A stretch of 64,000 nucleotides of DNA from Octopus vulgaris (lineage: Eukaryota), in NCBI GenBank assembly GCA_951406725.2, contig OX597829.1:58218001-58282000 (forward strand). The letters run 5' to 3'. The notes beneath the pieces are model-generated. The model worked only from the letters and a program-made list of their open reading frames with translations. It did no database searches and was not told the origin of the DNA. This document shows positions 1-64,000 of this stretch, piece after piece (within the stretch, counting starts at the first letter, position 1; the number at the start of each line of letters is the position of its first letter). The translations under genes were made by a program, and so were the position numbers.

Positions 1-107
1 TAAATATTTAATATACCTGGTAGTATATCATGGTCGCAAAATGAAATACTGTGTCCTTTGCTAACAATTAATTTGGTTATAATATTTTTCCATGCATTTT
101 CTTTTAG

Positions 108-213
108 GTGAAGATCAAACCATTCTACCTGACTTGTCTGCATTCCGGCAGGCCAGCCGTACAAAACGTCGATATTCATTCAAAACAAGAGATGATGACA
201 GGGTAACAAAGGG
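108..213 (+). CDS. MRCK: MRCK/Genghis khan-like kinase, internal exon just upstream of the CRIB motif
   Basis: Acceptor ttttcttttag at 107, donor GG|gtgagt at 214. Reads (G)EDQTILPDLSAFRQASRTKRRYSFKTRDDDRVTK(G). KRRYSF matches the conserved pre-CRIB segment of MRCK. Ends in phase 2. Confidence 0.85.
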
Positions 214-384
214 GTGAGTTTGTTATCCTTAATAAAGCATAATTTTTAGTAATATCACTGGTCTGTTTTGAAATTTATTCATGATTTCTAATGTTGTTGT
301 TTCAACTCCAGGTCAGTCTACATTAGGTTTTCTGCCAAAGAATGCCCGTAAATTCTACTTCTTATCTATTTTTTTCAGATAATT

Positions 385-770
385 CAATCCTTTACCATTG
401 AGACTGCTCTGTCAAATGTTTTGCTTATCTATTTACAATATTTTCAGTTAATCCTGTATTATTATTACTTAATCCTGTGTTATTATTAGTTAATCCTGTT
501 ATTGTTAGTTAATCCTGTGTTATTGTTAGTTAATCCTGTGTTATTGTTAGTTAATCCTGTGTTATTGTTAGTTAATCCTGTTATTGTTAGTTAATCCTGT
601 GTTATTGTTAGTTAATCCTGTGTTATTGTTAGTTAATCCTGTATTATTGTTAGTTAATCCTGTATTATTATCATAGCTTCAGGATTTCAATGATATGATT
701 GTTTAGTTTGAGAATGACATAGTAGGATAGGTGTGAAAGGCAGGATCTGGGCAATTAAGTGCTAAAAAAA
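385..770. repeat. MITE-like repeat containing a 21-bp minisatellite
   Basis: About 11 tandem units of GTTAATCCTGTGTTATTGTTA at ~445-672. Flanks resemble an interrupted copy at ~1840-1920 plus 3075-3120. Confidence 0.6.
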
Positions 771-785
771 TATATCATCATCATA

Positions 786-1073
786 GGCACAAGAGTGGCT
801 GTGTGGTAAGTAGCTTCCTAACCAAGCACATGGTTCCGGGTTCAGTCCCACTGTGTGGCACCTTGGGCAAGTGTCTTCTACTATAGCCTCAGACCAACAA
901 AAGCCTTGTGAGTGGATTTGGTGGACGGAAACTGTCCGACAAACAGGAACGTGAAACTCAGAGTAACAGGTTTTGTTGAATTTCTGCTGCTTTTAAATAA
1001 AGCATATTACTCTACCCCTGGTATTTGAGTACCTTTTTTTCCACCTTGTTTCACATTTATGTATTTACTCCGG

Positions 1074-1123
<50 letters not shown>

Positions 1124-1500
1124 TGCAGGAGTGGCTGTGTGGTAAGTAGGTTGCTTACCAACCATATGGTTTCGGGTTCAGTCCCACTGTGTGGCACCTT
1201 GTGCAAGTGACTTCTGCTATAGCTTCAGGCTGACCAAAGCCTTTTGAGTGCATTTGGTAGGTGGAAACTGAAAGAAGCCCATAGTATATAAGTATGTGTC
1301 TGTTTGTGTGTCTGTTTGTCCCCCCCCACATCACTTAACAACCAATGTTGGTGTGTTTACGACCCCCGTAACCTAACGGTTCAGCAAAGAAGACTGATAG
1401 AATAAGTACTTGGCTTGCAAAGAATAAGTCCTGGGGTTGATTTGCTCGACTAAAAGGCAGTGCTCCAGCATGGCCACAGTCAAATGACTGAAACAAGTAA
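786..1500 (+). mobile_element. tRNA-derived SINE family 1 (5' half at 786-935, full copy at 1122-1500)
   Basis: Head ggcgcaggagtggctgtgtggtaag...ggttcagtcc (A/B-box-like), internal microsatellite, 3' tail gtgctccagcatggccacagtcaaatgactgaaacaagt. More than 20 copies or half-copies in the window. Confidence 0.85.
934..1078 (+). mobile_element. 5'-truncated Penelope-like terminal fragment with the 3' half of a hammerhead-like motif
   Basis: GAAACTCAGAGTA (GAAA, quasi-palindromic stem III, GUA) at ~954-966. Ends in (TA)n and interrupts a SINE. Confidence 0.4.
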
Positions 1501-1509
1501 TGTCTATTG

Positions 1510-3080
1510 TCCATGCTGGCATGAGCTAGATGGTTTGACCAAAGCTGGTAAGTGGGAAGGCAGCACCAGACTCCATGGTTTTCTATGGTGGGATGACGTT
1601 ACTAGCGCCAACCACTCCAAGAGTGTAATGGCACAGGGGCCATTTGCGTGACACCAGTATCTGATTTTGCTAGGCTTGATGGGTCCTCTTCGCAAACACG
1701 ATATAATGTCAAAGGTCTCAGTTATTGCCTCTGTGAGGCCCAGCACTCGAAATGAACTCAGCTATTTTGCCTCTGTGAGGCCCAATGTTCGAAAGGAAAT
1801 GCCCAGCACTCGAAATGAAGCACATGTATGTATATATAAGCTTTTAGCATTCAGATTAATCTATAAAATATTTTTGAATCAATAATGCATTATCTCATAG
1901 CATTGAAATTTTGATGATCCTCATCATTATTATCGTATAACATCTGCTTTCCGTGCTGGCATGGGTTGGACGGTTTGACTGAGGACTGGCGAACCAGATG
2001 GCTGCACCAGGCTCCAATCTGATCTGGCAGAGTTTCTACAGCTGGATGCCCTTCCTAAAGACAACCACTCCGAGAGTGTAGTGGGTGCTTTTATGTGCCA
2101 CCGGCATGAGTGCCAGTCAGGCAGTACTGGCAACAGCCACGCTCAAGTGGTCTTTTTTATGTGCCACCTGAATAGGGGCCAGTCCAGCGTATATATGTAT
2201 TATCGTCATCATCATCATCATTTAACATCCGTTTTCCATGCTGGCATGGGTTTGACAAGGACTGGCAAACCAGATGGCTGCACCAGGCTCTAATCTCATC
2301 TGGCAGAGTTTCTACCGCTGGATGTGCTTCCTAATGCCAACCACTGAAGTGGTGTCTTTTACGTGCCACCTGCACACGAGCCAGTCCAGCGGCACTGGCA
2401 ATGATCTCGCTCGAATGTTTTTCACTTGCCAGTAAGGCGACGCTGGTACAAATCGCATTTGAATGGTGCTTTTTACATGCCACCAGTTCAGAAGCCAGTC
2501 AGCTGCTCTGGCGGCAATCACACTCAGATTGTGCTCTTAGTGCTCCACTGGCACGGGTGCTAGTCATCGAATTTGCAAATTTGATTTCGATTTCACTTGC
2601 CTCAACAGGTCTTCGCAAGCAGAGTTTAGTGTCCAATGAAGTAAAAGGTTACGCATAAGTAAAAGGTTACACGTAAGGTTTATGGTCTCACTTGGCTTGC
2701 CAGGTCTTCTCAAGCACAGCATATTTCCAAAAGTCTCAGTCGCTAGTCATTTCCTTGGTGAGGCCTAATGTTCGAATATCATGCTTCACCACCTCATCCC
2801 AGTTCTTCCTGGGTCTACCTATTCCACAGGATCCCTCAACCACTAGAGTGTGGCACTTCTTTACACACCTATCCTTATCCATTCTCACCACATGACCATA
2901 CCAGCACAGTCGTCTCTCTTGCACACCACATCTGATGCTTCTTTGGTTCAACTTTTCTCATAGGGCTCATACACTTTGTCGTAGGCCACAGGTTATGGTC
3001 TCACTTGGCTTGCCGGGTCTTCTCAAGCACAGCGTATTTGTAAAGGTCCCAGTCACTAGTAATTTCTTCCGTGAGACATG
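1510..3080 (-). mobile_element. Cluster of RTE LINE 3' fragments / RTE-tail elements
   Basis: Minus-strand peptide [36 protein letters not shown] (2736-2951). (GAT)n tails and ~60-nt 3'UTR repeats match the longer RTE copies. Confidence 0.85.
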
Positions 3081-3118
3081 ATTATATACTTTTAGATGCA
3101 CATTGTAGGGTATGTGTG

Positions 3119-3960
3119 TGGAGGCACAATGGCCCAGTGGTTAGGGCACGGACTCATGGTCGTAGGATAGGGGTTTCAATTCCCATAATGGGCATTGTGA
3201 GTGTTTATTGAGCAGAAACATCTGAAGTGCCATGAGGCTCCGGCAGGGGGTGGTGGTGACCCTTGTACTCTTTCATCCCCAACTTTCTCTCACTCTTTTT
3301 CCCTGTTTCTGTTGTACCTGTATTTCAAAGGAGCCAGCCTTGTCACACCGAATCTCCCCAAGAACTACATTAAGGGCACACATCATCATTTATCATTTCA
3401 TCATTTAGCGTCCGCTTTCCATGCTAGCACGGGTTGGACGATTTGACTGAGGACTGGCGAACCACATGCCTGCACCAGGGTCCAATCTGATCTGGCAGAG
3501 TTTCTACAGTTGGATGCCCTTCCTAATGCCAACCACCCCTAGAGTGTAGTGGGTGCTTTCAAAGTGCCACCGGCACAAAGGCCAGTCAGGCGATACTGGC
3601 AATGGTCACGCTCATATGGTGTTTTTTATGTGCCACCTGCACAGGAGTCAGTATAGCGGCACTGGCAATGACTTTGCTCAAATGTTTTGTTCATGTGCCA
3701 CCGGCACAAGTGTCAGTAAGGCGACGTGTCTGGGAAATACTCGCCCACTTGCATGTTTATAAATGAGCTGTGATGTCACGGGTGTCAAGCTGTATGGGCC
3801 CCTTTTGCCTTTCCCTTGGATAACATCGGTGGCATGAAGAGGGGAGGCTGGTATGCATGGGTGACTACTGGTCTTCGATAAACAACCTTGCCAGGACTTG
3901 TGCCTGTGGGGGTTACTTTCTTGGTGCAATCCCATGGTCAGTCATGACCGAAGGGAGTCA
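3119..3960 (+). mobile_element. tRNA-derived SINE family 2, split by an RTE-tail insertion (3381-3727, minus)
   Basis: A box tggcccagtgg and B-box-like gtttcaattcc at 3130-3184. The SINE sequence resumes after the (CAT)n-bounded RTE tail. Confidence 0.65.
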
Positions 3961-3984
3961 CAAAGTAGGGTATGTGTGAGAGAT

Positions 3985-4443
3985 TTCTTTATTATGATCA
4001 TAAGATCTAGTATAGGACAGTACAAGACAATACAAAACATAATTCATATGATTAAAATTTTGTTTCCTTACACTTTTTTCTTGTTGGTCTGCTGTCCAAC
4101 GGCTACATCCTTTTTTATTTTCCCTCATGGTAGATTGAGAAGGGACACTCCCAACTTCCTTGCCACATCCTTCCATCTTTTCTCATATATACTTCTAGAC
4201 AGGTGTCTCCTTTCCAGCCCTATCTTGCTTTTCAGGTAATACTTGAAGTAGTAAAGCATTCCAGGGCCGGAGATGAAGATCCCTGACTTCTTACCTTGTA
4301 TTCTGGTTCTCCATACATACTCTTTCATAACAGCGACTGTACACAGAAAGCAAGCCTCACCCCTTGGACAGTCCGCTGGGTGATACATTCTTAATCACAG
4401 ACTCAGCCGATAGCTTTACTCTTCCCAGATGTGACAACACATG
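3985..4443 (-). mobile_element. L1/Tx1-like LINE ORF2 C-terminal fragment
   Basis: Peptide FLCTVAVMKEYVWRTRIQG...FKYYLKSKIGLER..LS....EKRW resembles the L1/Tx1 ORF2 C-terminus (WxxR motif). Confidence 0.5.
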
Positions 4444-4446
4444 TTA

Positions 4447-4654
4447 CTCTTTTACTTGTTTCAGTCATTTGACTGTGGCCATGCTGGAGCACTGCCTTTA
4501 GTCAACCAAATCAACCCCAGGACTTATTCTTTGTAAGCCCAGTACTTATTCTATCGGTCTCTTTTGCCGAAACGCTAAGTTATGGGGATGTAAACACACC
4601 AGCATCGGTTGTCAAGCAATGCTAGGGCGACAAACACAGACACACAAAAAAAAT

Positions 4655-4705
<51 letters not shown>

Positions 4706-5007
4706 TACGACGGGCTTCTTTCAGTTTCCGTCTACCAAATCCACTCACAAGGCTTGGTTGGCCTGAGGCTATAGTAGAAGACACTTGCCCAAGGTGCCAC
4801 ACAGTGGGACTGAAACCCACTCAGCCACTCCTATGCCTGTGTATGTATGTATATACATATATATATATACGACAGGTTTCTTTCAGTTTCCGTCTACCAA
4901 ATCCACTAACAAGGCTTTGGTCGGCCCGAGGCTATAATAGATGACTCTTGCCTAAGGTACCACGCAGTGGTTATGAACCTGGAATCATGTGGTTGGTAAG
5001 CAAGCTA
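4447..5007 (-). mobile_element. SINE family 1 (full copy plus a half copy completed at 6092-6128)
   Basis: Reverse complement of the 1122-1500 copy. The second head is interrupted by the 5008-6091 insertion. Confidence 0.85.
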
Positions 5008-6091
5008 CTTTATTTCAAAATTTTTCCGTAAAGGCACTACATGAGTAGCTTGCGAGCTGGACAAAGATGATATTGATGAGAGAAGACAAAAAACGTCTGC
5101 CGATTTTTTTGCTTCTCTAAAACATTCGGTTTTTTTTTGTTTTTTTACTCAGTAAAAATCATACAAGGTATTAAACCTCTTACTTTAGTTCCATAGTTCA
5201 TTATAAATTGAGACTGAGCTTCTTACAAACAATAAAATCAGACCTCAAAGCAAAGCAACAGACCGAGGCATTAAACCTCTCACTTTAATGTTGATACACA
5301 ATACGAGGCTCTAAGACTCTTAATTTTTCCGTGCCGCCATCACCCGACCAGGCTCAATGCCACACTGAAGCACCTCGATGGTGCTAGGTCAGGGCTTTTC
5401 AGCAAAAAGAGAAATGTGTCCTCGGGGAAGGACTTTATTACCTCAAACAAGTTTTTTTCGCACACGACCTCTGCAGGTACCTGCGGAGACCAATCAGGGT
5501 TCTTGATACAGGTGCTAATTCCTTCCCGTCGACCTTTTATATTAAACTTTTTAATCATTTTTTTAGCACAGGACTACAAATTCCTCCTCCACATAGGGAG
5601 AGCCCTTAAATTCCCCTTCCAGTGGCACAATTCCCACCGAAGGAGCTTCAGGACACATCAGTAGTGTACTAGCAACCGCCGGTAGTGCCCCATTTTTCTT
5701 TTTTCTTCCTTTCTCCTTTATGACGGGAGGGTGGAGTTCTTTTGTTTTGTCTGAAAGATCTTCCTTCCATCGCGCCGCCTCAGTATCCACTGGTGGGCAA
5801 CCATTGTTACCCACCTTTCTCTTTTTACCTTTTTTTGAGGAGGTCTTCACCTCCTCGACTGCCTCCATCTCTCCCTCCGATGGGGGAGCAGGGGGCACTG
5901 CTTCTATTAACTGCTGCAGGACCTTACCTTGGTCCTGAGGGCAGTTTTTCTTAATGTGGCCCAGTTCCAGACACAGGTGACACTTGGGAGGGGGGATGGC
6001 CCTCAAAAATCACCATATACCTAGATGCGGCCATCCTCAAAACATCTGGAAAAACCAGATCATTGGCTGACTGGGTTCACAGGGTCAAAAC
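5008..6091 (-). mobile_element. Non-LTR element relic encoding a gag/ORF1-like CCHC zinc-knuckle protein
   Basis: CHLCLELGHIKKNC (CX2CX4HX4C) followed by basic KKGKKRK tracts (5563-6006), continuing in another frame (5340-5558). Flanked by the 11-bp TSD taagcaagcta. Confidence 0.7.
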
Positions 6092-6262
6092 TAAGCAAGC
6101 TATCTACCACATAGCCACTCCTGCGCCTGTGCATTGGTTTGTATTACAAGAAACAGCTGGGTTTCTTTCTCTAACATTTTACTTATTTCAACCTACACAA
6201 GTTAAATGTGTGATAAACAAACTAGGAATTTTGAAAGAAATATCTGTAAAACTGGTTTTTAA

Positions 6263-7511
6263 CCCCTTAATGGATCAATTATTTTGACATGGCGTTTCAT
6301 TTCAGAGCACATTTTAAAAAGTTCCTTTTTTAACGATATACCCTGTGTTAATTACAAAAAAAAGTTTTTTATCTTGTTCCCTTTATTTTTTATTATAGAA
6401 ATTAAAATGTACTTTTACTCATTTGGATTTAAATGAGTTAACTCGGACATTGAAAAAGTACATACAACTTAACGATCTTTGATTTCTTTCTAAGATGTTT
6501 TGCTTTTAAATGAAAGGAAAATTTTGAAAAAATGAGATATACAGTTTATTTAGAATGATAATTTTGAAAACAAGGAGTTACACACAAAGTTATCTTGCAG
6601 ACATCACACGTATGTATCTGCTTTCTCTTTGAATCTTCTTTCCTTTAGCATCTCTCTTCTCTGCGCATTTTGCACACTGTCTTCAAGGGTTCTTTTTCTT
6701 ATCACTTGGTGTTATTTCCATGGGAATGTGACCAGCTGGGGCAAATCTGATTGATGATGGTTTTCCTGGTTTCGTGGGAGGCAATAAGGGCCTATATTTT
6801 TCAATAATCTTGGTGATTATTTGCATTCTAAATTTCAGCAGTTTCATAACAGAAGCTGAAGTTTCCAAAGATGCTTTATACAAAACATAATTATTCCAGA
6901 TAGCCAAATCCATCAAATGATAAAATACTTTTTTTTTTAAACAACGCGAGTAAATTCGTGATTGCTCAAAAATGAAATGAAACAAAACAAATAACTGGTT
7001 TGAGGCCCTTATTGCCTCCCACGAAACCAGGAGGACCGTCATCAATCAGATTTGCCCCAGCTGGTCACTTTCCCATGGAAATACCACCAAGTGATAAGAA
7101 AAAGAACCCTTCAAGACAGTGTGCAAAATGCGCAGAGAAGAGAGATGCTAAAGGAAAGAAGATTCAAAGAGAAAGCAGATATATGTGTGATGTCTGCAAG
7201 ATAACTTTGTGTGTAACTCCTTGTTTTCAAAATTATCATTCTAAATACACTGTATATCTCATTTTTTAAAAATTTTCCTTTCATTTAAAAGCAAAACATC
7301 TTAGAAAGAAATCAAAGATCGTTAAGTTATATGTACTTTTTCAATGTCCGAGTAAACTCGCTTAAATCCAAATGAGTAAAAGTACATTTTAATTTCTATA
7401 ATAAAAAAAAAACTTATTTTTTGTAATTAACGCAGTGTTTATAATTAAAAAAGGAAATAAATAAATATACTCTGAAATGAAACACCATGTCAAAATAATT
7501 AATCCATTAAG
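6263..7511. mobile_element. Fold-back of two piggyBac 3' halves (6263-7002 minus; 7003-7511 plus)
   Basis: TTAA (6259-6262) plus CCCCTTAATGG TIR. Peptides KKVFYHLMDLAIWNNYVLY and the Cys-rich CAKC...YMCDVCKITLCVTPCFQNYH domain are typical of piggyBac transposases. Confidence 0.9.
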
Positions 7512-7979
7512 ATATTAAATGCAATATTAGATGTCAAATCATGTATATTTTTGCATGAAACTTTGCCTCAATATTCACTTCAGATGCTTACTAAATCACC
7601 TCGATTTTGCATGAAAGATAAATACATTTTAAATTTTAATTTAATAATGTCTGTTATTTAACTATTGATGAATCTTGACCTTATAAAAACCAATTAATTT
7701 GCATGCTGTTTTATTTTTCTATCCCTGTCTTTTTACATAGCAAATTAACCATTCTAATCTTAATATCATTTCCTGTTTTCAATTGATCTAAGTTCTTCAT
7801 TATTCTCGAGATTAATTAAAAGAAAGGCAGTGTATTTCCGCAGGAATATGCTAATAAATGAGTTAAAATAATCTAAAATAAAACCTTCCATAAAATTTTC
7901 ACCTTAATTAATTAATGACAAAGTAATTTTATTAAATTCATTATTTTCGAAATGAATTGAACCAAAGGCAGTATGTTTC

Positions 7980-8590
7980 TTATTTCTTTATTACCCTCAG
8001 AGGGCTAAACACAGAGGGATTAAGTCGATTACATCGAACCCAGTGCGTACTGGTACTTAATTTATCGACCCCAAAAGGATGAAAGGCAAAGTCAACCTTT
8101 CTGGAATTTGAACTCGGAATGTAATGTTAGACAAAACACTGCTAACATTTCTTATTTCTTTACTGCCCACAGGGGGCTAAACATAGAGGGGACAAACAAG
8201 GATAGACAGAGGGATTAAGTCAATTACATTGACTCCCAGTACATAACTGGGACTTAATTTATCAACCCCAAAAGGATGAAAGGCAAAGTCAACCTCAGCG
8301 GAATTTGAACTCAGAATGTAACAGCAGACGAAATACCGCTAAGCATTTCACCTGGTGTGCTAACATTATGTATCTCTTTATTGCCCGCAAAGGGCTAAAT
8401 ATAGAGGGGACAAACAAGAACAGATAAAGGAATTAAGTCAATTATATCGACCCCAGTGTGTAACTGGTACTTAATTTACCGAACCCGAGGGATGAAAGGC
8501 AAAGTTGACCTTGGCAGAACGTAACGCCAGACGAAATACTGCTAAGCATTTCGCCCAGCATGCTAACATTTCTGCCAGCTCGCCACCTTT
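7980..8590 (-). mobile_element. Three tandem copies of SINE family 3
   Basis: Repeated core aaaggatgaaaggcaaagtcaacct...gaatttgaactc. The head aaggtggcgagctggcag is on the minus strand at 8590. Confidence 0.8.
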
Positions 8591-8740
8591 TCTCAGAAAT
8601 ATAGAAAAAAAAGGGGGTTAAAACTCCATATTTTTGATGCAGTTAAAATTAAATAAACACCTCTAAAATAAAGTGAGACTTCATTAATATTTAATCCAAA
8701 TGATGTTTTCCTGTTCTCAACAGCGTTTAGTTCCTGCTTT

Positions 8741-9083
8741 GCTCTTTTACTTGTTTCAGTCATTTGACTGCAGCCATGCTGGAGCACCGCCTTTAGTCGA
8801 GCAAATCGACTCCAGGAATTATTCTTTATAAGCCTAGCACTTATTACTAGTGGTCTCTTTTGCCGAACCTCTAAGTTACGGGGACGTAAACACCAGCATT
8901 GATTGTCAAGTGATGTTGGGGGGACAAACACATATATACAACAGGCTTCTTTCAGTTTCCGCCTATTAAATCCACTCACAAGGCTATAGTAAAAGTCACT
9001 TGCCCAAGTTGCCAGGCAGTGGACTGAACCCGGAACCATGTGGTTGGTAAGCAAGCTACTTACCATGCTGCCACTCCTGCGCC
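8741..9083 (-). mobile_element. SINE family 1
   Basis: Full head-to-tail match to family 1 with internal deletions. Confidence 0.85.
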
Positions 9084-9089
9084 TATATA

Positions 9090-9573
9090 TATAACAATAA
9101 TTAAGGGTTTAGCAACAAGTTGCTTCGCTGTATACCGAAAATTTAGAAATAGCAGCCAAAAGACCGTTATTTCCTTTTCACTACAAAATATGATTCTGCT
9201 GATAACATTTGCTGTAACTCACATAGGTTAAAAGAAGGAAACAGAATGAAATCAAACTTGGAGGGAAAATATGAATTTCACTGGTCTATATAAGTTTGGA
9301 TATGCTGACTACCTTGTGCCATGTTCTGATGGCGCTTGATCAGAAATGCAAAGGCTAAGTTCTAGCATTTTCAAATTTATAATCCCTGAAATATTATGTT
9401 GACAAAGGAAATGAAGTTTTATAATTCTAATCCAGAAACGCATCCATAATTAATCAAAGACTGCTTGATTTCATTCTGTTTCCTTCTTTTAACCTATGTG
9501 AGTTACAGCAAATGTTATCTGTGGAGTCATATTTTGTAGTGAAAAGGAAATAACGGTCTTTTGGCTGCTATTT
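9090..9573. mobile_element. Inverted-repeat element (MITE- or Penelope-like)
   Basis: ~108-bp arms at 9147-9255 and 9465-9573, few mismatches, ~210-bp spacer. Confidence 0.75.
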
Positions 9574-9697
9574 ATAATTATATATAAAAAAACCTTTTTG
9601 TATAAGTTTTTACCGAATGTGGTTCTTTTCCATACTGAAACTACTTGGTAAAATTTATTATTAAATTAATAATTTTTTAACCCTATAATCTATAATG

Positions 9698-9730
<33 letters not shown>

Positions 9731-9732
<2 letters not shown>

Positions 9733-10581
9733 GACGGGCTTCTTTCAGTTTCCGTCTACCAAATCCACTCACAGGCTTTGGTTGGCTCGAGGCTATAGTA
9801 GGAGACACTTGGCCAAGGTGCCATGAAGTGGGACTGAACCTGGAACCATGTGGTTGGTAAGCAAGCTACTTACCACACGGCCACTCCTGCGCTTTGCTTA
9901 TAGCATATTGTTACTATTTTTAAGAAGGTGGCATTTCCAACATCCTTAAGTTCAGCATTCAAATTCTACTGAGGTTGACATTGCCTTTCATCCTTTCAGG
10001 ATTAATAAATTAATTGTTAGTGAATCACTGGGGTTGATGTTTAATACTGGCCCCTTTCTTCTAAATTATCAGGGCTTGTGCATATAGTAGATAAAATGAT
10101 TATCATTATTGAAATTACTGAATGCTATATATTGTTTTGCTCACTGCTATAAGTTTTTTAACCAATTCTGCATCAAGATGTATTGTCTACACTCAATAGT
10201 ATTCTGAAAGAATTTTTTCCTCCAAAACAAAAAAAAAACATTTTCTTTGCATACTTGTAAATCAAGCATTTGAGATTCATGGCCCAAAAGTGGAGCAGTT
10301 AGATGTTCAAAGAAATTGAAGAAGCTGAACAATGATCAATAATATTTTTATTAATAAAAATAGGGTTATAGACGGTTGCTCTTCTTCACTTGTTGCAGTC
10401 ATTTGGCTCCGGCCGTGCTGGAGCACCGCCTTCAGCTGAGCAAATCGACCCCAGGACTTATTCCTTGTAAGCCTTGTACTTACTTTATCGATCTCTTTTG
10501 CCGAACAGCTGGTTACAGGGACTTAAACACACCAGCATCAGTTGTCAAGTGATGTTGGGAGAAATACAGACACACAAACAT

Positions 10582-10648
<67 letters not shown>

Positions 10649-10845
10649 CACACACACACATAGGCACAGGAGTGGCTTTGTGGTAAGTAGCTTGCAAACC
10701 AACCACATGGTTCCAGGTTCAGTCCCACTGCATGGCACCTTGGGCACGTGCCACAAGTGTGGGCAAGTGTCTTCTGCTATAGCCTCAGGCCGACCAAAGC
10801 TTTTTGAGTTGGTTTGGTAGACGGAGACTTAAGGAAGTTCGTCAT
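9731..10845. mobile_element. SINE fragments (family 1 at 9731-9892, 10378-10575, 10663-10845; family 3 at ~9925-10100)
   Basis: Direct sequence similarity to other copies in the window. Confidence 0.75.
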
Positions 10846-10880
10846 ACATATATATATATGTGTGTATAGATATATGTATA

Positions 10881-10922
<42 letters not shown>

Positions 10923-11016
10923 TGTATATATATGTGTGTATATGTATATATATATGTGTGTGTGTATGTATATATATAGGTGTATATATATGTGTGTATA
11001 GATATATGTATATATA

Positions 11017-11071
<55 letters not shown>

Positions 11072-11297
11072 ATGTATGTATGTATATGTATGTATGTATA
11101 TGTATGTATGTATATGTATGTATGTATATGTATGTATGTATGTATATGTATGTATGTATATATATATATGTATGTATATGTATGTATATGTATGTATGTA
11201 TATATATATATATGTATGTATATATATATATGTATGTATATATATATATATGTATGTATATATATATATATATGTATGTATATATATATATGTATGT

Positions 11298-11379
<82 letters not shown>

Positions 11380-12409
11380 GTGTATATATATGTATGTATA
11401 TATGTGTATATATATGTATATATATATGTATGTATATATATATGTATGTATATATATATATGTATGTATATATATGTGTATATATATGTATGCGTATATA
11501 TATGTATGTATATATATATGTATGTATGTATATATATATGTATATATATATGTATGTAGATATATATGTATGTATGTATGTAGATATATATGTATGTATA
11601 TATATATGTGTATGTAGATATATATATGTGTATGTATATATATATATGTGTATGTATATATATATATATGTGTATGTATATGTATATTTATATATATATA
11701 TGTATGTATATGTATATTTATATATATATATGTATGTATGTATATATATATATATATGTATGTATATATATATATATGTATATATGTATATATATATGTA
11801 TGTATGTATATATATATATATGTATGTATGTGTATATATATGTATGTATGTGTATATATATATATGTATGTATATATATATATGTATGTATGTATATATA
11901 TATGTATGTATGTATATATATATATATGTATGTATGTGTATATATATATATGTATGTGTATATATATATATGTATGTATATATATATATATATATGTATG
12001 TATATATATGTATATTTATATGTATGTATATATATATATATATGTATGTATATATATGTATATTTATATATATGTATATATATATATGTATGTATATATA
12101 TATGTATATTTATATATATGTATATATATGTATATTTATATATATGTATATATATATATTTATATATATATATGTATATTTATATATATGTATATATATA
12201 TATATTTATATATATATGTATGTATATATGTATATATATATATACATACATATATATATACATATATATATATATACATACATATATATATACATACATA
12301 TATATACATATATATATATACATACATATATATATACATATATATATACATACATATATATATACATATATATATACATATATATATACATATATATATA
12401 TATACATAC

Positions 12410-12443
<34 letters not shown>

Positions 12444-12525
12444 ACATACATACATATATATACATACATACATATATATATATACATACATGTATATATA
12501 TATACATACATGTATATATATATAT

Positions 12526-12566
<41 letters not shown>

Positions 12567-12637
12567 CATATATATATATTGTATATGTATGTATATGTAT
12601 GTATGTATGTATATGTATGTATGTATGTATGTATATG

Positions 12638-12683
<46 letters not shown>

Positions 12684-13119
12684 TGTGTATGTATATATAT
12701 GTATGTATGTCATCATCATCATCATCGTTTAACGTCCGTTTTCCGCGCTAGCACGGGTTGGACAGTTTCGACCGGGGTCTGGGGAGCTAGGGACTGCCCC
12801 AGGCTCCAGTCTAGTCTGGCAGTGTTTCTACAGCTGGATGCCCTTCCTAACGCCAACCACTCCGTGAGTGTGGTGGGTGTTTTTTACGTGCCACCTGCAC
12901 AGGTGCCAGAGGGGTCTGGCATCGGCCACGTTCGGATGGTGCTTTTTTTTTTTTTTTTTTTTATATATATATGTATGTATATGTATGTATGTATGTATGT
13001 ATGTATATGTATGTATATATATATGTATGTATATGTATGTATATATATATGTATGTATATGTATGTATATATATATATATATGTATGTATATGTATGTAT
13101 ATATATATATATATGTATG

Positions 13120-13150
<31 letters not shown>

Positions 13151-13377
13151 ATGTATGTATCTATATATATATATGTATGTATATGTATGTATGTATATAT
13201 ATATATGTATGTATATGTATGTATGTATGTATATGTATGTATGTATATATATATATATGTATGTATATATATATATGTATGTATATGTATGTATGTATAT
13301 ATATATATATATATGTATGTATATGTATGTATGTATATATATATGTATGTATATGTATGTATGTATGTATATGTATG

Positions 13378-13416
<39 letters not shown>

Positions 13417-13967
13417 GTATATATATATATATGTATGTATGTATATATATATATATGTATGTATATATATATATATGTATGTATATATATATATGTATGT
13501 ATGTATATATATATATGTATGTATATGTATGTATGTATATATATATATGTATGTATGTATATATATATGTATGTATATATATATGTATGTATATATATAT
13601 ATGTATGTATATGTATGTATATATATATGTATGTATGTATATGTATGTATGTATATGTATGTATGTATATGTATGTATATATATATGTATGTATGTATAT
13701 GTATGTATGTATATGTATGTATGTATATGTATGTATGTATATATATATATGTATGTATATATATATATGTATGTATATGTATGTATATATATATATATAT
13801 GTATGTATGTATATATATATATGTATATGTATGTATATATATGTATATGTATGTATATATATATATATGTATATGTATGTATATATATATATATGTATAT
13901 GTATGTATATATATATATATGTATGTATATATATATATGTATATATATGTATGTATATATATATATG

Positions 13968-14016
<49 letters not shown>

Positions 14017-31975: not shown

Positions 31976-32177
31976 GTGTGTGTGTTTGGGTGTCTGTTTG
32001 TCCCCACAACATCGCTTGACAACCGGAGCTGGTATGCTTACGTCCCTGTAACTTAGCGGTTTGGTAAAAGAGACCGATAGAACTAGGCTTACAAAGAATA
32101 AACCCTTGGTCAATTTGCTCGATTAAAGGCAGTACCCCAGCATGGCCGCAGTCAAATGACTGAAACGAGTAAAAGAG
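31704..32177 (+). mobile_element. 3' stub of another RTE-like LINE (31704-31854) followed by SINE family 1 (31855-32177)
   Basis: [28 protein letters not shown] with a (TGAA)n tail. The SINE tail ends gactgaaacgagtaaaaga. Confidence 0.65.
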
Positions 32178-32370
32178 CATGTGTTTAAAATTGTGCATGT
32201 CCTGATTTGAACACACACACGCATGCGCAATGCGGTCCAAGCGACTCTGCATTTTCACTTTCTTTCATACGTTTGTCACTTTTCTCTGCGTCTGTCTGTA
32301 TGTCCCTCTCTCTCTCTCTCTCTCTCTCACTCTCTCTCTCCTCTTCTTTCAATGATTCTAACCCAAACAG

Positions 32371-32472
32371 GAGCGAGAGACGTTCGCGGGACATATCAGC
32401 GCCCTTCTCATTCAGTCACATTGCTCACATGCGTCCAGATCAAGTTTTGCCTGCCCCAGCTGTAGCTAACCT
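32371..32472 (+). CDS. MRCK: Candidate alternative cassette exon encoding a second CRIB motif of MRCK
   Basis: (CT)n pyrimidine tract, branch-like ttctaac, cag acceptor at 32370 and CT|gtaagc donor. 102 nt, phase 2-2. Reads (G)SERRSRDISAPFSFSHIAHMRPDQVLPAPAVAN(L), paralogous to the 36309 exon. Confidence 0.8.
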
Positions 32473-32513
32473 GTAAGCATTTTACCTTGAAAAGCTGACT
32501 TTGTGCTACACTC

Positions 32514-32899
32514 CATCATCATCATCATTATTATTATTATTACTATTATTATTATTATTTTTATTATTATTACTATTATTATTATTATTATTGCTATTGA
32601 TTTTATTATTATTACTGTTATTATTATTATTATTACTACTACTAATATTATTATTACTATTATTTTTATTATTACTATTATTATTACTATTATTTTTATT
32701 ATTACTATTATTATTACTATTATTTTTATTATTATTACTATTATTATTATTATTATTATTATATTATTATTACTATTATTATTATATTACTTTATTATTA
32801 TTACTATTATTTTTATTATTACTATTATTATTACTATTATTTTTATTATTACTATTATTATTACTATTATTTTTATTATTATTACTATTATTATTACTA

Positions 32900-32930
<31 letters not shown>

Positions 32931-33005
32931 TATTACTATTATTATTACTATTATTTTTATTATTATTACTATTATTATTATTATTACTATTATTATTATT
33001 ATTAC
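32514..33005. repeat. (ATT/ACT)n trinucleotide tract
   Basis: Directly visible. Gives the poly-L/poly-I pseudo-ORFs. Confidence 0.95.
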
Positions 33006-33211
33006 TGCTGCTGCTAATTGGTGGATTCTGGTGTTGTTTCGTAAAACTTTATCTGTTTTGTTTCGTTTTTGCCTTTCTTTTATTACTGTTTATTTTTGAG
33101 GCAGTGACTTTTGTGGTATTTCATTCTTTCAGGGTCAATGAAATAAGTATCCGTTAAGAAATGGGGTTAATGTAATCAACCAACCCCTAACCAAGAATAT
33201 CATCATCATTC

Positions 33212-33706
33212 TTATTATTATTATTATTATTGAGTGAGAGAACAGTGCATGCCATCAAAGTGACACTGGGGTAAAATATACGAAGCCCAGTATACCCATC
33301 ATGACTACCCGTCTGATAAGGATACACCAGGCACATGCATCACAACCATATGTGCTCGACATGGTGATCTCATATCAAGAGAAACAGTGCAGGTGGGGCC
33401 CAGTTAGAATCTTCTCAAAAGGTTCCTCAATAAGGGTTGTTAAAGGAGGATGTTTCCTGAGGTGAATTATCCAAATTCCAAAGAATTCCTCCCAACACAT
33501 GGCTATGATGCTACCCCACTGCTCCTGCTCATAATCAGAGATGGACATATTGTCATGCTCAACTGGTTATGGTCAAATCTGTTATATTAAACAGAATATT
33601 TGCTGTAGCCCATCTTTTATCCGAGGACAAATCATGTACATGATAACACTTCCAATCAATTAAGATCGGAAGCCAGGAGATCCACTGCCTGGTTATCAAT
33701 CAGGAC
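33212..33706 (-). mobile_element. Interspersed retroposon fragment with a (TAA)n tail
   Basis: GC-richer block abutting an (ATT)n tract. No ORF; family not identified. Confidence 0.4.
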
Positions 33707-33886
33707 TTAATTATTGTGAAAGTGGTGAGCTGGTAAAACCATTCGGATACCAGACAAAATGTTTACTGGCATTTTGTTCATCTGTGCATTCTGAGCTGAA
33801 ATTCCAGAGGTCAACTTTATCATCCTTTCAGGACCGATAACATAAAAATACCACACAGTCACTCCTGCGCTTACATATATATATAT

Positions 33887-33935
<49 letters not shown>

Positions 33936-34390
33936 CATACATACACGATGGGCTTCTTTCAGTTTCCGTCTACCAAATCCACTCACAAGGCTTTGGTTGG
34001 CCCGAGGCTATAGTAGAGGACACTTGCCCAAAGTGCCACCCAGTGGGACTGAACCTGGAACCATGTGGTTGGTAAGCAAGCTACTTACCACACAGCCACT
34101 CCTGCACCTTAGGTCAATGTAATCAACTCATCCCCACTCCAAAACTACTGGCCTTCTGCCCACTTCTGGACAGCATGCATTATTTCATTTCATGTTAATT
34201 TCTTTTCCATTTTCTTTTAAATATCCTTTTCTGCTATTTTTGTTTCCTTTGCATGTAAATCTTCCGTTTTTTTGTCTGCTTTTTAATGCTTCTTTATTAT
34301 TTTTTTCCTCTGATGCTTGTTTTATTTTCGTTTCAAGCTTTATAAATAATTTAATTAACAATTAGCATGTTTTATTGCTTATTTCACTTA

Positions 34391-34747
34391 CCATATATCC
34401 TTGAATATAATCCGCATTTTCTTCCCCAAATTTAAAGGTCAAAATCCCTAGTGCGTATTATATACGAGGTTAAAAATGAAAGATATTTTCTAAGCAATGT
34501 CTGAGTCCCTATTTGCTGTCCGGCAATGTTTATTCAGACACATATAACAATTAAGAACATCACCATTATTGTATCACACATGCACGGAGGTGTTTGTTTG
34601 ACTAGGTGCTGCTGGCTTAATTACGCATGACTCAAGTTAGAGAAGGGGTGCATATTATACACAGAGTTTAAGTTTTACAGTGGTACAGCCCCCTATAAAT
34701 CCCCTGCATATTATACTCAAGGGCGGACTATACTCGAGGATTTATGG
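34391..34747. mobile_element. Non-autonomous Tc1/mariner-superfamily (pogo-like) MITE
   Basis: Imperfect TIRs ccatatatccttgaatataatccgc / gcggactatactcgaggatttatgg, with TA on both sides. Confidence 0.7.
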
Positions 34748-34779
34748 TATTTTATTTTGTATCAAAAACAGCCTACATT

Positions 34780-35620
34780 TAAAGCAGAGGCCACTTTTCT
34801 GTCAGTTCTTTGATCCCACACATGTATGACAAAGTGAAGAACCCCTCCAGTGAAGCTCCACTTCTTGTTGGTTCACAAAGTGTCACAAGCATAAGCAGTG
34901 AGCCATCAACCACAATAGCCCAAGGGAAATATTTTTCAGCAGTCCTTAATGCGCATAAGCAGTGGTTAAGTAAGAGCCAGTTACCAAGCAATTTGAACAC
35001 AAAGGGATGCTCTGCATCTGGTGGATTTATGACAGGATGCTTCACCAGGAATCCTTTCTGGATGGTCAAACCATCAATGTCCACCTCTACCCCGAACAGC
35101 TGGAGCAGATGTATGTTATTGTGGGGCAGAAATACTTAACATTGGTTAACAAAAACTGATGGCTTACTTCCTGTGATCACAATACTTCATCGACCAAGAG
35201 TGAATTAGTTCTTCCCTCAAAGGACCAATTTTCCGGAACCTCCATATCCAAAAACGGGGATTTTTGCCCCCCAAAAATTACAAAAATAAACAAATTTTGG
35301 AGAAAATGAGGGGTAGGGGACGACCGGAAGTCTTTCCAACAATTTGTACACAAAGGGATACTCTGCAAGACAACACAATACTTCATACCACTTCATTGAC
35401 CAGGAATACACACCAGGATCTTGATGGAATGGTACTAATTCCATGGCTTATTTCCTCGGATCACAATACTTCATCGACCAAGAGTGAATTAGTTCTTCCC
35501 TCAAAGGACCAGGACTGGGTTAGGGTTCACTTCAAAGGACAGGGACTGGTATCAACATGGGATCAAAGAACTAGCAGAAATGATCCAACCTGATGGCCTC
35601 TACTTTGAATGCTCGACTTG
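34780..35620 (+). mobile_element. Decayed mariner (DD34D-type) transposase relic with an internal insertion and duplication
   Basis: Frameshifted pieces GMLCIWW, GQTINVHLY..QL, LQDNTILHT, SKDQDW and IQPDGLYFE match mariner motifs. Confidence 0.65.
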
Positions 35621-36308
35621 ATGGATAAAGGAAATAAGTTATCAAAATCTTGAAAAACTTTCAACTTAACACTTTAGAATTCGGCAAAATAAAATGATTT
35701 TGTATGTTACATTGATAATGTTTTTTCTATACAACTTCTCTTGCAGAATTTGATTTAAATAATTTAGAATTAATTTTAACATATTATGGTATTGCTTCAT
35801 GTAAAGTTTGTATTTTGTAATGATTAATAAAATACCTTTTAAGTTATCTTTATAAAGTTTGTATAAAATTTAGAGCCAACAAATACATCTTTGTAAACAA
35901 TGTGATCAAAGATGGAAAAAGTAGGTAAAGTGTGTATATACATATTTTAAAAGTTATTACGCTTTCATTAGTACCACTTCCAACCCATCAACTATCTACA
36001 AGCACATTGCGTAGATACCTACTATGTTTAGTGGTGTAATGTTATTCGATAAACTAATTTACATATCTAACACATTCTTAGCAACTGATACATATTAATG
36101 TCTTGTAGGAATGTGGTATTTCATTATGTAACCATAATATTCTACAAAGTATATTAAATGCTTTATAATTCAGAACTGTGTTCTTCTGTGTTAGCAGTGC
36201 TATTAAATCACTTTGAAGTTCATTTTTACAGACTTTTCATAGAATTTAAAGCCAGAATTAATTACAGAAAACTAGCATAGCAATGGTATCTTGAAATTTC
36301 CTTTTCAG

Positions 36309-36423
36309 AATTGAAAGGCGGTCTCGTATCATTTCACCCCCTATCAACTTCAGCCATATTGCTCATCTGGGCCCAGATCAGGGAATGCAAGCATTGATAG
36401 GTCTTCCAACTGGACAAAGACAG
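36309..36423 (+). CDS. MRCK: MRCK CRIB (Cdc42/Rac-binding) exon
   Basis: ccttttcag acceptor, CAG|gtaatt donor, phase 2-0. Reads IERRSRIISPPINFSHIAHLGPDQGMQALIGLPTGQRQ, a canonical ISxPxxFxHxxHxG CRIB. In frame with exon 108-213. Confidence 0.92.
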
Positions 36424-37167
36424 GTAATTTTGGTTTCTTTTTGAGTTTTTTTTTGTTATTCTGTTGTCTTTCATTGAATTGTCTTTATTATTATTATTAT
36501 CTGATTTCTACTCTTCCATGTGCTTGTATGGGTTGGTGAGTTTATTTGAGGCAGATTTTCTATAGCCTGATGCTCTCCGTTTCCATCTTCATTGACTAGC
36601 ATCAGTTTTTCTTGCTGTCATGGATCGGACGGTTTCACAGGAACTGGTCAACAAGAGTTTCACCAGGTTCCAGTTGTTTGTTACGACATGATTTCTATGA
36701 CTTTCTTGATGTCAACCACTTTTAAGAATGTGCTGGATGTTTATTGCATTGCACTAGCATGGGTGCCTTTCATGGGGCACCAGGGCAGGTATCTTTTATG
36801 TGGTGTCAGCGTGGGTACATTTTACAAGACCCCAGCACCAAGGTAATATTTCTTGTTGACCAGACATACAATGTGTACATTAAATTACCTTTAAAAGATG
36901 AGAAAAGTGAAGAATAAAAATAAATTGGCAGACGAGATTAGAAAGCATAGGCTGACAAATAAAGTTTTATTAGAATTAATGGATCTCAGCTTTAATAGAA
37001 ACAATTTGCAAAAGTTGTAAAAATAATTAATGAACACTCTCTTTATTGAGCCAGGTTTTCTATGACTGGATGCCTTTCCTGTTGCCAACCCTCATTAATG
37101 ATGATGAGATATAATATCATCATTTCAACATCGATATTTTCCAAGCTTTCAGATTGAGTTTATTTAA

Positions 37168-38460
37168 GCCCTTAATGGATTATCCCGAGTTTACTCATGC
37201 ATCACAAATGTATCTTTTTAGAACCAGCATGAATATACTCAGTCAAAATACATCATCATCGTTTAACATCCACTTTCCATGCTAGCATGGGTTGGACGAT
37301 TTGACTGAGGACTGGTTAACCAGATGGCTGCACCAGGCTCCAATCTTGATCTGGCAGTTTCTACAGCTGGATGCCCTTCCTTTTAACACCAACCTCTCCA
37401 AGAATGTAGTGGGTGCTTTTACATGCCACTGGCACGAGGGCCAGTCTGGCAGTACTAGCAACGGCAACACTCAAATGGTGCTTTTTATTTGCCACCTGCA
37501 CAGGAGCCAGTCCAGCGGCACTGGCAACAACCTTGCTCGAATGTTTTTTCATGTGCCACCAGCACAAGTGCCAGTAAGGCGATGTAGGTAACGATCATGC
37601 TCGAATGGAGTTTTTACATGCCATTGGTTCGGAGGCCAACTTGTTGCTCTGGCAACGATCTCGTTCATATGGTGTACTCTTAGCGCTCAACTAGCACGGA
37701 TGCCACTCATTAATAACTTCTAATTTTAGTACTCAAACGAGTTTATTCGTTTTGTGTCGTTTCATTTTTGAGCAATCACGAATTTACTCGCGTTGTTTAA
37801 AAAAAAAAGTATTTTATCATTTGATGGATTTGGCTATCTGGAATAATTATGTTTTGTATAAAGCATCTTTGGAAACTTCAGCTTCTGTTATGAAACTGCT
37901 GAAATTTAGAATGCAAATAATCACCAAGATTATTGAAAAATATAGGCCCTTATTGCCTCCCACGAAACCAGGAAGACCATCATCAATCAGATTTGCCCCA
38001 GCTGGTCACTTTCCCATGGAAATACCACCAAGTGATAAGAAAAAGAACCCTTCAAGACAGTGTGCAAAATGCGCAGAGAAGAGAGATGCTAAAGGAAAGA
38101 AGATTCAAAGAGAAAGCAGATACATGTGTGATGTCTGCAAGATAACTTTGTGTGTAACTCCTTGTTTTCAAAATTATCATTCTAAATAAACTGTATATCT
38201 CATTTTTTAAAAATTTTCCTTTCATTTAAAAGCAAAACATCTTAGAAAGAAATCAAAGATCGTTAAGTTGTATGTACTTTTTCAATGTCCGAGTAAACTT
38301 GCTTAAATCCAAATGAGTAAAAGTACATTTTAATTTCTATAATAAAAAAAAAAAACAACCTATTTTTTGTAATTAACACAGTGTGTATAATTAAAAAAGG
38401 AAATAAATAAATATACTCTGAAACGAAACACCATGTCAAAATAATTGATCCATTAAGGGG
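37168..38460 (+). mobile_element. Internally deleted piggyBac with both TIRs, carrying an RTE-tail insert (37251-37710)
   Basis: TTAA|gcccttaatggat ... atccattaagggg|ATAA. ORF 37752-38189 is the transposase C-terminus with the Cys-rich domain. Confidence 0.9.
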
Positions 38461-38567
38461 ATAAGGCAGATTTTGTACGGTAAGATGCCTCAAATTATCG
38501 CCATCAAAACCATACAGGCACGACAAAGTGAACATTAAAATAATGGTAATAAAATTCTTACTTTCAG

Positions 38568-38718
38568 CCTGGAGACAAGTCTGACGAACAAATCAAAAAA
38601 GTGCGCAATTTGATGCAACCGAGTATGAAACAGTTGCAAGAACAAATGCGAGGTGCAGGCGGCAAGCCAGCAGCAAGTAGCGGCACTGGTAGTGCTTGCG
38701 GAGATTCACATTTTAATG
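38568..38718 (+). CDS. MRCK: MRCK C-terminal tail exon
   Basis: ctttcag acceptor, G|gtaaat donor, phase 0-1. Open frame PGDKSDEQIKKVRNLMQPSMKQLQEQMRGAGGKPAASSGTGSACGDSHFN. Confidence 0.8.
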
Positions 38719-38799
38719 GTAAATACAACACATGATGTTTTAAATCTTTCCTCATGTTTACTTAATGCTACTCCCAGACCAAAGCCTCTCTTTCTAGGT

Positions 38800-39351
38800 T
38801 TACGGTCTTTCACTTATTTCAGTCATTTCACTGCGGCCATGCTGGAGCACTGTCTTTTGTCGAGCAAATCGACCCCAGGACTTATTCTTTGGAACCCTAG
38901 TACCTATTCTACCAGTCTCTTTGGCCGAACCGCTAAGTTATGGGGAGGTAAACACACCAGCATTTGTTGTCAAGCGATGTTAGGGGCACAAACACATACA
39001 TATACATATATATGACGGGCTTCTTTCAGTTTTTGTCTACCAAACCCACTCACAAAGTTATGGTCGGCCTGAGGCTATAAGTAGAAGACACTTACCCAAG
39101 GTACCACGCAGTGGGAATGAACCCGGAACCATGTGGTTGGTAAGCTACCTACCACACAGCCACTCCTGCACCTATATATATATATATATACGACAGGCTT
39201 CTTTTAGTTTCTGTCCACCAAATCTACTCACAAGGCTGTGGTCAGCCAAAGGCTATAGTAGAATAAACTTGCCCAAAGTGACACACATTGGGACTGAACC
39301 TTGAACCATGTGGTTGGTAAGCAAGCTACTTACTACACAGCCACTCCTGTG

Positions 39352-39394
<43 letters not shown>

Positions 39395-39556
39395 GACGGG
39401 CTTCTTTCAGTTTCCGTCTACCAAATCCACTCACAAGGCTTTGGTTGGCCCGAGGCTATAGTAGAAGACACTTGCCCAAGGTGCCAGGCAGTGGGACTGA
39501 ACCCGGAACCATGTGGGTGCTAAGCAAGCTACTTACCACACAGTCACTCCTGCGCC

Positions 39557-39616
<60 letters not shown>

Positions 39617-39775
39617 ATGGGCTTCTTTCAATTTCCTTCTACCAAATCCTCTCACATGGCTTTGGCCGGCCTGAGCCTATAGTAGAAAACACTTGCCGAA
39701 AATGCCATGCAGTGGGACTGAACCCACAACCATGTGGTTGGTAAGCAAGCTACTTACCACACAGCAATTCCTGCG
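38800..39775 (-). mobile_element. SINE family 1 array: one full copy plus three extra 5' halves in tandem
   Basis: Heads at ~39013-39172, 39190-39353, 39394-39557 and 39617-39775, separated by (TA)/(CA) tracts. Confidence 0.85.
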
Positions 39776-39827
39776 ACTACATTTGTAATTTTTTTAAAGG
39801 ACATTTTGTATTTTATTTTTGATATAG

Positions 39828-39997
39828 GGACTGGTGTAAGAGACCGTGATTCTCCTCATAGAGTTTGGCAGCAAACCCCTCCAAGCCGGCCTTTGTCTTC
39901 CATCACATCAGTTTCACCTGGAGATAACACTTCTATTTCTTCACAAGAGCAGACAAATACTTTGGATTCCTTAAATACATTTAAGACAACATTAGAG
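39828..39997 (+). CDS. MRCK: MRCK C-terminal Ser/Pro-rich exon
   Basis: T-rich tract plus tag acceptor, GAG|gtgaga donor, phase 1-0. Reads (G)TGVRDRDSPHRVWQQTPPSRPLSSITSVSPGDNTSISSQEQTNTLDSLNTFKTTLE. Confidence 0.8.
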
Positions 39998-40619
39998 GTG
40001 AGATCCTTGTTTCTGTGTCCTTTAAACCATCTGATTTTTAGATTTTTTTTTTTATCAAGTATCCATGTTCCATGTGGCTTGGGTTGGGGGCAGGAGGTTT
40101 GACAATAGTCTAGTATGTCAGAGGGACTTGAACGTATGATAAACAAACAGTAACAGTTTGAATATATATATATGTATATATATATGTATATATATATATA
40201 TGTATACGCTTTTTTAATTTGTGGGTTTACAAGGCAACCAATGGTTTCATGCGAAGATATCTTCACAATTGTTCAAGCATGCCATGCAGACCAGTTGGTT
40301 CTTGGCTCCATTTTATTTATCATTTAACTTTCACGTTCTGTGTTGGCATGGATTGGATAGTTTCACTAAGATTCAAGGTATCCAGCGACTGCATCAAACT
40401 TCAATGTCTGTTTTGACTGGATGCCCTTCTTAATACCAGCCTATTACATCATAGATTGGGTGCTGTTTATGTAGCACCAACACTATTGAGGTTGCCATGC
40501 AGTTTGTATGACTATTAGCCTTGTGGTCGTTTGTTTCATTCTTGAGGATGCATTGATTACTATAAGAAAACGAAGGCAGAGCAGGTTCTTATGGGTGTTT
40601 GCATGGCTACTCACTAGTA

Positions 40620-40960
40620 GGGGATGAGCTGGCAGAAATTAAGTACCAGTTACTCACTGGGGTCGATGTAATTGACTTAATCCCTTTGTCTTTGTTTCTC
40701 CTTTCTATGTTTAGCCCCTTGTGGGCAATAAAGAAATATAAAATGTTAGCACGCCAGGCGAAATGCTTAGCGGTATTTCGTCTGCCGTCACATTCTGACT
40801 TCAAATTCCGCCGAGGTCGACTTTGCCTTTCATCCTTTCGGGGTCAATAAATTAAGTATCAGTTACATACTGGGGTCGATGTAATCGACTTAATCCATTT
40901 GTCTGTGCTTGTTTGTCCCCGCTATGTTTCATCCTTTGTGGTCAATAAAGAAATAAGAGC
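40620..40960 (+). mobile_element. SINE family 3 (two partial tandem copies)
   Basis: ttcaaattccgccgaggtcgactttgcctttcatcctttcggggtc core; tail ...gtgggcaataaagaaata. Confidence 0.8.
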
Positions 40961-41988
40961 TGTGAAAGATAGCTAATGGCAATGAGGTGACACAGGTGGT
41001 CCCATGAGGGAAAATTTGAAGAATCAGATTGGAAGCAGGGGAAGAAGAGAGAAAGAGAAAATGAACAATAGAGCAATATGAGAAACTCAGATAGATTAGT
41101 TCAAATAATTGGTATGTGATTGGTTATTGACAATTTGTTCTAGATGAAGTTAATTTGAGGTAAAATTGAAAATTTTTGTATCTATATCAAAGTGCAAAGA
41201 ATGTTGTTGAGAGTGTACACTTTTAATTCTTTCTTTACACATAATAATAAAACTAAATTTTCTTGTTGTTGCCAGATATGCATAGTACTATTTCATCCTT
41301 CTTTGAACTCATCAGCATTAGTTCAAATATTTGGTGTGACAATTTCTTCTATATTACATTGAGGTGGAGTTGCAATTTTGGAACTTAAAGAGTAATGAAT
41401 GCACAGCATATATTTAATATTATTTTTCTTAAAATTTTTAGATGTTGGTAACATGCATCTTTGAAATTATCAGCATGGTATAAGTTGGAACAAATAAATA
41501 AGTTAAATTCAACAATTTGTGAAGTTAGAAATTTCATATTCAGAGAAAATAGTTTGTATGGCTTTAAAAGTTATTTGTGATTTTATTTTTTTCCATCCTA
41601 GATTGTTAATTTTCCAGCAAAAAGGAGATAGATTAGTCTGTAACTGGTTGTCAAGTATTATAGAGAAGTTAATTTTTTGTAGATTAAGTTAATTTAAAGA
41701 AAAATGTGCACATTAATTCTTTCTTTACACATAATAAAACTAAATTTTCTAGTTGTTGCCAGACATGCATAGTACTATTTCATCCTTCTTTGAAATCATC
41801 AGCATAACATCTGCCAAAAATGGTTACAGTTAACATTTTCTCTCCAAATTTCACAAGCCTATTGTGATATTTTCTTTCCAGTTGCCATCAAGGAAAAAAT
41901 CCTTCACTTTCTTTCATATCAATTTCATCTTTGGTCTGAGTCCTGCATTCTTTTTTCTTTTGAAATTGCTTTTTCTGACGTTCTTCAG

Positions 41989-42087
41989 ATAAAAGAATAC
42001 CAAGGGCCACATATTAGGGCAAGTGGAACCACATATAGAAGTGTAGGATCCTTTGCAACATGTGAAACTTCCTGGCACAAGTGAAGG
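41989..42087 (+). CDS. Possible alternative (stop-containing) exon of MRCK
   Basis: Strong pyrimidine tract, ctgac and ttcttcag acceptor. Only the phase-0 frame stays open: IKEYQGPHIRASGTTYRSVGSFATCETSWHK* (TGA 42082-42084). Possible donor AGG|gttaga. Confidence 0.35.
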
Positions 42088-42267
42088 GTTAGACCGCACG
42101 CATATACCTTTGTTTTTTTTTTGGTCTTTTTACTTCCACCTTTCTATTCCCATTTGCATGGATTATAAGTCTCCAGTCCTATACTTTCTCTGCTCCACCC
42201 TATTCTTAACGAGCCTTTTTACTATTTCCTTCTCTCTAATTTAAACATTATTAATTCTAAAAAATTT

Positions 42268-43123
42268 GGATTTTATCTTTTTGACTGACAGATTTAGAAA
42301 ATAATTTTTTGTAACTAAACACTTTCAAACTTCGGACACTGGTAGAATGTGTCATAAAACATCTTTTACTCTTAACATTTTGGACAAAGTTTTGTCTTTT
42401 AGAAGTTATTTTGTGTTAAAGTTGTTGTATTTTGGTAATTTCAACCAATCAATGACGTGCATTCAGCTGAATAAAATTACTGCTGTTGTTTGCCAACAAC
42501 AACTTCTGGCACTGTATATTTCGTTTGTCACTGTTATTTATGACTTATTTCATCTCAGTTATGTTTGTATGAATAAACGAGCGTATCTGAAGCATGTTTA
42601 CTTCATGGCACCACCATAATTGTTCATGCATTTCTACTACATTTAGTTTTCTTTTTCCTGTTTTTCAGTTACTATTTTTGGAAAGACGTTTTTGCCTCAT
42701 TCCCCTACCCCTCCAATTTCTTCATTTTTCATTTTTTTTTTCCATAACCCTAACCCTAACACACTAACTCTAAAACCCTAACCTTAACCCTTAATTCTAA
42801 CCCTAAAACCTTACCCCTAACCCTTAATTCTAACCCTAAAACTCCAACCCTAACACCCTAACCATAAAACCTTAAAACCAGTACAAACACATGAACAATG
42901 TCATAAATAACAGTCACAAGTGAAATATACACCGCCGGCAGTAATTTTATTCATCTGAATACACGTCATTGATTGGTTGAAATTACCGAAATATGACAAT
43001 TTGTCCAAAACGCTAAGAGTAAAAGATGTTTTATATGACACATTCTATCAGTGTCCAAAGTTTCAAAGTGTTTAGTTACAAAAAATTATTTTTTTAAATC
43101 TGTCAGTCAAAAGGTAAAGATCC
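42268..43123. mobile_element. Long-arm fold-back MITE with a central degenerate (TAACCC)n tract
   Basis: Arms ~42268-42545 and ~42900-43123 (GGAT..ATCC termini). Telomere-like repeats at 42744-42880. Confidence 0.8.
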
Positions 43124-44094
43124 AAAGATTTTTCACCAACTATTGCAACTTTTTAACATATATAGTTAAAAATCCTTATCCAAAATTCCTGGGACCAAAA
43201 CTCTAATGGATTTTGTTTTGCATTGAATTTTGGTTTTTTTTTATATTTGCATCTATGAAATGAGATAGTTTGAGGATGGGACCCCAACACTGAACACATT
43301 ATCCTTTTACATTTGCAATATTTTTGTAATTTATTTACTTTATTCCTCGAGTTACATCAAACGCAGCAAAAAATTCACCGTAAAGGTCATCGTGTTGCGC
43401 TATCTGATGCCGCCTTTCTGCCAGTTCTTTGATCCTATGATGTGAAGCATTGCAAATGTAGGAAATGAAATGTTTCCTATTTGGAAATAGATAATAAATA
43501 TATTTTACTTTTGAAGTAGGGATATATATTGATAAACCCGTCACTTATAACTTACTTATAAGTGTTATCATTATACGTAAATCCTGACTCCAGCTACATA
43601 AATGCCATAGGGAGAAATATATCCACTGAAATGCTAACGGACATTTTATGCGTGCATGTATGTTGAAGATAAATAAATTTGTGTTCTTTTAACCGCTATA
43701 AAAAAATACAGTTTCATAATTGCAGAAATAAATTTTTCAACTGCCATTGCTTGCCTCCATATTTTCATCATCAAATTTATCTATTCTTTTCCTCTTTTCA
43801 AGATTATCTTTACAAACATCCTTGTGTTTAATTTTGCAGTGTTTTGTTTTTACCTCTTTTTTTTTTTTTTTGACACATTTTTCTTTTCTTTTTGTCTCAT
43901 TTTTTTTGTGTGTGTGTATGTGTGTGTGTTTTTTTTTAATTGTAAAAACTTATCTTATATTTTTGTGTAATAACCATTTTATAGAACTGAAACCAGTTCA
44001 AGGCATTAACCCTTTCGTTACTATTTATTTTTCTCTCAATTATTTTAAATATAACAAAGAATTTAGTAAAATAACTTCGTTATCATTAAGCTAG

Positions 44095-44700
44095 TTGGCT
44101 GTGTGGTATGTAGCTTACTTTCCAACCACATGGTTCCAGGTTCAGTCCCGCTGTGTGGCACCTTGGGCAAGTGTCTTCTATAGCCTCGGGTTGACCAAAG
44201 CCTTTTGAATGGATTTGGTAGACAGAAACTGAAAGAAGCTCGTCATATATATATATATATATATATAGGCACAGGAGTGGCTGTGTGGTAAGTAGCTTGC
44301 TTACCAACCACATGGTTCCGGGTTCAGTTCCACTGCGTGGCACCTTGGGCAAGTTACTTCTACTATATCCTTGGGCCGACCAAAGCCTTGTGAGTGGATT
44401 TGGTAGATGGATGTATATATATATATATGTGTATATATATGTATGTGTGTATATATATATATGTATGTATGTGTGTGTGTGTGTGTGTGTGTATGTATAT
44501 GCTTGTGTGTCTTTTTTGTCCCCCCAGCATTGCTTGACAACCGATGCTGGTGTGTTTACATCCCTGTAACTTAGCAGTTCGGCAAAAGAGACCGATAGAA
44601 TAAGTACTAGGCTTACAAAGAAGTCCTATGGTCGATTTGCTCGACTAAAGGTGATGCTCCAGCATGACCACAGTCAAATGACTGAAACAAGTAAAAGAGG
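44095..44700 (+). mobile_element. SINE family 1 (half copy plus full copy)
   Basis: Direct match to family 1. Confidence 0.85.
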
Positions 44701-45077
44701 GAGAGAGAGAGTTGTGTTAGGAACATAAATTGTGACTAAGGTTTGGTGGAAGATTTTAATTGAAAGCTTATGAAAACAAGACATCTGTATTAGAGAGCCA
44801 GAACCGGTTTCAGCCAGGTTGGTAACGAAAGGGTTAAGATAATAAAGAAAGGGATCAAAGTTCCTTTTCAAGCCCATAGGCTCATGAAGCCAGTTTCTTG
44901 GATTCTGCAGTGTATATATATCCCCCTGGATGGCACACCATTCCATTACAGGAGTACTCATTTATGATAATTGCTCTCTTCGTTTAACTTGGCTCTTTCT
45001 ACTAACTCTTATAAGTAACCTGTTGAAATTTGAGTTTGGTATTTTGTAATTCCAGAATTTTTGCTTTTTATTTTTAG

Positions 45078-45239
45078 GAATCTGGATTTCCATGTTGGAG
45101 GATGTCCATAGGGTCAAATAACAGCAGTGGTGTTAGCAGTCCTCCTGGTTCCAGTCGGCACAGTTTGGTCGAGGACAGAGAACAGATGACTGACGCAGCT
45201 GACCAACAACCTGGCTGGCTGACCAAGCAAATTTTATAA
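45078..45239 (+). CDS. MRCK: MRCK last coding exon
   Basis: tttttag acceptor, phase 0. Reads ESGFPCWRMSIGSNNSSGVSSPPGSSRHSLVEDREQMTDAADQQPGWLTKQIL*, stop TAA 45237-45239. Confidence 0.8.
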   Translation, partial: ESGFPCWRMSIGSNNSSGVSSPPGSSRHSLVEDREQMTDAADQQPGWLTKQIL

Positions 45240-45494
45240 ACTGAATCGTACTTTGTTACAAACAGAAAAATCTGTGGCTATATTGCTCTTTCCTCTAGGA
45301 ATTCTTGAAGGGGTTAAAAAAAGAAAAAAAAATGACATGGAAAACTCAACAACAATACAACACAAATCGAACACCTATCTCTTACCAAAATTTTTAATAA
45401 CATCAAAACCTATTATAAGTTTTCTCAAGTTTTCTTACATCCTTTTAAAAAGTCTGAGTTTGGTGTATTATTATTATTATTATTATTATTATTG

Positions 45495-46690
45495 TTTCTG
45501 CTATAAGCACAAGAGCTGAAATTTTGGGTACAGTGGCACTAGTTGATTACATTGACACCCCAACCCACAGCACTTGACTGGTACCTATGTTGTTGACCCC
45601 CAAAAGGATGAAAGGCAAAGGATGAAACCTCAAGTTCAAATTCTGCCAGGGTTGAGTTTGCCTTTCATCCTTTCAAGCTCGATAAAATAAGTACTAGTTG
45701 AACACTGGGATCAATGTAATTGACTTACCCCCTGGCCCCCTAAATTTGCTAGCCTTGCACCTAAATTTGAATTTTTTTTTTTTCCTGTTGTTGTTACTGC
45801 TATAAACACGAGAGTTGAAATTCTGGGGGGTAGGGACTAATCAATTATATCAAGACCCCTGGTGCTTGACTGGTATTTATTAACCCTTAACAGGCTGAAA
45901 GACAAAGTGGACCTTGGCAGAATTTGAACTCAGAACATGAAGATAGATGAAAAGATATTATGCATTTTGTCCAGCATGCTAACCATCCTGCCAACTTGCC
46001 ACCCTTACAATAATAATAATAATCCTTTCTACTGAAGGCACAAGGCCTCGAGTCTGGGGGTGGGGACAAGTCAATTACATTGACCCCAGTACACAACTGG
46101 TACTTATCCAATTGACTCCAAAAGGATGAAAGGCAAAGTCAATCTCAGCAGAATTAATGATAATAACAATAATAATAATAATGATAATATTAATAATCCC
46201 TTCTACTTTAGGCACAAGACATGAAATTTTGTCAGAAGGGTCTAGAATTTGGTGTTCTAAATAATAATGATGATGATGATGATCCTTTCTATTATAGGAA
46301 CAAGGCCTAAAGTTTGTGGGTAGAGGACTAGTTGATTACCTTGACCCTAGTGCTCAGCTGGTGATTATTTTATCAACCCTGAAAGAATGAAAGTCAAAAT
46401 CCACCTCAGTCGGATTAAATGCCACTAAGCATTTTGTCCAGCATGCTAAATAATAATAATAACAATTCTTTCTACTATAGACACAATGGCTGAAAGTTTG
46501 AGGGAGGGAGTAAGTCAATTGCATTGACCTTAGTACTCAACTGGTACTTATTTTATTGACCTGCAAAAGGATGACAAGCAAAGTTGATTCGGTAGAATTT
46601 GAACTGAGAAATGTAAATGCAGACAAAGTTACGCTAAGCACTTTTCCCACTAGAGTAATAATTCCACCAGTTTGCATTTGCTAGTTGAAA
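45495..46690 (-). mobile_element. Array of SINE family 3 copies, mostly minus strand, in the probable MRCK 3' UTR
   Basis: About five repeats of aaaggatgaaaggcaaag separated by (AAT)n. Confidence 0.8.
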
Positions 46691-46719
46691 ATTATTATTA
46701 TTATTATTATTATTATCAT

Positions 46720-47495
46720 CAGATAATAAAGAGCGTGCAGTCCAATTTGTTATACAGATTGTTTATTTAATGGATTGAACAATAATTCAACAGATCATGT
46801 ATCTTCTTCGGGTACAAAATGTAATACAAAAAATAAAAACCACAGAAATTCAGAATTTAGATAAAATGACATCATCAGTTTTTCACTTTCAGAACTGGTG
46901 ACAAATCAACATGGAGGTCTCTTTCCTCACAAGCAGCAGCAGCAGCTACTCTTTAAGAGGACCAGAAACATCATCTTGATGCTGCAAGAGAAAGACTTTG
47001 CAGAGCAGCATCTGCCTCAATCCAGTCAACAGACTATCACTGTGGGTGCCTATGTGCTTCCAGCTTTGGACTGCAGAGTCACATGAGCTCTCATCACTGA
47101 GACCACAAACTTTGTCATCATACCAATACACCACCAACTGGTAACAAGGAAAAAGAAAGAAAATAACAGGAAAAAGAAAGAAAATAATAGGAAAAAGAAT
47201 ACTTAGTCAAACAGTTTTGTGTAAAATGTGATGAAATTTCACCTGTCATTTTTTTTCTTCTTTCTCCTTGTTACTAGTTCTGAATGTGAAAACTGATGAT
47301 GTCATTTTATCTATAAAAAAACGAACTCAGGATTTCCCTGTTCATATTTTGAATTTCTGTGTGTGTGTGTGTTTTTGTTTTTTGTTTTGTTGTTTTTGTT
47401 TTTCATTTTACATTTTGTCCTTGGAGAAGACAGATGATCTGTTGAAATATTGTTCTATAAAATGAACAATCTCTATTATGCTTTTCTTATTATCT
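46720..47495. mobile_element. Inverted-repeat (Penelope-like) element enclosing an RTE C-terminal fragment
   Basis: Arms ~46720-46903 and ~47268-47495. The interior reads DKSTWRSL...CGCLCASSFGLQSHMSSH* (46894-47100), an RTE C2H2-type end with one internal stop. Confidence 0.65.
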
Positions 47496-47549
47496 ATTTA
47501 CCTTTGTGAAGAGTTATGTCAATCTTTATAAATTACTTTTTGTTGAAAT

Positions 47550-49205
47550 CAAGGCAGCCTCTGCTGGTAGAGTCATTGGCACATTGGGACGACAAAATGC
47601 TTAGTAGCATCTCATTCATCCTTATGTTCTGAGTTCAAATTCCACTGATGTCAACTTTGCCTTTCATCCTTTCAGGGTTTATAAATTAAGTACCAGTCAA
47701 CGGGGCCAATGTAATCAACTAGCCCCCTCCCCCAAAATTTCATACCTTGTGCCTATAGTAGAAAGGATTATTATTATTGTTGTTGTTACCAAGAGGTTGA
47801 GTTGACAGAATCGTTAGCACACTGGGCAGAATGCTTAGCAGCATTTCATCTGTCTTAATGTTCTGAGTTCAAATTCCACCAAGGTCAACTTTACCTTTCA
47901 TTCCTTCAGAGTTGATACAATAAATACCAGTTGATCACTGGGGTTGATATGTGATCGACTTACCCATTCCCTGAAATTGCTGGCTTTGTGCTAAAATTTG
48001 AGACCATTATCACTATTAAAATCAATGCAGCAAGCTGGCAGAATCGTTAGCACAGCAGAGAAAATGCTTAGTGGCATTTCATCCATCTGAGTTCAAATAC
48101 CATTGAGGTTGATTTTGCCTTTCATCTTTTTGGGGTCACTAAAAGAAGTATCAGTTGTACACTGGGGTGGATTTAATCCACATACTCCCTCTCCTGTAAT
48201 TTCAAGCCTTGTCCAAAATTTGAAACTATTATCATTATCATTATTATCATTGAGACAGTGAGCTGGCATAATTGTTAGCAGAGCAGACAAAATTTTTAGT
48301 TACGTTTAGTCTATCTTTGTTTTGAATTGTAATTCTGCTGTGGTTGACTTTGCCTTTCATCCTTTCAGGGTTGATGAAACAAATACCAGTTGAGCACTGG
48401 GATCAATATAATCAACTTAACCCTTCCTCCAAAACCTGCTGGCCTTGTGCCAAAAATGTGAAACCATTATTATTATTATTATTGTTGCTGCTGTATTCAA
48501 GAAGGGTGAGCTGGCAGAGTCATTAGCACACTGGACAAAATGCTTAGCAGCGTTTCAGCTGTCCTTACATTCTGTGTTCAAATTCCACTTGGGTAGTCTT
48601 TGCTTTTCATCTTTTTTAGGTCATTACAATAAGTACCAGTTGAGCACTGGGGTTGAGGAAATTGACTGGCCCCTTTCTACAAAATTTCAGGCATTGTGCC
48701 TATTGTAGAAAGGATCATTATTATTATTAAAGGGACAGCAAACTGGCAGAATTGTTAGCACACCAGACAAAATGCATTTCATCCATCTTTATATTCTGAG
48801 TTCAAATTCCGCCGAGGTCAACTTTGCCTTTCATCCTTTCACGGTCAATAAACTAAGTACTAGGCATGTACTGGGGTTGATGTTATCGACTTGTCACCTC
48901 CCCCAAAATTTCAGGCCTTGTGCCTTTAGTATTATTATTATTATTATTATTATCATCATTGTCGTCGAGGCAGCGAACTGGCAGAACTGTTGGCACGCCA
49001 GACAGAATGCTTGGTGGAACTTCATCCATCATATATTTTGAGTTCAAATTCTGCCAAGGCCAATTTTGCCTTTCATCCTTTTGGGGTCAGTAAAATGAGC
49101 ACCAGTTGAACACTGGGGTCGATATAATTGACTTAGCACCTCCTCCAAATCTCTGCTGGTCTTGTGCCAAAATTTGAAACTATTATTATTATTATTATCA
49201 TTATT
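47550..49205 (+). mobile_element. Head-to-tail array of seven SINE family 3 copies
   Basis: Heads near 47550, 47790, 48025, 48252, 48500, 48730 and 48967, each ending in (ATT)n. Confidence 0.85.
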
Positions 49206-49481
49206 AAAATGCTCATTCTGTAGGTTTACACTAAGATGGACTTAAAAATTTTGAAGCCAACATTTTCTGTTAAGCAACAAGTTTCTCTCACTCTCTCTCT
49301 CGAATATTCAACTACTTAAATATTTACAAAAGAACTTACAAATGAATCCAGAACATTAAATGTTTGTCTTCTGTTTTTAATGGATGTAGCGTTGATTTCC
49401 TCTTTGCCAAAATTATTCATATATATAAATATATATATCAAATCATATAAATTTAATTCTATACGTCTTTGTCTGACCGTG

Positions 49482-49536
<55 letters not shown>

Positions 49537-49569
49537 AAAACATCACTTTAATTCTATATGTCTGTCTCA

Positions 49570-49610
<41 letters not shown>

Positions 49611-49645
49611 ATGTATATGTGTGTATGTATGTATATATATCATTA

Positions 49646-50877
49646 TAGGGTGAGGAAGCTAAACAAAATTTGAAAATATTTTATTGTACATGGAAGAGTC
49701 AATGTATAACAAAATTACTTACCCACAAGTTAATAACAGATTCTACTCTGTGTGTCCACCATTATTTTCTATCACCAATTGGATACAGCATCCAAAAGCT
49801 CCACAGGTCTTTATAATAAAATATTCAGACAATTTGGCCCATTCTTCCTTCAAAACCTGCTTGAGGTGTTCAGTGCTAGGATTAAAACCTCTGTTGGTAG
49901 ACTGCTCTAAAGTGTTCCAAATAGAATAGTGCAGCAGATTCAAATCTGGGCTGGAGGAGGGCCAATAATTAACAAAATTGTCCATGCCAAGTTTTTGCCC
50001 TTTCTTCACTGTATGAGCAGGTGCTCCATCCTGAGTCCACACATAATTACCTTTAGGGTAATTAGCCTTAAGCCAAAACAGGACATGCTATCTTAACACT
50101 TAGTAATAGACATCAGCACTGATTCTCTCACCAGATTTGAAAAAAATGTAGGGCTATTCTTTTGCCATCTGATGCCACAACTCTCAAAACCTTCACCTGA
50201 GCAGGTTGCTTTGTTCTGAAGACATCCTTGACTTGAGATGGTGATTCAGCAATAAACTGACCATTTCACCTGTTCACAACAGCATCTACAGTGAAGATTT
50301 TCTTGTCAGAAAATGTTTTCACAATGGATTCAGACCTCTCAAGAAAGGACAACACATTTTTGCCCTTTCAAACTTCCTGGCTTTCATTGAATCAGTCAGA
50401 TGTCTTGGAGATCGAGTAAAGGATTACAGGCCTAAATCACAGAGAGTAACATTTCTTAGTCTTGTCGTCAACTTTCATGTCAATTGCCAGCTTCCTCGTG
50501 GATGTGGTTGGATGATTTGAAGTTTTAAATTTGAGGGCCTTCAGGAATGCTGGATATTGCTTTGTATTGGTTCTTCCAGTGCCTTGCTTCCACTGAATGC
50601 CTCTGATGTTATCTAAACAATTCTTGACATTGTAAACTGTGCTTAATGACACATTAACCAACTCAGGGATTTACTTGATTCCTGCATGGAGCAAATCAGT
50701 AATGTGTTGTCTTTTTGCTTCTTGAGGTTCTATGGTTGGACTTGTACACAAAAATAAGCAAATGAAATTGTTACTATGAGACCTAATGCTGAAGAAAAGA
50801 AAAAATGTTTCTTATAATAGACCAGTGCTACAGAAAAAAGGTTTACAAAAAATTCTATAGTTTGCTTCCCCTCCCTG
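49646..50877 (-). mobile_element. Decayed maT/DD37D-like Tc1/mariner transposon
   Basis: TIRs (c)agggtgaggaagc..aaac / gtttgcttcccctccctg with TA flanks. Motifs FSDKKIFTVD, WTQDGAPAHT, WPSSSPDLN. Confidence 0.85.
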
Positions 50878-51124
50878 TATATATATATATATATCAAATC
50901 GTATAAATATAATTATATACGTCTTTGTCTGACCCTCTCTCTCGTGTGCGTGTGTGTGTGTATATATATATATCAAAAATCAAACCATATAAATTTAATT
51001 ATATGCATCTCTAACCATGTCACTCCCTGTCTCTCTTATATATAATTTATATGTTGTATATAACATATATATGTGTGTATGTATGTGTATATATATATAT
51101 ATACAAACATTATAAATGCAATAA

Positions 51125-51265
51125 TGAATAAGGGCAAAAAACAGACACTAAATTGTCTAACCACATAAAATATAAGTGAAAATATTTTATGTGGTTAGAT
51201 GATTTAGCATCTGTTTTTCAGCATGCTAGCAAAGAAATGTTTTCCTTTTTGCCCTTATTTATAAT
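51125..51265. repeat. Short hairpin/MITE-like inverted repeat
   Basis: aataagggcaaaaa..ctaaccacataaaata / tattttatgtggttag..tttttgcccttatt. Confidence 0.6.
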
Positions 51266-51350
51266 TTTCACTATAAAAGGTATTTTTCATATGCTGGCCA
51301 CTGATAAAATTTTCCAATGAAATTTTCTCCTTATATTAGAAGAATATAAC

Positions 51351-51400
<50 letters not shown>

Positions 51401-51653
51401 GCATTAGATTTACTCTGACATATAAATTTAGTTTATGTGTCAAAATATTTTGTCGCTTTGAAACCACGACCTGTTCATTGGCAATGCAGCATAAGGTTTT
51501 ATCAGTGAACACGTTGCAGCTTCCAAGCAACAAAAGTATTTTGACACAAATTAAATTTTAATGTTGAAATGAATCTAACGGGTTTTTTTTGTGTGTTCTT
51601 AAATGGCTTGGAAACAACTATGCTGTAATTGTTTATTTATATATATATAAAAC

Positions 51654-51703
<50 letters not shown>

Positions 51704-51946
51704 AACATGTATATAATATATATGGCATGTAAAAAGCACCCATTACACTCTCTGAATGGCTTGCATCAGGAAGGACATCCAGCTGTAGAAACCTTGCCAG
51801 ATCAGATTGGAGCCTGGTGCAGTCCCCTGGCTTGCCACTCCTCAGTCAAACCGTCCAACCCATGCCAGCATGGAAAGTGAATGTTAAATGATAATGATGA
51901 TAACATATATATGTATTATATGTGTATGTATCTATATATATATATA

Positions 51947-52814
51947 AAGGGTATGGTGATTAAACTGTTGTCTAAATTACGCAAAAATGAAAATAACACT
52001 GACATCTTATCTTAACAGATATATTTACTAAAATTACTTAAAATATCTTGAAATACTAAACAGTAAATTTATTCAATAAAATTGCCATTGGCTTCAACCA
52101 CAACCTCCATGCGATTTTGGAATCTCCTGCAACTCTTCTGGATGGTCTCCTTGTTTAAGTTGGTGAATGTTGCCATAATTCTTGCCTTCAGTTCATCTTT
52201 GGGGTTTTATTGGTCCCTTGCTCAACTGCACGTTACACATAAAAATCAAAGGGGTTGCAGTTTGGGGAGTTAGTTAGCCAGATGTTAGGGGTGATGTGGT
52301 TGCAGAAATTGTCTGACAGCCATGACTGGGTTCTCCTGCTTGTGTGGCATGGTGCAGAGTCCTGTTGCTAGACATAAGCTCTTCCAGCAGCCACCCTCTT
52401 GAACCAAGGTAGCATTACCTCCTCTAGGTACTTGATGTAGGCCTCCGTATTGAGTCAGGCCATAAGGGAAGATGAATGAAGGCATAATGTCACCATCACT
52501 AGTGATCACTCCAGACACCATGCTGTTGACTGGATGTTTCATTTTTATTGCTCTCTGTACAAGTCCTCAAATTGCACTCTCCTCAGATTGACATCCAAAC
52601 ACTCTGAAATGTTCGTATTGTCGCTTCCAGCACAAATGCCAAGTAGTACAGCATGTCGTTTCCAAATTTCTGGCAGAGTGAATTGTGTTATGGTGTTGTT
52701 TTTCTCACAGATGGTGCCAAACTGACACTACAATAATGTGTAGTCAACAAAATCAAAACCACAATGCACGAAATTATGAATATAAAATGGCAACAATTTA
52801 GCCATCACACCCTG
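51947..52814 (-). mobile_element. Internally deleted maT/DD37D-like transposon
   Basis: TIR cagggtgtgatggctaaattgt, imperfect at the left end. Motifs KHPVNSMVSGVITSDG and QQDSAPCHT. Confidence 0.8.
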
Positions 52815-52831
52815 TGTGTGTGTGTATATAT

Positions 52832-53319
52832 ATATTGTTTATATCCATTTAAAAGAAGAAAAGAAAATGGAGATAAGGAAGTTAACAAACATTTATTATT
52901 AACAAATAAATCAGCTTTGCTTCTTACATCTCTTTCAATTAATACTCAATAATTTAATTACAAATCTGTGTATTAAATTTACATTTACGTGACATGAGTA
53001 TAATTACATCAGAGAGGAAAAAGATGTACCTTGAGATGTTGTATGTGGACCTACCGACTCATTTCAGCAGATTAAACCATGATATTTAATCTGCTGAAAT
53101 GAGTCGGTAGGTCCACATACAACATCTCAAGGTACATCTTTTTCCTCTCTGATGTAATTATACTCATGTCACGTAAATGTAAATTTAATACACAGATTTG
53201 TAATTAAATTATTGAGTATTAATTGAAGCGAAGATGACTAATTTGTTGTTAAAAATAAACAATTATTAACTTCCTTATCTCCATTTTCTTTTCTCCTTTT
53301 AAATGGACATAAACTATAT
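52832..53319. repeat. Palindromic element with 143-bp perfect inner arms
   Basis: 52934-53076 is the exact reverse complement of 53085-53227, with loop CCATGATA. Outer arms are diverged. Confidence 0.9.
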
Positions 53320-53455
53320 GCTTAAGATTGTTTTAAGGGAATTTCATTCCCCAACATTACTAGATATTGAACCAGTATTTTCTTGGATGCAATCATCCCT
53401 TCTCAAGATTAACATATCCTCTAATTATAAATAAAAACACACACACACATATAAA

Positions 53456-53812
53456 GGTGCAGGTGTGACTATGCAGTACGAAGCTTACTTCCCAACCACA
53501 TGGTTCTGGGTTCGGTGTCTTCTATAGCCTTGGGCTGACCAAAGTTGTGGGAGTGGATTTGGTGGATGGAAACTGAAAGAAGCCTGCCATATATATACAT
53601 ATGTATACGTTTGTGTGGCTGTGTTTGTCCCTCCACCATCACTTGATAACTGATGTTAGTGTGTTTACGTCTCCATAACTTAGCAGTTCGGCCTAAGAGA
53701 TCGATAGAATAAGTACTAGGCATACAAAGAATAAGTCCTGGGGTCGATTTGCTCAACTAAAAGGTGGTGCTCCAGCATGGCCGCAGTCAAATGACTGAAA
53801 CGAGTAAGAGAG
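53456..53812 (+). mobile_element. SINE family 1
   Basis: Direct match to family 1. Confidence 0.85.
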
Positions 53813-53877
53813 AGATATATATACATATACAACTATATATACTAAGATTTTATATATATTTACATACATATACAAAT

Positions 53878-55905
53878 CATCATCATCATAGTTTAACATC
53901 CGTTCTCCATGCTAGCATGGGTTGGACGGTTCGACCGGGGATCTAGGAAGCCAGAAGGCTGCACCAGGCTCCAGTCTTATCTGGCAATGTTTCTACAGCT
54001 GGATGCCCTTCCTAATGCCAAACACTCCATGAGTGTAGTGGGTGCTTTTTACGTGCCACCTGCACTGGTGCCAGGCGAGGCTGGCATCGGCCACGGTCAG
54101 ATTGCTGCATTTTACGTGCCACCTGCACAGAAGCCAGTCGAGGCGGCACTGGCAATCGGCCACGTTTCGGATAGTGCTTTTTACGTACCACTAGTCCAGG
54201 GGTCCTGGCATCTGCCGGGTGCCAGTCATAGGATTGGTTCAATTTCGATTCCGATTTCGATTTTACTTGCCCCAACAGGTCTTCGCAAGCATGGGTGCCT
54301 GTCGTCAGATGAGGTTCAATATCAACTTCGCTTGCCTCAACAGGTCTTTGTGTCCAAGGGAGGAAAGGCATTCATAAGTGGGCTGGGCTCACTTGTCCTG
54401 CCTGGTCTTCTCACGTACAGCATATTTCCAAAGGTCTCGGTCGCTGGTCATTTCCTCAGTGAGGCCTAAAGTTCGAAGGTCGTGCTTCACCACCTCGTCC
54501 CAGGTTTTCCTGGGTCTACCTCTTCCACGGGTTCCCTCAACTGCTAGGGATTGGCACTTTTTCACACACCTATCTTCATCCATTCTCGCCACATGACCAT
54601 ACCAGCGCAATCGTCTTTCTTGCACACCACAACTGATGCTTCTTAGGTACATTTCTCTCAAGGTACTAACGCTCTGTCGATTATGTACACTGATATTACA
54701 CATCCATCGGAGCATACTGGCTTCATTCCTCGCGAGCTTACGCATGTCCTCAGCAGTCACGGCCCATGTCTCACTGCCATGTAGCATGGCTGTTCGTACA
54801 TATGCATCATACAGTCTGCCTTTTACTCTGAGCGAGAGGCCTTTAGTCACCAGCAGAGGTAAGAGCTCCCTAAACTTTGCCCAGGCTATTCTTACTCTAG
54901 CAGTTACACTTTCAACACACCCACCCCCACTATGACTTGGTCACCTAGATAACGGAAGCTATCAACTACTTCTAGTTTTTCCCCCTGGAAAGTGACGGAA
55001 GTTGTTTTCTGCAGATTTTCAGAGGTTAATACTCCCGAGCATCTGCCACATACAAAAACTATCTTCCCAGTTAGCCTACCTTTGACATTGCTGCACCTCT
55101 TATGTGTCCATAGCTTACACTGGGTACATCTTATAGAGTTTCTACCTACACCTTTTCTACAGATCGAGCAGGGCCATCTTCCTGAGGATATTTGTGGATT
55201 GACTACCTTCCTACTTATTAGTACTTTGGTTTTAGCTAGGTTGACTCTAAGGCCCCTCGATTCTAAACCCTCCTTCCACACCTGGAACTTCTCCTCCAGT
55301 TCTGATAGTGACTCAGCAATTAGAGCAAGGTCGTCAGCATAGAGGAGCTCCCAGGGGCAACCCCTGGTGGACCCCAACCTCTATTTTGAATTCTTCTGTG
55401 TACATGTTGCCAACCCTAACCTTACTTACGGCATCCCTGTACGTGGCTTGCACAGCCCTCACCAGCCATTCATCTATCCCTAGTTTCCTCCTTGACCACC
55501 AGATAAGGGATCGGGGGAACCCTGTCAAGGGCTTTCTCCATGTCAACGAAAGCTAGGTACAGGGGCTTATCTTTGGCTAGGTATTTCTCCTGCAGCTGCC
55601 TTACCAGGAATATAGCATCTCATCTAAACTAACTCTCTCTCTAATTAGTTGGGCTATGACCCTCTCCGTAACCTTCATTACCTGATCCAACAGCTTGATA
55701 CCTCTGTAATTATTTGTATCTAGGGCATCAACCTTTACCTTTGTAGCAGTTGACTATTATGCTGCTACACCAGTCATTGGGTATGACTCCTTCGTGTATC
55801 ACCTGGTTAACTATATGGGTGACTAGGTTATAGCCGACACTGCCAGATATTTTGAGCATCTCTGCAGTAATTCCTGATGGGACTGGGGCTTTCCCTGTCT
55901 TCATA
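53878..55905 (-). mobile_element. RTE-clade LINE, 5'-truncated, with deletions and frameshifts
   Basis: WELLYADDLAL, PHD-like Cys cluster, ERRLRWYGH, (GAT)n tail. Confidence 0.92.
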
Positions 55906-55914
55906 CTAATATAT

Positions 55915-56680
55915 ATATATGCAAAATTAGAAAAGAACCCACCTTTTATCAATTCAAAATGAACAATTAAATTACACCATCTAGAAAATTAATATAATAG
56001 AAATATTAATGTCAATGATTAAGTAATAAAAACGTATATAATTTGTAGAATAACGACGTGTTTCGTGGCTATATTTAAGAAATTATTATAGTAGAGAAAT
56101 CACCTCAATATAAATATAGTCACTCATCAGGTTAAAAATAAACTAGAACAATAAAATAATTAATTAATAAATATACTTTAATGTATTTTCATATATATAT
56201 ATATATATATATGAAAATACTAAAGTGAAAACTAAAACAATACTTAAATTATTAAATACTTTAAAATTAAATAAAATACACAAAGCTAGTACAAGTCATT
56301 AAATTGTAATCAAAATAAGAATTGGTTCAAATATAGACAAACTCCTTAAATAAGCTAACCATATAATCAATATACATGCGCAGTATCTATAGATTTAATA
56401 TAAGAATCTATAACAAAGTTGACTAAATATCAAATAATATAATACCTAATTAACTTAAAATTTAATATTATAAATAAATAAGCCACCTAATAATTAAATA
56501 ATATATTGTCTGACGAAATTGATGGTGTAATTTAATTGTTCATTTTAAATTGATAAAAGGTAGGGGTTTTTTCTAATTTTTTATATATATATTATATTGT
56601 GTGAAATTTGATTTAGTATTTCTAAATTGAATTTTTTTCCTTGTAAGTTTCGATTTTATTCCCTCAAATAATAATAATTA
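55915..56680 (-). mobile_element. Penelope-like non-autonomous element with inverted partial terminal repeat
   Basis: 55921-55980 is inverted at 56521-56580. Contains the hammerhead at 56051-56134. Terminus is similar to the reverse complement of 26461-26490. Confidence 0.7.
56051..56134 (-). ncRNA. Minimal type I hammerhead ribozyme
   Basis: Minus strand: UAAC-CUGAUGA-GUGACUAUAUUUA..loop..UAAAUAUAGCCAC-GAAAC-AC-GUC^GUUA. Stem I 4/4, stem II 12/13, complete catalytic core, GUC cleavage triplet. Confidence 0.8.
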
Positions 56681-56799
56681 TATATATATATACATGCATA
56701 TACTAATATATATACTTATTTATATACATATGTACTAATATATGTACTTATATATATATACATATATATACACACACACATATATACTAATATATATAT

Positions 56800-56875
56800 A
56801 GCATGACTGGAACAAGTAAAACAATAAAAATCTATGCCATTTTAATCCCGAGCAATACCAGGTATCTCTGCTAGT
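56800..56875 (+). mobile_element. Helitron-type 3' end
   Basis: cccgagcaataccagg (imperfect hairpin) followed by ...CTAG|T. Confidence 0.45.
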
Positions 56876-56891
56876 GTGTGTATATATACAT

Positions 56892-59800
56892 ATCATCATC
56901 ATCATCATCGTTTAATGTCCGCTTTCCATGCTAGCATGGGTTGGACGGTTCAACTGGGGTCTGGCAAGCCCGAAGGCTGCACCAGGCCAGTCAGATCTGG
57001 CAGTGTTTCTACAGCTGGATGCCCTTCCTAACGCCAACCACTCCGAGAGTGTAGTTGGTGATTTTATGTGCCACCGACATAGGTGCCAGACGAGGCTGGC
57101 AGACGGCCACGCTCGGATGGTGTTTTTTATGTGCCACCGACACAGGTGCCAGACGACCACGCTCGGATGGTGTTTTCTTATGTGCCACCGACACAGATGC
57201 CAGACGAGGCTGGCGAACGGCCACGCTCGGATGGTTTTTGTTACATGCCCTCAGCACGGAGGCCAGTCGATGTGGTACTGGCTATGGTCACGTTCGGATG
57301 GTTTTCTTATGTGCCACCGGCACTGGTACCACAAGGATACAAATTCCATTGATGTTCATCTATTTTGATTTGGTTTGATTTGATTTGATTTGATTTGATT
57401 TTGATTTTCACTTGCCTCAACAGGTCTTCACAAGTGTCACAAGAAGGAAGGTATGCACAGGTGGACTGACTACGTCCCAGGTAGGGGCCACGGGTTATGG
57501 CTTCACTAGTCTTGCCGGGTCTTCTCACGCACAGCATACTTCCATAGGTCTCGGTCTCTAGTCATTTCCATGGTGAGACCTAACGTTCAAGGTCGTGCTT
57601 CACCACCTCTTCCCAGGTTTTCCTGGGTCTACCTCTTCCACGGGTTCCCTCAACTGCTAGGGATTGACACTTTCTCACACACCTATCTTCATCCATTCTC
57701 GCCACATGACCATACCAGCGCAATCGTCTCTCTTGCACACCACAACTGATGCTTCTTAGGTACATTTCTCTCAAGGTACTAACGCTCTGTCGATTATGTA
57801 CACTGATATTACACATCCATCGGAGCATACTGGCTTCATTCCTCGCGAGCTTACGCATGTCCTCAGCAGTCACGGCCCATGTCTCACTGCCATGTAGCAT
57901 GGCTGTTCGTACATATGCATCATACAGTCTGCCTTTTACTCTGAGCGAGAGGCCTTTAGTCACCAGCAGAGGTAAGAGCTCCCTAAACTTTGCCCAGGCT
58001 ATTCTTACTCTAGCAGTTACACTTTCAACACACCCACCCCCACTATGACTTGGTCACCAAGATAACGGAAGCTATCAACTACTTCCAGTTTTTCCCCCTG
58101 GAAAGTGACGGAAGTTGTTTTCTGCAGATTTTCGGAGGTCAATGCTCCCAAGCATCTGCCACATACAAAAACTATCTTCCCAGTTAGCCTACCTTTGACA
58201 TTGCTGCACCTCTTATGTGTCCATAGCTTACACATCTTATAGAGTTTCTACCTACACCTTTTCTACAGATCGAGCAGGGCCATCTTCCTGAGGATATTTG
58301 TGGATTGACTACCTTCCTACTTATTAGTACTTTGGTTTTAGCTAGGTTGACTCTAAGGCCCCTCGATTCTAAACCCTCCTTCCACACCTGGAACTTCTCC
58401 TCCAGTTCTGATAGTGACTCAGCAATTAGAGCAAGGTCGTCAGCATAGAGGAGCTCCCAGGGGCAACCTGTCTTGAATTCCTCCACAATTGCCTGGAGGA
58501 CTATGATAAATAGGAGGGGGCTGAGTACTGAACCCTGGTGGACCCCAACCTCTACTTTGAATTCTTCTGTGTACATGTTGCCAACCCTAACCTTACTTAC
58601 GGCATCTCTGTACATGGCTTGCACAGCCCTCACCAGCCATTCATCTATCCCTAGTTTCCTCCTTGACCACCAGATGAGGGATCGGGGGACCCTATCAAAG
58701 GCTTTCTCCATGTCAATGAAAGCCAGGTACAGGGGCTTATCTTTAGCTAGGTATTTCTCCTGCAGCTGCCTTACCAGGAATATAGCATCAGTGGTGCTTT
58801 TCCCTGGCACGAACCCAAACTGCATCTCATCTAACCTAACTCTCTCTCTAATTAGTTGGGCTATGACCCTCTCCGTAACCTTCATTACCTGATCCAACAG
58901 GTTGATACCTCTGTAATTATTTGTATCTAGGGCATCACCTTTACCTTTGTAGCAGTTGACTAGTCTGCTGCTACACCAGTCATTGGGTATGGCTCCTTCG
59001 TGTATCACCTGGTTAACTATACGGGTGACTAGGCTATAGCCAACACTGCCAGATATTTTGAGCATCTCTGCAGTAATTTCTGATGGGCCTGGGGCTTTCC
59101 CTGTCTTCATGCTTCTAATTGCCTTAGCTACCACGGAACTATCAACTCGGATAGCTGGTCCCTCTGTTGGGTCAACATTCGGCAGACTCTCTTTATCCCA
59201 TTCATTTTCTTTATTCAGCAACCTTTCATAGTGGCATCTCCAAACCTCTCTCTTTGCATCCTCATTTAGCGCAAGTGAACCATCATCCATGCAAACACAC
59301 TTCTCTCCTACCACATCACGATTCTCTCTCACACACTGTCTTGCAACATGAAATACCTCAAGTCTTTGTTCCTCACGGCTCAGAACATTGGCAAATTTTT
59401 TCTTATCCGCTTCCCCTCTGGCTAAATAAACCTGTCTCCTAGCTTCCCTTCTGGCTGTCTGATACAATTCCCTGCTACCACCGTTCTTCCAGTCCTTCCA
59501 AGCCTGTCTCTTTTGTCTAATAGCCCTGTCAACCACAGTGTTCCACCACCATGTTACTCTGGGTCGAGATGGTACTTTGCTCCATCCACAGATCTGGTCA
59601 GTGGCTGTCAGCAGATTGTCCCGTAGGAATCTCCAGTTGTCTTCCACATTAAGTGAAGCTATATCCCCTTCTATTTCGTCAAAGGCTTCGAGTAGTATGT
59701 CTCTAAATCTCTGTCCATTTGCAGGATCTTCAAGCTTCCAGACCCTTCTCTTCCAAGCTGGTCTTCTGGGCAACCATTTAGCTCTGATCCTGAAGTCGCT

Positions 59801-60295
59801 AACTACTAATCTATGTTGAGGAGTACATTCTTCGCCTGGAAAGGTTTTGGCATTTATAATCAGCCCTCTTTCCCTTTTTCTGGCAAGGATGTAGTCAATC
59901 TGGCTGGTGTGTCTGCCAGAACGGTAGGTGACTAGGTGAGAGGTGGGTTTCCTGAAGTTGGTATTGCAGACCATAAGGTCATTTGCATCGCAGAACTCCA
60001 GCAGCCTGGTTCCCTCCTCATTACGAGAGCCAAAACCGTAGCCTCCATGGACGCCATGGAAGCCCCCGACATGTCGTCCAACATGTCCATTGAAATCACC
60101 TGCCACGAAGAGAAGGTCACTGTCATTTGTCAATGAGGTAGTCCGCAATAGGGTGTCATAAAATTGGTCTTTTTGTCCTTCCGGTAGCCCTGGTTGAGGG
60201 GCATATGCCGAGATGATGGTAGCTGTCCTATGGTGAAGCACTGATCTAATTTTAATTACTCTGTCACTTACTCTGACTACCTCGATTACCTTACC
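56892..60295 (-). mobile_element. RTE-clade LINE, near-complete ORF (APE + RT), frameshifted
   Basis: ISAYAPQ, AGDFNGHVG, QIDYIL, QHRLVV, NYRGI, QFGF, KAFDRVP, GVHQGSVLSP, YADD. 3'UTR repeats and a (GAT)n tail. Confidence 0.95.
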
Positions 60296-60377
<82 letters not shown>

Positions 60378-60384
60378 CACACAT

Positions 60385-60852
60385 ATTATTTACATTTTGA
60401 CGGACCTTTGTCCCCATCTTGTTTGTTGTTAACGTTTCGGCTGATATACCCTCCAGCCTTCTTCAGGTGTCTTGGGGAAATTTCGAACCTGGGCTCTCAT
60501 TCCTAAGGTATTTTTCAATGTTGTTGTTGTTATTATTATTAGTGTTCGGGTCACTGCTTGGAATCGGTCTCGGAATCTTGGGGTTAGCAGCCCGCGCTCT
60601 TAACCATTACACCATATGCATATGGCATAGTGGTTAAGAGCACGGGCTGCTAACTTCAAGATTCCGAGACCGATTCCAAGCAGTGACCCGAACACTAATA
60701 ATAATAATAACAACAACAACAACATTGAAAAATACCTTAGGAATGAGAACTCGGGTTCGAAATTTCCCCAAGACGGCTGGAGGGAATATCAGCCGAAACG
60801 TTGTGTTAACAATAAACAAGATGAGGACAAATATCCGTCAATTGTAAATAAT
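60385..60852. mobile_element. Zero-spacer palindrome: each arm is a tRNA-like head, an (AAY)n linker and a hammerhead-bearing tail
   Basis: Centre CATATG|CATATG at 60618/60619, arms ~234 bp. Head tggcatagtggttaagagc..gggCTGCTAAc. Hammerhead core on the minus strand at 60431-60471. Confidence 0.8.
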
Positions 60853-61524
60853 TCCCCATCTCTTAAATATAGAACGACTGTACGAAAGGAGATGGTGACG
60901 AATGAAGGTCTCCTTTTAAACACCGCACGGTCACCTTACAATAAAAAGCCAAAAGGAATACGACACAACCGTTAGAATGTTTAAGAAAAAGGTGTTGACA
61001 TGTGGGTAGCCGAGTGTCTGTACGTTATAAGTACATACATAATAAGAACAATAGTTATGGACAGGTCGTCATTCATACAATAATGTGTATATGTGTTAGC
61101 GAAGTATGTCTGTGTGTTCGTGAGTGCGACATAAGTACAAACAAGGTGTACGCGTGTGAGATAAAATGCAGAGCATAGAAATGAGTCTATCAGTACGCTA
61201 GAGATAGATCAGACACAAGATGAAGATAAATACCAGTCCGTAGTAAGAAACGCAATGGTAATAGTTCTGTAACAAAGAGGTTGGTGGTCACAAGGCTGAT
61301 GCCGGTTGAACACATGTCGTGTAGCGGTTGTGGCCTCAATGCTGTGCCTTGTTACGTGAAGAAAACCTGGGCGATGTTGCTGCGTACGTATTGATGTTGA
61401 CGGTGGACAAAGGTCCTGAAATGCTGGTGGTGGTTTTGGTATCGTGGTCGTTCTGAACCCGAAACCATGTGGTTGGTAAGCAAGCTACTTACCACACACA
61501 ATACATACATATATATATATATAT

Positions 61525-63316
61525 AATGTTCCGCTATCTAAACTTATAAAAATGGTTAAAATAAAAGAATTGTCAAATGATATGCGACAGAAGATCATAA
61601 AGATGGTAAGCGGTATCGAAAAATTGCTCAAGATTTTAATTTGCTTGTGTGTACAGTTGGTGTTGTTCGAAAGTCGAAAAAATATGATATTACTGAAGAT
61701 ATTCAAAGGTGTGGTCCTCTGCGTAAATTAAACGAGGCTACTGAATGATAATATGGCCCGGAATGTGAAGGAACAACCATTTTTGACTCGAAGAGAAATT
61801 CAGAACGATCTGAAAAATGCCGGAATTGAAGTAAGTAAAGATACAATTAAGAAATTACTGGGGAAGACTTCCTCCCTCCATTTTCTCCCAAATTTGTTTA
61901 TTTTTAAAATTTTCTTTTGCCAAATATCCCCGTTTTCGGATACAGAGGTTCCGGGAAATTGCCAAAAATCAGCATTGTGAAATCCCCCAACCAACTTCTT
62001 CAATTTTTACTTTTTTCCCCAACATTAACCCTAAAACCCTAATTTTAACCCTTAAACCGTAACCGTAAGTACAGAAATGCTTTGAAATTTTTGTCCGAAT
62101 CATAATGTCCGTATTTTTCCGCGTGGTTAGGAAAAAAAGAATTCTTAAAAAAAAAAATTTTACAAAATTTTTGTAAATTTTTTTCAGAATCATAATCTCC
62201 GCATTTTCCTGCCTATTTTGAAAAAAAAAAAAAAAAGATTCTGAAAAAAGTTTAAAATTAAGGAAATGGGGGCAGGAGTGATAATTTAGAAATGTCGATT
62301 TTTGCCAATTTTTTTGCAGATTCGTATTCCCCGTAGTCGAAAAGGTGGGAGGGGTCGAAAAAATGTTTTTAAGGGTGGTTTTGGGGGTGGGGACGGGCGG
62401 AAGTCTTGCCAATCACAGAATCATACAGGCCTGTATTCTGGATCACCAAGAAAGACTCCACTATTAAAACGTAAACTTGTGCAAAGACCTTTTGAAATTT
62501 GTTAAAAAGTATGAACATGAATCAGATGAATTCTGGAAGAAAGTTATTTGGTCAGATGAAACGAAAATTGAGCTTTTCGGGAGAAACGGGTGCATCCAAG
62601 TATGAAGAAGAAAAGGAACTGAATACAAACCCAGTAAACACTATTCCAACAGTCAAATATGAGGGTGGATGGAAGTGTAATGATTTGGAGTTGCTTGTCT
62701 TATAATGGAGTTGGAGAAATGGAAGTCATCGAAGGAAGAATGAATGCAGCAAAATACATGCAAATCTTATCAACCCATCTATTAAAAAGTGCAACAGCTT
62801 TGGGGCTTGACCGAGATTTTGTATTCCAGCGGGTCAACGATCCAAAGCACAGGGCTAAAACAACATTGGCGCAATGAAAATGGAATTGATGTTCTGGAAT
62901 GGCCTAGCCAGATCTCAATCCAATAGAAAATTTATGGAAAAAGTTGAAATTGAGAGTACACGCAAGAGATCCCAAAAATATCAAGGAACTGAAGAAAATC
63001 TGTGAAAAAGAATGGGTGAAATTGTCAAAATCTTCATGCAAGAAGCTCATTGAAAACTACAAAAAACAACTAGAGGCTGTAAGGCAGAACAGAGGATATG
63101 CTACAAAATATTAACAATCTCGTTAAATACTTTTGCACGCAGTCAAATTCGAAAAATGGCAATAAAAGTACTTAAAAGCAATGTTTCTCAATTTTCCTCT
63201 GTTTTGTTAGACAATGTTCATTAAAATATTTGAAAAATCATTCAAATTGAACGATATTTTTATTGTGAAATTTATGAAAAAAAAAACGATGTGTTAAATA
63301 CTTTTGCTACACACGG
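61525..63316 (+). mobile_element. Decayed Tc1 (DD34E) transposon, interrupted by an insertion at ~61859-62412
   Basis: MVKIKELSNDMRQKII start (61552), IWSDETKIELFG, PTVKY, FVFQRVNDPKH, LNPIENLW, GYATKY* (63114). Right end has a repeated gttaaatacttttgc (IR/DR-like). Confidence 0.88.
61859..62412. mobile_element. Non-autonomous DNA element with short inverted ends and aaccct repeats
   Basis: ggaagacttcc ... ggaagtcttgcc. A related inverted fragment lies at 35228-35341. Confidence 0.65.
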
Positions 63317-63365
63317 TATATATATCATATATGTATATAATGTATATATTATGTGTATATAATAT

Positions 63366-63976
63366 ATCTATCTATATATATATATATATAATTTAATATA
63401 AAATCCGTTCTGTCTGTCTGTGTGTACCTTCTAGGATCTCGGGCGTCCTCCATCTGATTGCGCTCAAATTTGATATGTAGATACCGACGGTATCAGGGCG
63501 TGTATACGTCTTGAAAAAATTACAAACATCGATTCCAGGTGAGAATGCGATCGATAAAGCCGGGGGAACGTGCATTTGTACGAGCAAATACATCAGCTGT
63601 TGCGATCGATACTACGCGTACGCGAGAAAAATGCACGTGCAGATGACGCAGAAAAAGCCTGCCGACTTGAAATAATGTCACAAAATGCATTATTATTGTG
63701 GGCAATAAAGAAATAACGCAATGCAGTATATTTAAGAGACCAAGAGAGTAAGATGCAAAAGAGATATTTTGTTCAAACTTGGCATGAAGGAAGGAAAGAC
63801 TATTTGGTTTCCCAAGAAGTTGTTTTTTTTTGCCTTAAGTTTGTTTAACAAAACCCAAAATTTTATTGAAATAAAGGCATGCTTAATTATTTTTAATGAA
63901 AAGAAAATACTGATTGCTTTTTATTCAGCAGATGTGATTCAGCACCGTCCATTGAACGGGGGGCGTTTTGCTCGTA
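63366..63976 (+). mobile_element. Non-autonomous Helitron-like element
   Basis: 5' TCTAT(AT)n...(tctg)n...aaatttg; 3' hairpin ccgt-ccattga-acgg followed by ctcg|t. Confidence 0.55.
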
Positions 63977-64000
63977 GATATAATATATACATATATATAT

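Follow-up and report, generated by a model that had tools for sequence, protein, structure and literature searches.

Does the octopus homologue of the Cdc42-binding kinase MRCK switch between one and two GTPase-binding motifs by alternative splicing? The question is raised by a 102-nt exon lying between two distant exons of a 64,000-nucleotide stretch of the Octopus vulgaris genome (referred to here as the window). An earlier note, made from the letters alone, had proposed that this exon arose long ago as a copy of the CRIB exon of MRCK and that it can be added to the messenger, or left out of it, without a frameshift. We examined the gene, the exon and its relatives in other animals.

The assignment of the gene made in the earlier note was confirmed on two grounds: a related full-length protein can be followed, one exon after another, along about 130 kb upstream of the window and on into it, and the Pfam domains of gene model P0050 follow each other as kinase, KELK, DMPK_coil, C1, PH, CNH and PBD, which is the order of MRCK (CDC42BP kinase). 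By its sequence, the gene is thus identified as octopus MRCK. The features of the window that matter here are the following.

108..213, + strand: MRCK exon 3' of the CNH domain, with a phase-2 end; shared donor of both isoforms
32242..32368, + strand: likely regulatory 3' splice region, a 127-nt AG-free zone with a CT tract at 32306-32344
32371..32472, + strand: cassette exon, extra upstream CRIB (copy A) and short proline-rich linker; 102 nt, phase 2-2
36309..36423, + strand: constitutive CRIB exon (copy B) and C-terminal extension; phase 2-0; Pfam PBD 27.1 bits
38568..38718, + strand: next MRCK exon, phase 0 acceptor
39828..39997, + strand: MRCK tail exon
41989..42084, + strand: alternative last coding exon, which model P0049 has in place of the conserved tail exon at 45078
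45078..45239, + strand: last coding exon of models P0019 and P0050

The boundaries, splice sites and phases first proposed for the cassette exon all hold. Its acceptor is acag followed by G (32370/32371) and its donor is CT followed by gtaagc (32472/32473), so that the exon has canonical AG and GT sites, a length that is a multiple of three and phase 2-2, as an in-frame cassette should. It fits between exon 108-213, which ends in phase 2, and exon 36309-36423, which is phase 2-0, and both the include join and the skip join are free of stops on reading through. Exons 32371-32472 and 36309-36423 align without gaps, with identity at 17 of the 24 residues and 48 of the 73 bases, in agreement with the earlier description of a gapless peptide alignment over diverged DNA. 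The first, second and third codon positions match in 18, 21 and 9 of the 24 codons, and 11 of the 17 residues common to both exons are encoded by different codons. The small number of third-position matches (9/24) despite 17/24 identical residues argues for an old duplicate constrained at the protein level. The pattern I-S-x-P-x-x-F-x-H-x-x-H occurs twice in the six frames of the window and in none of 60 mononucleotide shuffles. The cassette exon is single-copy in the genome, the remaining 40 of 41 DNA matches being confined to query positions 1-58, which correspond to the flank. Judged from these comparisons, the cassette exon is an ancient copy of the CRIB exon. It would go back to a duplication that took in the 5' part of that exon and gained a phase-2 donor, at a time when the mollusc classes had not yet diverged. 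A mutually exclusive pair was also considered and was rejected because the two exons have phases 2-2 and 2-0; both are, moreover, joined in the contigs described below.

The window also contains mobile elements. A reverse-transcriptase frame at 28331-30910 (721 residues stop-free, Pfam RVT_1 with an E value of 1e-30) belongs to a non-LTR retrotransposon that lies some 1.5 kb before the cassette exon and is oriented in the sense direction. Two near-identical frames at 6976-7266 and 37695-38186 resemble transposase C-termini, and positions 61480-63111 hold fragments that we take to resemble Tc1/mariner transposase.

Four sequencing runs (X1, X5, X6 and X17), whose status as RNA is a guess by software, none of the candidate runs being recorded as RNA, were compared with positions 32250-32520; word shares from 20 further runs were left out of the evidence. 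Three of them (X1, X5 and X6), coming from three studies under three organism labels, each gave one 162-nt contig without mismatch, composed of the last 30 nt of exon 108-213, the whole cassette exon and the first 30 nt of exon 36309-36423. Both inclusion junctions predicted by the earlier note, 213-32371 and 32472-36309, are therefore present in contigs from three of the four runs. From X17, the fourth run, came a single unspliced piece of low depth (32377-32516), which is uninformative on splicing. These results demonstrate that the cassette exon is spliced in frame into octopus MRCK mRNA. The shape of the contigs, which end 30 nt into each neighbouring exon, is that of an assembly bubble as expected from the behaviour of a 31-mer graph, and would imply a second splice path. 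The skip junction 213-36309 lies outside the 32250-32520 stretch compared, and skipping in O. vulgaris is suggested by the contig shape together with gene model P0019, which omits the exon. Models P0050 and P0049 contain the exon peptide, and P0019 differs from P0050 by exactly these 34 residues, in keeping with an add-on cassette. Among the public O. vulgaris models, CAI9734871.1 includes the exon and CAI9734870.1 skips it (a third model is CAI9734872.1); the exon is therefore already annotated in both states, and is not hidden as had been supposed.

Reading through the donor at 32471-32476 gives a Leu codon and then a stop (32474-32476), and the nearest poly(A)-like hexamer to this stop is at 33586. 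Two gene models, P0051 of O. bimaculoides and P0043 of Nucella, terminate right after copy A; their ends reflect either a truncated isoform carrying copy A only or an artefact of the models. A truncated isoform produced by donor read-through was considered for the octopus, and no contig supports it.

The region upstream of the cassette acceptor is unusual for this gene. When 41 acceptors of the gene were mapped by script, the AG-free zone of the cassette acceptor (127 nt) was the longest, the next being 99 nt, and the 100 nt upstream of it contained the highest number of pyrimidines, 80 compared to 78 for the next. The 20 nt adjoining its AG contain 11 pyrimidines, which is the joint lowest value among the 41. 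The + strand holds three runs of at least eight CT within 214 kb, and one of these is at the cassette exon. Consensus-like candidate branch sites were found at 32254, 32264 and 32326, that is, 113, 103 and 41 nt upstream of the acceptor. The branch-like A named by the earlier note, at 32361, was discarded: it follows the pyrimidine tract and is separated from the acceptor by just 9 nt, a branch-to-AG distance too short by the established geometry of splicing. The single upstream TGCATG, at 32194, was set aside as a regulator because the window holds 21 such sites. Inclusion would be regulated through the long AG-free, CU-rich 3' splice region, and one may guess that a CU-binding repressor such as PTB controls the exon. 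Long AG-free zones point to candidate exons with distant branch points, and in human such exons undergo alternative splicing more often (Gooding et al. 2006, PMC1431707).

We next turn to the distribution of the exon. Two CRIB motifs were present in 27 of the 39 proteins found with a CRIB region. Of the ten clusters opened, the nine from invertebrates all hold include and skip forms, mostly as gene models (octopus, the chiton Liolophura, Mytilus, Magallana, Haliotis, Aplysia, Mya, scallops and Lingula), and the tenth is a single gecko protein. RefSeq isoform sets, including those of Pecten and Mizuhopecten, already hold both forms as automatic annotations; in most public gene models Pfam marks a single PBD. 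Two further cephalopod clusters derived from transcripts, which group with octopus in the tree with a support of 100/100, both contain proteins with the exon (P0001, P0002) and without it (P0004, P0007, P0009, P0010). The transcript-derived cephalopod proteins lacking the exon are the most direct evidence for skipping.

The two copies were compared in 22 tandem proteins, one per taxon, comprising 20 mollusc-type rows, Lingula and the JGI protein P0156. Copy A retains I, S, P, F, H and H in all 22 while the linker varies freely, and copies A and B are separated by 31-41 residues (34 in octopus), or 56 in one model. The mollusc-type copy A carries a signature of its own: the residue preceding Ile is Asp or Glu in all 20 proteins, whereas it is mostly hydrophobic in copy B, and the Asn that precedes Phe has been lost from 19 of the 20. 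Each of these 20 A copies also has, on average, more in common with the other A copies than with the B copies. Over the first 25 residues, octopus and two other cephalopods are identical at 23 positions in copy A and at 21 in the constitutive copy. The C-terminal extension follows copy B in 22/22 proteins and is absent from copy A in all 22. The Arg in place of the final Gly, noted at the outset for octopus, is indeed there, but it proves to be confined to cephalopods: Gly is retained in 19 of 22 upstream copies, Arg is found in the three cephalopod rows only, and copy A of O. bimaculoides has it as well.

A tree built on 23 columns unites 12 mollusc A copies in a single clade (99/89), and holding all 14 A copies as one clade is not rejected on these 23 columns (p-AU 0.139). 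The mollusc A clade and its conserved signature make a single duplication before the mollusc classes diverged a well-supported reading of the sequences; chitons and the other molluscs separated more than 500 million years ago. The upstream CRIB copies of Lingula (P0039) and of P0156/P0408 do not carry the mollusc signature, and those of Lingula and P0156 are closer to B than to A copies. P0156 was the one tandem protein among the best 150 of 1435 matches in a search of 50%-representative sequences. The Lingula-type upstream copy possibly represents a separate duplication or the ancestral state.

A second, alternatively spliced CRIB exon in human MRCK-alpha (CDC42BPA) was reportedly described by Tan et al. 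in 2003, and this second CRIB is reported to raise the affinity for Rac. It was asked in the earlier note whether the octopus and human exons reflect homology or convergence. A metagenome scan returned three loci, L059, L060 and L061, of which L060 and L061 gave the same translated matches and were counted once. L059 is a vertebrate MRCK-alpha locus; L060 is closest to pig among the proteins tested and, with L061, appears from its sequence to be a distant, chordate-like locus with small introns. In both L059 and L060 the constitutive CRIB exon is phase 2-0 and carries a C-terminal extension, as in octopus. Both also contain a second CRIB-like exon downstream of it: in L059 at 16413-16598 (186 nt, phase 0-0, 6.3 kb downstream), which we take to be the exon of Tan et al., and in L060 at 1268-1387 (120 nt, phase 0-0). 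These two extra exons have canonical sites, a common histidine-rich lead-in and the same ending, and score 17.5 (L059) and 22.0 bits (L060) against Pfam PBD, for a cut-off of 21.3. The presence of the downstream exon in L059 and in the distant chordate-like L060 indicates that it may predate vertebrates, and so be older than expected.

The octopus exon shares neither the downstream position nor the 0-0 phase of the chordate exon. No CRIB-like match was detected in the introns upstream of the constitutive exon in L059 and L060, nor in the octopus intron 36424-38567, downstream of copy B. Given a parent exon of phase 2-0, a duplicate can be made optional in just two forms, 2-2 on the upstream side or 0-0 on the downstream side, and the two lineages show one each. 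The opposite side and the different phase make it likely, at a high level of confidence for a reading of sequences, that the mollusc and chordate extra exons arose independently; on the question of homology, the evidence thus leans towards convergence. Descent of both from one bilaterian duplication would account for the fact that both are in-frame CRIB duplicates within the same gene, and the AU test, on 23 columns only, leaves mollusc A plus the chordate extras as a possible clade (p-AU 0.21; 0.048 when all A copies are held with the chordate extras). That scenario is nevertheless quite improbable and already largely refuted: it has to place the copies on opposite sides of the parent exon in phases 2-2 and 0-0, there is no CRIB-like match in the upstream introns of L059 and L060 or in octopus 36424-38567, and the chordate extras score lower against mollusc A (43.8 and 51.4) than against mollusc B (55.9 and 64.3) and cluster together apart from mollusc A (93/86 in the 23-column tree).

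Other animals were also searched for two-CRIB proteins. None was found among the best 120 of 3484 vertebrate matches, a ranking that favours isoforms without the insert, and further members of the mammalian clusters have one or no CRIB motif. The gene models of Saccoglossus (two), Patiria (three) and Ixodes (one) have a single CRIB.

What the extra motif may do was approached from its sequence. Copy A matches the core I-S-x-P-x(2-4)-F-x-H-x-x-H, the consensus stated by PMC8847673. The copy A exon on its own gives no Pfam PBD match above the cut-off of 21.3 bits, and a PDB search returned no solved structure matching it. In each of the three mollusc tandem proteins scanned, the PBD stretch above the cut-off belongs to copy B alone, P0050 having one passing stretch only; Lingula gives two. 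No intact Cdc42/Rac chain was found in the 30 loci examined of 44 Ras-family matches. Loci L037 and L038 of genome G000 hold two closely similar RhoA-like exons that share a strand and are separated by about 4.5 kb; each has its own C-terminus, and the two are either tandem genes or alternative last exons.

Inclusion of the exon adds a second predicted CRIB 34 residues upstream of the constitutive one, and skipping gives the one-CRIB form. Copy A would then act as a weak, minimal CRIB that binds a second GTPase, and binding of this second GTPase would lengthen the residence of the kinase on Cdc42-active membrane. From the sequence and by analogy, we lean somewhat towards the reading that in-frame inclusion of the extra motif raises the avidity of MRCK for membrane-bound GTP-Cdc42/Rac. 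Binding of Cdc42 probably serves to bring MRCK to membranes and not to activate the kinase (PMC3940853, PMC8412110), and MRCK-alpha binds both Cdc42 and Rac1 (PMC3438190). On reconstituted membranes, active Cdc42 is enriched and slowed by an engineered tandem WASP CRIB but not by a single one (PMC12048676). According to PMC8847673, the minimal CRIB is necessary and insufficient for high affinity, one or two deviations from the core are tolerated, and Cdc42/Rac specificity is set by flanking sequence.

The main rival to increased avidity, with which it is compatible, is a switch of specificity in which copy A would prefer another GTPase (Rac or one of the RhoQ/RhoJ type) and so wire MRCK to a second input. 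This is a possible but rather unlikely reading. It draws on the fixed signature of copy A (Asp/Glu before Ile in 20/20, loss of Asn before Phe in 19/20), on the Glu that PAK4 has at the same place before Ile, and on the second CRIB of human MRCK-alpha, reported to raise Rac affinity. The human exon is, however, a different one from the mollusc exon, and its behaviour cannot be transferred; the upstream copies of Lingula and P0156, moreover, do not carry the signature. The role of flanking sequence in Cdc42/Rac specificity also favours a switch (PMC8847673). Some observations count against any GTPase binding by copy A, namely the lack of a Pfam or PDB match for the exon alone, the missing C-terminal extension and the cephalopod Arg (three of three rows and O. 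bimaculoides). They suit the improbable alternative that the cephalopod copy A no longer binds a GTPase and serves as a spacer, a weak decoy or a docking site for another partner. A mere spacer would hardly keep the GTPase-contact consensus residues in 22/22 copies while the linker is free in sequence and length, and the tolerance of one or two core deviations (PMC8847673) also speaks for retained binding. The earlier note had allowed for a dead duplicate, to be recognised by the lack of spliced reads and of conservation in related species. Spliced contigs and both forms in relatives were found instead: the exon is spliced in three studies and both isoforms are conserved across four mollusc classes and a brachiopod, leaving a dead or accidental duplicate a negligible likelihood. 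Avidity, possibly combined with a shift in specificity, is our best guess.

Taken together, an optional motif with both isoforms in all four mollusc classes sampled and an independently placed chordate parallel point to repeated selection on the number of MRCK GTPase-binding sites. We tentatively propose, as a model somewhat less likely than not to hold, that a splice-controlled valency switch of MRCK was invented at least twice, as an upstream 2-2 exon in lophotrochozoans and as a downstream 0-0 exon in chordates; that tissue-specific inclusion tunes Cdc42/Rac trapping; and that cephalopods re-tuned the switch by the Gly-to-Arg change. Since the Lingula-type copy does not carry the mollusc signature, the lophotrochozoan upstream copy was possibly invented more than once. 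The exon's place in public gene models was already known, as was an analogous human exon. What is new is that the exon is recognised as a second CRIB, that both of its states are conserved across molluscs and that it is likely independent of the chordate exon. A search of the MRCK, CRIB and splicing literature, covering few subscription journals, found no account of tandem CRIB motifs in molluscs or of convergence, and a 2014 review describes MRCK splicing as not systematically characterised. The octopus gene thus offers a natural pair of one-CRIB and two-CRIB forms for testing whether effector valency shapes Cdc42 patterns, for which there is an engineered precedent (PMC12048676).

Compared with known systems, the octopus exon resembles the second CRIB of human MRCK-alpha in belonging to the same family and in being an in-frame CRIB duplicate adjoining the constitutive exon. 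The human-type extra exon (L059) is nevertheless downstream, 186 nt long and phase 0-0 with another signature, whereas the mollusc exon is upstream, 102 nt long and phase 2-2. The exon at 36309..36423 is the counterpart of the chordate constitutive CRIB exon, the 2-0 phases being found in L059 and L060 as well. With respect to the CRIB/PBD family (Pfam PF00786), both copies share the core, and copy B matches PBD and PAK4 (PDB 5upk, 2ov2), whereas copy A falls below the threshold, has Arg for Gly in cephalopods and lacks the C-terminal extension. The 3' splice region resembles that of the exons of Gooding et al. 2006 (PMC1431707), with a long AG-free zone and a long pyrimidine tract before an alternative exon; those exons are human, and the octopus branch sites are sequence candidates. 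Finally, the 2xwCRIB construct (PMC12048676) also has tandem CRIBs and demonstrates the effect that added valency can have on membrane Cdc42; it is synthetic and made of two identical high-affinity domains, whereas molluscs have a natural pair whose members differ and which splicing switches.
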